This document shows, piece after piece, positions 1-64,000 of a stretch of DNA of 64,000 bases (position 1 is the first letter of the stretch; each line of letters opens with the position of its first letter). The translations under genes and the position numbers were made by a program. Below the pieces are notes generated by a model, which made no database searches, had not been told where the DNA came from, and saw only the letters and a program-made list of their open reading frames with translations. Source of the DNA: Myxococcota bacterium (lineage in GTDB: Bacteria; Myxococcota_A; UBA9160; UBA4427); NCBI GenBank assembly GCA_965250285.1, contig OZ252299.1, positions 2,144,001-2,208,000 of the forward strand, given 5' to 3'.

Positions 1-672
1 CTGATGGGGACGCACTCGGGCGTCGACGCCGTCATCGACGATGCGATCCGAGTGCTCGCCGATCTCGGTGCAGAGATCGTCGACCCCGCCCTCGGGTCTG
101 CGGTGCCGCTCTTCGGTGAGGCCGAGCTCGAGCTCTGCCTGTACGAAATGAAGGCCGGGCTGAACCGGTATCTGTCAGAGCACCCGCTCAGCCCGGTACG
201 CTCCCTCGACGCGCTGATCGACTTCAATCGGTCGCACGCCGAGCGGGTCATGCCCTTCTTCCAGCAGGAGCTGCTCGAGCGGGCCGTTTCCAAGGGCGGG
301 CTCGACGAACCGGCCTACCTCGATGCAAAGCGGGAATGTCATCGCCTGGCGCGCACCGACGGCATCGACCGCGTGCTGCGCGACCACCGCCTCGACGCCA
401 TCGTGGCGCCCACCGACGGCATGCCGGCCTGGAAGATCGACCCGCTCTGCGGCGACCGCATCGAAGGGGGCTGCTCTTCGCCCGCGGCCATGGCCGGCTA
501 TCCGCACATCAGCGTCCCGGCCGGTCAGTTCCACGGGCTCCCCGTCGCGCTCTCCTTCTTTGCCGACGCCTACCAGGAGGCGAAGCTCCTGGGCTACGCC
601 CACGCGTTCGAACAAGCGACGCGCGCGCGCCGATCGCCCACCTTCCGTCCCTCGATCGATTCGCCCGCGTGA
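1..672 (+). CDS. Amidase signature family protein, C-terminal part (starts before the window)
   Basis: LDAIVAPT...PAAMAGYPHISVPAG...GLPVALSF...EAKLLGYAHAFEQ is the typical amidase C-terminus; the frame is open from base 1. Confidence 0.85.
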   Translation: MMGTHSGVDAVIDDAIRVLADLGAEIVDPALGSAVPLFGEAELELCLYEMKAGLNRYLSEHPLSPVRSLDALIDFNRSHAERVMPFFQQELLERAVSKGGLDEPAYLDAKRECHRLARTDGIDRVLRDHRLDAIVAPTDGMPAWKIDPLCGDRIEGGCSSPAAMAGYPHISVPAGQFHGLPVALSFFADAYQEAKLLGYAHAFEQATRARRSPTFRPSIDSPA

Positions 673-784
673 ACGCCCGTTCCGGACAACTTGGCGCCGT
701 GCCGCTCGAGTCGAGCACCACGCAGGCGGCCGATGTAGCCTCGGCCGTGCGCGAGCCCGTGCCACAGTCACGCTGGAGGAGCCG

Positions 785-1627
785 ATGCAGACCCGCCCCC
801 TCGATGGTGCCTTCGGCGTCGAAGTCACCGATCTCGATCTCGCCCAGTCGATCGACGCGCCGACGGCCGATGCGCTGCGCGCCGCGCTGCTCGACCACCG
901 GCTGCTCGTCTTTCGCGATCAGAAGCTCTCGCCCGAACACCTGCGCGATCTCGGCCAGCTCTTTGGCCGCCTAGACGTGCACCCCTTCATCGAGGCCATG
1001 GAAGGCGTGCCCGAGGTCATTCCGATCGTGAAGGAGGCGGACGAGAAGCAGAACTTCGGCGGCGCGTGGCATTCCGAGGTCAGCTTCTACGAAGCGCCCG
1101 CCATGGGCACCCTCCTCTACGCGGTCGAGACGCCCGACGAAGGCGGCGACACGCTGCTCGCCGACGCGGTGCTCGCCTACGACGCGCTGCCCGACGAAGT
1201 GAAGGCCGAGATCGACGGGCTCCAGGCCGAGCACAGTGCCGAGCACGTGTACGGCCCGGGCGGGGCCTACGAGAAGCGCGCGACGGGCGCAGCTTCGGGG
1301 ACGAAGACCCAGAACATGGAGGCTGCGACCGGGCGCACCGCGCATCCGGTCGTGCGCACCCACCCCGAGACGGGCGAGAAGATTCTCTACGTGAACCTCG
1401 CGTTCACCGTCGGGCTGGTCGGTCGCAGCGATGATGAGGCGCGGCCGCTCCTCAACAAGCTGATCCAGCACGTCGTGAACGACGCCTTCGTCACCCGGCT
1501 CAAGTGGGCACCGGGCACGCTCGCGCTCTGGGACAATCGCTCGACCCAGCACTTCGCGCTGAACGATTACCGCGGCGACCGAAGAGAGATGTGGCGGGTG
1601 GTCGTCGAGGGCGATCGGCCGATCTGA
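785..1627 (+). CDS. TauD/TfdA family Fe(II)/2-oxoglutarate dioxygenase
   Basis: GGAGGA RBS at 775-780; LLVFRDQ, WHSE, GGDT, HPVVRTHPETG and WDNRSTQH motifs. Confidence 0.9.
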   Translation: MQTRPLDGAFGVEVTDLDLAQSIDAPTADALRAALLDHRLLVFRDQKLSPEHLRDLGQLFGRLDVHPFIEAMEGVPEVIPIVKEADEKQNFGGAWHSEVSFYEAPAMGTLLYAVETPDEGGDTLLADAVLAYDALPDEVKAEIDGLQAEHSAEHVYGPGGAYEKRATGAASGTKTQNMEAATGRTAHPVVRTHPETGEKILYVNLAFTVGLVGRSDDEARPLLNKLIQHVVNDAFVTRLKWAPGTLALWDNRSTQHFALNDYRGDRREMWRVVVEGDRPI

Positions 1628-1657
1628 AGCCGGCACGCGCGGCCCCGCCCGGGTGGT

Positions 1658-2464
1658 CTAGCGACCGCTGAACTTCGGCGAGCGCTTCTCCATGATCGCC
1701 TTCACGGCCTCGACGCCGTCTTCGCTGCGCAGCCCGCGCACCGCGTAGCTGAGCTCGTCGCGCAGATGCGACTCGATGTCGCGCGGGAGCCCGACCCGGG
1801 TGACCAGCCGTTTCGTCTGGCGCGCCGCGATCGGCGCGACGGCGGCCATGCGCTCGCAGTACTCGATGAAGTGCCCCTCGAAGGCCTCGGCCGGGACGAC
1901 CTCGCCCACCAGCCCGATCTCGTGCGCCGCATCCGCCGACAGGAACGCCTGCTCGAGCAGAAATCGCATCGCACGCTCGTGCCCCACGGCCTGGGGCAGC
2001 GTCCACGCGAGCCCTCCGTCGGGCGAGGTGCCCGCCCGGGCGTAGCCCGGATGAAAGCGCGCGCTCGAACTCGCGATCCGCATGTCGGCGCACATCGCGA
2101 GCGACAGCCCGGCGCCGATCGCGATGCCGTTCACGCCGGCGATGACCGGTTTGTCGCAGCCGATCCGAATCGTCATCGGGAACCGCCCGATCCAGCTGAG
2201 GTCGTCGACCGCTTCCTCGGCCGGCGAGAGCTCGGGCGCTTCGTCCCCGCCGATCGCGAGATCGACACCCGAGCAGAAAGCGTCGCCCGCGCCGGTGATG
2301 CCGATCGCGCGCACCGCGTCGTCGTGGGCGGCGCGCTCGAAGGCGCGCACGAGGCCCCAGCCCAGCTCGTTCGAGAGCGCGTTCTTCTTCTGGGGCCGGT
2401 TCAGCCGCAAGAGCCGAACGTCACCGCGCTGCTCCTCGACCAGGACGGGCACTGCATCCGACAT
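1658..2464 (-). CDS. Enoyl-CoA hydratase/isomerase (crotonase) family protein
   Basis: LNRPQKKNAL, FCSGVDL, KPVIAGVNGIAIGAGLSLAMCAD, EKRSPKFSGR. Confidence 0.9.
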   Translation of the reverse strand: MSDAVPVLVEEQRGDVRLLRLNRPQKKNALSNELGWGLVRAFERAAHDDAVRAIGITGAGDAFCSGVDLAIGGDEAPELSPAEEAVDDLSWIGRFPMTIRIGCDKPVIAGVNGIAIGAGLSLAMCADMRIASSSARFHPGYARAGTSPDGGLAWTLPQAVGHERAMRFLLEQAFLSADAAHEIGLVGEVVPAEAFEGHFIEYCERMAAVAPIAARQTKRLVTRVGLPRDIESHLRDELSYAVRGLRSEDGVEAVKAIMEKRSPKFSGR

Positions 2465-2490
2465 GACGCGCACCTCCACCGATGGCTCGG

Positions 2491-2862
2491 TCAGCCGTTC
2501 ACCTGGCTCATCAGCATGCCAACGTCGAAGTAGTCGCGCCAAGCCGTGATCTTGCCCGCGTCGTTGACCTCGAACGTCCCCATCACCGGCAGCTCGGCGA
2601 GCTTGCCCTGCATGGTGACGCGATCGACGCGCTCGGTCATGACGACCGAACCGTTCACGGCGATGTGCAGCAGCTCGAAGCTGCCTTCGCTGTCGTCCGA
2701 GATGAACATGTTGAGCGTGGCAGCGATGGCGTCTCGCCCCACGGCCGGGTCGAACGGAATGTTGTGGTAGACCGCGTCGTCCGCAAAGAATCCGAGCAGC
2801 TCCTCGGCATCCTGTCGGGCGAACGCGGCACAGAAGTCGCGCACGATGGTTTCGGGATCCAT
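2491..2862 (-). CDS. Limonene-1,2-epoxide hydrolase / SnoaL-like family protein
   Basis: DAVYHNIP, VMTERVD, LPVMGTFEV and KITAWRDYFD motifs. Confidence 0.85.
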   Translation of the reverse strand: MDPETIVRDFCAAFARQDAEELLGFFADDAVYHNIPFDPAVGRDAIAATLNMFISDDSEGSFELLHIAVNGSVVMTERVDRVTMQGKLAELPVMGTFEVNDAGKITAWRDYFDVGMLMSQVNG

Positions 2863-3023
2863 GCCGCGACGCTAGCGCGCCGGGCGGCGCTCTCACGGCT
2901 GAGGGCCACGCCGTGTGCGCGCCCCCGCATGCGCCCCCTCGCCATTCCGCATGCGCTATCCCCTGGGATTCTGGTTCCCTTGCCCCGCCTCTTTCGCCTG
3001 CGCCTCACCGGAGAGGGATCGCC

Positions 3024-4013
3024 GTGCCCCTGCGCACCCACGCCGACTGCCTGTCGGGGCTTCGTCTGTGCCTGGCCGTGGCCGGCCTGCTGGTGTTCTG
3101 GCCAGGCGGCGCGCTCGCCCGCCCCCAGACGCCTGCGCCGACACCCGACGGCGAGCCGCCGACCGAGGCGCTGATCGGCGAGATCCCGTTCCACGCGTCG
3201 ACCCCGCTCAGCCGGGTGCTGCTCGATCTCGCACCGGAGGGGCGCAAACCCTTCCTGCTCATGTTGGACACCGGAGCCAGTACCAGCATCATCACGCCAC
3301 GGATGGCGCGCAACCTGGGCGTCAACGTGCGCCCGCACAAGAGCTCACCCTACCGACAGAGGACCCGGCTCGGTCGCGACCTGCTCTTTTGGGTCGACAC
3401 GCGTGCCAGTGACACCGGCGTGCAGGGGGGGAGCTTCGAGTTCGGGGTGCTCGGCAGCGACTTCCTCGACGACTACGTCCTCGAGATCGACTATCCGCGC
3501 CGGGTCGTGCGCTTCTGGGACGCGAAGGCCTATTCCATCCCCGAAACGCATCCTTCGCCCGACGTGCACGTCCTGCCATTCAAGCGCAGCGGCACGCGCA
3601 TCGTCGTTCCGGTCGAGCTCGATGGCCACGACTTCCACGCACTCTTCGATACCGGTGCGCCGTTCGTGCTGGTCTCCAAGAAGAACGCCAAGGCGGCGGG
3701 CGTCTCGAAGGAGGCCCTGCTGGAGACGGTGCCCATCGGCTACGTCCTCGGCGACGCCCAGAGCCGCGTGTACGAGCCTGAATCGCTGCGATTGGGCGGC
3801 GTCGAGGTGCCTCCAACGCCGATCCTGATCGAGTCCAAGTCGCCCATGAACGTCCCAGGCGGTGCCATCGTCGGCTATGACGCCTTCGGCCCGTTCAAGG
3901 TTCGCATCGACTACAAGCGCAAGCGCATCTCGCTCTCGAAGCCGGCGGATCCCCCGACGTTCATCAATGCGCTCGACACCTATCGGCGCGACCTTCGAGA
4001 GGCCGGGCAGTAG
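3024..4013 (+). CDS. Secreted aspartyl protease with two retropepsin-like domains
   Basis: Signal-like N-terminus; LDTGAS...GVLGSDFL and FDTGAP...AIVGYDAF; GTG start after GGAGAGG (start inferred). Confidence 0.75.
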   Translation: MPLRTHADCLSGLRLCLAVAGLLVFWPGGALARPQTPAPTPDGEPPTEALIGEIPFHASTPLSRVLLDLAPEGRKPFLLMLDTGASTSIITPRMARNLGVNVRPHKSSPYRQRTRLGRDLLFWVDTRASDTGVQGGSFEFGVLGSDFLDDYVLEIDYPRRVVRFWDAKAYSIPETHPSPDVHVLPFKRSGTRIVVPVELDGHDFHALFDTGAPFVLVSKKNAKAAGVSKEALLETVPIGYVLGDAQSRVYEPESLRLGGVEVPPTPILIESKSPMNVPGGAIVGYDAFGPFKVRIDYKRKRISLSKPADPPTFINALDTYRRDLREAGQ

Positions 4014-4037
4014 AGGTCGCGCTCGCCCCGGGCACCC

Positions 4038-4535
4038 TCACCCGCCCTGGGTCACGCCGACCTTCGAAACCATGAACTGCACCGCTGCGCGCACCTCGTC
4101 GTCGCTCAGGTCGGCGTTGCCGCCGCGGGCGGGCATCTCGCCCACCTTGCCGTAGAAGCCCTGGGTCGCGTGCTCGACGAGCACGTCGAGGCCCTGAGCC
4201 ACGCGCGGCGACCAGAGCGCTTCGTTGCCGATCAGCGGCGCGCCGCCGAGACCGGTCGAGTGACAGTCGATGCACGTACCCGTCCACGTGACGCGGCCCG
4301 CTTCGAGAAGCGGATCGTCGACCGGCGTCTCCCAGAGCCCGGGATCGGGCAGCGCCGGCTTCGCCTTGGCGGCGGGCTGACTCAACACCGTGAAGCCGTC
4401 GCTCGGCGGCGGCTCTTCGGCGCCGGAGCAACCGAGCAAGACGACGCAGAGTGCCGCGGCCGCGACCAGGCGCGCGCGCAGACCCTCTGCGCGCGCGCCT
4501 CCCTTGGCCTGCTTCCTCCTCGCGGTGGGTCTCAC
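4038..4535 (-). CDS. Cytochrome c5-like monohaem lipoprotein
   Basis: Lipobox VLLGC, CIDCH, GAP, EMPARGG (Met ligand), LSDDEVRAAVQFM; GTG start overlaps the upstream TGA (GTGA). Confidence 0.8.
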   Translation of the reverse strand: MRPTARRKQAKGGARAEGLRARLVAAAALCVVLLGCSGAEEPPPSDGFTVLSQPAAKAKPALPDPGLWETPVDDPLLEAGRVTWTGTCIDCHSTGLGGAPLIGNEALWSPRVAQGLDVLVEHATQGFYGKVGEMPARGGNADLSDDEVRAAVQFMVSKVGVTQGG

Positions 4536-5119
4536 GAGCCGACGGGGATCCGGATCACCACGCCGCCCATCACGTCGCCCAGGGCGAAGTCGTCGCGGGG
4601 GGTGTCCTTGTGCTCGTTGTGGCAGCTGACGCACGCGGGGGCGACAGCCGTGTCGGCGTAGACCGCGGTGAAGTACTTCTGCCCGCCGAGGGTTTCCTCG
4701 GCGTAGAAGTTCTGACCCTTGTTGTCCGCGACGTACACGAGCCCCGCCTTCTCGACGTCTGTGCGCGGTGCGTTCTGCTTGTTGATGGGCCAGATCGAAA
4801 GCAGCGAATACGAGAAACCGGGCTCCTTCTCGGCCACCATCTCGGCGCCCATCCGGAACATCTGGGCGGGCAACGGCAGCGCAGGCTCCTCCTTCCAGTG
4901 CTCACTCGCCTTGATCACACCCTGCTCCTTCGCGAGCCGGTTGACGACGTTGCGCGTGTAGACCGTGCGGTCCGATTCCATCACAGCGTGCAAGGCGTCG
5001 GCCATCTGTTGCGGCTCGACGCCTCCTCCGCCGCTGCTCGCGTTGGACGGTTGACACCCGACACCCGTCAGGCCGATGCACAACGCCAGGCCCAACGCAC
5101 CGATCGTGCCGAACTTCAT
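4532..5119 (-). CDS. DUF3365/Tll0287-like monohaem lipoprotein
   Basis: Signal peptide with GVGC lipobox; PINKQNAP; C-terminal ACVSCH...GDVMGGVVIRIP typical of the DUF3365 haem domain. Confidence 0.75.
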   Translation of the reverse strand: MKFGTIGALGLALCIGLTGVGCQPSNASSGGGGVEPQQMADALHAVMESDRTVYTRNVVNRLAKEQGVIKASEHWKEEPALPLPAQMFRMGAEMVAEKEPGFSYSLLSIWPINKQNAPRTDVEKAGLVYVADNKGQNFYAEETLGGQKYFTAVYADTAVAPACVSCHNEHKDTPRDDFALGDVMGGVVIRIPVGS

Positions 5120-6516
5120 CACTTGCTCTCCTCTTGCCTTCCTTTGGTTTGGTTTTCCTGCCAGGGCGGGGGCTTCCCTTCGAGCTCCCAACGGAGCACG
5201 GTCGCGAAATGGATGCTGTCGACGGTGACCGAAGGCGGACCGTCGTAGTTCGTCGCGGCGAGTTCGGGGTCGGCCAGCGCATCGAGGGCGAAGCCGAGCC
5301 CGTGACAGTCGAGGCAGACCGGGCGAATCATCTTGTCGCCGGGCCGCAGCGTGTCGTTCTGGTTGTGGGCGACGCGGATGCCGCCTTCGTGATCGATGCG
5401 CGGCAGGTGGCAGGTCGCGCACGAGACCCCCGTGCCGGGCGCGCCGGCGCCGCTCTGCTCGGCCACCCAGAGTGCACCGTGCGAAGACGCCTCCCAGGCA
5501 CGACTGTGTTCGTCGGCGTGGCATTCGAGGCACGCCTCGGCCGCGGCCGTGCGCGTGTCGTAGCCATGGGCGCCGTGACACGACTGACAGCCGAGCTCGG
5601 CCTCGGCCGCATCGGCATGCATCGGGAGCCGTGCCTGCCCCGGCGTCATGGCCGGCAGGTCGGCGGCGAGCCGCATTCCGTGGCGGCCCGCGCCAAAACC
5701 GTCGTGCTCGAACTGGTGGCACTCGGCGCAGGCTGCGGGCGCGGGTTGATCCGCCCAGGCCGCGCCGGCCGGCGCATGACAGGCGTTGCAGTTGACGCCG
5801 GCCTCGGCGTGCGAGGTGCCCAGCCAGTCGGCGACGGCGTCGTCGCGCCCATCGAGATCGGGCGGGGCGTCTGCGTCGACGGCGAGCAGCGGCCGGGGGC
5901 CGGCATGGCCCTGCGCACGCGCCCACGCGAGCAGCCCGCGTTCCGGCGTTCTCGGATCGACCGCGAGCCTTGGCTCGTCGCGGTGGTCGACCAGGAAGTC
6001 TTCGTAGAGCGCGCGGTTGTCATGAAAGTTGTGACATCCCGAGGCCGCGCAGCCGTCGAAGGGCAGGCCCGCGTGAGTCGGCCGCTCTTCACCGACGTCT
6101 TCGTGGCAGCGGTAGCAGTAGTCACCCGGCAGGCTGAGTCCCATCGTCGAGGTCAACTCGGGGCGATGTTCCTGGTGACACGTCACACACCAACGCGCGT
6201 CGAGGGATTCGACCCGGTCGGCGTTGCGCGGATCGGTGAACTTGCGCTGCGGATGCGAATCGTCGACGAGCTTCAGCTCAGCGCCGTGACATTCGACGCA
6301 GGCGTCCTGCATCGTGGTCAGATCACCGAACGAATCGGTGTGGCACGCGTCGCAGGCGAGCTCGATCTGGTAGTGCCCATCGGTCGTCTCTCCGGGCAGG
6401 AAGACCGTGCGTTCGATGGGAGCGCCTTCGAGAATCTGCGGCTCGAACATCAGCATTGCGAGTGCCCCGGCGGCGACGGCCGATCCGATGGACCAGATCC
6501 AAAGCTTCCCCGCCAC
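5119..6516 (-). CDS. Membrane-anchored multihaem cytochrome c (10 CxxCH plus one CxxxxCH)
   Basis: N-terminal hydrophobic helix; CDACH, CVECH, CVTCH, CYRCH, CAASGCH, CNACH, CAECH, CQSCH, CLECH, CATCH, CLDCH. Confidence 0.9.
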   Translation of the reverse strand: MAGKLWIWSIGSAVAAGALAMLMFEPQILEGAPIERTVFLPGETTDGHYQIELACDACHTDSFGDLTTMQDACVECHGAELKLVDDSHPQRKFTDPRNADRVESLDARWCVTCHQEHRPELTSTMGLSLPGDYCYRCHEDVGEERPTHAGLPFDGCAASGCHNFHDNRALYEDFLVDHRDEPRLAVDPRTPERGLLAWARAQGHAGPRPLLAVDADAPPDLDGRDDAVADWLGTSHAEAGVNCNACHAPAGAAWADQPAPAACAECHQFEHDGFGAGRHGMRLAADLPAMTPGQARLPMHADAAEAELGCQSCHGAHGYDTRTAAAEACLECHADEHSRAWEASSHGALWVAEQSGAGAPGTGVSCATCHLPRIDHEGGIRVAHNQNDTLRPGDKMIRPVCLDCHGLGFALDALADPELAATNYDGPPSVTVDSIHFATVLRWELEGKPPPWQENQTKGRQEESK

Positions 6517-6531
6517 GCGGCTTCGCTCTCC

Positions 6532-8499
6532 TCAGTAGAAGTAGACCGCCAGGACGTGCGCGGCGGTGAGCACCGGCAGCGGCCAGACGACGAACACGTG
6601 CGCCGCGGTCCATCCACGACGCAATACCCCTCCCCACTCCGGCGACATCCGGCGCTCGAGCCAGGTCACCAGACCGGCGAGCGCGCCGAGCAGCGCCGCC
6701 GCGAGGAAGCAGAGCATCAGCACCTGATTGAGATTCGACCCGAGTCGGAACCCCGTGTGCGCAACGAGCAGGCCCAGCGTGGCGACGCCCATCGTCGCGT
6801 GGGCCACACGCCAACCCGATACCGAGCCGATCTTGAACCGACCGATGCGCTTGCGAATCGAGAAGATCAGGCTCGCGAGGACGACCCCCACGAGCGTGAA
6901 GCCGCTGATCTGCTTCGCGGTGGCGTCGCGCCAGATCCAGTCGATCCCCGGCCCCGTCTCGAGCGACGTCGACATCGGAATCGGATCGAACGCGCCGAAC
7001 AGGAGCACCCCGACGAGCCCGGCGACGCCCGCCAGACCGAGACCCCAGCCGGCCCCCCGGCGTCGGCTGTCGGCGCGCTCGCCCGCCAACGCTTCGAGCA
7101 GCGGCTCGCAGCTCCCGCAGACCGAAGCCGCGCCCGTCTCTTCACTGAGCGCCACAGAAGAGCACGCACCGCGCGCCTGGGCTGCGCGCAGCGCGCCGCA
7201 GGTGACGCCCGTGCAGGTACAGACGACGGCCGCATCGGGCCACTGGGCAATGGGCTTCTCGGCCCCGTCGGCCCAGAGCCGGCCGGTGCGGTCGAATCGG
7301 CGGCGTTGCCAGGCGCGGACCCGGGCCCCCTCCGATACGGCCTCTTGAAGCCGCGGAAACTCGGAGCCGGCGCCGACGGCGATCGCGCCGACGATGCGGC
7401 CTTCGCGCAAGACGATCCGGCGATACTCGTCGTCGCGCACCCAGCTGAGGGCCGAGACGCCCACGCCCTCGGCGAGCGAATCGCCCACGGCGGCCACGTC
7501 GATCTCGTCGATCTTGAGACGAGCCGAAGAGACGGCGCCTTCGAACGGGCGGGTCTCGCCGTCCATCCGCGCGATCCAAGACTCGACCATCTCGTAGCAG
7601 GGCGCGACCAGGCCATAGGTCTGGTCGCGGTGGCGCACGCACTCGCCGATGGCATCGATGTGCGGATCCGACGTCGCGAGGTGATCGTCGACCAGGATGC
7701 CGCCGCGATCGTCGCACGCGACGCCGGCGGCGCGCGCCAGGTCGTCCCGCGGCCGGATCCCCGCGGCGAGCACGATGAGATCGGCCGGCAGTCGCCGACC
7801 GTCGCTCAGCGTGACGGTCTTCTCGTCCTCGCGGCGCTCGATGTCGTCGACGCGTGCAAGCAGATGCAGCCCGATCCCGAAGGACCGGATCGCGCGTTCG
7901 AGCACGGCCGCCCCTTCTGCGTCGAGCTGGCGCGGCAAGAGCCGAGGCCCCATCTCGATGACGTCGACGGCGCAGCCGCGGGCGATCAGCCCGCGCGCGA
8001 GTTCGAGCCCGAGCAGCCCGCCGCCAGCGACCACGACGCGCGCGCCCACCTCGGCGCGCCGCGCGATCTCCTCGGCATCCTCGCGCGTGCGGTACGCGAC
8101 CACGCCCGAGTGCTCGATTCCGGGGATCGGCGGCCGAAATGGCGCGCCGCCGGTGGCGATCACGAGGCGGTCGTATTCGACGATCGAGCCCGTCTCGGTG
8201 CGCACCACGCGCGCCTCACGGTCGACCTCGACCACGCGATCCTTGACCCGCAGTCGGATCCCGTGATCGGCGTACCAGGCGGCGTCGCGCAGGGCGAGCT
8301 CGTCGCCCTCCTCGCCCTTGACCACGGCACCCAGGTGGATGCGGTCGTAGGGCGCGTGCAGCTCTTCGGAGAGCAGCGTCACCTGCATCCCCGAAGCCAG
8401 GCCGGTCGAGACCAGCCGTTCGGCGATGCGATGTGCCGTCATGCCGCCGCCGACGATCGCCAGGCGCACGGGATCGCTCCCGGTCAACGCCGCCGCCAC
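6532..8499 (-). CDS. NirB-like FAD/NAD(P)H oxidoreductase with BFD-like [2Fe-2S] domain and C-terminal His-containing membrane domain
   Basis: IVGGGM, PYDRIHL, IATGG, VAGGGLLGLELA, AIGEC; CTC...CGSC; about five hydrophobic helices with two His pairs each 14 residues apart; no sirohaem/4Fe-4S domain. Confidence 0.8.
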   Translation of the reverse strand: MAAALTGSDPVRLAIVGGGMTAHRIAERLVSTGLASGMQVTLLSEELHAPYDRIHLGAVVKGEEGDELALRDAAWYADHGIRLRVKDRVVEVDREARVVRTETGSIVEYDRLVIATGGAPFRPPIPGIEHSGVVAYRTREDAEEIARRAEVGARVVVAGGGLLGLELARGLIARGCAVDVIEMGPRLLPRQLDAEGAAVLERAIRSFGIGLHLLARVDDIERREDEKTVTLSDGRRLPADLIVLAAGIRPRDDLARAAGVACDDRGGILVDDHLATSDPHIDAIGECVRHRDQTYGLVAPCYEMVESWIARMDGETRPFEGAVSSARLKIDEIDVAAVGDSLAEGVGVSALSWVRDDEYRRIVLREGRIVGAIAVGAGSEFPRLQEAVSEGARVRAWQRRRFDRTGRLWADGAEKPIAQWPDAAVVCTCTGVTCGALRAAQARGACSSVALSEETGAASVCGSCEPLLEALAGERADSRRRGAGWGLGLAGVAGLVGVLLFGAFDPIPMSTSLETGPGIDWIWRDATAKQISGFTLVGVVLASLIFSIRKRIGRFKIGSVSGWRVAHATMGVATLGLLVAHTGFRLGSNLNQVLMLCFLAAALLGALAGLVTWLERRMSPEWGGVLRRGWTAAHVFVVWPLPVLTAAHVLAVYFY

Positions 8500-8542
8500 G
8501 CCGGCCTCCGCATCGAGGTCTGATGCGCGCGCCGCACCCGAC

Positions 8543-8950
8543 TCAGGCCGCCGCGTCGATCATCACGGTCGAGAGAATCCCGTACGTCTTGACCCAGGCT
8601 TCGCGGGCTTCGTCGGTGAAGTCGTCGCCGAGCGCCGTGGCGAGCGTGTCGATCAGCACCTCGCCGACGACCGGATAGTGATCGGGCAGCGCCCCGTAGT
8701 CGGCGTGGCGCTTGCCGCTGGCCTCGACCGCGGGGACGATCTTCTCGATCTCGTCCATGTTGTTCACGGCGACGCCGATCATCGTCATCAGCTTCTGCCC
8801 CTGCGCCTTCATGTCTTCGGGAAAGAGCGGGCGCACGCCGGGTGCCTTCGCGAAGAGCTTCCCGTAGAAGAGGGTGGCGGCGGCATCGGGATCGGCGCCC
8901 GCGATCTCCCAGGTCTTGCGTACGACTTCGATCTCTCGGTCCGTGAACAC
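8543..8950 (-). CDS. Single-domain globin (flavohaemoglobin/Vitreoscilla haemoglobin-like fold)
   Basis: AAGGAG RBS then GTG; FYGKLF (TyrB10), PLFP, QGQKL (GlnE7), GKRHADYG (HisF8), HYPVVG, AWVKTYG. Confidence 0.9.
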   Translation of the reverse strand: MFTDREIEVVRKTWEIAGADPDAAATLFYGKLFAKAPGVRPLFPEDMKAQGQKLMTMIGVAVNNMDEIEKIVPAVEASGKRHADYGALPDHYPVVGEVLIDTLATALGDDFTDEAREAWVKTYGILSTVMIDAAA

Positions 8951-8992
8951 GTTCGACTCCTTTGGCTCGGTTTCGAGAGCCCCAAACGAGCG

Positions 8993-9093
8993 AAGGGCGC
9001 TCCGGTCGATCCGCCCCGTCGCGTACGACGGTTCGGCTCGATCGAGGCGCCCTTGCCTCCGGGTCTCACCCATGCGCCCGACACACCGTGGTG
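8993..9093 (-). promoter_or_regulatory. Candidate ANTAR-type dual-hairpin leader with a competing terminator-like stem
   Basis: Minus strand: CAC-CACGGT-GTG (9082-9093) and GAGGC-AAGGGC-GCCTC (9044-9059) hexaloop hairpins; AAGGGCGC of hairpin 2 can instead pair with GCGCCCTT (8993-9000); U-tract is weak. Confidence 0.5.
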
Positions 9094-9121
9094 GACGCCG
9101 ACATTCGATGCGCCGAAGCAT

Positions 9122-9137
9122 TTCAAGAAGCGGGCCA
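9122..9137 (-). promoter_or_regulatory. Candidate sigma54 (-24/-12) promoter of the globin operon
   Basis: TGGCCCGCTTCTTGAA versus consensus TGGCACG-N4-TTGC; spacing is correct but -12 reads GA rather than GC. Confidence 0.5.
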
Positions 9138-9186
9138 ATGCGGAGGGCGCGTTCAGCGCTGCCCGGGACTTCGAGCGCGGAGTCAC

Positions 9187-9226
9187 TGCCCAGCACCGGG
9201 GCAGGTGCCCGCTGCACTGCGGGGCA
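9187..9226. promoter_or_regulatory. Candidate tandem enhancer (NtrC-like) binding sites
   Basis: 17-bp palindrome TGCCC-N7-GGGCA (9187-9203) plus a weaker copy ending CGGGGCA (9210-9226), 50-90 bp upstream of the -24 element. Confidence 0.45.
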
Positions 9227-9403
9227 TGCGCGCGTCGGTCGTGCAGGTCATCGCCCATTGCGACACGCAGCCGCGCAGGCTCGCTCGAATCAGAACGCGT
9301 CTCGCGCGTTCGATGTGCCCACCGATTCATCGGCCCGACACGTGAGCGGCGCAGAGCGGCGCCTCGACCGGCGAGGATCGCTCGATTGAGCCATGCTCGG
9401 CGC

Positions 9404-10408
9404 ATGCCGAACGACGCGAACTACAAGAGCTACGGCGAGCAGTCGCTGCACTACTTCGCCCGCCCCCACGAAACGACGCCGACCACCCCGGTCGGCGGTG
9501 CGGCGGCGTGGCGCGGGGCAGAGCTCGGGCGGCGTGAGGCATGGAAGACGCAGCTCGACGAGAAGCAGGTCGATGAGATCGAAGCGGCCCTCGATCATGT
9601 CGAGGCGACGGGCCGAGCCACGGGCGAGCTCGAAGCGGCCGACTTTCCTCTGCCGACGCTTGCATCCGAAGTGGCCGCGTGGCGCAACGAGATCGCGACG
9701 GGTCGGGGCTTCCACGTCGTCCGGGGCGTGCCGGTGGAGCGGTGGTCTACCGAGCGGGCCGAGCGCTTCTTCTGGTGCATCGGCCTGCACATGGGCACAC
9801 CCGGCGCGCAGAATGCGCGGGGGGAGCTGCTCGGACACGTGACGGATACCGGTGCGCGCGAGACCGACCGCTTCGTCCGGCTGTACGAGACGCGGGCCGA
9901 CATCGCGTTTCACTGCGACGCCGCCGACGTGGTCGGCCTGCTCTGCCTCTCGGCCGGACGTGCGGGCGGGGCAAGCCGCATCGCCAGCTCGGTGTCGGTC
10001 CACGACGAGCTGCTGGCGCGCCGTCCCGACCTGGTGCCCCGTCTCTACGAGCCATTCGCGCTCGACGTGCGCAGCGAGGGCGATCGCGCAGCCCTTCGGC
10101 ACATCCCGGTGCCCCCCTGCCGCTTTGCCGATGGCCGGCTCCGCACCTTCTACCACAGCGACTACTTTCGCTCGGCGACACGGCACGACGACGTGCCCGA
10201 GCTCGACGAGGCCGAGTGCGCGTTGCTCGACCTGTTCGAGTCGATCGCGGGCGAGCCCGAATTCCGCCTCGACATGCAGCTCGAGCCCGGCGACATCCAG
10301 TGGCTGTCGAATCACACCGTGGTGCACGCGCGAACCGCATACGAAGACGGGGGGAACGACGCCGAGCGCCGCCACCTCCTCCGCCTCTGGCTGTCGATCG
10401 AGGACTGA
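9404..10408 (+). CDS. TauD/TfdA (clavaminate synthase-like) dioxygenase
   Basis: GRGF, QN..G.LLGHV, FHCD, GDIQWLSNHTVVHARTAY, RHLLRLWL. Confidence 0.85.
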   Translation: MPNDANYKSYGEQSLHYFARPHETTPTTPVGGAAAWRGAELGRREAWKTQLDEKQVDEIEAALDHVEATGRATGELEAADFPLPTLASEVAAWRNEIATGRGFHVVRGVPVERWSTERAERFFWCIGLHMGTPGAQNARGELLGHVTDTGARETDRFVRLYETRADIAFHCDAADVVGLLCLSAGRAGGASRIASSVSVHDELLARRPDLVPRLYEPFALDVRSEGDRAALRHIPVPPCRFADGRLRTFYHSDYFRSATRHDDVPELDEAECALLDLFESIAGEPEFRLDMQLEPGDIQWLSNHTVVHARTAYEDGGNDAERRHLLRLWLSIED

Positions 10409-10442
10409 GCGCACCCCGCCCTCGCATCGACAAGGAGCGCCG

Positions 10443-11798
10443 ATGTCCCGCCTCGAGTTTCCCGCCGGCTTTCGCTGGGGCTGCGCGACCGCGTCGTACC
10501 AGATCGAGGGCGCCTGGAAGGCGGACGACAAGGGCGAGTCGATCTGGGATCGATTCGCGCACACACCCGGCCGTGTCGCTCAGGGCCACACGGGCGATGT
10601 CGCCTGCGACTCGTATCACCGCTTCGACGAAGACATCGCGCTGCTTCGCCAGATGAACTGCACCAGCTATCGCTTCTCGGTGGCCTGGCCCCGGATCCAG
10701 CCCACCGGGCGCGGGCCGGTCAACGCGAAGGGGCTCGACTACTACCGGCGCGTCTGCGATGCACTGCTCGCAGCCGGCATCCGCCCGTTCCCGACCCTCT
10801 ACCACTGGGATCTGCCCCAGGCGCTCGAAGACGACGGCGGCTGGCCGAACCGCGACCTCGCGGGTCGGTTCGCCGACTACGCCGACATCGTCGCGCGCGG
10901 ACTCGGCGACCTCGTCGACGACTGGATGATCTTCAACGAGCCGTTCGTCTTCACCGCCATGGGCTATCTGCTCGGCATCCACGCACCGGGTCGTGCCTCG
11001 ATGGACGACTTCCTGCGCGCGACCCACACGGTCAATCTCGCACAGGGCCAGGCGTGCCAGGCAATGCGCGCGACCGCGTCGGATGCGCGCATCGGCAGCG
11101 CGTTCAGCATGTCGGCCTGCGAGCCCGCCCGCGACGAAGCCGAAGACGCCGAGGCCGCCGAACGCTGGCACCGCTTCACGAACCTCTGGTTCCTCGATCC
11201 GGCGCAGTCGGGGCAGTACCCCGCAGCGTTCGTCGATGGCGTCCCGGAGGCCGCGCTCGGCATGCGGCCGGGCGACGCCGAGACGGTCCGGGCCGACCTC
11301 GACTTCATCGGGATCAACCTCTACACGCGCACGCTCGTGCGCCACGCCCCCGAAGACACGCGCGGCCTCGCCGCCCTCCCCGTTGGCGGGATGGGCGGAG
11401 ACGACGGGCCGAAGACCGACTTCGGGTGGGAGGTCTGGCCGAACGCCCTGCGCGACGTCGTGCTCCGGATCCACCACGACTACGATGCGCCCGAGATCGA
11501 GATCACCGAGAACGGCTGCGCCTACGCCGACCGGCCGGGCGAGGACGGCCGCATCGAGGATCGTCGACGCATCGACTTCTACGCCGGCTACCTCGCCGCG
11601 CTGCACGAAGCCATCGACGCGGGCGCGCGCGTCACGGGCTACCACGCCTGGAGCCTGCTCGACAACTTCGAGTGGAGCGAAGGCTACGCCCAGCGCTTCG
11701 GTCTCACGTGGGTCGACTTCGAATCGGGCGATCGAACGCTGAAGGATTCGGGCCACTGGTATGCCCGCGTCGCCGACGAGAACGGGCTGGATCACTGA
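10443..11798 (+). CDS. Glycoside hydrolase family 1 beta-glucosidase
   Basis: FPAGFRWGCATASYQIEG, YHWDLP, catalytic NEP and ITENG, WSLLDNFEW; AAGGAG RBS. Confidence 0.95.
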   Translation: MSRLEFPAGFRWGCATASYQIEGAWKADDKGESIWDRFAHTPGRVAQGHTGDVACDSYHRFDEDIALLRQMNCTSYRFSVAWPRIQPTGRGPVNAKGLDYYRRVCDALLAAGIRPFPTLYHWDLPQALEDDGGWPNRDLAGRFADYADIVARGLGDLVDDWMIFNEPFVFTAMGYLLGIHAPGRASMDDFLRATHTVNLAQGQACQAMRATASDARIGSAFSMSACEPARDEAEDAEAAERWHRFTNLWFLDPAQSGQYPAAFVDGVPEAALGMRPGDAETVRADLDFIGINLYTRTLVRHAPEDTRGLAALPVGGMGGDDGPKTDFGWEVWPNALRDVVLRIHHDYDAPEIEITENGCAYADRPGEDGRIEDRRRIDFYAGYLAALHEAIDAGARVTGYHAWSLLDNFEWSEGYAQRFGLTWVDFESGDRTLKDSGHWYARVADENGLDH

Positions 11799-11799
11799 C

Positions 11800-13311
11800 A
11801 TGAGCGACCGCCCCGCATCCCGGTCGCCCTGGCGGCGCTCGAAGACCGCCGCAAGCGTCGTGGGCGCGCCGGTGCTCGCCGCCTTGATGATCGTGTCGAT
11901 CGCGTTCGCGCTGCGCTGTACGCAGGTGCAGCTCTGGCCATCGGCGCCGGACGCACCCCACCTCGCCGAGAAGCAGGCCTACCTCGACGCTCTGCCCTCG
12001 GCCCGCGAAGACGCCCCGAATGTGGTGATCGTCTTTTTCGACGACCTCGGCTGGGGGGACCTCTCGATCCAGGGCAATCGCCTGATCGAAACGCCCCGCA
12101 TCGACCGCGCGGCCGCCGAAGGCCTGCGGATGACCGACTTCTATGCCGCCTCGCCGGTCTGCACGCCTTCGCGCGCGGCGCTGCTGACCGGCCGCCACCC
12201 CCCCCGCACCCGCACCGATCGACACGTCTTCTTTCCGGAGGGCTCGGCCATGGGCATCGCGCGCCGCATGGCCGGCGCAGCAAACGAGCTCCCCGAAGAC
12301 GAGATCACCCTGGCCGAGGTGCTGCAACGGGCCGGCTACGCGACGGCGCTCGTCGGCAAGTGGCACCTCGGGGATCGAACGGGCTTCCGTCCGAACGACT
12401 TCGGCTTCGATCGCTGGCTCGGCGTGATGTACAGCAACGACATGTGGCCGCTGCACCTCTACAGCGACGGTGAGATCATCGAACGCGACGAGCGCGATGG
12501 CGGCCTGTTCGCCTCCGAGCGAGATGAAAAGAAGCCGCTCGGCCCGGGCGGCATCGATCAATCGACCCTGACGGCCCGCTACACCGAAGAGGCCATCGCT
12601 TTCGTCGAGGCGCATCGCGACGAGCCCTTCTTCCTGCTCCTCGCCCATACGTTCCCGCACGTGCCGCACTACCCGTCCGCCGAATTCGCCGGCACGTCTC
12701 GCGGGGGCCGCTATGGCGACGTGGTCGAAGACCTCGACCGCAGCACGGGCGCGCTGCTCGACGCGATCGATGAGCTCGGGCTATCGGAGAACACGCTCGT
12801 GGTCATCACGAGCGACAATGGCGCCGACTACGGCGGCAGCCCGGGCGGCCTCCGGGGCCGCAAGGGCGACATTCTCGAGGGCGGGCAGCGCGTGCCGATG
12901 ATCGTGCGTTGGCCGGGACACGTCGCGGCCGGTCGCGTCAGTCCGGCCCCGGCCATGCACATCGACGTGTTCCCGACGCTCCTCGAGCTCGCCGGCCTGC
13001 CGATGCCGACCGATCGCGAGATCGACGGGCAGAGTCTCGGGGCGCTGATCGGCGGCGAAACGCCCCCGGAGCGCGACCTCTTCTTCTTTCCGACGCTGCA
13101 GAGCCTGCCCGGTGCGATCCGTCGCGGCCCGTTCAAGTGGCTGCATCGCACGGGCGACGTCGGTCGTGATCGCGGTCACCTGACCCGCGTCGATCTCGAT
13201 GCAGAGGCACACGAGCTGTCGGATCTCTACCCCGACCGGGCCGCTGCCCTCGCCGCCGCACTCGATGCAATGCGCGAGCAGATTTCTTCGAACCCGCGCG
13301 GCTTCCGCTGA
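11800..13311 (+). CDS. Arylsulfatase family protein with N-terminal anchor/signal
   Basis: PNVVIVFFDDLG, CTPSRAALLTG, GKWHLG, SDNG. Confidence 0.92.
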   Translation: MSDRPASRSPWRRSKTAASVVGAPVLAALMIVSIAFALRCTQVQLWPSAPDAPHLAEKQAYLDALPSAREDAPNVVIVFFDDLGWGDLSIQGNRLIETPRIDRAAAEGLRMTDFYAASPVCTPSRAALLTGRHPPRTRTDRHVFFPEGSAMGIARRMAGAANELPEDEITLAEVLQRAGYATALVGKWHLGDRTGFRPNDFGFDRWLGVMYSNDMWPLHLYSDGEIIERDERDGGLFASERDEKKPLGPGGIDQSTLTARYTEEAIAFVEAHRDEPFFLLLAHTFPHVPHYPSAEFAGTSRGGRYGDVVEDLDRSTGALLDAIDELGLSENTLVVITSDNGADYGGSPGGLRGRKGDILEGGQRVPMIVRWPGHVAAGRVSPAPAMHIDVFPTLLELAGLPMPTDREIDGQSLGALIGGETPPERDLFFFPTLQSLPGAIRRGPFKWLHRTGDVGRDRGHLTRVDLDAEAHELSDLYPDRAAALAAALDAMREQISSNPRGFR

Positions 13312-13480
13312 TCCGATCGCACGGCTTCGTTCGATTCATCGGGTGGAACCCACGATCGTGTGACCTGGACAAACACCCAGCATCGAACCCCCCGGCCCCA
13401 CGCGCCCGGCCAAGCGACGAGGCAGCCCCGTGAACCGCCCGAGCCGACCGACCGACCGATCGCGAGCCTGGATTCGAAGC

Positions 13481-14074
13481 GTGACCCGCATCGCGGCTGC
13501 GCTCGCCCTGGCGATGCCGATCTCGGCGGCGGCCGTCGAACCACAGCAGGGCCCGACCGAAGCGCCCACCCCGATCCCGCTCTGGTCGGAAAACCCCGCT
13601 CCGGCGTTCTCCTACGGCATTCACGCCCCGACGCGACCGGGGCCCGGGATCTTCACGCTCTCGGGCCGAGCGCGGCGCGCCCCCGCGTTTCCGATGCTCT
13701 TGATGGATTATCAGGTGACGGACCGGCTGGCGTTCACGGCGGGGCGCGAGCTCTGCACCGCGGCCGGCCCGGGCGCGCACGCGATCTTCGCCCTCGCCGA
13801 TCAGCTCGACCTCACCCTCGGTTTTCGCTTCGAGCGACGACGATTCGACCTCGCGCCGCATCCCGGCCTCGACTTCGGCGGCATCGGAGTCGACCAGAGC
13901 GCGCCCGCGTTCGTGACCCTGCGCTTCGGCCAGCCAAATGCGTTCATCGCGGTGGTGGCCGGCGCCGAAATGCGTGGCAAGCTCAGCATCGAGGATGAAC
14001 GCGGCAGCTTCCTGGCCGAGCGGCTCGATGAGCCCTCGCCCTTCGTGGGCTTCGCCGGCCGGCTTCGCTTCTGA
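13481..14074 (+). CDS. Short outer-membrane beta-strand protein, paralogue of the C-terminal half of the next gene
   Basis: Signal peptide, terminal Phe, shared LDLTLGFRFER/GGIG/GAE.RG segments; start uncertain. Confidence 0.6.
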   Translation: MTRIAAALALAMPISAAAVEPQQGPTEAPTPIPLWSENPAPAFSYGIHAPTRPGPGIFTLSGRARRAPAFPMLLMDYQVTDRLAFTAGRELCTAAGPGAHAIFALADQLDLTLGFRFERRRFDLAPHPGLDFGGIGVDQSAPAFVTLRFGQPNAFIAVVAGAEMRGKLSIEDERGSFLAERLDEPSPFVGFAGRLRF

Positions 14075-14105
14075 GCGGGCCGGGAGGACACGAAGAGAAC
14101 GCCAC

Positions 14106-15182
14106 TTGATTCACTTCGAGCTCGTCACACGCCGTCGAGGCGCCCAGACCCGCAGGTCCGGCCTCGCAGCGGGCCGCTGCATCGCGACCGCGATCACGCT
14201 CGCGTTCGCCTGCACGCTCGGCTCTCTCGCCCTGACCGGTCGAGCGCAGGCCACGACGGTCGAGAACCCAGAGGATCCCGCCGACATCACCGACCCGGCT
14301 CCCCCGCCCGATGCCCCGCCCCAGACCGAGCCGCCGCAGCGGCGCGGCCCTCCGCTCGGACTCAACTTTCGCGTGCGCGGCGGCGCGACCTACCAGTTCA
14401 AGACGAAGCTCAAAGAAGGCGGCTCGTTCGACACGAGTCGCACGGTGCTCGATGTCGGCGCGCGCTACGGGTTTACCGAGAACCTCTCGACGGTGCTCTC
14501 GGTCTCGTACGGGTACGACCCGTACGGCTTCTCGGACGAGGTGCGCATCGGCGGCATCGCACCCTGGGAGCAGCTCCACGCGCTGCGCGTCTCGGCGCCC
14601 GTCTTCTGGCGCCCCACCGAGCGTCTTCAGCTGCTCGCGGTTCCGATCTTTCGCATGCAGGCCGAGGCACCCTCGGCCTGGGGCGACTCCATGTCGGGCG
14701 GCGGCATCATCGCGTTCTCATGGAAGTTCAGCGACACGCTCCGGGTCGGGCCCGGCTTTGGCGGGCTGAGCGAGCTGGAGCGCAGGCCCACCCTCTTTCC
14801 GGTGATCCTGATCGACTGGCAGGTGAGCGACCGGTTCGCGATCACCACCGGCCGCGGCCTCGGCGCCTCGACCGGCCCCGGTCTGCAGGGCGTCTATACG
14901 ATCCGCAAGTTCCTCGACCTGACGCTCGGCTTCCGCTTCGAGCGCGCACGCTTTCGGCTCGAGCCGCGGCCGGGCCAGACGGTCGGCGGGATCGGCGAGG
15001 ACGAGAGCTTCCCCGTCTTCGCCACGCTGCGCTGGGGTCCGCAGTACGCGTTCCTCGCCCTCTTGACCGGCGCCGAGTTCAGAGGACGCCTGCGCATCGA
15101 GGATCCGAACGGCAAGAGACTCGCGGAGAGCGCCTACAAACCCTCGGCCTTCATCGGCTTCGCCGGCCAGATCTTCTTCTGA
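14106..15182 (+). CDS. Putative outer-membrane beta-barrel protein (DUF6268-like)
   Basis: Signal-like helix, Pro-rich linker, alternating beta-strands, FPVILIDW, terminal Phe; start uncertain. Confidence 0.65.
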   Translation: MIHFELVTRRRGAQTRRSGLAAGRCIATAITLAFACTLGSLALTGRAQATTVENPEDPADITDPAPPPDAPPQTEPPQRRGPPLGLNFRVRGGATYQFKTKLKEGGSFDTSRTVLDVGARYGFTENLSTVLSVSYGYDPYGFSDEVRIGGIAPWEQLHALRVSAPVFWRPTERLQLLAVPIFRMQAEAPSAWGDSMSGGGIIAFSWKFSDTLRVGPGFGGLSELERRPTLFPVILIDWQVSDRFAITTGRGLGASTGPGLQGVYTIRKFLDLTLGFRFERARFRLEPRPGQTVGGIGEDESFPVFATLRWGPQYAFLALLTGAEFRGRLRIEDPNGKRLAESAYKPSAFIGFAGQIFF

Positions 15183-15404
15183 GTCAGAGCCCTTCGGCTC
15201 CTAGCCGCGTCGACCCCCGTCGGATATGCTGCCGGGCCCGCGGATGAAGACCGTCCGCGTGCACGGCCGGGCGACCGCGGTGCCGGGCGACGCGCCCCCC
15301 GCCTGAGACCCGCCCTCCACACCTGTCCGAACGGGCCGAGCCGATCACAGGCTCAGGCAACCCGTCCGGGCCGAGCCGACACCGAGCACCCGCTCGGCCG
15401 ACCG

Positions 15405-16577
15405 ATGAGGAATGAGATGACCCGGATCTATTCGATTGGCGTCGACGAGATCGCCGCCGAGAGCGAGCGCGTCGGGGGCGACCTCGACAAGGTCGACGTC
15501 GCCAACGTGATCAAGCTCGACGAGCTGAAGCTGCGTGACGTGGGTGCCAAGGACGTCCGCCTGAAGATCCTCGCGGTCTCGGCCGAGCACAACATCAGCC
15601 ACGCCGCCTTGGCCGACACGATCAACATCGCCGATGCCCGCGGCGGCAAGATCTTTCCCGGCAACTCGGCGGTCGGCGAGGTCGTCGAGGTCGGCTCCGA
15701 CGTCGAGAACACCAAGGTCGGCGACATCTGCCTGCTCCACTGCAACGGCGACCCCGATCGCTTCGGCTACCCGATCTTCATCTGGGCCTACGACATGCCC
15801 GACTCGATCGGCTGGTACGGCGAAGAGGCCGTCGTCGGCGAGTGGCAGTGCGTGCCGGCGCCGCTCGACTGCGGCCTCAACCTGTGGGAGATCGCGGCCC
15901 TGCCCCTGCGCGCACCCACCGCGTATCACCTGTGGCGCCGGGCCGAGGGCATCTACCGGCTCAAGGTCTCCGAAGAGAAGCAGGCGGTTCTCAACGTGCT
16001 CGGCTTCGGCGGCGGCGTGTCCGAGCTCTTCCTGATGCTGGCCAAGGCCCAGGGCCACAACACCTACTTCTGCTCGGGCAGCCCCGAGCGTCGCGAGGCG
16101 CTCGAGAAGCTCGGCATCGAGGGCATCGACCAGAAGGCCTACAACCGTTTCGCAGGACGCGACGACGTGAAGGCCTTCATCAAGGAGTGCCGCTCGCTGA
16201 CCGGCGGCGAGGGCATGCACATCGTCTGCGACATGCTCCGTGGCCCGGTGTTCGGCGCGGGCATCGCCGTGCAGGCGCGCCAGGGCGTGAACGTGAGCGC
16301 TGGCTGGCAGCTCTCGCGCGAGTGCACGTACAACAGCGCGGGCGCCTCGCTCAAGCAGATCACGATCGACCACACGCACTACGACACCCTCGACGGCGTC
16401 GGGGCGGCGACCGAGCTCTACGGCAAGGTCTTCAAGCCGACGATCCACGACGAGATCTACTCGTTCGAGGATCTCCCCCGCGCCATGGCCGATCAGCAGT
16501 TCAACACGCTGAAGGGCATCGGCATCATCCAGGTCGCGAAGGACATGCCCGACTCGGTGAAGGGGCTGATCCCGTAG
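15405..16577 (+). CDS. Medium-chain dehydrogenase/reductase family protein lacking canonical zinc ligands
   Basis: DVRLKILA, PGNSAVGEVVEVGSDV...KVGD, PTAYH, VLGFGGGV; strongly biased codon usage. Confidence 0.75.
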   Translation: MRNEMTRIYSIGVDEIAAESERVGGDLDKVDVANVIKLDELKLRDVGAKDVRLKILAVSAEHNISHAALADTINIADARGGKIFPGNSAVGEVVEVGSDVENTKVGDICLLHCNGDPDRFGYPIFIWAYDMPDSIGWYGEEAVVGEWQCVPAPLDCGLNLWEIAALPLRAPTAYHLWRRAEGIYRLKVSEEKQAVLNVLGFGGGVSELFLMLAKAQGHNTYFCSGSPERREALEKLGIEGIDQKAYNRFAGRDDVKAFIKECRSLTGGEGMHIVCDMLRGPVFGAGIAVQARQGVNVSAGWQLSRECTYNSAGASLKQITIDHTHYDTLDGVGAATELYGKVFKPTIHDEIYSFEDLPRAMADQQFNTLKGIGIIQVAKDMPDSVKGLIP

Positions 16578-16603
16578 CGCCAGTCGCACACGCAACGATC
16601 CAC

Positions 16604-16644
16604 GAGGCGGGCGCTCACGGAGACGGGGCGCCCGCTTCTTCTTT
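16604..16644 (+). terminator. Intrinsic terminator after the MDR gene
   Basis: GAGGCGGGCGCTC...GGGCGCCCGCTTC stem followed by TTCTTT. Confidence 0.7.
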
Positions 16645-16662
16645 GGGTCGTCCGCCCCGGGC

Positions 16663-17448
16663 CTATCCGTCCGTTGCGTCGAGCTCCCGCGCGGGCGCGC
16701 GGCGCTCGCCGTCGCGGATCTCACCCGTCATCGGCACGAATCGCACGTCGAGCCCCTTCTCACGCTCGACGCCGCTCGCGGTCTTGCGGTGCACTTCGAG
16801 CACCTGCCAGTGCTCGCCGACCGGGATCACGAGCCGCCCGCCTTCGCGCAGCTGTTCGATCAGAGGCTCTGGGATCCGCGGCGCCGCCGCGGTCACCACG
16901 ACCGCGTCGAACGGGGCCGCCTCGGGCCAGCCCCGGTAGCCGTCGCCGATCCGCGTGTGGACCCGTGCGCCGTAGCCCGCGGCTTCGAGCCGGTCGCGCG
17001 CCCATCGCCCCAGTGGTTCGACGATCTCGATCGAGTGCACCGTACAGCCCATCTCGGCGAGCACCGCCGCCTGGTAGCCCGAGCCCGTCCCCACCTCGAG
17101 GACGCGACAGGGTGGCTCGAGCCGCGCGAGCTCGCTCATGAGCGCAACGATGTAGGGCTGACTGATGGTCTGATCCTCGCCGATGGGCAGCGGGCGGTCG
17201 TCGTAGGCGTACGGCGCGGCCGCTTCGGGCACGAAGCGATGCCTCGGCACGGCGCGCATCGCGCGCAGCACGCGCTCGTCGCCCACGCCCCGAGCCTCGA
17301 TCTGCGTGCGCACCATGCGTTCGCGCGCCGCGGCCCTCGCCTGCTCGGCTGCACCGGGCGCGGGCTCAGCCACGCTGCAGACCGGCGCGAGCGTGAACAC
17401 GACCACGAGCCAGACGATCCATGATGGGTGGGTCCGAGAGGGGTGCAT
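16663..17448 (-). CDS. pcm: Protein-L-isoaspartate O-methyltransferase
   Basis: VPRHRFVP, AYDDRPLPIG..QTISQPYIVA, VLEVGTGSGYQAA, APFDAVVVTAA, VRFVPM. Confidence 0.93.
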   Translation of the reverse strand: MHPSRTHPSWIVWLVVVFTLAPVCSVAEPAPGAAEQARAAARERMVRTQIEARGVGDERVLRAMRAVPRHRFVPEAAAPYAYDDRPLPIGEDQTISQPYIVALMSELARLEPPCRVLEVGTGSGYQAAVLAEMGCTVHSIEIVEPLGRWARDRLEAAGYGARVHTRIGDGYRGWPEAAPFDAVVVTAAAPRIPEPLIEQLREGGRLVIPVGEHWQVLEVHRKTASGVEREKGLDVRFVPMTGEIRDGERRAPARELDATDG

Positions 17449-17580
17449 CCGCGCGATCCTCCCCGCAAAGGCGACGGCCGTCGCCCGCGCGAGGGTACCC
17501 CGACCGCCGAGGCCGCGCGTCGGCGGGTTGGCAGGTCGGCGCGGGGCAGACGCTGTCGAACCGCGTGGCTCGGTCGGGCC

Positions 17581-17702
17581 CGAGCTACACGCTGTCGGGC
17601 AGCGTGCGCCGAGCGCGCTCGAGCTACACGCTGTCGGGCAGCGTGCGCCGAGCGCGCTCGAGCTAGACGCTGTCGGGCAGCGTACGCCGCGCGCGCTCGA
17701 GC
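17581..17702. repeat. 39-bp tandem repeat x3 that duplicates the 3' end of the transglutaminase-like gene
   Basis: CGAGCTACACGCTGTCGGGCAGCGTGCGCCGAGCGCGCT at 17581 and 17620; variant at 17659; degenerate in-phase remnant near 17550. Confidence 0.95.
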
Positions 17703-18289
17703 GAGCCCGCCTTCGAGAGCATCTCGACGATGTGCTTGACCGGCTTCGAGTAGACCAGCGTCTGGGTCTCTTCGCCGAGCTCGGGATCGGGCGTGTACGC
17801 GAGGCTCGGCGCGTCGAGCGAGAACGTGGTGTCGATGTCGTCGGTGTTGCCCCGGGGATCGAGCCCGATCCAGCGCTCGCGATCGGCGAGATAGACCCCG
17901 ACGAAGCCGTGCAGCGCGAAGCGACCCGGGTCTGCATCGGATCGAAGTCGCTGGAACGCGAAGCCCGCCGGAATGCCGCAGCCACGGATCATCGCCGCCA
18001 GCAGATGGCTCTTCGCGTAGCAGAGGCCGTGACCGGCGCGAAGCACCTGGCTTGCGTTGCAGGTCAGCTCGTCGGTCTCGATGTCGAAGCTGTGGTGGAT
18101 CTCGTCCCGCACGAACTCGAAGAGCGCCCGCAGGCGATCGTCGATGCCGCTCAGCTCGGCGGTCAACGCGCGCGTCTTCTCGTACACGATCGGCGTTTGC
18201 CAATCGACGACGATCGTGTCTTCGACGTAGCCGTTGAGGCTCGCTTCGACCGGCTCGAGTCGCCACCGATTCTGCTCGTCGTCGCTCAC
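17663..18289 (-). CDS. Transglutaminase-like family protein
   Basis: FEFVRDEIHHS, GLCYAKSHLLAA, LHGF, WIGLDPRGN (Cys-His-Asp triad). Confidence 0.85.
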   Translation of the reverse strand: MSDDEQNRWRLEPVEASLNGYVEDTIVVDWQTPIVYEKTRALTAELSGIDDRLRALFEFVRDEIHHSFDIETDELTCNASQVLRAGHGLCYAKSHLLAAMIRGCGIPAGFAFQRLRSDADPGRFALHGFVGVYLADRERWIGLDPRGNTDDIDTTFSLDAPSLAYTPDPELGEETQTLVYSKPVKHIVEMLSKAGSLERARRTLPDSV

Positions 18290-18379
18290 CCGATCCTCCC
18301 GGCCGCCTGCCCGGCCTCTGCTCTGGCTCGCGTCTGGGCGCCCTTGAACGCCCGGCCTGCATCGACGACGCTCGCCCCC

Positions 18380-18613
18380 ATGAGCGACGAAGCGCCCGCC
18401 GAGCCGGTCCGCATCCCCCTCGATGATCTCGACGACGCGACCCTGCGCCGGGTCGCCGAAGAGATCGTGACGCGCGACGGCACCGACTACGGCGCCGTCG
18501 AGCGATCGCTCGAAGACAAGACCGAGCGACTCCTGCGTGAGCTCCGCAGCGGCCGGGCCGCGCTCTGGTTCGATCCCGAGACCGAGACGACCAGCGCCGA
18601 GCCCGAGCCCTGA
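18380..18613 (+). CDS. YheU family protein
   Basis: IPLDDL..ATL....EEIVTRDGTDYG...L..K...L.SGRA.LWFD pattern. Confidence 0.8.
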   Translation: MSDEAPAEPVRIPLDDLDDATLRRVAEEIVTRDGTDYGAVERSLEDKTERLLRELRSGRAALWFDPETETTSAEPEP

Positions 18614-18638
18614 ACCGTCGCCGCGTTCGCCCGTGCGC

Positions 18639-19313
18639 TCAGACGCTCACCCAGCTGCGATCCTCGGTGCCCGGCGGCACCGTCATGCCGTCCCAGTGCC
18701 AGCCGGCGATTTCACGCAGCGGTGGCTGCACGTAGCCTGCGGGCAGACACTCGTCGGCGACGAAGAAGGCGTTCGGCGACCAGGTGTCGGTGTGGACGAG
18801 CGTGTAGCCCTTGTCGCGACCGAGCTTCTCGAACGCCGCCAGACTCGCGCTGTGGTAGCAGGTCTCGTCCCAGACGTGGTCGGCGCGGTACTCGATGGTC
18901 TTGGCATCGTGGAGCTCGAAGAAGATGTTGTACTCGACCACCACCACCCTCGGCCGGTAGCGCCCGATCGCCTTCCAGACCCACCAGTCGTTGCCGTCGA
19001 TGTCGATCGAGAGCAGATCGAAGCTCTCGGGCACGCCGTACTTGTCGAAGAGCGCCTCGACGTTCTCGGCCGACACGAACTCGCGCTTCACGAGCTCGCC
19101 ATCGGCGCGGTCGCTGCCCTCCATCAGCAGCCCCTGCCAGCCGTGGTCCTGGCGCAGGTGGGCCGTATTCGAGAGGTGCTCGCCATCCCAGGCCCCGAAC
19201 TCGACGAAGCGGCGGTTCGTCGCACCAATGACGTCGAAGATGCGCTGCAGCACGCCGTCCTCGCCGAACTGCGAGCGCACCTGCTTCTCGTACTGCCTGA
19301 GGTCTTCGAGCAT
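18639..19313 (-). CDS. Putative FkbM-like methyltransferase-fold protein
   Basis: SQFGEDG, FVEFGAWDG, DLLSIDIDGND, PRVVVVEYN, NAFFV; AGGAAGG RBS. Confidence 0.65.
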   Translation of the reverse strand: MLEDLRQYEKQVRSQFGEDGVLQRIFDVIGATNRRFVEFGAWDGEHLSNTAHLRQDHGWQGLLMEGSDRADGELVKREFVSAENVEALFDKYGVPESFDLLSIDIDGNDWWVWKAIGRYRPRVVVVEYNIFFELHDAKTIEYRADHVWDETCYHSASLAAFEKLGRDKGYTLVHTDTWSPNAFFVADECLPAGYVQPPLREIAGWHWDGMTVPPGTEDRSWVSV

Positions 19314-19449
19314 GCGGATCCTTCCTGGGGGTGTGAGGCGGGCGGGAATGTAGGCCGCATCCGCGGCGGGGGCATGACAGGGGCGCCGGGGTCGGCGCGC
19401 GGCGCCATGCTACGTTGCGCGCGACGCAGCCCCCCCGCCGGAGCCCCCG

Positions 19450-19734
19450 ATGAATGATCACGGCAAGATTCAGCTGTACAAGAAGGTCCTGCTCGGCGTC
19501 TGGATCTTCGCGGCGCTCTCGTTCGTGCCGCCCTTCAGCTCGATGCCGATCGCGCCGCTCGGCAAGAACGTCTTCGGCATCATGTTCTTCGTCCACCTGA
19601 TCGAGTGCGTGGTGTTTCTCGGAACCCTGCGCTCGACCGGCAATCCGCTCGCGAACGAGCTCGCCCAGACGATGGTGTTCGGCGTGCTGCGCTACCGCGA
19701 GATCAAGATCGAGCAGGCCGGCTCGGGCGCCTAG
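19450..19734 (+). CDS. Small membrane protein (DUF1145-like)
   Basis: Hydrophobic segments, VHLIEC and QTMVFGV motifs. Confidence 0.55.
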   Translation: MNDHGKIQLYKKVLLGVWIFAALSFVPPFSSMPIAPLGKNVFGIMFFVHLIECVVFLGTLRSTGNPLANELAQTMVFGVLRYREIKIEQAGSGA

Positions 19735-19744
19735 CGCCCGCCGT

Positions 19745-21265
19745 TCAGCCGGCGCCCTCGCCCCAGAGCCAGAGCGCGGCGTAGCCGCGCCAGGGACGCC
19801 AGGCCTCGGCGCACTCGGCGAGCGCGCGCTGGGTCACCGGCTCGCCCTTCGAACCCAGACGCTGACGGAGCACCAGGTCGCCCGCCGGGAACGCATCGGG
19901 CTCGCCGAGGGCGCGGAGCGCGACGTAGTGCGCCGTCCACGGGCCGATGCCGGGCAGCGCGCAGAGCCGCGAGATCGTGTCCTCGAGCGGCCGGCCCGGC
20001 TGCAGCAGATCGGGCTCGGCCTGCACCGTCTCGGCGAGCGCGCGCAGCGCCCGCACCCGCATGCCGGTCAGACCCAGCCCATCGAGATCCGCGGCCGCGA
20101 GGGCCGCGGGCGACGGGAAGAGCGACGCGAGCCCGGCCTCACGGGCAGCCGCGCCCACGGTGGCCGGCTCGCCGCACCGCTCGACCAGGCGACGCGCAAA
20201 CGTGATGCCGCCCTTGACGCTCACCTCCTGCCCGAGGACGGCGCGAACGGCCAGCTCGAACGCGTCCCATGCACCCGGGACGCGTCGCCCCGGCGCGGCC
20301 CGCACGGCGGGCGCCAAGCGCGCGTCTGCGCCGAGCCAGCGTTCGATCGCCACCGGGTCGGCGCGCAGATCGAACTGCGAGCGCACGCGATCCGCCGCGG
20401 TGGTCAGGGTCGCGGGCCGGTCGAGATCGACCCGGGCGACCAGCGCCGCCTCGCTGGCACAGCGCTCGACCCGTAGCGTGCCGACGGCCGCGCCCAGTCG
20501 GATCGTTCGCCACAGCGCCCCGGCGTGGACGACCTCGACCCCGGGCAAGGCATGGGAGTCAAAAAACGCAATCAATCCAGCCCAGTCAAAGGGTTCTCGA
20601 TAGCGAAGCTTGAAGGAGATCCCCGAGCCATGCTCGGCCCGCGCGGCCGCTTTCGAGCGGGCACGCCGGGCGCGCCCCGGCGCCACCGCACGCAGCTCGC
20701 TGGGCGACCGCTCGAAGCCGCCGCGCACGGCTGCATTGAACCGCCGCACGCTGCGATAGCCCGCGGCCAGCGCGACCTGGGCCATCGGCAGATCGGTCTC
20801 GTCGATCAGCTTCTTGGCGAAGTGCAGGCGACGGGTCTGCGCGACGGCGCCGGGCGAGGCGCCGAGGTGCTCGGCGAAGAGCCGACGCAGGTGCCGGTCA
20901 CCGACACCGAGTCGATCCGCGAACCGGGGCAGATCGTCATCGTCGAGCGCCCCGTCGTCGATGAGCCGGAGCGCGCGCTCGACCGTAGCCGACGTGCCCG
21001 CCCAGGCGGGCGTACCGGGCGCCGTCTCGGGCCGGCACCGCAGACAGGGCCGGAACCCGGCCTCCTGAGCTGCGGCGGCGCAGGTCAGGAAGACGCAGTT
21101 CGCGCGGCGCGGCGTACGCGCGGGACACACCGGGCGACAGTAGATGCCGGTGCTGGTGACGCCGACGAAGAAGCGCCCGTCGAAGCGATCGTCCCGGGTC
21201 GAGAGCGCCCGGTAGCAGACGTCGGGGTCGAGCAGCGCCCCGGTGGTTTCGAGAGGCTCGGACAC
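19745..21265 (-). CDS. alkA: Ada Zn domain-AraC-AlkA DNA-3-methyladenine glycosylase fusion
   Basis: TGIYCRPVC, GFRPCLRCRP, AraC HTH, VLGQEVS, LPGIGPWTA, DAFPAGD. Confidence 0.9.
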   Translation of the reverse strand: MSEPLETTGALLDPDVCYRALSTRDDRFDGRFFVGVTSTGIYCRPVCPARTPRRANCVFLTCAAAAQEAGFRPCLRCRPETAPGTPAWAGTSATVERALRLIDDGALDDDDLPRFADRLGVGDRHLRRLFAEHLGASPGAVAQTRRLHFAKKLIDETDLPMAQVALAAGYRSVRRFNAAVRGGFERSPSELRAVAPGRARRARSKAAARAEHGSGISFKLRYREPFDWAGLIAFFDSHALPGVEVVHAGALWRTIRLGAAVGTLRVERCASEAALVARVDLDRPATLTTAADRVRSQFDLRADPVAIERWLGADARLAPAVRAAPGRRVPGAWDAFELAVRAVLGQEVSVKGGITFARRLVERCGEPATVGAAAREAGLASLFPSPAALAAADLDGLGLTGMRVRALRALAETVQAEPDLLQPGRPLEDTISRLCALPGIGPWTAHYVALRALGEPDAFPAGDLVLRQRLGSKGEPVTQRALAECAEAWRPWRGYAALWLWGEGAG

Positions 21266-21387
21266 CCGGGCAGGCTATCGCAGCGACCCGCGTCGACTGG
21301 CCGCTTTCGGACGTGGCCGTGCGGCCCGCCGGGCCGGCATCGACGCCCCTGCCGCCAACGGGCCCCGAACGCTGCAGCGCCCGGGCC

Positions 21388-23388
21388 TCAGCGTCCGCGC
21401 CGGCGTCCGGCCGAGCGCCGACCGCCCTCGCGCGCGGCGCGCCGGTAGCCGGGCGCCGCATCGCCCGCCCGCGGCCGCGAACCATCTCGACCGTCGCCGC
21501 CGCGCCGGCGCCCGGCGCGCGCGGCCGGGACCAGGCAGCCGGGCCCCGCGCCGATCAGCTCGGAGCGGCCGGCGCGCTCGAGGGCCGAGCGCACCAGCGC
21601 GTGATTCTCGGGCACCCAGTACTGCAGCAGCGCCCGCTGCTCGTCACGGGCGCGCTTCGAATGGGCCGAGTAGACGGGCGCGAGCGTCTCGGGGTCGAGG
21701 CCCGTGTGGTAGATGCAGGTCGCGATGTCCATGGGTGCCGGGATGAAATCCTGAACTTGTCTGGGGCGATAGCCACGTTGCTTCAGGTAGACCGCGAGCT
21801 CGATCGCGTCCTCGAGCTCGCTGCCCGGGTGGCTCGCGATGAAGTACGGCACCAGATACTGCTCCTTACCGGCGCGCTCGGAGGCGGCGATGAACGCGTC
21901 GGCGAAGGCGTCGAAGCTGTCGGCCGGGGGCTTCTTCATGAAGCGCAGCACGCGGTCGCTCACGTGCTCGGGGGCGACCTTGAGGTGGCCGCCGACGTGG
22001 TGCGCGGCGAGATCTTCGAGGTACTCGGGCTGATCGGCGGCGAGATCCATGCGGATCCCCGAGGCGACGTGCACCCGCTTCACCCCTTCGACCTCGCGCG
22101 CCCGCCGCATCAGATCGACGAGCGCGTCGTGGCTCGTATCGAGCAGCTTGCAGATCTTCGGCGCGACGCACGAGAGACGTCGGCACTTCGCCTCGACCTC
22201 GGGCCGCGTGCAGCGCATGCGATACATGTTCGCCGTCGGCCCGCCGACGTCCGAGACGTGGCCCTTGAAGTCGGGGCGCTGCGCGATCGCCTCGACCTCG
22301 CGGATCACCGAGTCGGCGCTTCGGCTCTGGATCGCCCGCCCCTGGTGCATGGTGATCGAGCAGAAGCTGCAGCCGCCGAAGCAGCCGCGCATGATCTGCA
22401 CCGAATCCTTGATCGCCTGCCAGGCGGGGACGTCCTCGCCGTAGTCGGGGTGGGCGCGCCGCACGAAGGGCTGCTCGTGCACTGCGTCGAGGGTCGGCTC
22501 GTCGAGCGGCAGGGCCGGTGGGTTCAGTACGACCCGACGGTCGCCGTGCGCCTGCACGAGGCGGCGGCCATTGCGCGGATTCGTCTCGGCATGCAGCCGG
22601 CGCGTCGCGATCGCGAAGGCCTCGGGCTCGCTCTTGACCGCCTCGAAAGCCGGCAGCTCGATGGTCGTGCCGTCGCAGGCCTCACCGAAGTCGGGGCATG
22701 GCGGCAGCGTCTCGCTCTTGCCGAGCAGGTAGCCGACGCCCCGCATGTCGCGGAGATCTTCGACACGCTCCCCCGCGTCGAGTCGCTGCGCGATCTCGAG
22801 CAGCGTCGACTCGCCCATCCCGAACCCGAGCAGGTCGGCCTTCGAGCTCACGAGGCTGCTCGGCCGCACGGTGTCGGACCAGTAGTCGTAGTGCGCGATC
22901 CGACGCAGCGACGCCTCGACGCCTCCGGCGATGACCGGCACCTGCTTGAAGGCCTCGCGGCAGCGTTGGGCATAGACCGCGGTGGCGCGGTCAGGGCGGC
23001 GCCCGATGGCGCCGCCGGGGGAGTACGCGTCGGCGCCGCGGCGCTTCTTTGCGGCCGTGTAGTGATTGATCATCGAGTCCATGTTGCCGGCGCTCACCGC
23101 GTAGAAGAGCCGCGGTGCGCCGAGCGCCCGCCAGGGCTCGGCGCTCTTCCAATCGGGCTGGCAGAGCAGCGCGACCTTGAAGCCATGGGCCTCGAGCCAG
23201 CGACCGAGGACGGCCGCCGCGAAGGAGGGGTGATCGATGTACGCGTCGCCCGACACGAAGACGACATCGGCCTGGGTCCAGCCCCGCGCGCGCATCTCGT
23301 CGGCGCTGGTCGGCAGGAAGGCCGAGCGATCGGGCGGCGGCACTTCGGCGCGGCGGCGCGCGCGCGGCTTGGAGGAGCGTCGAGACAT
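21388..23388 (-). CDS. ygiQ: YgiQ family radical SAM protein
   Basis: SGDAYIDHPSF, GNMDSMINHYT, RGCFGGCSFC, DVGGPTANMY, PYFIASHPG. Confidence 0.92.
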   Translation of the reverse strand: MSRRSSKPRARRRAEVPPPDRSAFLPTSADEMRARGWTQADVVFVSGDAYIDHPSFAAAVLGRWLEAHGFKVALLCQPDWKSAEPWRALGAPRLFYAVSAGNMDSMINHYTAAKKRRGADAYSPGGAIGRRPDRATAVYAQRCREAFKQVPVIAGGVEASLRRIAHYDYWSDTVRPSSLVSSKADLLGFGMGESTLLEIAQRLDAGERVEDLRDMRGVGYLLGKSETLPPCPDFGEACDGTTIELPAFEAVKSEPEAFAIATRRLHAETNPRNGRRLVQAHGDRRVVLNPPALPLDEPTLDAVHEQPFVRRAHPDYGEDVPAWQAIKDSVQIMRGCFGGCSFCSITMHQGRAIQSRSADSVIREVEAIAQRPDFKGHVSDVGGPTANMYRMRCTRPEVEAKCRRLSCVAPKICKLLDTSHDALVDLMRRAREVEGVKRVHVASGIRMDLAADQPEYLEDLAAHHVGGHLKVAPEHVSDRVLRFMKKPPADSFDAFADAFIAASERAGKEQYLVPYFIASHPGSELEDAIELAVYLKQRGYRPRQVQDFIPAPMDIATCIYHTGLDPETLAPVYSAHSKRARDEQRALLQYWVPENHALVRSALERAGRSELIGAGPGCLVPAARAGRRRGGDGRDGSRPRAGDAAPGYRRAAREGGRRSAGRRRGR

Positions 23389-23539
23389 GGTGCGGGGCTC
23401 GGTCAACCGGGGGAACTCCGGGACGCTAGCTCACACCGGCCGCGGGCCCCGGCGAGCCTCACCGGCGCTCGGGCGCGGCGGGCCACGACCGGCTCCAGAC
23501 GGCCCCCGCGCGACGTGCCGTGCGGGCTAGCGTCCGCCC

Positions 23540-24673
23540 GTGTCCTGTCCCCATCGCCCGCCCTGCCCCGGCTGCCCGCGCTACGGCGACGCCGCTCCCG
23601 CCCCCGACGCGGTCGCTCGACTCGAAGCGCTCGCGGTCGAGGCCGGTGGCGTCGACGTGCGGCTCGAACAGGGGCCGGCGACGGGCTACCGCCACCGCGC
23701 CCGGCTGGCGGTGCGCGGTCGCGCCCGTTCGCCGAAGGTCGGGCTCTTTCAGCTGGGCACGCATCGCATCGTCGACATCCCGCGTTGCGAGCTGCACCAC
23801 CCGGCGATCAACGCCGTGGCCGCGGCGCTCAAGTCGGCCATTCGCGAGACCGGCGTCTCGCCGTACGCCGACGCCCCCCACCGCGGCGTCGTGCGCTACC
23901 TGCAGTGCGTCGTGCAGCGCAGCGACGCCACCGTGCAGGTCGTCGTCGTCGCAAACGAAGACGAGCCCGACGAGACGACGCCCGTGCTCGAACGGCTCGA
24001 GGCCGCGCTGGGCCCGCAGCTCCAGGGCCTGTTCTTCAACGGCCAGCCCGAACGCACGAACGCGATCCTCGGCCCGCACTGGCGACACGTCGCCGGTGCA
24101 AAGGCCACGCGGGAGCGCATCGGTGGCGCGGACGTGTTCTTTCCGCCCGGCGCCTTCGGGCAGGCGAACCTGCCGCTCGCCGACCGGCTCGTCGAGCGGC
24201 TCCACTCGCACGTACCCCACGGCGCCCGGGTGCTCGAATGCTACGCGGGCACGGGCGCCATCGGATTGGGGCTCGCCGAGCGGGCGAACGCACTCGCGAT
24301 GAACGAGCGCAGCCCCGACGGCCTGGCCGGCCTGCGGCTCGGGATCGCGGCGCTGCCAGTCGAGGTGCGAGATCGCATCGAGGTCGTCGAGGGGGCTGCC
24401 GCGGTCGCGGCGCCGCGCCTCGGCGGCGCGGGCGCGCCCGACGTCGTGATCGTCGACCCGCCGCGCAAGGGACTCGACGCGCCGCTGCGCGCGCGCCTCG
24501 AAGCCGATCCGCCCGAGCGTCTGCTCTACGTGAGCTGCGACGTCGACTCGTTCGTCGACGACGCACGCGCGCTCACCGCAGCGGCGCGCCTACGGCTCGT
24601 CGCGCTCGAGGCGTGGGCGTTCTTTCCGTTCACGGATCACGTCGAGGTGCTCGCCCGCTTCGAGCGGGCTTGA
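23540..24673 (+). CDS. RNA m5U methyltransferase, TrmA/RlmD family
   Basis: N-terminal Cys cluster CPHRPPCPGC, FGQAN, YAGTGAIG, DPPRKG, YVSC, FPFTDHVE. Confidence 0.88.
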   Translation: MSCPHRPPCPGCPRYGDAAPAPDAVARLEALAVEAGGVDVRLEQGPATGYRHRARLAVRGRARSPKVGLFQLGTHRIVDIPRCELHHPAINAVAAALKSAIRETGVSPYADAPHRGVVRYLQCVVQRSDATVQVVVVANEDEPDETTPVLERLEAALGPQLQGLFFNGQPERTNAILGPHWRHVAGAKATRERIGGADVFFPPGAFGQANLPLADRLVERLHSHVPHGARVLECYAGTGAIGLGLAERANALAMNERSPDGLAGLRLGIAALPVEVRDRIEVVEGAAAVAAPRLGGAGAPDVVIVDPPRKGLDAPLRARLEADPPERLLYVSCDVDSFVDDARALTAAARLRLVALEAWAFFPFTDHVEVLARFERA

Positions 24674-24706
24674 AGCGGCGCGGCGGCAGTCGAACGAACG
24701 CGGGGC

Positions 24707-25348
24707 TCAGGCGCCGTCGGGCGCGTTCTCCTCGGTGGCGCCGGTGCCGGGGGGTGCATCGTCGACGGTGCCCGTGGGTGCGTCGGTGCCCGGCTGGATC
24801 GCGCCGCCCGTCGTCGTCTGCACGTCGGTGTTGGGCGGATCCTGCTTCGGCGCGCGTCCCGAGAGGCCCGCGAGCGCGGCCGTCGGCAAGGTCACGACGT
24901 CGAAGGTCAGCGTCCACGGCCGCACCCAGCGGATGCCGGTCGGGCTGAGGTCGGTGTCGGTCGCGAGCCCCTTGGTCATCGCAAAGAAGTAGCCGGGGTC
25001 GTAGGCCCAACCGCGGGTCTCGGGGTTCACCGTACCGCCGGTGTTCGGCGGATCGCCGTAGACGCCCTCGTCGGGGCCCGGCACGTGGCCGATGGGCTCG
25101 ATCGGGCCCTGGCCGGGCACGCGGGGCGCGCCATCGCCCGAGACGTTCATCGGCACCACGCCCTCGGCATTCAGGGTCCCGGGAGGCGGCGTGCCGTCAT
25201 CGGTGCCGATGGCCTCGACACCGTCCTTCATCTCGACGTCCGGCGGCGGCGCCGTGTGGTCATCGGCCGTAGCCGCGCTCGCGACCCCGAACGCACAGCT
25301 CGCAAAGATGGCCGCGATGGCCGCCTCTCGGATCTGAAATCGCTTCAT
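24707..25348 (-). CDS. Secreted Pro/Gly/Thr-rich hypothetical protein
   Basis: Signal peptide (AAIAAIFASCAFGVASAATA), acidic low-complexity body, GC3-biased codons. Confidence 0.6.
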   Translation of the reverse strand: MKRFQIREAAIAAIFASCAFGVASAATADDHTAPPPDVEMKDGVEAIGTDDGTPPPGTLNAEGVVPMNVSGDGAPRVPGQGPIEPIGHVPGPDEGVYGDPPNTGGTVNPETRGWAYDPGYFFAMTKGLATDTDLSPTGIRWVRPWTLTFDVVTLPTAALAGLSGRAPKQDPPNTDVQTTTGGAIQPGTDAPTGTVDDAPPGTGATEENAPDGA

Positions 25349-25370
25349 CTCGCGTGGAGTCCTCTCTCGT

Positions 25371-25414
25371 GTCTCGTCGGGTCTCGTCGGGTCTCGTCGG
25401 GTCTCGTCGGGTCT
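25371..25414. repeat. 10-bp tandem repeat (GTCTCGTCGG) x4.4
   Basis: Perfect copies at 25371, 25381, 25391 and 25401. Confidence 0.95.
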
Positions 25415-25635
25415 GAGGCAGCCGTCCCGCGCGGCGACCCCGCCGCGGGCGCCCCGAGTATACCGGTCCCTCGCGCGGCGCTGCTGCTGCCAACTGCTGT
25501 CAGCTCGGTCGGCCGCACGCGCGCCGCGCCGCCCCGCCCCGAGCCCCGCTGGCATCGAAGGGGGCGCGGCCAACGGCGATCGCCGTCGGCCCGCCTGCCC
25601 CACGCTCTCGCATCCCCAAGCCGGAGGAGTCCACC

Positions 25636-26271
25636 ATGCCCATCCTGCACGGCGCCAACGCATCGCCCTTCGTACGCAAGGTGCGCGTCGCCCTCGCCCA
25701 CAAGCACATCGAGCACGAGCACATCCAGGTCGTGCCGTTCGGCGTGAGCGACGAGTACAAGAAGCTGAGTCCACTCGGAAAGATCCCCTGCTACGAGGAC
25801 GGCGATCTCGTGCTGCCCGACTCGTCGGTGATCTGCCAGTACCTCGAGATGGTGCAGCCGACGCCGGCGCTCTACCCCAACGAGCCCGGCCCGCTCGCCC
25901 GCGCACTCTGGTACGAGGAGCACGCCGACACCCGGGTGGTCGAGGCCTGCTCGACGATCTTCTTCCAGCGCTACGTCCGCCCGAACTTCTTCCAGCAGGA
26001 TCCCGACGAAGATCTGATCAAGCAGTCGCTCGAGACGAAGCTGCCGATCGTGCTCGACTATCTCACCGAAGAGCTCGGCGACCGCGACTTCCTCATCGGC
26101 GATCAGATGACCATCGCCGACGTCGCCACCGCGAGCCCCTTCGTCAACATGGAGCTCGGCGGTGAGAAGCCCGACGCGCAACGCTGGCCGGTCGCGGCCG
26201 CGTACATCGAGCGCGTGCTCGGCCAGCCAGCGTTCAAGCCGATCTACGAAGAAGACCTCGGGCGCGGCTGA
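25636..26271 (+). CDS. Glutathione S-transferase family protein
   Basis: SPFVRKVR, SPLGKIP, DSSVICQYL, TIAD; GGAGGAG RBS. Confidence 0.92.
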   Translation: MPILHGANASPFVRKVRVALAHKHIEHEHIQVVPFGVSDEYKKLSPLGKIPCYEDGDLVLPDSSVICQYLEMVQPTPALYPNEPGPLARALWYEEHADTRVVEACSTIFFQRYVRPNFFQQDPDEDLIKQSLETKLPIVLDYLTEELGDRDFLIGDQMTIADVATASPFVNMELGGEKPDAQRWPVAAAYIERVLGQPAFKPIYEEDLGRG

Positions 26272-27048
26272 TCAGGCCGCAGCGTGGGCGGCCCGGCGAA
26301 ACACGCGGGTCGCCCACTCGAGGCCGTGGTCGTCGTGCGACTCGGTGCGGATCGGCGTACCGAGCGTCGCCGTGATCGCAGCCCACGACACGAACGCGCC
26401 GACGCGATCACGCGCCGCGAGCTCGGGCGCACGACACGCGCTCAGCCAAAGCTCGTCCACGAGGCCAGCACCCTCGTAGAGCGTCTGCGTCGTGTGGGCA
26501 CCGGCTTCGACGAGCACGCTGCGCGCGCCACGCACGCTCTGCAGATGGGCGATCAGAGAAGCGGCGCTCGGCGCGGCGTCTTCGACGACGATCGCGTGGG
26601 GCGGCGTCGCGGGATCGGCGCGCAGCCGCCCGGCGCCCGCGGCGCCCGAATAGAGGATCAAGCGCTCGGCGGCGGCGAGCGCCGGGTGCCCGGCCGGCAG
26701 ATCGCCGCTGCCGGTCAGCACGGCCACCCAGGGCGGCCCGTCGAGGCCCAGCGCGCGACGCCACGCACCGAGGCTGCCGGTCACGTCGGGGGCGGCGATC
26801 GAGCCGTGCACGAGCTCGGGCTCGTCGCGCAGGATGCGCCCGGTCGTCAGAATCGCGTCGGCGCGGGCCCGCGCGCCCGAGAGCACCACCGCGTCGCTGT
26901 CGCTGCGAGGTGCCCCCTCGCCCACGCGCAGCGTCTCGAGCGCACCGGCGGGCGGCTCCCAGACCGCCGCGACGTGCAGCACGCCGGCTGGATCGCACGG
27001 GACGTCGCCGACCCAGCGCGCAAGCTCGGGGGGCGTCGCGACGCTCAC
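26272..27048 (-). CDS. RibD C-terminal (reductase) domain-like protein
   Basis: RARADAILT, VLTGSG, SVLVEAG, GLVDELWL. Confidence 0.7.
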   Translation of the reverse strand: MSVATPPELARWVGDVPCDPAGVLHVAAVWEPPAGALETLRVGEGAPRSDSDAVVLSGARARADAILTTGRILRDEPELVHGSIAAPDVTGSLGAWRRALGLDGPPWVAVLTGSGDLPAGHPALAAAERLILYSGAAGAGRLRADPATPPHAIVVEDAAPSAASLIAHLQSVRGARSVLVEAGAHTTQTLYEGAGLVDELWLSACRAPELAARDRVGAFVSWAAITATLGTPIRTESHDDHGLEWATRVFRRAAHAAA

Positions 27049-27078
27049 CGCGGCTCCCGGGACGCCTCGAACGGGGCC

Positions 27079-27876
27079 TCAGGCACGGGCGGCAGACGCC
27101 TGCAGTCGCTCGCGAAAGAACGCCAGCGTGCGGTCGAGGGCCGCCTTCGTCGGGTGGCCCTCGCGATCGACGAGATCTTCGGTGAGCACGCTGTGCGCGG
27201 TGCCCGGGATGTCGTCGGCGTTGCCCTTCGACGAGTCGATCTCGATCGCCTCGAAGCCCTCACCCAGCTCGTCGCGCAGGCGCTCGAAGCGCTCGGCCGG
27301 GACCAGCGGGTCGCCGGTGAAGCGCAGCCCCAGCACGCACTGGCCCTCCTGGCACACGCGACGCTTGACCACGGCGAGATCGTCGTCGGAGATGTGCAAC
27401 CCCCGGCGACGTTCGGCCCCGATCGGGAACGGCAGCGAAGGCTGCGAAAGCACCGGAGCCATCACGCAGTCATCCACCATCAAGCTGAGCGCGAAGTTGC
27501 CCGTGAGGCACATCCCGACGGCACCGACCCCCGGCCCGCCGAGTTCACCGTGCACGTCGCGACAGAGCGCCCGAAGCCAGTCGGTGATCGGGCTGCTGCC
27601 ACGCGAGGCCAGCACATGAAACTCGCGGCTGATGCACGCGCGCGCGATCTGCGAGAGGGCGTAGCCGGGCGTCACCGGCTTCATCACCTCGCCGAACAGA
27701 TCGGGCATGACGGCCGTGAACCCCACATCGGCCACCCGTCGCCCGAACTCGGCCACGGTGGGGTGGAGGCCGGGCACCTCGTGCATGATCACCACGCCCG
27801 GCCCCGATCCAGCGCGGTACAGTGCCCGCGTCTGGCCGCCGAACGTGAACTCACCGCGGTCGAATCCCTCGATCAT
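27079..27876 (-). CDS. Dienelactone hydrolase family protein
   Basis: VIMHEVPG, GAVGMCLTG nucleophile elbow, AHSVLT. Confidence 0.85.
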   Translation of the reverse strand: MIEGFDRGEFTFGGQTRALYRAGSGPGVVIMHEVPGLHPTVAEFGRRVADVGFTAVMPDLFGEVMKPVTPGYALSQIARACISREFHVLASRGSSPITDWLRALCRDVHGELGGPGVGAVGMCLTGNFALSLMVDDCVMAPVLSQPSLPFPIGAERRRGLHISDDDLAVVKRRVCQEGQCVLGLRFTGDPLVPAERFERLRDELGEGFEAIEIDSSKGNADDIPGTAHSVLTEDLVDREGHPTKAALDRTLAFFRERLQASAARA

Positions 27877-27886
27877 GGACGTGAAT

Positions 27887-28483
27887 ATGTTCGAAGCCCA
27901 GGGACTCGTAAAGCCGCTCTTCTGGGTCGTCGCGTTGCAGGCGCTCTTCTACGTGATCGTGCTGCGGCCCTGGCGCGTGCGCGACCTCGCGCGCGCGCTG
28001 TCGCCCGGCATCGATCTGTTCGCGGTGCTCCTGGTGTTGCTTGCGATCCTCGCCCTCGGTACGCCCGAGCCGTTCGATCGCGCGGCGGCCTGGCTGATCG
28101 AGCGCACCTCATTGCCCGACAGCATCGCGATGATCGACATCGAGCTCGCCGAGCTCGAACAGCTGCCCGAGCGGCTCTGGGCCGAGCTCAAGGCCACGTT
28201 CGGCTTCGATGGCCCGGCGCCGCCCGCTGGCCCCCCGATGCTGCTCGAGCGGCCAGGGGCGGTCGAAGCGGCCGTCGTCGGTGCCGTCGAAGAGGTCGTG
28301 TCGATCGTGATGCGCGCCTACGTGTATCTGACCTGCGTCGTGACGCTGTGGCTCGCGGCGCTGGTTCGGATCTTCATGCGGAGCGTGACCGCGCGGCTGT
28401 TGCGCGACGAGCGCCTGCTGAGCGCGGTCGCGGGCGGCGGCGGCGCAGCAGCGTCCCCGGCGCCCGAGGGCGCGGACGGCTGA
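27887..28483 (+). CDS. Hypothetical membrane protein
   Basis: Three hydrophobic segments; codon usage matches neighbours; start uncertain. Confidence 0.55.
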   Translation: MFEAQGLVKPLFWVVALQALFYVIVLRPWRVRDLARALSPGIDLFAVLLVLLAILALGTPEPFDRAAAWLIERTSLPDSIAMIDIELAELEQLPERLWAELKATFGFDGPAPPAGPPMLLERPGAVEAAVVGAVEEVVSIVMRAYVYLTCVVTLWLAALVRIFMRSVTARLLRDERLLSAVAGGGGAAASPAPEGADG

Positions 28484-28501
28484 AGGAAGCGCCGGGTCGA
28501 A

Positions 28502-29899
28502 TCAGCGCTGCCCGTTGAGCAGCTCGGTCAGCAGGACCGCGCTGGCCCGGACGCCCGTCTCGATCGATCGCTCGGCATCGGGCGCGAAGCGGCTCGAGTG
28601 CAGCGCGGGCAGCGGCGCGCCGCCCGGCTGTCGGCTCTCTTCCCAAGCCGCGGGCGGCGCGGCCCCGAGCCGGAACAGCAGGCTCGGCACACCGAGGGCT
28701 CGGCCGTAGCGCCCGAAGTCTTCGCCCCCCATCGACGGCAGCCGCTCGGTGACGCGCTCGGCCCCGAAGGCCTGGGCGAAGAGCTTCATCGCCTCGGCGC
28801 TGAGTGCCGGGTCGTTGTAGACCGCCGGCGTGTAGTGCTCGCGGATCGAGATCGCGGGCGGCTTCGTGCAGCGGTGGGCCTCGCAGACGCCCTCGGCCAC
28901 GTCGCGAATGCCATCCAGCAAGCGGGCCCGAACCTCGTCCGTGTACGAACGCACCGTCAGCTTGAGATGTGCTTCGTCAGGGATCACGTTGTGCTTCGAG
29001 CCAGCCTGGAACGAACCGACCGTGATGACGCCCGGCGCCCGCGGCGAGATGCGGCGACTGACGACGGTCTGCACGGCCGTCACGAAGGCCGCGCCCGCCA
29101 CGATGGGATCGACCGCCTGGTGGGGCCTCGCGCCATGCCCGCCCCGCCCGAAGAAGGTGATGTCGACCGCGTCGACGTTCGCCATGGCCCAGCCCGGCGT
29201 CAGACCGACCCAGCCGGCCGGCAGCGAAGACTCGACGTGGAGCGCGAGTGAGTAGTCCGGCTTCGGAAACCGCTCGAAGAGTCCGTCGTCGATCATCGCG
29301 AGCGCGCCGCGCCCGAGCTCTTCGGCGGGCTGCGCCACGAGCACGAGGGTGCCGCGCCACGTCTTGCGATGCGCGGCCATGTACTCCCCGATCGCGATCA
29401 GGTGCGTCGTATGGACGTCATGACCGCAGGCGTGCATCACGCCGACCTCGCCGACGCCGTCGACCGTGGCCGTGACTTCGCTCGCCCAGGGCAACCCGGT
29501 CTCCTCGGTGACCGGCAACGCGTCCATGTCGCCGCGAAACAGGACGACGGGGCCGGGGCCGTTCTCGAGCACCGCGACCACGCCGTGCCCGCCGACCTCC
29601 TCGGTCACCTCGTAGCCGGCCGCGCGCAGGTGCTTGGCGACCAGCGCGGCGGTCTCGACTTCGTGGAGGGAGAGCTCGGGATTCGCGTGGAGCGTGCGGT
29701 ACGTCTCGACGAAGCCCGCGAGCCGAGGCTCGACCCAACGCCCCACCCGATCCTGCGTGCGGGCGACGCCGTCGGCCGAAACGGCGGGGGCGGCCGCGAT
29801 CCCGAAGGCCGCGACGAGCCCCAGCGTTTTGCCCCACCGCGCGAGGCGGGATCGCCGGGCCGCGCCTGCTCGCCGCCGGGTGCGGTCTGGACCGTGCAT
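28502..29899 (-). CDS. M20 family amidohydrolase with signal-like N-terminus
   Basis: HANPELS, RGDMDALP, MHACGHD, QPAEE, GGHGARPH, GGEDF, LHS. Confidence 0.92.
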   Translation of the reverse strand: MHGPDRTRRRAGAARRSRLARWGKTLGLVAAFGIAAAPAVSADGVARTQDRVGRWVEPRLAGFVETYRTLHANPELSLHEVETAALVAKHLRAAGYEVTEEVGGHGVVAVLENGPGPVVLFRGDMDALPVTEETGLPWASEVTATVDGVGEVGVMHACGHDVHTTHLIAIGEYMAAHRKTWRGTLVLVAQPAEELGRGALAMIDDGLFERFPKPDYSLALHVESSLPAGWVGLTPGWAMANVDAVDITFFGRGGHGARPHQAVDPIVAGAAFVTAVQTVVSRRISPRAPGVITVGSFQAGSKHNVIPDEAHLKLTVRSYTDEVRARLLDGIRDVAEGVCEAHRCTKPPAISIREHYTPAVYNDPALSAEAMKLFAQAFGAERVTERLPSMGGEDFGRYGRALGVPSLLFRLGAAPPAAWEESRQPGGAPLPALHSSRFAPDAERSIETGVRASAVLLTELLNGQR

Positions 29900-30110
29900 G
29901 GCGGATCCTCATCGACGTCGTGCGGGCCCTGCCCCGCGCGCCGGCCCCTCAGCATGGAGAGCCTGGGGCGCGCCGTCCACTCCCGCGGCCCGCCCCGCCG
30001 TCACCGCCGAAGCGCACCGTGTTCGGGCGCCGCCCCGGGGCGATCGCGACCGAGCCGACTTCGGTCCCGCGAACCGGCCCCGCCGCGTCGCGCGGCTATG
30101 CTGCGCCGCC

Positions 30111-30482
30111 ATGGAGCAGTCGACCGCCGTGCACCATGCCGTCGCGCGCGACGACGCCCTCGCCGAGGGGGCGGTGCTCGCGTGCGAGGCCGATGGGCGC
30201 GAGATCGCGCTCTGCCGCGTCGAGGGGGCGATCTACGCCGTCGCGCTGCGCTGCTCGCACGCCGCCTGGCCCATGAAGGACGGGCCGCTCGAAGGCTGTG
30301 AGCTGGTCTGTGTGGCGCACGGCGCGCGCTTCGACGTGCGCGACGGTCATCCGACCGCCGGCCCGGCCGAACGTCCCCTCGACACCTGGCCCACCCGGCT
30401 CCGCGACGGATGGATCGAGGTGGCTCTCCCACCGCGCCGCCGCCCCACGAGACCGGTCGCGGACGAGTCGGGGCGCGCCTAA
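30111..30482 (+). CDS. Rieske [2Fe-2S] ferredoxin
   Basis: CSH...CVAHGARFD motif. Confidence 0.85.
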   Translation: MEQSTAVHHAVARDDALAEGAVLACEADGREIALCRVEGAIYAVALRCSHAAWPMKDGPLEGCELVCVAHGARFDVRDGHPTAGPAERPLDTWPTRLRDGWIEVALPPRRRPTRPVADESGRA

Positions 30483-30518
30483 GCTACCGCCGCCCCGAGA
30501 GAACCGAGGTCTCCCTCC

Positions 30519-31691
30519 ATGCCGCCCGCCGCCGCGCCCAAGCGCCCCGCCCACCCCGCCCGCACCCGGGCGATCATCCTCAGCGCCCATCTCGTCCTCG
30601 TGGCTCTGCTCGCTGTCGGCTGCCGCTCGCTGTTTCGCGACGACCCCGAAACGACGACGGTGCCGCCGCGCACCGCCAAGAGCGCGGCGATCACACCCAC
30701 GACGACCACCGGTGAAGAGACCTGGTCGGCGCTGGCGAACGCGGCCCAGGACGCCATGCAGCGCGGCGAGCTCGAGGCTTCCGAAGAGCTCTACCTCTCG
30801 TGCATGGCGGCCACCGAATCGTTCGCCGACCTCGACGTGCGGCGCCGCGCCTCGCTCGCGATTCCGTCGCGCCTCGCCGAGCGATACCAGGCCGCGGGCG
30901 ACTGGGAGGGCGCAGCGCGCATCACCAACGCGGTCCTCGCCGAGGCTCAGGGCGGCATGGCATTCCCGCTGGAGGCGTGGGCCGAAGCGTTGCTCACGCG
31001 CCTCGAGATCGAGCGCATCCAGGAAGGGCCCGAGGCCGAGCTCGAGACCGCGCAGCAGATCGCCGAGATCCATTTCGGCCCCGCCGACGAGGCGACGATC
31101 GGCGAGATCACGCTTCGCCAGGCCGTGGGTCGCCTGCTCGCCGCCCACGAGGACGACGCCGCTGCCGCCGCGCAGCTCGGCTGGGCCGCGCGGGCCGCCG
31201 AGCACGTCCTGCGCATCGACATCGCCGACCGCCTCGCGCTGCTCTTCGAGGCGGCCGCGCTCTCGCAGCGAGCCGGCGACCTGACAACGGCCGACTTCTT
31301 GCTGCGCGAGGCGGTCGAGCTGGCCCAGCGTTCCGCCCCCGGCACACTGGTCGAAGGGTCGGCGCTCAATCAACGAGGCTGGTTCCTCGTCGAGCAGGGC
31401 CGTCCGCACGCGGCGCTCGTGCCCCTCGAACAAGCGGCGGACATCGCACGAAGCACCGACGAAGACGCGGTCCTGCGCGCGGCGATCTTCGACTCGCTGG
31501 CGGTTGCGCTGCACCGGGATGGTCGTCTCGAGGACGCGTCGAAGGCGCTCGACGAAGCCATGCGCGCGCGGGACGAGGCCACGCCCGAGCAGCGCGCCGC
31601 GCTCTCGATGCTCGACGCGCATCGCGCGTCCCTCGACCACGACCTGGGCGCGGCCGACGCGAACGCGGCCGATGCCGACGCCGGCTCCTAG
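30519..31691 (+). CDS. TPR-like helical-repeat lipoprotein
   Basis: LAVGC lipobox; Ala/Leu-rich helical repeats (ALNQRGW, DSLAVAL...GRLEDA). Confidence 0.65.
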   Translation: MPPAAAPKRPAHPARTRAIILSAHLVLVALLAVGCRSLFRDDPETTTVPPRTAKSAAITPTTTTGEETWSALANAAQDAMQRGELEASEELYLSCMAATESFADLDVRRRASLAIPSRLAERYQAAGDWEGAARITNAVLAEAQGGMAFPLEAWAEALLTRLEIERIQEGPEAELETAQQIAEIHFGPADEATIGEITLRQAVGRLLAAHEDDAAAAAQLGWAARAAEHVLRIDIADRLALLFEAAALSQRAGDLTTADFLLREAVELAQRSAPGTLVEGSALNQRGWFLVEQGRPHAALVPLEQAADIARSTDEDAVLRAAIFDSLAVALHRDGRLEDASKALDEAMRARDEATPEQRAALSMLDAHRASLDHDLGAADANAADADAGS

Positions 31692-32320
31692 CCGACCTCG
31701 AAGACCACCGACTCGTAGACACCGAATCGCCGCTCGGCGACGCAGTGCCCGCCCCGCGCGGTGAGTCGCGCGCGGTAGTCATAGATCGGGTGGAGCGCCG
31801 CCAGACCGAGCCCCCAGGCCGCCCACAAGAGCGGTCGATAGTGCAGCTCGAAGAGCACGCGCTCGGTGCGGCTGCGCGGGGGGGCAAAGTCGGCGATCGC
31901 GATCCGGCCCCCGGGCGCGAGCAGAGCCAGAGCGTGACCGAGCACCGCGTCGAGCTCGGCCTCGCTGAACACGTTCAGAAAGAAGTTGAGCGCGAGCACG
32001 TCGTAGGGCCCGCCCTGGTGCGACCGAAAATCTTCGCAGTGGAGCCGCACCTGCGACGCGCGCGCACCGAGGCGGCGCTCGAGCCGGGCGAGCATGCGCG
32101 GCGAGAGGTCGACTGCAGCGACATCGAGCCCTGCATCGACCGCGGCCACGGCGTCCTCGCCGCTGCCGACACCGGCGTAGAGCACGCGCGCACCCGGCGA
32201 CACGTAGTCGAGCTGGCTGCGCTTCGCGCGGCCGATCCGACCGAGCGAGAGCGCCCGAGCGACCTCTTCGTAGAAGGGGGCGACGCGCTGGTACGAGCGA
32301 ACTCGGGCGGGTCGACTCAT
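31688..32320 (-). CDS. Class I SAM-dependent methyltransferase
   Basis: VLYAGVGSG, VDLSPRML, LAPGGRIAIADF. Confidence 0.85.
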   Translation of the reverse strand: MSRPARVRSYQRVAPFYEEVARALSLGRIGRAKRSQLDYVSPGARVLYAGVGSGEDAVAAVDAGLDVAAVDLSPRMLARLERRLGARASQVRLHCEDFRSHQGGPYDVLALNFFLNVFSEAELDAVLGHALALLAPGGRIAIADFAPPRSRTERVLFELHYRPLLWAAWGLGLAALHPIYDYRARLTARGGHCVAERRFGVYESVVFEVG

Positions 32321-32356
32321 CGGCTCACGTCCGGGCGCCGCCGTCGCGTCTTGGAA

Positions 32357-32482
32357 CGCTCGCGGCGCTTCTCGGATCGCTCGCGGCGCTTTTCAGATCG
32401 CTCGCGGCGCTCTTCATATCGCTCGCGGCGCTCTTCATATCGCTCGCGGCGCTGGTCATACCGCTCCCGGCGCTCGTTGGCG
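32357..32482. repeat. 21-bp tandem repeat x6 with conserved 13-bp core CGCTCGCGGCGCT
   Basis: The core recurs every 21 bp with a variable 8-bp segment between copies. Confidence 0.92.
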
Positions 32483-32492
32483 CGCGCCCCGC

Positions 32493-33185
32493 TCAGCCGA
32501 TCTCGGCGTGGAGGAACGAGAGGATGTCGTTCCACGCCTCCTCCGCCGCCGCGGCGTCGAACACGTCGGGCCGCGCGTGGTTCATGAACGCGTGCTGGAC
32601 GCCGAGGAACGTCTTGAACTCGGCGCGGGCGCCCGCCTCGCGCAGCGTCGACTCGAGCGCGCGGACGCTCTCGTTCGGGATGAAGTCGTCGTTCTCGGCG
32701 AAGACACCGAACACGGCCGCCTCGAGGTTCGAGACGTCGAGCTCGACATTCGGGTGAACGCCGTAGCAGTCGACGACCGCGGCGACCCGGGGGTTCGCGC
32801 AGCCGGCCGCGAGGGCGAGCTGCCCGCCCATGCAGAAGCCGACGCAGCCGACCGTCGAGCCCGTGACGCTCGACTGGCGCAGCAGAGCATCGGCCGCGGC
32901 GTCGAGGTCGCGCGACGCGCGAGGGATCTCGAGATCCATCATCAGGCGACCGGCGACATCGGGATCGGTCGTGTGCTCACCGCGGTAGAGATCGGGCGCG
33001 AGCGCGACGAAGCCGGCGCGGGCGATCCGGTCACAGACGTCGCGGATCGCGTCGACCAAACCCCACCACTCCTGAATCACGAGCACGCCCGGCCCCTGCC
33101 CCGATGCGGGCACGGCGAGGTACGCGGCGACGTCGTCGCCACCGCTCTCGAAGGTGATCTCGTCGCCCGATCGCTCGCCGCTCAT
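32493..33185 (-). CDS. Dienelactone hydrolase (carboxymethylenebutenolidase) family protein
   Basis: VIQEWWGL, ALAPDLY, GFCMGG, HAFMN. Confidence 0.92.
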   Translation of the reverse strand: MSGERSGDEITFESGGDDVAAYLAVPASGQGPGVLVIQEWWGLVDAIRDVCDRIARAGFVALAPDLYRGEHTTDPDVAGRLMMDLEIPRASRDLDAAADALLRQSSVTGSTVGCVGFCMGGQLALAAGCANPRVAAVVDCYGVHPNVELDVSNLEAAVFGVFAENDDFIPNESVRALESTLREAGARAEFKTFLGVQHAFMNHARPDVFDAAAAEEAWNDILSFLHAEIG

Positions 33186-33241
33186 GTCCGACGCCCCTTC
33201 TCTCCGCGAATGACGTGCGGAGGCGGCGGGAGGCTACGGCA

Positions 33242-33323
33242 GACCTCGCGCGTCGCCTAGGGCGTCGCGCGAGGTCGCCGAGTGAGTCGCGCGAGGTCGT
33301 CGAGTGAGTCGCGCGAGGTCGCC
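33242..33323. repeat. Inverted repeat whose right arm is tandemly repeated (22-bp unit x~2.7)
   Basis: GACCTCGCGCG...CGCGCGAGGTC stem (33242-33277); GTCGCGCGAGGTCG at 33264, 33286 and 33308. Confidence 0.85.
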
Positions 33324-33409
33324 TCGGGCGACGCACGACGTCGGCGAGCGAGTCGCGCGTCCGCACGACCCGCCCCTCGAGGTCGAGCGGCGACCGTGCG
33401 GATGGAACC

Positions 33410-34402
33410 CTACGGCGTCGGGAAGCCGGGCGGTGCGGGGCCGGGGAACGGACCCACCGGACCACCGGGGGGCAGGCCGGGCGGGGGCGGGCCGGGGAAC
33501 GGACCGATCGGGCCGCCGGGGCCGACGGGCCCCGCCCCCAGCGCACACGCCGGGCCGGTCGCGCCGCTGCAGGGGGTGAACACGTCGCTGTTCTCGTTGG
33601 GCCGAATGCCCGGTCCGAACGATGCGATCGGGATCCCCACGTCCTGCGGCCCCTGTGCAAAGCGCGTGTTGGGAGCGCCCGCAGGCGAAGTCCCACCGCC
33701 CCCGCTCGAGACGGGCGGCAGCGGCACGGGGGCAGCGCCCGCCGCGTAGAGCCCGGCGGCCCCCTTTGCGATCGCGCAGCCGCCTTCGTTCACGGTGGCG
33801 CTCTGACCGGCCGTGCTGGCCGCCTGCACCTGACCTTCGAGTGCGCACACCATGACGACCAGAGCCGCCTTCTCGGGGAACGCGTAGACCTCGACGTCGC
33901 CGCTGGCCTGGGCGACCTCGAGCGCCGGCGTCTTGAGCCGGGCGCCCTCGGCCTCTTCGCCGGCCTCGAGCACCCGCACATGGCCGCGAACCAGCCGCAC
34001 GTCGGGCGCGCCGCCCGGTGTGAGGGCAAAGCTGAGCTCGGTGTCTTCGTTGAGCCCCGTGTAGTGATCCCCCGAGAGCACGCCGAGCTGGCCGCCGCGC
34101 GGCGTCACCAGTCGATCGCCCGGATAGATGGGGCCGTTCTCGACGAGGCGTCGACGCGTACCGTCGGACGACTCGGCATAGACGACGCCGTGGACGCCCG
34201 TCACGCGACCAATGACGCGATCGTCCGAGGGCTCGGGCACCGGCTCGCTCGTCGCGAGCGCGTCGAAGCCCTGAGGCGGCGCCGGCTCGGTCGTATCGGC
34301 GTGCGCATTCGTCACGCCGAGCGTGACGAGCGCGACCATCGTCGCCATCAAGGCGATGGCGGTCATCGTCGAGGTCTCCTGTGTCTGTGCGTGTGCGTTC
34401 AT
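33410..34402 (-). CDS. Secreted FecR-like domain protein with Pro/Gly-rich tail
   Basis: Signal-like helix; IGRVTGVHGVV...IYPGDRLVT...LNEDTEL...LVRGHVR...KTP...LEGQV pattern. Confidence 0.65.
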   Translation of the reverse strand: MNAHAQTQETSTMTAIALMATMVALVTLGVTNAHADTTEPAPPQGFDALATSEPVPEPSDDRVIGRVTGVHGVVYAESSDGTRRRLVENGPIYPGDRLVTPRGGQLGVLSGDHYTGLNEDTELSFALTPGGAPDVRLVRGHVRVLEAGEEAEGARLKTPALEVAQASGDVEVYAFPEKAALVVMVCALEGQVQAASTAGQSATVNEGGCAIAKGAAGLYAAGAAPVPLPPVSSGGGGTSPAGAPNTRFAQGPQDVGIPIASFGPGIRPNENSDVFTPCSGATGPACALGAGPVGPGGPIGPFPGPPPPGLPPGGPVGPFPGPAPPGFPTP

Positions 34403-34463
34403 GACCTCTTCCTCACCCCTCTCTCTTCGAACGCGGCCCGATCAGACGTGGAGACGTCTCGGG

Positions 34464-36155
34464 TTAGAAGTCGACGTTGACGAACGCGCCCACCACGTGG
34501 CGGCTGTAGTCGAAGACTTCGACGTTCGATTCGTTGCGGATGTACCAGTAGCGCCCGGAGACGCTGAGCCAATCGTAGATCGGGCGTTCGATCTCGCTGT
34601 GCACCTGCCCGATGAAATCCTTGCGTCGGTCGCCGAACCCGGCCGGCGAATACGTTGAGACGTTGTCGAAGGGATTGAAGCCAGCGCTGCCCCACACGTC
34701 GAATTCGATCTTCCACGGCCAGAGCGAATCGAAGCCGAGCCTCAGCTCGTGGAGGTTGTAATCCCAGTCTTCGCCTTTCGCCCAGTAGCGTCGGTACGTA
34801 TAGCTGCCGTTCAACTCGAAACGACGAATGACGTCGTTGCGCAGGCCCGGCAGATCGATGCGATGCCGGAGCGCGCCCCCGACCCCCGTGCCGCTGCGAT
34901 CGCGTTCTCGCGCCTGGACCGGGTCGGGCGAGAGCAGATCGACATTGAACAGGAATTCGTACCACTCCCACAGCGCCGCGACCTCGGTGTTGCCCCACTT
35001 GCCCCAGTTCCGGTGCCATTCGAGGGCGCCGGTCTGTGTAAGCACGTAGGGGTCGAAGTCCAGCCATGCGTAACCGATGTCGTAGCGCGCGCGCAGGAAG
35101 CTGTACGTCGTGAGATCGCGATCCAGCCAGACCGTTCCGACCGGATAATGGGTGTTGAACTGTTCGAGGTGAAAGTGCGCATTGCCCGAGTACGACGCCG
35201 CGATGCCGCCCGACCAGCCATTGCTTCGAAACAGCTCGGCGCCCCCGTAGGCGCTCCACACGATCCGACCGTCGGATTCGTCCGAGATCGCATCGGGCAG
35301 CACGACGGCCTGGCTGCGCAGGGTGACGTTGCTGTCGTACTCGATGCCGAGCGAGGCGCCGAAGAAGGCGCGATCGCCGATCGACTCGCCGCGCAGCAGC
35401 TCGGCGGCCCGCTTGCCCCACAGCCCGTCCTTGCCATCGATGTCGATGGTGCGCCGAAGATTGTCGCGCGCCAGCTGATGTTCACCGAGCGACTGCCATG
35501 CGACGCCCGCGTAGAACGAAGCGACTGGATCCACCTGATCGGGGTCGATCGCGCGGGCGCGCTCGAGCGCGAGCGCGCCCTCGCGGAACTCCCCGCGCTC
35601 GAGCTGCAGAAGACCGGTATACAGCTCGTAGTCGGGCATGCCGACCGGCGTCACGTTGCCCTTGGCAGCCTGCAGCGACGCCCAGGCGTTCGCGTAGTCC
35701 CCCATGTGATAGAGCGCGACGCCGTGATAGAGGTCGACATCCGGCAGCTGAGGGTCGAGCTGCTTCGCCTCGGCGAGCACCTGACTCGCGCCGACGAAGT
35801 CGCCCGTCGCAATCAGACACTGACCCTGAAGGAGCGCCACCGACGCGTCGTCGGGCGAATCGGCGCGGGCCGCCGCGAGATCCCCCGACGCCTCGTCGCA
35901 CCGGCCGTCTTCGGCGAGCGTGCGAGCCCGGTCGGCCAGCACCCGACCTCGATCGGCCTGCTCCGGAGCCGCGTCGGCCAACGCCCGACTTCGATCCAGG
36001 GGCTCCGAAACCGGGTCGACCAGCTCCTGCTCCGGATCGACGGGCGCCTGGGCCCATGCGGGGAGCGCCGCGAGCGTCACGACGGCCGTCGTCAGGATGA
36101 GGCCCGCCCTGACCAGGGCTCTGTGGGCCTGGTAGGTGTCGCTCAGACGAGTCAA
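34464..36155 (-). CDS. TPR-repeat plus outer-membrane beta-barrel protein (Slam/DUF560-like architecture)
   Basis: Signal peptide AWA-Q, N-terminal TPRs, GIEYDSNV barrel start, NESNVEVFDYSR and terminal Phe; TTG start inferred. Confidence 0.7.
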   Translation of the reverse strand: MTRLSDTYQAHRALVRAGLILTTAVVTLAALPAWAQAPVDPEQELVDPVSEPLDRSRALADAAPEQADRGRVLADRARTLAEDGRCDEASGDLAAARADSPDDASVALLQGQCLIATGDFVGASQVLAEAKQLDPQLPDVDLYHGVALYHMGDYANAWASLQAAKGNVTPVGMPDYELYTGLLQLERGEFREGALALERARAIDPDQVDPVASFYAGVAWQSLGEHQLARDNLRRTIDIDGKDGLWGKRAAELLRGESIGDRAFFGASLGIEYDSNVTLRSQAVVLPDAISDESDGRIVWSAYGGAELFRSNGWSGGIAASYSGNAHFHLEQFNTHYPVGTVWLDRDLTTYSFLRARYDIGYAWLDFDPYVLTQTGALEWHRNWGKWGNTEVAALWEWYEFLFNVDLLSPDPVQARERDRSGTGVGGALRHRIDLPGLRNDVIRRFELNGSYTYRRYWAKGEDWDYNLHELRLGFDSLWPWKIEFDVWGSAGFNPFDNVSTYSPAGFGDRRKDFIGQVHSEIERPIYDWLSVSGRYWYIRNESNVEVFDYSRHVVGAFVNVDF

Positions 36156-36159
36156 TGGA

Positions 36160-36936
36160 TCAGCCCCGGGCTTGACCGCGACGCCGTGAGGCGAGCAGGG
36201 CCAGCCCCGCACCCACCATCAAGAAGGTGCCGGGCTCGGGGATGACGGTGTAGTTGCGGCCCACGTTCGACAGGAAGGGGACGCCGTTGCCGAGCGCCTC
36301 CTCGCCGTTGTACGCGAACTGCAGCGTGTCGCCGACCCCGTCGATCACGATCCCGTAGTACTGAAAGACCGAGTTGCCGAAGTCGAGCAGGCCGCCCTGC
36401 AGCGCGGGAACCGTGACGCCCCCGACCGTGCCGCCGTCGTTCAGCACCGAGACGGTGCCGAACTCGTAGCGGTCGAACGGCGGGGTGCCGGGCGGCGGCA
36501 CGAAGTTGGGACCCGCCATGCCGCCGATGAACAGATAGAGACCGTTCGGCGGGATATCGATGTTGATCTCGGTCACCTCCCAGGACACGAGGGCCTGGAA
36601 GTCGAGGGTGCCTTCGGGCAGCTCGTCCTGGAAGCCACCCGAGCCCTCCCAGATGTACTGCTCGGTGCGCTCGAACACGACCGGTGCACCCGAACCCGCG
36701 ACCGGCGAAGCCGACAGGAAGTCTTCTTGCACCGGCGAGAGCAACCACTCGGGCGTGAAGTCGGTGGTCGCAAAGCCCGCCGCGAACGACTCGGGGATCG
36801 GCTCGGCGAGTGCGTGCGCCTGCTGCGGCGCCGCGATCAGGAGGACCAGTGCCGCGGGCAGCGCGAGGGCTGCGGCGATCATGCGTGCAGCCACGCGCGA
36901 TGAATTCCGAATTTGGATCTCGATGCGATGAGCCAT
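36160..36936 (-). CDS. PEP-CTERM sorting domain protein
   Basis: Signal peptide (AHA); C-terminal VIPEPGTFLMVGAGLALLASRRR. Confidence 0.9.
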   Translation of the reverse strand: MAHRIEIQIRNSSRVAARMIAAALALPAALVLLIAAPQQAHALAEPIPESFAAGFATTDFTPEWLLSPVQEDFLSASPVAGSGAPVVFERTEQYIWEGSGGFQDELPEGTLDFQALVSWEVTEINIDIPPNGLYLFIGGMAGPNFVPPPGTPPFDRYEFGTVSVLNDGGTVGGVTVPALQGGLLDFGNSVFQYYGIVIDGVGDTLQFAYNGEEALGNGVPFLSNVGRNYTVIPEPGTFLMVGAGLALLASRRRGQARG

Positions 36937-37267
36937 GGTGCGACCTTTCACCCCTCTCTGTCGTGTCAGTCAGTCTGCGTCGTCCCTCGTGCCTTCGAAC
37001 CCGGGCGAGGGCTCTTCGTGCACGGCATCCCCTATCCGAAACATCGATGACGATCGTCGACGGGCGGACGGACACGTCGGGGTGCGACAGTATGTGGTTG
37101 CCGCTGTCCAGTTGTGTCAGAACGGTCACCGAATCCCGGGTGAATTCCGCCACAGAACGGTGTTTCAGTCACGATTCCCACCGAATCACTGCCGTTTTGC
37201 GTACGTTTTTCGTGTTCGTGTAAAGCGATGGAGCCGTCAACTGGCGGCGCGCCGTGTGTCGTTTTCT

Positions 37268-37882
37268 TCAGCGCACGACGATCCAGGTCGGGCGGTGCAC
37301 CGATCGGCGCACCTCGCCCGCCTCGGGATTCTTTGGATCGGGCAGCGGATCGCCCAGCGCACCGGCGAGATCCATCCACCCGAGCACCCGCAGCAGGTCG
37401 CCGTCACTCGTGCGCACGCAGCCCGCCGAGACAGGCCGACCCAGGACGCGCGGATCGCCTCCCCCATGCAGGGCGATCGAGCCGAGCTCGGCGAACGGGA
37501 TCTTGGCGACGCCCATCGGCGAGTCGAGGGAGGGCGGGAGCTTCGGCGCGCCGGCCGCGATCGCATCGTCGCTGGGTGTCCAGGCGGGTCGCAAGACGAC
37601 CCAGCCCACCCGGTGCCGCCCCTTCGGCGTCGGATTGTTCGGCGAACCGGGCCCGATGGGCACCTCGGGCCCGACCTCTCCGCTGCGTAGATCGCGCGTC
37701 CGCACGACGTACGCCTCGAGATCGATCTCGAGCTCGAGGCCGGGGTCACTCGCCGACCCGAACGCGGGCAGAGACGCGAACACCGACGCGACGCACAAAC
37801 ACGCGAGGAGCGCGCTCGCGCGCGCGGGTCGTCGGGGTCGAGAACGCAGCATGGCGGTCGAACGTAGCAGCACGCCGATCAC
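37268..37882 (-). CDS. L,D-transpeptidase (YkuD) family protein
   Basis: PTPKG, IALHGG...VSAGCVR catalytic motif; signal-like segment. Confidence 0.85.
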   Translation of the reverse strand: MIGVLLRSTAMLRSRPRRPARASALLACLCVASVFASLPAFGSASDPGLELEIDLEAYVVRTRDLRSGEVGPEVPIGPGSPNNPTPKGRHRVGWVVLRPAWTPSDDAIAAGAPKLPPSLDSPMGVAKIPFAELGSIALHGGGDPRVLGRPVSAGCVRTSDGDLLRVLGWMDLAGALGDPLPDPKNPEAGEVRRSVHRPTWIVVR

Positions 37883-39786
37883 CGGGCGTCTTCGACGCGA
37901 ACCCAGGCCCCGGCAAAGGGATCGCCCTCGTCGAAGCCTTCGAGGTGCGGGAAGTCGCGCGCCGGTCGCGCGGGTTCGATCGACGCCAATCGCACGCCCG
38001 ACATCGCCGCGGCATCGCGAATCGCAGGCTCGATTCGACGTCGCGCCTTGCGGTCGTTGAGGGTGAGGAGCAATCGGCCCCCCGGCGCGAGCTGTGCGAG
38101 GCAGCGGGCGACCATCGGCACCACGTCCTTTCGCACGCTGAAGAAGTGGCGTCCCGCCGCCGCTGCGGTCGGCGGATCGAGCACGATGGCGTCGAACTGC
38201 TCGGCCGGGTCGAGGCGCTCGAGGTAGCGCCGCCCGTCCTGCACGACGCCGACATGGCGACCCGGGTCGACCCCCTGCGCCGCGTTCGCGACCAGGTTCT
38301 CATCGAGTCGCCGCAGGTAGGCCGCGCTCAGATCGACGCTCACGACCTCGGCGGCGCCCGCCGCGAGCGCCGCCACACTGAACGCGCCCGTATGAGCGAA
38401 GAGGTTGAGCACCCGGGTCTCGCCCCGCGCCCGACGCAGGTGCCCGGCCAGGGCAGCGCGGTTCTCGCGCTGATCGAGGAACAGACCGAACCCCGGTGCG
38501 CTGCGGTCGGGCTCGAGCAGACCAGGATGCACGCGGTAGACCAGGCCATGCTCACGCACCGAAGCGTGCCGGCCGAGCTCGGCGCTGCCCTCCGGATCGC
38601 CGGCGTACGGATGCACCCGCACGCGTTCGAAGCGTCCGGGGACGCGTTCGTCGAGGTGCAGCACCTCGATCACGCGCCAGGGGCCCGGCACCACGCGCGG
38701 CCCCGCGGCACCGAGCGCGACAAGCGCACGGTCGACGAGATGCGCGGCACACCGCGCGGTCACGAGCACGCGCAGCAGTGGCCCGAGCCGGTCGACGTGC
38801 AGACCCGGCAGACCGTCGGCCTCGCCGTGGACGAGGCGAAACGCGTCCGTGCGTCGGGTGTCATCGATCAAGTCGGCCCGCCGCTCGAGCGCGCGGGCGA
38901 CGCACGCTTCGACACTCCAGGCCGAACCGTCCGAGCCCGAAGCGATCGCCCGACCCGCCACGTCGCCGGCACGCAGCCGCGCGCCGCCCGCGCGCCCGGC
39001 GCCCTCGACGAGCGCGTCGCCGTGCGCGCGCCCATCGGCGGTCACGAGGGCAACCCTCGCGCCGGGACGGAAGACCGCAGGATCCTCGGTCTCGTCATCG
39101 ATGCGAATCCACGGATGGCCGCGGCCGAGCACCCGCGCCGTCGCGTCCGAGATGCGCCAGCTCGGACGCGACCCTTCGGCCGGCGCGCCAACGAAGGCCG
39201 AGATCTCGGGCACGTGCGCCGAGCCCGCATCGCGCCCCCGCCACCACGCCGGTCCACCCTCGGTGACGATTCCGCCGTGGAAGGGGTCGCCCAGCACGAC
39301 GAGGCCGCTTCGCGCGAGTCGGCCCAGAAGATGTGCGGCGAGTCGAAACGGCGTCGCGGCGCCCAGGCGTTCGGGCAGCGTGCCCCATCGAAGCGCGATG
39401 TCGGTCAGGCCGTCGACGTCGGGACCGCACTCAAAGTCGATGCCCGGATCACCGCCATCGACGTCGTCGAACCACGGCAGCGTGCCTCGGCGCCACGGGG
39501 GCGTCACGGTTCGGACGACGGCGTGATCCCCCTCGGCACGCAGCTCGGGCCACGCCTCGCCATCGATCGACGCGCCCAGCGGACCGACCTCGAGTTCGGT
39601 CCCAGGGGCCACGACCCGATCGAGGTCACGCACTGACTCGCCTGCGACGCGAATCGCGCGCTGGGTCGCCCAATCGGCGAACACGCCACGATCCAGACCG
39701 GGACACGCACACGTGAGCAGCTCGACCACGCGCAGCGCGGCGCCCGGTGCGCGAAGGTGAAGAGCATGCGGGGAGGCGGCGAGCAT
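37879..39786 (-). CDS. RlmI/RlmK-like rRNA methyltransferase with N-terminal S4-like/RluA-like extension
   Basis: GHPWI, FRLVHGEADGLPGL.VDR, GLFLDQRENR, VLNLFAHTG, LDPP. Confidence 0.8.
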   Translation of the reverse strand: MLAASPHALHLRAPGAALRVVELLTCACPGLDRGVFADWATQRAIRVAGESVRDLDRVVAPGTELEVGPLGASIDGEAWPELRAEGDHAVVRTVTPPWRRGTLPWFDDVDGGDPGIDFECGPDVDGLTDIALRWGTLPERLGAATPFRLAAHLLGRLARSGLVVLGDPFHGGIVTEGGPAWWRGRDAGSAHVPEISAFVGAPAEGSRPSWRISDATARVLGRGHPWIRIDDETEDPAVFRPGARVALVTADGRAHGDALVEGAGRAGGARLRAGDVAGRAIASGSDGSAWSVEACVARALERRADLIDDTRRTDAFRLVHGEADGLPGLHVDRLGPLLRVLVTARCAAHLVDRALVALGAAGPRVVPGPWRVIEVLHLDERVPGRFERVRVHPYAGDPEGSAELGRHASVREHGLVYRVHPGLLEPDRSAPGFGLFLDQRENRAALAGHLRRARGETRVLNLFAHTGAFSVAALAAGAAEVVSVDLSAAYLRRLDENLVANAAQGVDPGRHVGVVQDGRRYLERLDPAEQFDAIVLDPPTAAAAGRHFFSVRKDVVPMVARCLAQLAPGGRLLLTLNDRKARRRIEPAIRDAAAMSGVRLASIEPARPARDFPHLEGFDEGDPFAGAWVRVEDAR

Positions 39787-39875
39787 CGCGACGCCGAGCG
39801 TATCAGTCCCGTCCGCGGCGGCGCAGCCGGCGCGATCGGCGCACGCTCAGGCTGCGCGAGCGAAGGCGTCCCGAG

Positions 39876-40460
39876 CTAGTCGCGGAGTCGGAAGACGATC
39901 GGGTCTGCGCCGCCCTGCCCGACCCGGCGATGGCGACGGATCGCATCGAGGATCGCGCTCGGCAGGCGTTCGCACGCCAGGTGTTCTCGCGCGACCAGCT
40001 CAGCGAGCTCGTCTTCACGTGACACCGGCGACAGATCGTCGAAGTGCGTGCCCGTCAGGACGATCACGGGCAGCTGGTGCGCCAGCGCCTCGGCTGCGTC
40101 CAATGCCTCATGGGCGCGGTCGCCGCAGCGGTCACCGAGATCGACGAGGATCGCGTCGTAGAGGTCTTCTCGCAGCAGCAGTGGGGCGTGGTCGAGCACC
40201 GATGTCTGCTCGACGAGAAATCGACCGCGCGTCGCGCGATGCAGCGACCAGCAGACGACGGGCACGAACTGGGGGCGTTCCTCGATCAGCAGGACCCGCA
40301 CCGAATCCTCGTCGGGGCGCCGGTCGTCCCATTGAAAGCCCTCACCCGTCTGCTCGAGTCGAGGCTCGCGCTTCGGTTCGGCGCCGAGGCCTTCGAGCGC
40401 CGCTTCGGCCACTGCTTCTGCTCGGTGGAGCGAGTCCCAATCCAACGCCGCGCTGGCCAT
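39876..40460 (-). CDS. Stand-alone atypical response regulator receiver domain
   Basis: VRVLLIEE, YDAILVDL, LPVIVLTG; the conserved Lys appears absent. Confidence 0.7.
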   Translation of the reverse strand: MASAALDWDSLHRAEAVAEAALEGLGAEPKREPRLEQTGEGFQWDDRRPDEDSVRVLLIEERPQFVPVVCWSLHRATRGRFLVEQTSVLDHAPLLLREDLYDAILVDLGDRCGDRAHEALDAAEALAHQLPVIVLTGTHFDDLSPVSREDELAELVAREHLACERLPSAILDAIRRHRRVGQGGADPIVFRLRD

Positions 40461-40793
40461 GTGGGTCGTCCTTCTGCCGTGCCTCGGTGCCTCAGAGGCC
40501 GGGGGGCCTGGGAGGGCGAAGGGGTTTGGTGATCTCGATTACGACCTTCACTATTCGTGGTCGGACCGACACGCCTTAGACTTGACGCTCGGTTCACCGG
40601 AAATTCGATCCGACGACTCGATCGATCGATGGCACCGAGCCGACGCGTGTCGGACGCACTCGATCTGCGTATGCACTGCCGCCCCGCGTGTTCGGGTCGA
40701 GGTGCGCACCGTGCGGCCCGATCGAGGCGATGGAACACAATGCGAAACCGCAAGATCGCGTCGTGCGGTCGCGCGTCGAACGGAGCCCGGCCC

Positions 40794-41828
40794 ATGCAGC
40801 CCCCGCGCAACTCGAACGAGAGCGCTCAAGAGAAGGAAAGCCCTCAGCCGCTACGACGCCCCGCGCCCGAGTCGAACCGCTCGCTCCTCTCCCCGATCGA
40901 GCGCTTGCAGCTGGGCGCGCTGCGCGCCGCGATGCGCGCCGCGAGCTGGATCGCGCCGATGCGCGGCCGCGGCCACGGCCTGCGGGTCGAACCGTTCCGC
41001 TACGGCACCCACGTGCTCGAAGTCGGCGACGTGCTCGAGTCGTCGAGCGACCCGACCGATCGCGCAGAGCGCAAGACACCTGTCGTGTACGTCCACGGCG
41101 GCGGCTGGGTCGCGGGCCACCGCGTCCTGTACACCGGCGACCTCGCCTTTCTCGCGCACGACGGCCGGCCCGTCGCGAATCTCGATTACCCCCTCGCGCC
41201 CGAGGCGCCCCATCCCGAGCCGCTCGAGGCGCTCTTGCGGGCACTCGCCGCGCTGCGCGCCGACGACCCGCGCTTCGATCGCGTGCACCTGGTCGGCGAC
41301 TCGGCGGGAGGCAACCTCGTCGTCATGCTCGCGCTGCTGCTCGAGGATCGCGCCGCGCTCGGCGGCTGGGCACCCGGAGCCACGCCCCGGACGCACCCCG
41401 AAATCGCCAGCGTGATCTCGCTCTACGGCGTGCTCGACCGGCTGTCGTGGCTCGAGCAGGGCTTTCCGATGGCTTCCCTCATGCTGCGCAGCTACGGGGG
41501 CAACGCAGCCTTCGCCGCCGACGTCGCGCCCGAGACCGCGATCACGCCCGTCGACCGAACGGCGACGGGCGGGCCCCCGATGTGGATCGCGACCGGCGAC
41601 CGCGACGCGCTCGCCGAATCGTCGCGCATCGGCGCTCGTCACCTCGAGCAGGCGGGCCTGCGTGTGCACCTCGAGTGTCATCCCGGCGAAGGCCACGGCT
41701 TCTTCAACTTCGCCGGTCGCCCCGAAGCGCAGCGCCTGCGCCGGGACATGCTTCGCTTCCTCGACGCGGTCGACGCCGAGCCGGGTGCCGCGGCCATGCA
41801 GACTAAAGACGGCGGCGACCCGAGGTGA
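40794..41828 (+). CDS. Alpha/beta hydrolase (HSL-type esterase)
   Basis: YVHGGGW, DYPLAPE, GDSAGG, HGF; start uncertain. Confidence 0.88.
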   Translation: MQPPRNSNESAQEKESPQPLRRPAPESNRSLLSPIERLQLGALRAAMRAASWIAPMRGRGHGLRVEPFRYGTHVLEVGDVLESSSDPTDRAERKTPVVYVHGGGWVAGHRVLYTGDLAFLAHDGRPVANLDYPLAPEAPHPEPLEALLRALAALRADDPRFDRVHLVGDSAGGNLVVMLALLLEDRAALGGWAPGATPRTHPEIASVISLYGVLDRLSWLEQGFPMASLMLRSYGGNAAFAADVAPETAITPVDRTATGGPPMWIATGDRDALAESSRIGARHLEQAGLRVHLECHPGEGHGFFNFAGRPEAQRLRRDMLRFLDAVDAEPGAAAMQTKDGGDPR

Positions 41829-43024
41829 CCGGTGGCGCTGCCCGTGAGCGCGGTGTGCGGCTCGGCGATGCCCTCCCGTGCGTCGAGGCCTTGCGGGGTG
41901 CTCTGACCGAAGCGGGCGGCGGGGCCTGGGTCGTCGGCCCCACCCTGCTCGAGTTCGACGCTGGCAGGCCCCCGCCCAACGCCCTGGTCTGGACCGACGC
42001 ATCGCGCACCGCGATCACCGAGCACCTCGGCCAGGCGGTGCCGATCGACGCGGCGGGTCGGGTCTTTCGCGTCGTTTGGGAAGACCAGCTCTGTTTCATC
42101 CGTTCGCTCGCGACGCCGATCGACGACGCGCTCGCGCGCATGCCGTTCGGCGTGCTGGCGGTCGGCCTCGAGGCCGGCACCGGTGCGCTTCGCGATCCGG
42201 TGGGCGGCGGCCGCGACCTCGCCGATCGCCGGCTGCGAGGTCGCGCCGACGCCAAGACGCTGGCGCGCCGGGACCCTTTGGTCGCCCTGCGCGCCGCGTC
42301 GCTCGTCGCCCGCCACGGGCTGCGCTTCGACGCTGACGAGGCCCGCGCGTTCGCGCACGCCCTGCCCGCACTCGAAGCCGCGCCGGCGGCGCATCGGGCA
42401 AGCCTGCTCGGTTCGATCCTGCAGACGCGCTCACCGAGCGCGGCGCTCTCGCTGCTCGACGCCGCCGGCCTGCGCCGCCGCTGGCTCGGCGCCGAGTCGA
42501 GTCTCGAAGCGAGCGCGTTCGACACGCTTCCGACCGACGCCGCGGTGCGGCTGCTCGCGTGGTGCCAACCGCACCCGGTGGCCGGGCTGCTGCGTCGCAT
42601 TCGGGTGGGGGCCGGCCTGCGCGCACGATTGGTGCGGCTCGCCGAGCACCATCCGCTCGACGAGCGACATTCGAACACTCGCCCCCGGACGGTGCGCCGT
42701 CTGCTGGAACGCATCGGGGAAGACGACTTCGACGCGTTGATCGCCCTGCGCCGCGCCGAGCTCGAGCGTGCTCCACGCCCCGACGCCCGGGCTCGTCTCG
42801 ACGCGCTGGCCGATGCGCGCCGAGCGCTGTCGACGGCCGAAGTCGAGCGCATCGGTCTCGAAGTGGGCGGGCGCGATCTCATCGAAGCGCTCGGGATCGA
42901 GCCGGGGCCGCCGATCGGCCAGCTGCTCGCGCAGCTCGAGACCGAGGTGATCGCGGGCCGGATCGAGAACGACCGAGGGGCGCTGCTGCAGCGGGCCGAA
43001 GCGATCCGACGCGACGGCGATTGA
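41825..43024 (+). CDS. Degenerate CCA-adding enzyme/poly(A) polymerase family homologue
   Basis: [17 protein letters not shown]-terminal [20 protein letters not shown]; catalytic GG..RD, DxD and RRD motifs are absent. Confidence 0.7.
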
Positions 43025-43377
43025 AGTGGCACGGGGGCATGCGCGCCGAGGCGCGGGCGCCCGCCGTCGGCGTTCCGAAGTGGAGCGCAACCTCGACGAC
43101 CGCGCGGTTGCGGCGCGGGGGCTGCGCTCGGGTGTGCCGGCGCCGATCCTCTTCGACCCCGGACGCTCGATCGCCCAGCGAGGCGCTTCGATGGCACGCT
43201 GCGCCGAAAAGACCACCTCAGGTCAGCGCATTCGGTGCCGATGCATGCACCTTCGGCGCGAGTGAACGGCTACACTCCCAGGCCCCGAATCATCCCTTCG
43301 AGCTTCGTGTGACCGGTGTGCGTCCGCGTCCTCGGCCTCGGTGCCCGCTCGGTGGCTGGAAAGGCGCGACGTTCCCG

Positions 43378-46341
43378 ATGCAGGCGCTCTTCGAGGCGAT
43401 CCAGGAGTCTTGCAGCCGGACCATCTGGTCTCGCGGCGTCGAGCTTGTGCGGGCCGACGCCGTCGCGAGTGAGGGGCGTTCGGGGGAAGGCCTGGCTTTT
43501 CGCGTCGCGACGAAGTCGGGCCTCGTGTCTCCGCAGGTCGTGCTCTACGTCGACGACGAAGACTGGGAGTGCACCTGTAACGGCCCCGACGACCCCTGCG
43601 AACACGTCGCCGCCGCCGCCATCGCCCTGCGCAAGTCGAAGCGTTCGGGCGACGCGGTGCCCGAGGCCAGCGAGCAGGCGGGCCGCTTGCGGTATCGATT
43701 CGTCGTCGATGGCGGCCAGCTCGCGCTCGAGCGCGACGTCGTCGTCGCCGGCGAGGCGACACGCCTGCACGCCACGCTCGACGCCCTCGCCAAGGGCCGC
43801 GTGGCGGGCCCGCCGATCGTCGCAACGCCGACCGACGTCGAGATCGAGCGCATCCTCGGCCCGCGACGCATGGGCGCCCTGCCCCGCAACAGCTTGCATC
43901 GGATCCTCGAGAAGCTCGCGGGCGAGCTCGATGCGCCCGTCGACATCCAGCTCGACGGCGCACCGATCGAGGTTTCGAACGAGCCCGTTCTCCCGATCGG
44001 CCGGGTGGTCGACGCGCCGGGGGGTGTGCGGCTCTTCGTCGAGCAGGATCCCGCCCTCGAGCACGTCTACCGGAACGGCGCCGCGATCGTCGCCGGTCAG
44101 CTACGACCGGTCGGCGAGAGCCGCCTCGATGGTCGCGAACGCGAAGAGCTGCCCCGCGGCCGCTTCTTCCCGACCGAACGCTTCCCCGACCTCGTCACCG
44201 AGGTGCTGCCGGCGCTCGAACAGCGCATCCCCGTCGTCGTCGAGACCGCTCGACTGCCGCGCACGGCATCGGGCGAGCGGCCGCGGATCCGACTCGAGGT
44301 GCGCCGAGACGGCAATGCACTCACGCTGCTGCCGACGCTCGTCTACGGCGATCCGCCCCAGGCGCGCATCGATGCCGGCCGGCTCGTGCATCTGCGAGGC
44401 GACATGCCGCTCCGCGACGAAGGGGCCGAGGCGTCGGAGATCGCGCGATTGCGGGACCGGCTCGGGCTCGCACCCGGGCGCCGCGTGCGGCTCGTCGATC
44501 AGGCCGCGGTCGACATGGCGCGCCGCCTCGACGGCTGGCGCGGTGAAGTCGACGGCGGCGCCCTCGCCGACTTCCACGTGGCGCCCGCGCTCGAACCGCG
44601 TCTCGAGATCGACGGCGATCGCTTTCGGCTGGCCTTCGAGCCCGGCGCCGCCGACAGGGGCGACGCCGACGACGAGGACGTGCACCCCTTCGATCGCCAA
44701 CGCGGCGGCGCCGATGCCCTGAGCGTGATGCGCGCGTGGCGGGAGGGCTCGACGCTCGTCCCGCTCGACGGCGGCGGCTTCGCCCCGCTCCCCGCCGACT
44801 GGCTGTCGCGCTACGGCGACCGGGTCGCCGACCTGCTCGAGGCGCGCGCCGCCAACGATCGGATCCCCGCCTACGCACTGCCCGATCTCGGCCGGCTCTG
44901 TGAAGACCTCGACGAGCCACCGCCGCCCGACCTCGATCGCCTGCGGCCGATCGTCGATGACTTCGACGGCATCCCCGAAGCGAAGCTGCCCGAAGACCTC
45001 CGCGGGGAGCTGCGACCGTACCAGCGCCACGGGGTCGACTGGCTCTGCTTCATGCAGAAGGTCGAGCTCGGCACGCTGCTCGCCGACGACATGGGCCTCG
45101 GCAAGACGCTGCAGACGCTCTGCGCGATCGAGGCGCCGGCCCTCGTCGTCGCGCCGACGAGCGTGCTGCACAACTGGGTCGACGAGATCGAGCGCTTCCG
45201 GCCCGCGCTCACGACCTGCCTGTACCACGGCGCCCAGCGCAGTCTCGACGAGCAGGCCGACGTCACGCTCACCAGCTATGCGCTGCTGCGCCTCGACGCG
45301 AAGACGCTCTCGCAGCGCGACTGGGCCATGGTCGTGCTCGACGAGGCCCAGAACGTGAAGAACCCCGATAGCCAGGTCGCGCGCGCGGCCTACGGTCTCA
45401 ATGCGCGGTTCCGCGTGGCCCTCACGGGTACGCCGGTCGAGAACCGACTCGACGAGCTGTGGAGCCAGCTCCACTTCCTGAACCCCGGCCTGCTGGGCGG
45501 GCGTCCCGACTTTCAGTCTCGCTATGCGAGACCGATCGGCGAAGGCGACACCGAGGTCGCGGCGCGACTGCGCGAGCGCATTCGCCCCTTCCTGATGCGC
45601 CGACTCAAGCGGGACGTCGCGCCCGAGCTGCCCCCGCGCACCGACGTCGTGCTGCACTGCACCCTCGACGACGAGGAGCGCGCCGTCTACGACGCGGTGC
45701 GGGCCGCGACCGTGTCGAAGGTCGTCGAGCAGCTGCGCGGCGGCGGCGGTGTGATGGCTGCCCTCGAAGCGCTGCTGCGGCTGCGCCAGGCGGCGTGCCA
45801 CCCGGCGCTCGTCCCGGGCCAGGAGGCCACGCGCTCGAGCAAGCTCGACATGCTGCGCGACCGGCTCGAAACGGCGTCGGCCGAAGGCCACCGCGCCCTC
45901 GTCTTCTCGCAGTGGACGGCGCTGCTCGACCTCGTCGAGCCCGAGCTCGAAACGGCCGGGCTCGACTTCGTGCGTCTCGACGGCACGACCCGCGATCGCC
46001 GCACGGTGGTCGAGACGTTCCAGAGCGATAGCGGCCCCCCGGTGATGCTGGTCTCGCTCAAGGCGGGCGGCAGCGGCCTGAACCTGACGGCGGCCGATCA
46101 CATCTTCCTGCTCGACCCGTGGTGGAACCCGGCCGTCGAGGATCAGGCGGCCGATCGCGCACACCGCATCGGTCAGCAGAAGAACGTGATCGTGCACCGG
46201 CTGGTCAGCGAGGGCACGGTCGAAGAGCGGATCCTCGAGCTGCACGCGCGCAAGCGCGCGCTCTTCGAGGCGGCGCTCGGGGGCACCGGCGAGAGCTCGG
46301 GGCTGTCGCGAGACGACCTGCTCGCACTCCTCGAAGACTGA
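43378..46341 (+). CDS. SWIM zinc finger SNF2-family helicase
   Basis: CTC...[51 protein letters not shown]. Confidence 0.93.
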
Positions 46342-46494
46342 CCCGCGCGGGATCGGCGACCGGCAGGCGACCGGCAACGGCTCAAGTCGCGCCGGACGCG
46401 CCCCGAAACCGCTGGGGTGGCGCACGCTGATTCGGCGCGCCCCCACGGCGTCGAGATGCGGGCCACGTGAACCGCGCGACGACGCGGAGTCGTC

Positions 46495-46938
46495 ATGCCC
46501 CCCCATCCTCCGAACCCGGCCAAGCGGGCCGTCCGTGCCCTGCTCACCCTCGCCCTGCCGCTCGCGCTCGGCTTCGTGACCGGCGGCGTCGTCGCGTCGG
46601 ACCTGGCGCGCGTCACCACCGAGGGCGAAGACCTGCGCGTCGTGCGCCCGCCCACGCCGGGGCTGGCTCACCGCGAACCGAACCCCGCACTGCTCGCGTT
46701 CAGCTCGCCGATCCCCGAGCACGCACCAGACCCGCGCCCGACGCGGCGCTCGGTGCAGGAGGCCGTCGACGAGATCGACCCGCGCGCGTGGCTCGCACGC
46801 TACGGCGAGGTCGCCGAGCGACCCGCTGCGCTTGCGCCCGCGCCCGCTTCGACCCGGCGCGCCTGGCTCGCCCGCTCCGGCGAGGTCGCCGAGCGACCCG
46901 CCACGCTCGCATCCGCGCCCGGTTCGACCCCGCACTGA
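46495..46938 (+). CDS. Hypothetical exported protein with a 25-aa internal duplication
   Basis: GGAG RBS, hydrophobic N-terminus; RAWLARxGEVAERPA twice (75-bp repeat, 46783-46932). Confidence 0.5.
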   Translation: MPPHPPNPAKRAVRALLTLALPLALGFVTGGVVASDLARVTTEGEDLRVVRPPTPGLAHREPNPALLAFSSPIPEHAPDPRPTRRSVQEAVDEIDPRAWLARYGEVAERPAALAPAPASTRRAWLARSGEVAERPATLASAPGSTPH

Positions 46939-47130
46939 CGGGCGGTTTCGGCGCTCGCGCCCGGCTCGGCGAATGCCCGCCCCCGGGGCCCCTCCCCTTG
47001 CCCGCCTGGGCGACGTGCCTAGCTTCCCGCGTCGGTTCCCGGCACATTGGCGGTCGTCGGGTGAGACGATCCTTGCTTTGGCGAGCGCCCGACCCGAAGG
47101 TCGGCGCAGGCCCGAGATGCGGAGGCAGAC

Positions 47131-48105
47131 TTGAGCGATCGAAGCGGAGCGAGAGATCCCTACGCCGCCCTGGGTGTGGCGCGCGGTGCCTCCGCTGACG
47201 ACATCAAGAAGGCGTATCGCAAGCTCGCGCAGAAGTATCACCCCGACCGCAACGCCGACGACGCCGAGGCGGAAGAGCGTTTCAAGGAAGTGAGCGCCGC
47301 GTACGCGGTGCTGTCGGACGACGATCGCCGCCAGGCCTACGACGAGTTCGGTGAGATCGCCCTCGACCCGAACTTCGACGTCGAGCAGGCGCGCCAGGCC
47401 CAGCAGGCGGGCGGCTTCGGCTTCAGCGGCTTCGAGGGCTTTCAGCGCGCCGACTTCGGCGACCAGGCGGGGGGCTTCGGCTCGATCTTCGAAGACCTCT
47501 TCGGGGCCGGCGGCCGTCCCCATGGTGGCCCCCCGCGCCCGAGGAAGGGCCGCGATCTCGAAGCCGACCTCGAGCTCGACTTCGAGGCGGCGGCGCTCGG
47601 CGCAGAGCGCCGCATCTCGGTGGCACGGCCGCTCGCGAGCGGCGGCGTCGGGTCGGAGTCACTCACGGTCCGCATTCCGCCGGGTGTCGACGATGGCGGT
47701 CGGATCCGCCTCGCCGGCAAGGGCGGCGAGAGCCCGAATGGCGGTCCGGCCGGCGACCTCTTCTGCCGGGTCCATGTGAGGCCCCACCGGCACTTCACGC
47801 GCGACGGACGCAACCTGCAGCTCGACGTCCCGGTGTCGATGCTCGAGGCCGTGAACGGCGCCGAGATCGAGATCCCGACGTTGCAGGGCAGCGTCCATCT
47901 GCGCGTGCCGGCCGGCTCGGACGGCGGCAGCAAGCTGCGCCTGCGCGGCAAGGGCATCCCGGCCGCCGGCGGCAAGCCCGACGGCGACCTCATCGTGACC
48001 CTGCGCATCAAGACGCCGAAGAAGCTCGAGGACGAGCAGCGGGATCAACTCGCACAGCTGTTGCCCGACGAGGGCGACGGCCTGAGAAAGGAGAGATTCG
48101 GTTGA
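47131..48105 (+). CDS. DnaJ-class chaperone without zinc finger (CbpA-like)
   Basis: J-domain with HPD, G/F-rich linker, C-terminal domain (VRIPPGV, LRLRGKG); GGAGG RBS before TTG. Confidence 0.92.
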
Positions 48106-48746
48106 GCCTCGTCGTCGACGATGTCGTGCGGACGCCCGGCAGCGCCCTGATCACCCTCGTTCGCCACGGTCAAACGGCCGCCAACACAGGCGGCGTGTGG
48201 CACGGCTCGACCGACACACCGCTGAGCGACCACGGTCACGGTCAAGCGGCCCAGGTCGCGTCACATCTGGCCGACATCACGAGCGACGTCGTCGCCGTCT
48301 TTGCGAGCCCGCTGCAGCGCGCGCGACACACGGCGGGCGCGATCGCGTCGGCCCTCGCCCTCGACGTCGAGGTGCACGCCGGGCTCACCGAGTACGACCT
48401 CGGCGAGTGGGAGGGGCTCACCTACGAGCATCTCCACCAGGAAAAGAAGCTCTGGGATCACATGGCGCGCGACCCCGACTACGCACCCCACGGCGGCGAG
48501 AGTCCGCGCAGCGTCACCGAGCGGCTGATCGGCGCCTTCGAGGATCTCGACGCGCGCCACGCCGGCGAGCATGTCGTGGCCGTCTCGCACGGCGGCGCGA
48601 TGGCGCTGGCCCTGGGGTACCTGATCGAGCGCGAGCATGGCCGCTGGAAGCGCGTGATGAAGAACTGCGCGGTCACTCAGCTCGAGCTCGATCCCGAGCC
48701 GCGCCTGCTCGCCTTCAACCACACGGCTCACCTCCAAGACGCATGA
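48102..48746 (+). CDS. Histidine phosphatase (phosphoglycerate mutase) family protein
   Basis: [28 protein letters not shown]. Confidence 0.9.
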
Positions 48747-48827
48747 CCTCATCGCGGGCAGCGACGCCGTCGGGCCCGTCTCGCGTCGGCTGCTACGCTC
48801 GTTCGTGAACTCGAACCGGGGATCCCC

Positions 48828-49298
48828 TTGCCGAAGCGACGCGATCAGGTCCGGATGACGGACGACGAGCTCTGGAAGTTCATCGACAGCCAGAAGACCG
48901 TTCAGCTCGCCACGATCGGCCCCGACGGGGCACCGCACCTCGTGCCGCTCTGGTTCGCCGTCGAGGACGGCGCGATCATCCTCGAGACCTTCACGAAGAG
49001 CCAGAAGGTCAAGAACCTGGAACGCGACGCTCGCGCGACGCTCCTATTCGAAGACGGCGACGTCTACAACGAGCTGCGCGGCGCGTCGATGACCGGCAAG
49101 GTCGAGCTCGTGCGCGAGGTCGAACGCGTGCACGATCTCCACATGCAGGTGCTGCTTCGCAACACGCCCGAGATTCCGAAGGACGTGCTCGAAGAGGCGA
49201 CGAAGTCGATGGCCCACAAGAAGACGGCGATCCTGGTGCGACCGACCGAGTGCAAGGTCGCGAGCTGGGATCACTCGAAGCTCGGCGGCGTCTACTGA
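48828..49298 (+). CDS. Pyridoxamine 5'-phosphate oxidase-like (PPOX class, possibly F420-binding) protein
   Basis: LATIGPDGAPHLVPLWF, KSQKVKNL, ELRG, SWDHSKLG. Confidence 0.82.
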   Translation: MPKRRDQVRMTDDELWKFIDSQKTVQLATIGPDGAPHLVPLWFAVEDGAIILETFTKSQKVKNLERDARATLLFEDGDVYNELRGASMTGKVELVREVERVHDLHMQVLLRNTPEIPKDVLEEATKSMAHKKTAILVRPTECKVASWDHSKLGGVY

Positions 49299-49338
49299 CG
49301 AGCGAGGAGCCGACCCGATCTCCATGAGCTGGGGGGTG

Positions 49339-50316
49339 ATGGAGATTTCGACGCGACCCGTAAAGCGGCGGCCCGCACTGGCCGCCCTCGGGCTCTGCTG
49401 CGCCCTGCTCTCGACGCCGCTCGCCGCGGCGGCCCAGGTGGCCTTCCTCGACCCGCCGCGGGGCCAACTCGAACGCACGAATGACATCGACTTCGCCGCC
49501 GATGGCGAGTTCGGCGGCGACATCGATGGCGGCGGCAGCTTCAACCTCCTCCGCATCGGCGGCAGCTTCACGACCGATGGGGCAATCAACCGCAACTTCG
49601 GGCTCGGGATCCACGTCGCCTACACCTACAACGGGTATCGCTTCGACGAAGCCTCGAATCCCTCCTGCGCGCCCGATGCGGCCTGCTTCCAGGTGCCGCC
49701 CTGGCGCAACATCCACACGACCGACATCGCCCCATCGGCGGGCATCATCTTCGGCCCCGGCTTCCAGCTCCTCGCGTGGGTCCCGATGCGCTTTTCGAAC
49801 GAGTCGGGACGATCGAAATCGCCGTTCACCGGGGGCATCGTCGGCGCGGTGCGGATCGTCCTCGATCAGGGACGGATCGCGACGACGCTCGGCGTCGGCT
49901 TCATGAGTGAGCTCGAGGCCAGCGGCCGAGTGTTCCCCGTGATCGGGGTCGACTGGAAGATCGGCGAGCGCTGGCACTTCGTGACCGAGGGCGGGCCCTA
50001 CGAGGGCGGCCTCGGCACGCTGATCTTCGGCCCCGCCCAAGACATCAAGCTGCGGGTCTCTTCGGGCTGGGAGCGCAAGCGCTTTCGGCTCTCCGATGCG
50101 GGGGCGCGATCCCCCAACGGCATCGGGCAGCAGGTCGACGCGCCGATTCTCGCTGGGATCGATCTACGCCTCTCGGACGCGTTCCATCTCGAAGCCCATG
50201 GCGGCATCTCGGTCGCCGGCCGCCTGTCGATCTTCGACTCGCTCGGCAACCGCCTGCTCGCCGAAGACTACAGCGTCGCCGGTCGCGCAGGAGGCTCGCT
50301 CCGCATCACCTTCTGA
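49339..50316 (+). CDS. Putative outer-membrane beta-barrel protein (DUF6268-like), paralogue of 14106-15182
   Basis: Signal peptide, FPVIGVDWKI, ERKRFRL, GIG, terminal Phe. Confidence 0.65.
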   Translation: MEISTRPVKRRPALAALGLCCALLSTPLAAAAQVAFLDPPRGQLERTNDIDFAADGEFGGDIDGGGSFNLLRIGGSFTTDGAINRNFGLGIHVAYTYNGYRFDEASNPSCAPDAACFQVPPWRNIHTTDIAPSAGIIFGPGFQLLAWVPMRFSNESGRSKSPFTGGIVGAVRIVLDQGRIATTLGVGFMSELEASGRVFPVIGVDWKIGERWHFVTEGGPYEGGLGTLIFGPAQDIKLRVSSGWERKRFRLSDAGARSPNGIGQQVDAPILAGIDLRLSDAFHLEAHGGISVAGRLSIFDSLGNRLLAEDYSVAGRAGGSLRITF

Positions 50317-50330
50317 GCGAGGGGTCGCGA

Positions 50331-51800
50331 CTAGAGCGGCACGCGCTGCGGGAAGTTGGGCATCACGACGCCGGCGAGCTCCTCGAGGCAGCGCACCACC
50401 TGACGGCTGTAGCCGAACTCGTTGTCGTACCAGACGTACACGACCACGTGTTTGCCGTTCACCAGCGTCGCCTGGCTGTCGACGACCCCCGCGAAGCGAT
50501 TGCCCACCAGATCGCTCGAGACGACCTCGGTCGAGTTGGTCCAGTCGATCTGGTTCTGCAGCGGCCCCTCGAGCGAGACCTGCAGCAGGTACGCATTCAG
50601 CTCTTCTTTGCTCACCTCGCGGCCGAGCTCGAGCTTGAGGATCGCGAGCGACACATTGGGCGTCGGCACGCGGATCGCGTTGCCCGTCAGCTTGCCGGCC
50701 AGCTCGGGCAACGCCTTGGCGACGGCCTTCGCTGCGCCCGTCTCGGTCACGACCATGTTCAGCGCGGCCGCGCGGCCGCGGCGATCCTTCTTGTGATAGT
50801 TGTCGATCAGGTTCTGATCGTTCGTGTAGCTGTGCACCGACTCGAGGTGACCCGACTCGATGCCGTACTCGTCGTTCAGCGCCTTGAAGACCGGCACCAC
50901 CGCGTTCGTCGTGCAGCTCGCGGCCGTGAGCACCGGGCCCATGTCGCGGATCCCCTGGTGGTTCACCCCGTACACGATGTTCGGCAGGTCGCCCTTGCCG
51001 GGTGCGGTCAGGATCACCGTCGAGGCACCGGGGCTCTTGACGTGCAGCGAGAGCTCTTCGCGCGTGCGCCACACACCGGTGTTGTCGACCACGATGGCAT
51101 CCTCGATGCCGTACTTCGTGTAGTCGACCTCGTCGGGCGAGTTCGCGTAGAGCACGCGCACCATGTTGCCGTTGATGATCAGCGCGTTCTCTTCTTCGTC
51201 GATCGTGATCGCACCCGCGAACGTGCCGTGGACCGAGTCGCGGCGCAGCAGGCTGGCGCGCTTCGCGAGGTCGTTGGCGGCGCCCTTTCGAACGACGATG
51301 GCGCGCAGCCGCAGCGCCTCACCATCGCCGGTCTTGCCGGCGAGGATGCGCGCGAGCAATCGGCCGATGCGGCCGAAGCCGTAGAGCACGACATCCTGGG
51401 GACGATTGCGAATCGACGACTTGCCGGTGCAGATCTCGGCGAGCTCCTGCGCAACGAACTCGGCGACGTCGACGTCCGCTCCCGTGCTCTCCTGGCGCGC
51501 GACGAGGTGGGTGTAGAGGTTGCCGACATCGATGCGCGCGGGCGCGAGGTTGAGCTCGGCGAGCGCCCGAACGATCGGATGCGTCTCGTCGAGGGTCAGC
51601 GGCATGTCGATCAGCGCGCGCGCGACCCGGTGCGTCTCGACGATCTCGAGCGGCGACTTGTTGACCAGGCTGTGTCCGAAGATCGTGAGAATCACGCCGC
51701 GCTCGCGGTACAGGCGACCGACGATCGGAACCAGGTCTTCGGCGTTCTGATGGCGGCGCTGCCAGTCGGACAGGTAGGCGTCGGTCTTCGAGTCACTCAT
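50331..51800 (-). CDS. gap: Glyceraldehyde-3-phosphate dehydrogenase, long form with N-terminal extension
   Basis: LYGFGRIGR, AASCTTNA, HSYTNDQ, TGAAKAV, RVPTPNVS, WYDNEFGYS. Confidence 0.93.
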   Translation of the reverse strand: MSDSKTDAYLSDWQRRHQNAEDLVPIVGRLYRERGVILTIFGHSLVNKSPLEIVETHRVARALIDMPLTLDETHPIVRALAELNLAPARIDVGNLYTHLVARQESTGADVDVAEFVAQELAEICTGKSSIRNRPQDVVLYGFGRIGRLLARILAGKTGDGEALRLRAIVVRKGAANDLAKRASLLRRDSVHGTFAGAITIDEEENALIINGNMVRVLYANSPDEVDYTKYGIEDAIVVDNTGVWRTREELSLHVKSPGASTVILTAPGKGDLPNIVYGVNHQGIRDMGPVLTAASCTTNAVVPVFKALNDEYGIESGHLESVHSYTNDQNLIDNYHKKDRRGRAAALNMVVTETGAAKAVAKALPELAGKLTGNAIRVPTPNVSLAILKLELGREVSKEELNAYLLQVSLEGPLQNQIDWTNSTEVVSSDLVGNRFAGVVDSQATLVNGKHVVVYVWYDNEFGYSRQVVRCLEELAGVVMPNFPQRVPL

Positions 51801-52142
51801 CGTCGGGGGCATCCTCGTTCGGGCGGTGCGCGGTTGCGGCCGGGCTGCGCTCGGCCGTCGCGGGCGCTGGGCCGGCAACCCACGCGGGTAGGTGTCCGGC
51901 GGACGGCGGAGAGTGACGCCCTCCCCGCGCCTGGGCTTCGAATCGGCAGGACTCTCTGCCCAAGGAAGCGGTCTGACGGAGGTCGTGACTCGTGCGACGC
52001 GCGCACGGTACCGCATGGTCCCCGACGGGTCACAGCCTCATGCGCGCTGCCACGCTGGGTTGCGCGACACGTGCACCCGCAACCGATGCGCAGACGCACC
52101 GATGGGTCCAGCGCTCGACGCGCGGCCCTGAACGCGTCAAAC

Positions 52143-52156
52143 TAGAACACGTTTCA
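52143..52156. promoter_or_regulatory. KstR-type palindromic operator
   Basis: TAGAACACGTTTCA matches TnnAACnnGTTnnA exactly, 82 bp upstream of the FadE26-like start. Confidence 0.7.
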
Positions 52157-52238
52157 CTTGCCCCCCGCGCGCGGCCCGAGGCCGCACGAAGAAGGCCGGC
52201 GGACGCTCCGCCGAGAGCCCCACACGGACGAGGACGCG

Positions 52239-53417
52239 ATGTACATCGGCTACACGAAGGAACAACAGGCGCTGCGAGACGAGCTGCGGGCCTACTACGA
52301 CCAGCTGCTCACGCCCGAGATCCAGGCCGAGCTGCACAAGGGGCATGGCATCGGCCCCACGATGCGCGAGGTCGTCCGCCAGATGGGCAAGGACGGCTGG
52401 CTCGGCATCGGCTGGCCCGAGGAGTACGGTGGGCAGGGCCGGTCCCAGATCGAGCAGTTCATCTTCTTCGACGAGTCGATGCGCTGCGGTGCCCCGGTGC
52501 CGATGCTGACGATCAACACCGTCGGCCCGACGCTCTATGCGAACGCCTCGCAGGAGATCAAGGATTTCTTCCTGCCCAAGATCGTCGCGGGCGAGATCCA
52601 CTTTTGCATCGGCTACACCGAGCCGGGCGCCGGCACCGACCTCGCCTCGCTCACCACGCGGGCCGACCGCGACGGCGACGAGTACGTGATCAACGGTCAG
52701 AAGGTGTTCACGAGCCTCGCGAGCGACGCCGACTACATCTGGCTCGCCGCGCGCACCGACCAGGACGCGCCGAAGCACGGTGGCATCTCGATGTTCCTCG
52801 TCGACATGGACTCGCCCGGCATCAAGGCTGAGCCCATGGATCTGATCTCGAGCCACAACATCTGCACGACGTTCTTCGACGACGTGCGGGTGCCCGCCAG
52901 CCGGCTGGTCGGCGGCGAGAACAACGGCTGGAAGCTCATCACCGGTCAGCTCAATCACGAGCGCGTGACGATCTGCTCGCCGGGCATGCTCGAGCGCAGT
53001 TACGAAGGCGTCGTCGAGTGGGCGCGCAACTCGAAGCTCGCCGACGGCCGGCGCGTGATCGACCAGGAGTGGGTGCAGATGAATCTCGCGCGGGTCTCGG
53101 CCGGCCTCGAGTTCCTGCGCCTGATCAACTGGAAGGTCGCCTGGAGCGCCACCCACGACGAGCTCAAGGTGCAGGACGCCTCTACCACCAAGGTCTTCGG
53201 CACCGAGTTCTACGTCGAAGCGTTCCGCTTGCTGATGGAGATCGTCGGCGAACGCGCCGCCCTCGCGAAGGGCAGCACCGATGCGGTGCTCGATGGCTAC
53301 ATCGAGAACCTCTATCGCAGCCTGCTGATCCTCACCTTCGGCGGTGGCACCAATGAGATCCAGCGCGATCTCATCGGCCTCTTCGGTCTCGGCCTCCCTC
53401 GCGTCCCGCGCTTCTAG
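52239..53417 (+). CDS. Acyl-CoA dehydrogenase, FadE26/ChsE4-like (steroid side chain)
   Basis: GWPEEYGGQG, IGYTEPGAGTDLA, NGQKVFTS, QLNHER, TFGGGTNEIQR. Confidence 0.88.
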   Translation: MYIGYTKEQQALRDELRAYYDQLLTPEIQAELHKGHGIGPTMREVVRQMGKDGWLGIGWPEEYGGQGRSQIEQFIFFDESMRCGAPVPMLTINTVGPTLYANASQEIKDFFLPKIVAGEIHFCIGYTEPGAGTDLASLTTRADRDGDEYVINGQKVFTSLASDADYIWLAARTDQDAPKHGGISMFLVDMDSPGIKAEPMDLISSHNICTTFFDDVRVPASRLVGGENNGWKLITGQLNHERVTICSPGMLERSYEGVVEWARNSKLADGRRVIDQEWVQMNLARVSAGLEFLRLINWKVAWSATHDELKVQDASTTKVFGTEFYVEAFRLLMEIVGERAALAKGSTDAVLDGYIENLYRSLLILTFGGGTNEIQRDLIGLFGLGLPRVPRF

Positions 53418-53451
53418 CGCGCGAGACGCCCACGAATCGGAACACAGAGTC

Positions 53452-54573
53452 ATGGATTTCGCACTGACGGAAGAACAGGAAGCCTTCGGCGAGCTCGCTC
53501 GACAGATCCTCGTCGACGGCTGCACCAAGGAACGCCTCATCGAGATCGAGCGCGGGGACGGTCCGCGCTTCGACGCGAAGCTCTGGTCGGCGCTGGCCGA
53601 AGCCGGACTGCTCGGCATCGCGATCCCCGAAGCCCACGGCGGGGCCGGCCTCGGCTTCTTCGAGATTGCGCTGCTGGTCGAGCAGGTCGGCGCTCACGCC
53701 GCGCCCGTGCCCCTGCTCGAGACGCTCGCCATGGGCGCCGAGCCGCTCCGTGCGTTCGGCAGCGAGGCCCAGCAGAAGGCCCATCTACCGGGCGTCGCCA
53801 GCGGCGAGCGCGTGATCACGGCGGCGCTCGTCGAGGCCCTCAGCGAGATCGAGGCGCCGCAGACGAAGGCCACCGAAAAAGACGGCGGCTACACCCTCGA
53901 CGGCATCAAGACCTGCGTGCCCTGCGCCCAGATCGCCGACCTCGTGCTCGTGCCGGCGACGATCGGCGACGACGTGGCGATCTTCCTGGTCGATCCCAAG
54001 GCGCCCGGTGTCACCCTCGAGCCGGTCGACACGACGAGCGGCCAGCCCGAGGCGCGCATGAGCCTCGCGGCCGTCCAGGTCTCGAGCGACGACATGCTCG
54101 GCCACCCGGCCCAGGGCGCCGAGATCCTCGAGTGGATGCGGCTGCGATCGACCGCTGCCTACTGCTCACTGTCGCTGGGCGTCTGCAGCACCGCCCTGCG
54201 GCTGAACGCCGAGTACGCGAAGGAGCGCAAGCAGTTCGGCTCGCCCATCGCGACGTTCCAGGCCGTGGGCCAGCGCATGGCCGACGCCTACGTCGATGTC
54301 GAGGCGATCCGCCTGACGTCCTGGCAGGCCGCCTGGCGCATCAGCGAGGGGCTCGATGCCCGCGAGGCCGTGGCCAAGGCGAAGTACTGGGCCAGCTTCG
54401 GCGGACAGCGCGTCGTGCACACCGCGGTGCATCAGCATGGCGGCATGGGCGTCGACCGCGACTACCCGCTGCATCGCTTCTTCCTCTACGAGAAGCAGCT
54501 CGAGCTCGCCCTCGGCGGCACGTCGGCGCAGCTGCGTCGTCTGGGCAAGATGATCGCCAACGGCGAGGCCTGA
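53452..54573 (+). CDS. Acyl-CoA dehydrogenase partner subunit, FadE27/ChsE5-like
   Basis: MDFALTEEQ, YAKERKQFG.PI.TFQAV, HQHGGMGVDRDYPLHR; degenerate FAD-binding N-terminal motifs typical of heterotetramer beta subunits. Confidence 0.85.
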   Translation: MDFALTEEQEAFGELARQILVDGCTKERLIEIERGDGPRFDAKLWSALAEAGLLGIAIPEAHGGAGLGFFEIALLVEQVGAHAAPVPLLETLAMGAEPLRAFGSEAQQKAHLPGVASGERVITAALVEALSEIEAPQTKATEKDGGYTLDGIKTCVPCAQIADLVLVPATIGDDVAIFLVDPKAPGVTLEPVDTTSGQPEARMSLAAVQVSSDDMLGHPAQGAEILEWMRLRSTAAYCSLSLGVCSTALRLNAEYAKERKQFGSPIATFQAVGQRMADAYVDVEAIRLTSWQAAWRISEGLDAREAVAKAKYWASFGGQRVVHTAVHQHGGMGVDRDYPLHRFFLYEKQLELALGGTSAQLRRLGKMIANGEA

Positions 54574-54579
54574 CGAGGC

Positions 54580-54706
54580 GCGATCACCGCGGGGTGTGCG
54601 CGGGTCGGCCGCCGATTCACGCTTTGCGATCGCCGCGGGGTGTGCGCAGGTCGGCCGCCGAGTCACGCTTTGCGATCGCCGCGGGGTGTGCGCGGGTCGG
54701 CCGCCG
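54580..54706. repeat. 46-bp tandem repeat x2.8
   Basis: GCGATCRCCGCGGGGTGTGCGCRGGTCGGCCGCCG at 54580, 54626 and 54672. Confidence 0.93.
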
Positions 54707-54773
54707 GTTGCCGCGGTCCAGATCGGTGGTCCCAGACGACGAACCCCGCAGCGAAAGGCGATACCCTCCGGCC

Positions 54774-55952
54774 ATGTCGTCGCCGCTCCGATCCCGCGCC
54801 ACCCTCCCGACCCTCTTCAGCATCATCATCGTCGACCTGATCGCCTTCGGCGTACTGATGCCGGTGCTGCCGTTCTATGCCGATCTGTTCGGGGCGAACG
54901 GCGTCGTGCTCGGCGGGCTGCTTGCGACCCATGCGGCGATGCAGTTCATCTTCGCGCCGATCTGGGGCCGCGTCTCCGATCGCATCGGTCGGCGGCCCGT
55001 CATGCTCGGCACGGTCGCCGGCACGGCCATCGCAATGGTGGCGCTCGCGTACGCGCCCTCGCTGCCGTGGCTCTTCCTCGCCCGCGCGGCCTCGGGCGTC
55101 TTCGCCGCAAACATCTCCGTCGCCACGGCCTACCTCGCCGACGTCACCGCCCCCGATGAGCGCACCCGCTGGATGGGCATGGTCGGTGCGTCGTTCGGGA
55201 TCGGCTTCATCCTCGGCCCGGTCCTCGGTGCGATCCTCTCCCCGTACGGCCTCGAGGTACCGATCCTCGCAGCCGCCGGCTTCGCGGCCGCCAACTTCGT
55301 GTACGCCGCGTTCGTGCTGAAAGAGCCTGCGCAGCACACGCACGAAGACGTCGCAGGCAACCGACTCGACGTACTGCGCGATCGGTCGATCGGACGCCTC
55401 ACCGCCGTGAACCTGCTCTTCAGCCTCGCGGTGACACAGCTCGAAGCCATGTTCGCCTTCTACATGATGGACCGCTTCGGCTACGACGTGGTCCAGGTCG
55501 CCTGGATCCTCGTCACGATGGCGATCGTGATGGCGCTGATCCAGGGCGGCGGCATGCGACAGCTCGTCGCGCGGTTCGGCGAACGCTCGATGATGCTCAC
55601 CGGGCTCGCCCTGATGTGCGTGGGGATCGGGCTCGTCCCCTTCCAGCCCACCGTCGCGTTGCTCATGGCCCCCTTGCTCGTCTCGGCCGTCGGGCGGGCC
55701 GTCGCGCAGCCGCCGATGATGGGCTGGGCCTCGATGTTCGCGGCCACGGGCCAGCGGGGCATCGTGATGGGCACGTTCCAGAGCGCGGCGTCCCTCGCAA
55801 GGGTGTTCGGGCCAATGATCGCGGGGCTGCTCTTCGACCGCGCGCCGGGCGCGCCGTTCTTCCTCGCGAGCGCGCTGCTCGTCGCGAGCGTCGCCCTCGC
55901 GGGCACCATCGAGGCGCCCGAAGAAGCCCCCGAGCCGGAGCCCCAGACGTGA
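54774..55952 (+). CDS. MFS transporter (TetA/DHA1-like)
   Basis: PVLPFY, GRVSDRIGRRPV motif A, GFILGP; about 12 hydrophobic segments. Confidence 0.92.
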   Translation: MSSPLRSRATLPTLFSIIIVDLIAFGVLMPVLPFYADLFGANGVVLGGLLATHAAMQFIFAPIWGRVSDRIGRRPVMLGTVAGTAIAMVALAYAPSLPWLFLARAASGVFAANISVATAYLADVTAPDERTRWMGMVGASFGIGFILGPVLGAILSPYGLEVPILAAAGFAAANFVYAAFVLKEPAQHTHEDVAGNRLDVLRDRSIGRLTAVNLLFSLAVTQLEAMFAFYMMDRFGYDVVQVAWILVTMAIVMALIQGGGMRQLVARFGERSMMLTGLALMCVGIGLVPFQPTVALLMAPLLVSAVGRAVAQPPMMGWASMFAATGQRGIVMGTFQSAASLARVFGPMIAGLLFDRAPGAPFFLASALLVASVALAGTIEAPEEAPEPEPQT

Positions 55953-57814
55953 AGCCGCGCGCGCGCGTCGCCGTGGGCACGGCTCCGACCGTCGCCGCGG
56001 TGGCGCTCATGGGCGCGCTCGCTTACGGCATCGACCACGGCGCGGCGCTCGGCCTGGCCCAGGCGACCATCGAGACCCTGGGTCGGGTCTACTTCGGGCT
56101 GCTGCTCTTCGCGCCCCTGGTGCTCTACCCCGCCGCTCGACTGGCGCGGCTCTCACGCCTGTGGGGCCTCGCGCTCGCGATCACCCCGGCGCTGCTCTGG
56201 TGGGGCACCGAGGTCGGCGTTCGCCTGCGGCATCACGGTTTGGCCGAATCGCTGTGGCTCGCTGCGTCGCCCTTCAACACCTTCCATCTCGCCATCGTCG
56301 CCACCACCGTCGTCGTCGCCGACGTCGTGTATCGCTTTGCGGTCCGGCCCTGGCGCCCCACCGTCTGCCCGCCCTCGTGGAAGCGCATCGCGCTCGCCTG
56401 CGTCGGCATCCCGCTCGGCCTCGTGCTCTCGGTCATGTGGGTGCCCGGCTTCCTGTTCGGCTATCACGCGCTCTTCCAGCGCGGGCTCCTGCCGATGCCC
56501 GCGGAGCTCCCCGGCCCCATCGAGGCGGAGGAGATCTCGCTCCAGCTCGGCGACGCGCCTCGACCCAACGTCGTCTTCATCCTCTCGGACGACCACCGCG
56601 CCGACTTCACGACCCACGCGGGTCATGCCTTCGTCGAGACACCCGCGCTCGACCGGCTCGCCGAAGACGGCGTGCGCTTCGAGCGTGCCTACGTCACGAC
56701 GTCGCTCTGCTCGCCGTCGCGTGCCAGCTACCTGACCGGTATGACGCCGCACCGTCACGGGGTGTGGAACAACTTTACGCCGTGGTCGAACGACAACCGC
56801 ACCTTCTTCGAGTACCTGAAGCACGCGGGCTACGACACCGCATTCATCGGCAAGTGGCACATGCCGGGCGAGCTGCCCGAGCTGCGCGGCGTCGACCACT
56901 TCGTGACGTTCACGAACGTCGGCGGCCAGGGCGTGTACGAGTGGAACCCGCTGGTCGTCGACGGAGAAGAGGCGCCATCCCGCACGCGCTACATCGCGAC
57001 CGAGCTGACCGATCGCGCGCTCGCCTGGCTCGACGATCGACCGCGCGACCGCCCCTTCGCGCTCATGCTCTCGCACAAGAGCGTGCACGCCGACTTCTTG
57101 CCCGACGAGCCCGATCGAGGGCGCTACGCGAGTGCCGACGTGGCGCTCCCGACCGGCGCCCACGTCTGGAGCCACCTCGGCGACGCGCAGTACACGCACA
57201 TGTCGTTCCGGCCCCTTCCGGACATGCGGCGCACGTATGCCGAAGCGATCGTATCGATGGACCGCGAGATCGCGCGGGTGCTCGACTGGCTCGACGCGGC
57301 GGGCTTGACCGACGACACGCTCGTCATCTACGCCAGCGACAACGGCTATCAGTGGGGCGAGCACGGTCTGACCGACAAGCGCGCCGCCTACGAGGAGTCG
57401 ATTCGCGTGCCCTTCATCGCGCGCTGGCCCGGCGGCGACGCGCAGGGCGGTCAGCGCGTCGACGCCCTCGTGGCCAACGTCGACCTCGCACCGACGCTGC
57501 TCGACCTGGCCGGGATCGCGCCCTCGCCCGACATGCAGGGGCGCAGTCTGCGCTCGCTGTTGACCCGACGCGACGCGGCCCCGGTACGGGACGCCCTGCT
57601 CTACACCTACTTCTTCGAGCCGCCGTACCCGACCCCGACGGTGCAGGCGCTCGTCACGCCGACCCACAAGCTCATCCGGCCGTCGGGCCGCCCCCCCGAG
57701 CTCTACGCGCTCGAAGCCGACCCACGTGAGCAGCGAAACCTCTTCGACCAGGCGCCCGCCGCGCTGCAGCGTCAGCTCGTCACGCGCCTCGAAGCGCTCA
57801 CCGTTCCCCGCTGA
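55949..57814 (+). CDS. Sulfatase with N-terminal multi-pass membrane domain
   Basis: PNVVFILSDD, CSPSRAS, GKWHM, SDNG; about five N-terminal hydrophobic helices; GTGA overlap with the MFS stop. Confidence 0.88.
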   Translation: MKPRARVAVGTAPTVAAVALMGALAYGIDHGAALGLAQATIETLGRVYFGLLLFAPLVLYPAARLARLSRLWGLALAITPALLWWGTEVGVRLRHHGLAESLWLAASPFNTFHLAIVATTVVVADVVYRFAVRPWRPTVCPPSWKRIALACVGIPLGLVLSVMWVPGFLFGYHALFQRGLLPMPAELPGPIEAEEISLQLGDAPRPNVVFILSDDHRADFTTHAGHAFVETPALDRLAEDGVRFERAYVTTSLCSPSRASYLTGMTPHRHGVWNNFTPWSNDNRTFFEYLKHAGYDTAFIGKWHMPGELPELRGVDHFVTFTNVGGQGVYEWNPLVVDGEEAPSRTRYIATELTDRALAWLDDRPRDRPFALMLSHKSVHADFLPDEPDRGRYASADVALPTGAHVWSHLGDAQYTHMSFRPLPDMRRTYAEAIVSMDREIARVLDWLDAAGLTDDTLVIYASDNGYQWGEHGLTDKRAAYEESIRVPFIARWPGGDAQGGQRVDALVANVDLAPTLLDLAGIAPSPDMQGRSLRSLLTRRDAAPVRDALLYTYFFEPPYPTPTVQALVTPTHKLIRPSGRPPELYALEADPREQRNLFDQAPAALQRQLVTRLEALTVPR

Positions 57815-59386
57815 TCAGATCGAGCGGGCCTGATCCTTCCAGTAGCGGTCCCGCAGCAGACGCTTGTAGAGCTTGCCCGTCTCGTGGCGGGGCAGCGCCG
57901 CTTCGAAGTCGACGCTGCGCGGCACCTTGTAGCCCGCCAGATGATCGCGGCAGTGGTCTTTGATCGACTGCTCGAGCTCGGCCGACGGCTCGACCCCGGC
58001 CATCAGCTCGACCGCCGCCTTCACCTCTTCACCAAACTCGTCGTTCGGGATCCCGAAGACCGCGGCATCGGCGATCTGGGGGTGCGAGACCAGGACGCCC
58101 TCGATCTCGGCGGGATAGATGTTCACGCCGCCCGAGATGATCATGTCGATCTTGCGGTCGGACAGAAAGAGGTAGCCCTCGTCGTCGACGTAGCCGATGT
58201 CGCCCACGGTGAAGACGCCCGGTTCGCGGTGGGCGGCCGCCGTCTTCTCGGGATCCTTGTGATACTCGAAGTCGCTGCCCATCTTGTTGCGGAAGTACAG
58301 CTGACCCGGCTCACCGGTCTCGGCCGGCGACCCGTCTTCGCGGATCACCATGACCTCCATGTTGTCGACCGCCTTGCCGAGGCTTCCCGGGTGTGCGAGC
58401 CACTCTTCGGCCGTGATCGACGAGACGATCGCCCCCTCTGTGCTGCCGTAGTACTCGCTGACCTTGGGCCCCCACCAGTCGATCATCTGGCGCTTGACCT
58501 CCGGTGAGCACGGCGCCGCCCCGTGCCAGACGATCTGCAGGCTGTCGCCCTTGAACGCCGCGCGCTTGTCTGCGCCGACGCGCAGCAGCCGCACGAACTG
58601 CGTCGGCACGAGGTGCGTATTCGTCACGCCATGGCGATCGATCAGCTCGAGCGCTTCTTCGGGATCGAACTTGTGGCGCATCAGCACGGTGAGCCCGGCG
58701 AGCATCGGCAGGAACGAGAACGCCCACTGCGCCGAGTGGTACACCGGTCCGTTGAGATACGTCACGCCGCCCTCGGGCAGGCCCAGCGTGCTTGCCATCG
58801 ACTGCCCGACCATCGGCATCACGTGCACGGGCAAGGCGCCCGAGAAGGTCGAGCTCACGACGCCCTTCGGTCGACCGGTGGTGCCCGACGTGTAGAACAT
58901 CGGTCCGCCCGCCTCCTGGTCTTCGGGCTCGGCGTCGCTCGATGCGGCGAGGACCGCTTCGTAGTCGTCGAAGCCCTCGGGCGGGGCAGCCCCGCGCAGG
59001 CCCATCACCGCCTTCAGGCCGAGCCGGGGCGCGTCGTTCCGGGCGACCGTTTCGGCCGCGAGCTCGGCGAAGCGTGCGCCGACCAGCAGGGCCTTCGAGT
59101 CGCTGTTGTCGAGGACATAGGCCACCTCTTCGGCGTGGAAGTGCCAGTTGATCGGCACGAAGCGGGTGCCGGTATGCGTCGCGGCGGCCATCGCCTCGAA
59201 GTACTCGCGGCGATTCCCTGAGAGAACGGCGAACGCGTCGCCCTTCTGCACCCCCGCGCCGCGCAGCGCATGGATCAGGCGGTTGACCCGCAGATCGAAG
59301 TCGGCCCAGCAGGTCTCACCGAACTCGTCGATGACGGCGGGCTCGACGCCTCGCTTCTCGGCAATCGGGGCGAAGATCGTCGTCAT
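57815..59386 (-). CDS. Acyl-CoA synthetase (AMP-binding)
   Basis: YTSGTTGRPKGV, YYGSTEG, GDIG, DRKIDMIISGGVNIYPAEIE, TGKL. Confidence 0.93.
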   Translation of the reverse strand: MTTIFAPIAEKRGVEPAVIDEFGETCWADFDLRVNRLIHALRGAGVQKGDAFAVLSGNRREYFEAMAAATHTGTRFVPINWHFHAEEVAYVLDNSDSKALLVGARFAELAAETVARNDAPRLGLKAVMGLRGAAPPEGFDDYEAVLAASSDAEPEDQEAGGPMFYTSGTTGRPKGVVSSTFSGALPVHVMPMVGQSMASTLGLPEGGVTYLNGPVYHSAQWAFSFLPMLAGLTVLMRHKFDPEEALELIDRHGVTNTHLVPTQFVRLLRVGADKRAAFKGDSLQIVWHGAAPCSPEVKRQMIDWWGPKVSEYYGSTEGAIVSSITAEEWLAHPGSLGKAVDNMEVMVIREDGSPAETGEPGQLYFRNKMGSDFEYHKDPEKTAAAHREPGVFTVGDIGYVDDEGYLFLSDRKIDMIISGGVNIYPAEIEGVLVSHPQIADAAVFGIPNDEFGEEVKAAVELMAGVEPSAELEQSIKDHCRDHLAGYKVPRSVDFEAALPRHETGKLYKRLLRDRYWKDQARSI

Positions 59387-59391
59387 GGCTC

Positions 59392-60234
59392 CTACTCCTC
59401 TTGCGTCGGCGGCTCGCCGTACACGGCGCGAATGGCTTCGCCGGCATCGAATCGCGCCTGCACGGCGTCCATCTGCTCGATCGCGTCTTCGGTGCGCGCG
59501 ACCTCTTGAAAGCGACTTTGCTCGAGCGCGAGCGCTTCGTCGAGCGGCAGCTGCTCGGCCTCCTGCAGCAGCCGCTTCATGGCCCGCTGGGGTGCATGGG
59601 GCTGGGCGGCCAGATGACGTGCCCACTCGAGCGCGACCCGGGTGGCCTGCCCGGCCGGCACGACTCGGTTGATCGCCCCCAGCGCGTGCAGCCGGTGCGC
59701 CGTCAATGGCCGCCCGTCGTAGATCATCTCGGCGGCCGCGGTCCGGCCGATCAGCCGTGCGAGGCGCACGGTGCCACCCAAACCGGTCGTGAGGCCGATC
59801 TGCACCTCGGGCTGGCCGATCGCGACCTGCTCTTCGGCCACGCGCAGGTCGCAGGCCCAGCCGAGCTCGGCGCCCCCGCCGTTGGCATCGCCGTTCATGG
59901 CCGCGATCGAGACGACGTCTGGATGACCGAGCTCGGCCACCGCGGTGAAGAACCCCACGCCTGCGCCCGTCGTCGGCTCACCGCGAAACAGGCTCAGCAG
60001 GTCGCGCAGCCAGGCGTGCTGGAACCAGTGTCCGGGCGTCGCCGATGCGAGCACGTGGACACGGGCACCGCCCTCGCGCGCTTCCTTCAACGCATCGGCG
60101 AGCTGATCGACGCCGGCGAACGTGCCGTGGTTGCGCAGCTCGGGGTGATGCCAGGTGATGAGCGCGACGCCGTCGCTCGGTCGCTCGAGCGTGATGACCT
60201 GACGCGCTCCGATCGCTTCGATCGATTCGCTCAC
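59392..60234 (-). CDS. Enoyl-CoA hydratase/isomerase family protein
   Basis: IAAMNG..NGGGAELGWACD, QPEVQIG, GGTVRLARLIG. Confidence 0.85.
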   Translation of the reverse strand: MSESIEAIGARQVITLERPSDGVALITWHHPELRNHGTFAGVDQLADALKEAREGGARVHVLASATPGHWFQHAWLRDLLSLFRGEPTTGAGVGFFTAVAELGHPDVVSIAAMNGDANGGGAELGWACDLRVAEEQVAIGQPEVQIGLTTGLGGTVRLARLIGRTAAAEMIYDGRPLTAHRLHALGAINRVVPAGQATRVALEWARHLAAQPHAPQRAMKRLLQEAEQLPLDEALALEQSRFQEVARTEDAIEQMDAVQARFDAGEAIRAVYGEPPTQEE

Positions 60235-61094
60235 GGGTTGAGCCAGTCGGCCAGCGCCGACGTCGCGAGCGCCCGACCCTGCTCGGTGCCCGCCTCGAGC
60301 GCGGGCTCGATGAAGGCCGGATTCATGAGGTCGTCGCCCATGCGCTCGGCCTCGCGCTCGCCGGGCAACACGGCGTGGGACCAGATGCCTTTCGCCTCGA
60401 GCCCATCGAGTTCGACACGCAGGGCGCGCTGCGAGAGCGGACCGACGACGCCCATGCGGTCACACATCGGCGCGACCACGAGCACACGATCGGCGCCGCG
60501 CTCGCCGGCGAGATCGGCGCTCGTACCGCTGCGCACGCCGCCATCCATCCAGAGCGCGCCGTCGAAGGGGATCGGAGGAAAGACCCCCGGGATCGCGCAC
60601 GACGCGGCGATGGCAGAGGCCAGGGGCACGCCCGATGCACGGTCGACGCCGCGGTGCCGCCCGGTCGCCACGTCCACCACGACCGCGACGTAGTCGGTCT
60701 CGGGCCAGTCCGCGACACCACAGTGTCCGCCCGTCTGCGCGATCCAGGCCTCGGGTGCGCACGCGGGCGCCGCGCTCGCCTCTCGACCGATCTCGCGTGC
60801 GACGTCCTCGCTCATCAGGTCGACCGACGTCCAGGCCTTCATGATCCGGTCATAGGCCGCGAGGTCGATGCCCCCTTCGGGCAAAGGCAGCCCTGCCTCG
60901 GGCGGCTCGAGTGCATCGGCGAGGTCGTGACCCGCGGCCACGCGCACGCCGACCATGCTGCCCGCCGACGTCCCGATCACGAGGTCGGCATCGCGCGTGT
61001 CGATGCCTCCGTCGCGAAGGCCGAGCAGCACGCCGGTCTCCCAGGCGATGCCGACCAGCCCACCTCCGCCCAGAACCAGCGCGCGCTTGCTCAT
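60231..61094 (-). CDS. Patatin-like phospholipase
   Basis: LVLGGGG, GTSAG, ASCAIPGVFPP, DGG. Confidence 0.9.
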   Translation of the reverse strand: MSKRALVLGGGGLVGIAWETGVLLGLRDGGIDTRDADLVIGTSAGSMVGVRVAAGHDLADALEPPEAGLPLPEGGIDLAAYDRIMKAWTSVDLMSEDVAREIGREASAAPACAPEAWIAQTGGHCGVADWPETDYVAVVVDVATGRHRGVDRASGVPLASAIAASCAIPGVFPPIPFDGALWMDGGVRSGTSADLAGERGADRVLVVAPMCDRMGVVGPLSQRALRVELDGLEAKGIWSHAVLPGEREAERMGDDLMNPAFIEPALEAGTEQGRALATSALADWLNP

Positions 61095-61276
61095 CGAGAT
61101 CCCTCCACGCCTCGCACCGACCTCCGTCGAGATCGCCGACGATAGCAGCGGCGGGCTCGACGATGCGGGCGACCGCGTATCGAGAATCCGCAGAAAGCGC
61201 GGGGGGTTCCAGCCCGACCGACGGTGATCGGGTAAGCTCCCGCCCGCCCCGCACCCGTGAAAGGAAAGAAGCCGGC

Positions 61277-62296
61277 GTGGAAGACCGACAGGTGCTGCTC
61301 GAGGACGCCCGAGCCCAGATCGACGCGGCCCCCGATGCCGAAGCCGTGAAGGCCGTCGAGCGCGCGTTCACCGGAAAGAAGGGCAGCGTGTCGGCGTTGA
61401 TGGCCCAGATTCCGACGCTCCCGCCCGAGGAGCGCAAGGCATTCGGCCAGTCGGTCAACGAGCTGAAGCGCGCGATTCAGGATCAAGTGCAGGCGCGCCT
61501 CGCCGCACTGGCGGCCGCCGAGCTCGCGAGCGACCGAGAAGCCTCGGGGTTCGACCCGACCCTACCGCCGCCGCGCCAGTCTCGCGGCTCGCTGCACCCG
61601 ATCACGCAGGTGACGCGCGAGCTCGAAGACCTGTTCGAATCGATGGGGTACGAGGTGCTCGATGGTCCGGAGGTCGAGCTCGACTTCTACAACTTCGAAG
61701 CGCTGAACATCCCCGCTGATCACCCGGCCCGCGATAGTCAGGACACATTCTTCTGCGATGAAGCCGGCAAGCTGGTGATGCGCACGCACACGTCGCCCGT
61801 GCAGGTGCGCGCCATGGAGCGACTGAAGCCGCCCTTCCGTGTCGTCGCGCCCGGCAAGTGCTTTCGTCAGGAAACCACCGACGCCACCCATGATCACACC
61901 TTCCACCAGATGGAGGGCCTGGTCGTCGGCAAGGACATCTCGGTCGCCCATCTGATCGGCGCCATGAAGACGCTGCTGGCCGGCATCTTCGAACGCGAGC
62001 TCGATGTTCGCATGCGGCCGGGCTTCTTTCCGTTCGTCGAGCCGGGCTTCGAGCTCGATGCGCGCTGCCCGTTCTGCACCGACGGCTGCAGCGTCTGCAA
62101 GGGGACGACCTGGATCGAGCTCCTACCCTGCGGCCTCGTGCACCCGAACGTCCTGCGCGCGGGTGGGCTCGATCCCGACGAGTGGAGCGGCTTTGCGTTC
62201 GGCCTCGGCCTGTCGCGCCTCGTGATGCTGCGGGAACAGATCGACGACATCCGCCACATGCTCTCGGGCAACGTGCGCTTCCTGGAGCAGTTCTAG
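61277..62296 (+). CDS. pheS: Phenylalanine--tRNA ligase alpha subunit
   Basis: GSLHP, YNFEALNIPADHPAR, RTHTSPVQ, FHQMEGL, FPFVEP, GFAFGLG. Confidence 0.96.
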   Translation: MEDRQVLLEDARAQIDAAPDAEAVKAVERAFTGKKGSVSALMAQIPTLPPEERKAFGQSVNELKRAIQDQVQARLAALAAAELASDREASGFDPTLPPPRQSRGSLHPITQVTRELEDLFESMGYEVLDGPEVELDFYNFEALNIPADHPARDSQDTFFCDEAGKLVMRTHTSPVQVRAMERLKPPFRVVAPGKCFRQETTDATHDHTFHQMEGLVVGKDISVAHLIGAMKTLLAGIFERELDVRMRPGFFPFVEPGFELDARCPFCTDGCSVCKGTTWIELLPCGLVHPNVLRAGGLDPDEWSGFAFGLGLSRLVMLREQIDDIRHMLSGNVRFLEQF

Positions 62297-64000
62297 ATGT
62301 ACGTCTCGATCAAGTGGCTGAAGCGGCACGTCGACCTGGGCGGACTCTCCGCCGAGCAGATCTGCGACGACCTGACGCTGTCGACCGCCGAGGTCGAAGG
62401 GCTCGAGCCCTTCGCGCCGTGGCTCGGGGACGTCACCGTCGGCCTCGTGAAGACGCGTGAGCCCCACCCCGACGCCGACAAGCTCTCGGTCTGCACGGTC
62501 GACATCGGCGGCGACGAGGCGCTCACCATCGTGTGCGGGGCGCCCAACGTCGATGCGGGCCAGAAGGTCGCCGTGGCGACCGTGGGCACCGTGTTGCCGG
62601 GCGACTTCAAGATCAAGAAGTCGAAGATTCGCGGCGTGCCGAGCCAGGGCATGATCTGCGCGCTCGACGAGCTCGGGCTGGGAGACGATCACGAGGGCAT
62701 CTGGGTGCTGCCGGGCGACGTCGCGGTCGGCGAGTCGCTGGCGAAGGCCATGGATCTCGAAGACCACGTCATCGAGATCGACAACAAGTCGCTCACGCAT
62801 CGCCCCGACCTGTGGGGCCATCGCGGCATCGCCGGCGAGCTCGCCGCGATCTACCGCCGCGACCTGCGCTCGATCGACCTGACACTGCCCGCCACCGGCG
62901 ACGCGCCCGGCTGCCCGGTGAAGATCGAGTCGCCCGCGTGCTCCAAGTATCTCGCCCTCGAGATCGCAGGCGCGCGCGCCCTGCCCTCGCCGCTGTGGAT
63001 GCAGGCGCTGCTCCTCGCCGTCGGTCAACGGCCGATCGATCAGCTGGTCGACCTCTCGAACTTCGTGATGCTCGACCTCGGCCAGCCGAACCACACCTTC
63101 GATCGTCGAGCGATCGGCGACGACGGCATCGTGGTGCGCCAGGCGCACGCGGGCGAGACTCTCCGCACACTCGACGACGAAGAACGCGCGCTCGTCGACA
63201 CCGACCTCCTGATCTGCGCCGGCGACACGCCGGTCGCGCTCGCCGGCATCATGGGCGGCGAGGGGTCGAAGGTTGAAGGCGACACCGACGCACTCGTGCT
63301 CGAGGTCGCAACGTTCGACCCGACGGTGGTGCGCCGCACTTCTGCGCGGCTGGCCCTGCGCACCGACTCGTCGGCGCGCTTCGAGAAGAGCCTCGACCCG
63401 ACGCTGCCAGCCCGCGCCGCCGCGCATTTCGTGCGGCTGCTCGCCGAGCTGCAGCCCGAAGTGACGCTGCCCTCGAAGCTCACCGAGGTCGGCGACGGCG
63501 TCGACCCGGCGTTCAGCCTGAGGCTGCGCACCGATCACGTCCGCCGATCCCTCGGCAAGGCCGTCGACGACGCCGAGATTCGCGACATCCTCGAGCGCCT
63601 CGGCTTCGGCGTGCGCGACGTCGAAGAGGGTTTCGAGGTCGCCGTGCCGTCGGCCCGCGCGACCAAGGACATCGGCATCGAGCGCGACCTCGTCGAAGAG
63701 GTCGGACGCATCCATCGATACGGTGAGATCGAGCCGGCGGCGATGGCGTTCGATCTGGTGCCGCCCCCGCGCAACGACCGACGCCGGCTCGTGCGCCAGA
63801 TCCAGGACCGACTCGCGGGCGGTGCACGTTTCCACGAAGTGATCGCCTACTCGTTCGTGCATGACGATCTGGTGAAGAAACTCGGTCAAGAAGATCTCGG
63901 CTACGTGCGCGTGATCAACCCCGTCGTGCAGGGCGAGGAGCGCGTGCGCCGCTCGGTCGTCGCGAGCCTGCTCGCGCCGCTCGAAGCCAACCGTCGAGGC
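62297..64000 (+). CDS. pheT: Phenylalanine--tRNA ligase beta subunit (runs off the window end)
   Basis: ATG immediately after the pheS stop; HPDADKL, IVCGAPNV, KIRGVPSQGMIC, THRPDL, TDSSARFEK, DLVEEVGRI. Confidence 0.95.
   Translation, partial: MYVSIKWLKRHVDLGGLSAEQICDDLTLSTAEVEGLEPFAPWLGDVTVGLVKTREPHPDADKLSVCTVDIGGDEALTIVCGAPNVDAGQKVAVATVGTVLPGDFKIKKSKIRGVPSQGMICALDELGLGDDHEGIWVLPGDVAVGESLAKAMDLEDHVIEIDNKSLTHRPDLWGHRGIAGELAAIYRRDLRSIDLTLPATGDAPGCPVKIESPACSKYLALEIAGARALPSPLWMQALLLAVGQRPIDQLVDLSNFVMLDLGQPNHTFDRRAIGDDGIVVRQAHAGETLRTLDDEERALVDTDLLICAGDTPVALAGIMGGEGSKVEGDTDALVLEVATFDPTVVRRTSARLALRTDSSARFEKSLDPTLPARAAAHFVRLLAELQPEVTLPSKLTEVGDGVDPAFSLRLRTDHVRRSLGKAVDDAEIRDILERLGFGVRDVEEGFEVAVPSARATKDIGIERDLVEEVGRIHRYGEIEPAAMAFDLVPPPRNDRRRLVRQIQDRLAGGARFHEVIAYSFVHDDLVKKLGQEDLGYVRVINPVVQGEERVRRSVVASLLAPLEANRRG

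Follow-up and report, generated by a model that had tools for sequence, protein, structure and literature searches.

Five tightly packed genes of a Myxococcota bacterium, lying within the 64,000-nucleotide stretch of DNA analysed here (the window), encode a globin, a NirB-like flavoprotein with a membrane domain and three haem proteins. Their combination raises the question of where electrons drawn from NADH would be sent, and which nitrogen compound, if any, would receive them. An earlier note on this DNA proposed, as a candidate, a transmembrane nitrite- or NO-reducing system that works independently of sirohaem.

Composition and recurrence of the operon

Open reading frames and Pfam profile matches confirm five co-oriented genes at 4038-8950 of the window:

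8543..8950, minus strand: single-domain 3/3 globin (PF00042), 135 amino acids, without signal peptide
6532..8499, minus strand: flavoprotein with NirB-type FAD/NAD(P)H domain, BFD [2Fe-2S] domain and five-helix membrane domain, without sirohaem domain
5119..6516, minus strand: 11-haem cytochrome c with N-terminal anchor, comprising a small-tetrahaem-like part, a CX4CH haem and an HAO-homologous six-haem core
4532..5119, minus strand: Tll0287-like (DUF3365, sCache_heme) stand-alone monohaem protein, probable lipoprotein (PF11845)
4038..4535, minus strand: cytochrome c5-type monohaem lipoprotein, optional member (PF13442; CxxCH, MPxRGG)

The close spacing and two overlapping junctions reported in the earlier note are all present: gaps of 43 bases (globin/flavoprotein) and 15 bases (flavoprotein/cytochrome), then TGATG and GTGA overlaps at the cytochrome/Tll and Tll/c5 junctions. 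No Shine-Dalgarno-like sequence accompanies the c5 start codon at 4535, and translation may begin further downstream. An artefact of GC-rich frames is ruled out, because the cofactor ligands are invariant across phyla.

The five genes are a conserved module, recurring together in many unrelated bacteria. We found 360 relatives of the cytochrome. Among 80 fetched loci the flavoprotein and Tll0287-like genes are retained in 76-77 (77 for the latter), the globin in 66 and the c5 gene in at least 23, clustering having overlooked the copy in L002. Two loci (L112, L113) are apparent duplicates of others and were not counted as independent. Judged by record titles, the hosts include Gamma- and Betaproteobacteria, Myxococcota, Verrucomicrobiota, Planctomycetota, Acidobacteriota, Nitrospirota and others; plasmid records gave no match to the cytochrome.

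That no complex of this composition had been characterised, as the earlier note supposed, agrees with the literature searched, which holds no account of the five-gene cassette, most subscription papers being outside that search. The terms looked for do not occur in bioRxiv 10.64898/2026.01.22.701106, and the accessible parts of PMC9230427, PMC10734462 and PMC8940962 deal with other systems. Like the cassette, the ptdABCDEFG genes of marine Alphaproteobacteria, whose function is given as unknown, bring together periplasmic multihaem proteins, a membrane protein resembling ferric reductases and an FAD/NAD(P) oxidoreductase; the part of the description available lists a porin, a cNMP/4Fe-4S protein and proteins with four, five and ten haems, and no globin, Tll or 11-haem member (bioRxiv 10.1101/2023.11.21.568154). 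The cassette was judged to be neither Ptd nor the Uet undecahaem system, the gene sets differing as far as these partial descriptions go (bioRxiv 10.1101/2023.11.21.568154, PMC10734462).

The predicted chain of cofactors

Compared with the NirB profile TIGR02374, the flavoprotein matches positions 1-465 of 794, scoring 397 bits (cut-off 578). Like NirB, it carries an FAD/NAD(P)H domain, with NAD(P)H-binding motifs intact, and the first BFD cluster (one motif, C427, C429, C461 and C464); unlike NirB, it has no second BFD, no NirD and, by profile search, no sirohaem/[4Fe-4S] half (PF01077, PF03460), with a membrane domain instead. A quick tree of 42 rows (31 selected cassette rows and 11 NirB) interleaves the cassette module with NirB N-termini, and requires two changes. 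Five C-terminal membrane helices are predicted, in which His567/581 and His634/648 are conserved without exception in the 66 homologues aligned. Ferric-reductase-domain and cytochrome b561 membrane domains characteristically hold two His pairs, 13-14 residues apart, on two parallel membrane helices. The flavoprotein shows the same pattern, its pairs being 14 residues apart on predicted helices 3 and 5, which run in the same direction, and judged by these residues its membrane domain is likely to be a di-haem b domain. The domain falls under every Pfam cut-off (Ferric_reduct 1/16, E 0.32; Ni_hydr_CYTB 6/16, best E 8e-4); the Foldseek rows for the flavoprotein model were all taken up by the FAD domain, and a further comparison gave no hit with a name. 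In design only, the arrangement resembles the MsrQ/NOX ferric-reductase-domain chains, which join cytosolic NAD(P)H, flavin, membrane haem b and a dedicated periplasmic acceptor; according to the accessible part of the source, a cytosolic NADH oxidoreductase feeds MsrQ, and MsrQ feeds MsrP (PMC12525009). The quinone-free transfer named in the earlier note is a conjecture; the analogous MsrQ binds ubiquinone (PMC12525009). The cassette differs in its N-terminally fused glutathione-reductase-type flavoprotein with [2Fe-2S], and in having a multihaem cytochrome as acceptor.

The anchored 11-haem cytochrome of the earlier note is also confirmed, with 10 CxxCH motifs and one CX4CH, a count equalled in 79 of 81 members; CxxCK, the active-site haem motif of NrfA and ONR, occurs in none of the 81. 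By alignment, its C-terminal half is homologous to hydroxylamine oxidoreductase (HAO). Residues 221-427 align with HAO haems 2, 3, 5, 6, 7 and 8 (hhalign probability 99.2, E 1.9e-19, 205 columns), and the best four VIA rows (Z 6.1-7.0, rmsd 3.9-4.3) and best nine Foldseek rows (E 0.003-0.05) belong to the HAO family. The multihaem core is thus shared with the octahaem enzymes (NeHAO, Kuenenia HAO and HAOr, Ignicoccus octahaem 4QO5), from which the cytochrome differs in several respects. The catalytic haem-4 CxxCH, present in 12 of 12 HAO-like comparators, aligns to a deletion, and the haem-1 motif is missing at the corresponding position. Homology stops about 25 residues past the last haem (residue 427; HAO-like residue 343 of 462), and the C-terminal helical/trimer region, with the cross-linking Tyr of oxidative HAOs (PMC8042395, in the part available), was not found in the alignment. 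There are, in addition, five extra N-terminal haems, including CX4CH, and a membrane anchor, and the electron source would be NADH rather than quinol. What is retained includes Asp335 (66/68) and His337 (68/68), which adjoin the lost haem-4 site, the His of the PDH motif after haem 6, and an invariant GCHNFHDN stretch. Twelve conserved non-motif His are present for 11 haems, so that an all-bis-His wire without an open site is possible. PF13447 was unmatched in five genomes, including that of the window, and no positive control matched it either.

The Tyr and Gln of the TyrB10/GlnE7 globin named in the earlier note are present: Tyr29, Phe43, Gln50 and His82, which we take to be B10, CD1, E7 and F8 by Vitreoscilla numbering, are invariant in 52 of 52 sequences. 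With its 3/3 fold and no reductase domain attached, the protein fits the single-domain bacterial globins of Vgb/Cgb/Bjgb type. The Tll0287-like protein matches PF11845 at 76.3 bits (cut-off 24.1) and contains CxxCH; its lipobox is imperfect, with Cys22 in 48 of 60 sequences, and no solved structure was matched by sequence to the Tll alignment. It shares PF11845, the CxxCH insertion and the lack of a signalling domain with the stand-alone sCache_heme/DUF3365/Tll0287 class, and differs in having no distal Cys and an invariant Met87 instead (bioRxiv 10.64898/2026.02.01.703092, as far as accessible); His170 is likewise invariant. The main text of that preprint, the part available, mentions neither nitrate, nitrite, operon nor multiheme, and its supplement may list cassette Tll proteins. 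Overall, the invariant ligands back the transmembrane NADH-FAD-[2Fe-2S]-haem b-haem c layout that had been proposed, and we consider an NADH-fed transmembrane haem conduit, taken by itself, highly probable.

Leader signals and nitrate-gene neighbours

Upstream of the globin lies a predicted promoter and leader (8984-9137) that the earlier note does not mention:

9123..9137, minus strand: predicted sigma-54-like (-24/-12) promoter element; same site type before the genome's own nirB, nrtA and cynS
9044..9060, minus strand: predicted ANTAR-type (NasT) hairpin, six-base loop with A at 1 and G at 4
8984..9052, minus strand: predicted terminator-like stem with weak U-tract, overlapping the ANTAR hairpin

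The loop rule for ANTAR hexaloop hairpins (A1, G4) is taken from the accessible part of PMC3369931. The operon leader folds with a z of -2.38, equalled by 2 of 200 shuffles, and the leaders of the genome's own nirB, nrtA and cynS have the same hairpin/terminator layout. Genome-wide, 53 sigma-54-like sites and 162 hairpins co-occur four times against 0.16 expected, an expectation that rests on patterns composed post hoc, with the leaders already seen; the four are nirB, nrtA, cyanase and the five-gene operon, and no others, the operon lying 3.7 Mb from the nas cluster. This genome encodes two ANTAR proteins. Beyond it, locus L001 has a near-identical sigma-54-like site 82 nt upstream of its hairpin, a spacing equal to that of the operon. 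A dual-motif upstream hexaloop hairpin is clear in L001 and in the own nrtA leader, with no clear one in the operon leader. A strict leader regex across loci returned chiefly noise, 14 of its 25 hits being away from any named gene, and Rfam gave a single chance match (E 2.2). The listing of sequencing runs contained no RNA set. From these signals the operon is predicted to be switched on together with the nitrate-assimilation genes. Nitrate transport, nasST, narK, nasA or nirBD genes stand beside the cassette in 39 of 80 loci and, counting long loci alone, in 25 of 51, and the shared leaders and these neighbours together bear out the link to nitrogen genes that the earlier note had suggested.

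Candidate substrates and the direction of electron flow

The reading that we prefer, tentatively, is that, while nitrate is being used, the NADH-fed transmembrane haem chain and the globin remove or salvage NO and hydroxylamine. Cytoplasmic NAD(P)H would supply electrons, which would move through FAD and [2Fe-2S] to two membrane b haems, and then outward to the periplasmic HAO-related cytochrome and the Tll0287-like protein, with c5 as an optional carrier. The periplasmic end would reduce NO and hydroxylamine outside the cell to ammonium or N2O, at a catalytic site that would have been rebuilt, with the CX4CH or the Tll haem facing the retained Asp335/His337. The globin would handle NO inside, perhaps as an NO dioxygenase that converts NO and O2 to nitrate, feeding NasA, and might be re-reduced by the flavin/[2Fe-2S] module, as proposed for Flp/Bjgb. 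These products would shield NasA/NirB and recover nitrogen.

Several observations favour this reading over others, beginning with the regulatory signals shared with nirB, nrtA and cyanase and the nitrate genes adjoining so many loci. An Rrf2 regulator with three C-terminal Cys, NsrR-like though under the family cut-off, lies directly upstream in six loci. The globin is widely kept, and a truncated 2/2 globin of an unrelated class fills its slot in three loci (L013, L071, L077). Other NO sinks are scarce, flavohaemoglobin being found in 3 and Hcp in 4 of 51 genomes, all of them cassette carriers with no matched control set. A precedent is provided by narK-bjgb-flp-nasC of Bradyrhizobium, which is NasT-controlled and detoxifies NO from nitrate assimilation; the accessible part of its description shares with the cassette NasS-NasT control, a nitrate-assimilation setting, a single-domain globin with an NAD(P)H flavoprotein, and a coexisting sirohaem nitrite reductase, although Bjgb-Flp is described as cytoplasmic, without membrane haem domain, multihaem cytochrome or Tll protein, and the likeness is one of description (PMC4724949). 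Furthermore, nitrite, NO and hydroxylamine are all substrates of a reductive HAO in vitro (PMC8042395, in the part available). On the other side stand the deleted catalytic haem motif, the surplus His that would permit a wire, and a membrane domain that no Pfam family claims. NO passes freely through membranes, so the need for a periplasmic NO reductase is not obvious. In addition, nitrate genes are missing within ~10 kb in 26 of 51 long loci, ANTAR proteins were detected in only 28 of 51 cassette genomes, and L002 and L111 match the sigma-54-like site alone, their hairpin pattern being unmatched. One genome (G036) keeps a three-gene core at a locus without the globin, and no nitrate or nitrite reductase was found in it.

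Replacement of the sirohaem enzyme by the cassette is not supported as the main reading. A NirB-NirD fusion that includes a sirohaem domain is encoded in the cassette's own genome, full NirB is present in 37 of 50 other cassette genomes, four more have a second sirohaem protein (nasA- or cassette-linked), and in 9 of 80 loci the sirohaem half of NirB lies within the cassette locus itself. Nitrite would therefore already be handled, and neither CxxCK nor the haem-4 motif occurs in the cytochrome; NO or hydroxylamine, which the earlier note had offered as alternatives, fits better. We accordingly regard a sirohaem-independent, NADH-driven periplasmic reductase that turns nitrite into ammonium beside or instead of NirBD, with the globin clearing released NO, as unlikely. 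It draws on the HAO homology with its near-invariant Asp335 and His337, on the automatic ESM Atlas family name 'nitrite reductase (cytochrome; ammonia-forming)', and on two of the 50 genomes (G011, G036) with no match to either sirohaem Pfam, in which the cassette might reduce nitrite. A NarG-type enzyme and an FNT channel are present in G011, and NirB, NirK and NirS were not found in it, absences that are weak because the assembly is multi-contig. Somewhat less unlikely, in our view, is a broader third route of N-oxide assimilation, in which NADH would feed an unclassified di-haem b domain and an HAO-derived cytochrome that has lost its ancestral catalytic haem and rebuilt a site with the CX4CH or Tll haem. 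Needing neither sirohaem nor quinol, this cytochrome would form periplasmic ammonium from nitrite, NO or hydroxylamine, and would be the sole such enzyme in hosts like G011 and G036.

Other explanations dispense with catalysis or reverse the flow. The cassette might be a plain NADH:cytochrome c oxidoreductase from which excess electrons reach a terminal oxidase by way of Tll and c5, lowering O2 or balancing redox near O2-sensitive nitrate enzymes while the globin buffers O2. We think this improbable, as it would compete for NADH needed in nitrate assimilation, c5 occurs in only ~23 of 80 loci, and Asp335/His337, GCHNFHDN and the NsrR-like regulators are left unexplained. HAO ancestry could instead suggest inward flow, with the cytochrome oxidising periplasmic hydroxylamine or taking c5 electrons for the globin or NasA and so capturing nitrogen from neighbours such as ammonia oxidisers; cyanase co-regulation and the urea uptake/urease genes beside the cassette in L056 hint at such scavenging. 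The intact NAD(P)H-binding motifs and the missing C-terminal helices with the cross-linking Tyr (PMC8042395, in part) make this very unlikely. The least probable explanation, by a shade, is a donor to periplasmic NirS, NirK, Nor or Nap, or a reductase for nitro-organics or N-oxides: the carriers are c-type and periplasmic and a few hosts denitrify, but the regulation is assimilatory, and NirK or NirS occurs in just 9 of 51 genomes and neither in the window's own, on which ground a tie to denitrification was rejected.

The automatic name 'ammonia-forming nitrite reductase' given to the cytochrome could inflate counts of DNRA. Cultured hosts exist in Alcanivorax, Spongiibacter, Neptuniibacter, Pelagicoccus and Cerasicoccus, and the module is therefore directly testable. 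Nitrate assimilation is held to be cytoplasmic and well catalogued, and the module represents an unstudied, membrane-spanning branch added to it. If removal or salvage of NO and hydroxylamine proves true, the cassette would provide a physiological context for stand-alone DUF3365 proteins, an example of an HAO lineage minus its catalytic haem, and an overlooked reactive-nitrogen sink in marine and soil heterotrophs, most of which, among the genomes considered here, have neither Hmp nor Hcp.

The cassette and its conservation

The window (G000:C1:2144001-2208000) lies on one contig of 6.25 Mb in the source genome G000, with completeness rated at 95%. The earlier note had described five co-oriented, tightly packed genes here, and all five are present where it placed them:

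8543-8950, minus strand: globin
6532-8499, minus strand: flavoprotein
5119-6516, minus strand: multihaem cytochrome
4532-5119, minus strand: Tll0287-like (DUF3365) protein, hereafter Tll
4038-4535, minus strand: c5-type protein

From globin to c5, the genes are separated by 43 and 15 bases and then overlap as TGATG and GTGA. Cytochrome c assembly genes are encoded in the genome. Flanking genes are unrelated in theme (aspartyl protease, TauD dioxygenases, glycoside hydrolase, sulfatase). Converging on the operon end is a plus-strand gene (2913-4013) whose product carries two aspartyl protease domains of the retropepsin-like type, and TauD-family genes lie on either side (788-1627 and 9404-10408, both plus strand), followed by a GH1 glycosidase and the sulfatase.

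The cassette is real. Scanning GTDB genomes yielded 360 confirmed cytochrome relatives, and gene content was compared at the best 80 of these by calling and clustering ORFs of at least 90 aa. The flavoprotein is present at 76/80 loci (50/51 long loci, with at least 8 kb on both sides), Tll at 77/80 (50/51), a globin at 66/80 (43/51) and c5 at at least 23/80 (17/51), counts that are not independent because these closest relatives include near-duplicates. A truncated 2/2 globin substitutes for the usual one at three loci. Record titles place the hosts in many phyla, and the distribution is patchy, with the module in 4 of 251 genomes sampled from the source phylum. At L002:6661-7086, L008:7300-7707 and L111:3466-3861, all close relatives, the globin gene is flipped and diverges from the flavoprotein gene; at L111 a sigma-54-like site lies upstream of it. 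The earlier note knew of no characterised complex of this composition, and we likewise found no description of the cassette in the literature searched.

Components and predicted electron path

The flavoprotein covers positions 1-465 of the 794-position profile of NirB, the sirohaem nitrite reductase large subunit, at a score under the cut-off, and a domain search found no sirohaem domain in it. Four BFD ([2Fe-2S] domain) cysteines and histidines 567, 581, 634 and 648 are invariant in 66 aligned homologues. In the model (pLDDT 91.5) the C-terminal part forms five helices, of which the third and fifth carry the histidine pairs; these two run in the same direction across the membrane and so might each bind a haem, one close to either face, following the pattern of histidine pairs on membrane helices in NOX and MsrQ. 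Among 16 of these membrane domains tested, Pfam gave only sub-threshold hints (cytochrome b561 in 6, DUF4405 in 8). Weak ESM Atlas look-alikes (0.77), stand-alone proteins from Cyanobacteriota and Nitrososphaerota, are a lead only. The second Rossmann strand ends in an acidic residue in 54/66 homologues, usually a sign of a preference for NADH.

Of the 81 cytochrome members, 79 share ten CxxCH motifs plus one CX4CH, and none has CxxCK; the stretch GCHNFHDN around the CX4CH haem is invariant. The model (pLDDT 81; 50-70 in the N-terminal haem region) starts with a membrane helix. Residues 42-166 weakly match small tetrahaem cytochromes (Z 2.9), and for residues 212-426 the top four structural rows are hydroxylamine oxidoreductase (HAO) family members at middling Z scores (6.1-7.0). 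HAO-family chains also fill Foldseek ranks 1-9, none with E <0.001. Compared with a profile of 12 octahaem HAO-like proteins from the source phylum, anchored to solved HAOs, the cytochrome scores a probability of 99.2 (E 1.9e-19, 205 columns). The PDH-motif histidine after haem 6, which has a catalytic role in HAO, is retained (His337 68/68, Asp335 66/68); no paper on that role was found in the literature searched. Six haem motifs align with HAO haems 2, 3, 5, 6, 7 and 8, and a deletion falls at haem 4, described as the five-coordinate catalytic haem of HAO (PMC8042395). With 12 conserved non-motif histidines available to 11 haems, the cytochrome could be a wire of bis-His haems throughout or could leave one site open towards His337.

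Of the five proteins Tll is conserved best, its homologues being 48-79% identical to the window copy; it lacks a distal Cys, and Met87 is invariant. A stand-alone member of the family, from P. putida, is reported as a redox carrier of about +120 mV that binds NO weakly (bioRxiv 10.64898/2026.02.01.703092). Globin residues Tyr29, Phe43, Gln50 and His82 are kept in 52/52, and the closest solved structures are single-domain bacterial globins (3wfw, 3s1i, 3ubc, then 1vhb).

Very probably, electrons would pass from NAD(P)H to FAD and the [2Fe-2S] cluster, through two b haems to the 11 c haems, and on to Tll, with c5 optional. This layout resembles the ferric-reductase-domain chains of MsrQ and NOX. 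The earlier note proposed a path that bypasses quinone, as this chain may, although MsrQ is reported to bind ubiquinone (PMC12525009).

Nitrate genes, shared leaders and host genomes

The expected linkage to nitrogen genes is supported: nitrate transport, nasST, narK, nasA or nirBD genes occur at 39/80 loci (25/51 long loci), and 26/51 long loci carry none of them. In the source genome the cassette lies 3.7 Mb from a complete nitrate-assimilation cluster, and shares its leader signals with other operons:

G000:C1:5888872-5904000 (L084): NirB-NirD fusion (with sirohaem domain), DmsB-like protein, nasA, nasT, nasS, nrtABCD, porin
9123-9137: sigma-54-like site upstream of the cassette
9044-9060: hexaloop hairpin with A1 and G4, overlapping a terminator-like stem; predicted ANTAR signature
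G000:C1:3625888-3631053 (L086): cyanase and ABC transporter genes alongside a second ANTAR gene, behind the same kind of leader

Such a hexaloop with A1 and G4 is described as the ANTAR signature (PMC3369931). An initial leader pattern had seven matches across G000, four of them preceding the nirB, nrtA, cyanase and cassette operons; site and hairpin occur together exactly four times, before these operons, against 0.16 expected, a contrast that overstates significance because the patterns were written after these leaders had been seen. Among relatives, L001 has both elements at the window's 82-base spacing, L002 and L111 have the site alone, and neither element precedes the cassette at L112, L004, L008 and L113. 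A looser pattern found the site before the first cassette gene at 12/71 loci (background 3.3%) and the hairpin at 11/71 (background 5.2%); many of the remaining cassettes sit within nas operons. ANTAR proteins occur in 28/51 genomes.

The trio of NirB-NirD fusion, DmsB-like Fe-S protein and nasA recurs at L017, L029, L035 and L046; it is unusual for NirB and NasA to be separated by a DmsB-like protein (578 aa in L017). Several loci (L025, L050, L063, L066 and others) have an alginate-export-type porin placed between nrt genes and cassette, and one also follows nrtD in G000; the porin cluster occurs at 14 loci, AlgE-type at 5. A PP2C phosphatase/Ser-Thr kinase fusion adjoins narK at 9 loci (including L027, L034, L048, L057 and L075).

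The suggestion that the cassette stands in for a sirohaem nitrite reductase mostly failed. Among 50 host genomes, from 50 of the 80 loci and picked for longer contigs and spread, 37 encode full NirB (most assemblies are incomplete) and 42 have a NasA-like match (>=330 bits, a threshold set in this analysis). The 13 genomes lacking NirB divide into four with a second sirohaem protein, a candidate NirA, encoded next to nasA or the cassette (G026, G032, G038, G050), seven with other sirohaem proteins, and two (G011, G036) with no sirohaem match by two Pfam models. G011 encodes a NarG-type enzyme and an FNT channel. In G036, a single-chromosome record, the core of flavoprotein, cytochrome and Tll (L056) converges on and abuts urease and urea ABC uptake genes; no globin was found at the locus, and no sirohaem, NasA, NarG, NirK, NirS or ANTAR match on the chromosome. 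NirK or NirS occurs in 9/51 host genomes, flavohaemoglobin in 3/51 and Hcp in 4/51, counts taken among cassette hosts alone, with most assemblies again incomplete. NirB open frames of 1245-1339 aa in several hosts (G008, G030, G049) suggest either that two NirB-type modules are fused or that NirB carries additional domains.

Predicted role

By the defining tests of each, the cassette falls outside NirB, NrfA/ONR and HAO; in regulation it resembles the Bradyrhizobium globin and flavoprotein pair, Bjgb-Flp. A second nitrite reductase is one reading of the cassette, although an improbable one, since NirB already covers nitrite. A non-catalytic wire to oxidases, for which the histidine count leaves room, is about equally doubtful. 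Inward electron flow is very unlikely, and other electron acceptors slightly more so.

The same NirB argument favours NO and hydroxylamine as substrates, as does the use of two unrelated classes of globin in the same slot. NsrR-like regulators point the same way: six loci have an Rrf2 regulator directly upstream of the cassette, which carries three cysteines near its C-terminus and reaches 110 bits against NsrR, where the cut-off is 182. There is also precedent. Nitrite, NO and hydroxylamine are all reported to be reduced in vitro by reductive HAOs (PMC8042395). A second case is Bradyrhizobium, where NasC can make NO and is reportedly countered by a co-transcribed globin and flavoprotein under NasT (PMC4724949). 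We therefore tentatively predict that the cassette may remove and salvage NO and hydroxylamine during nitrate use.
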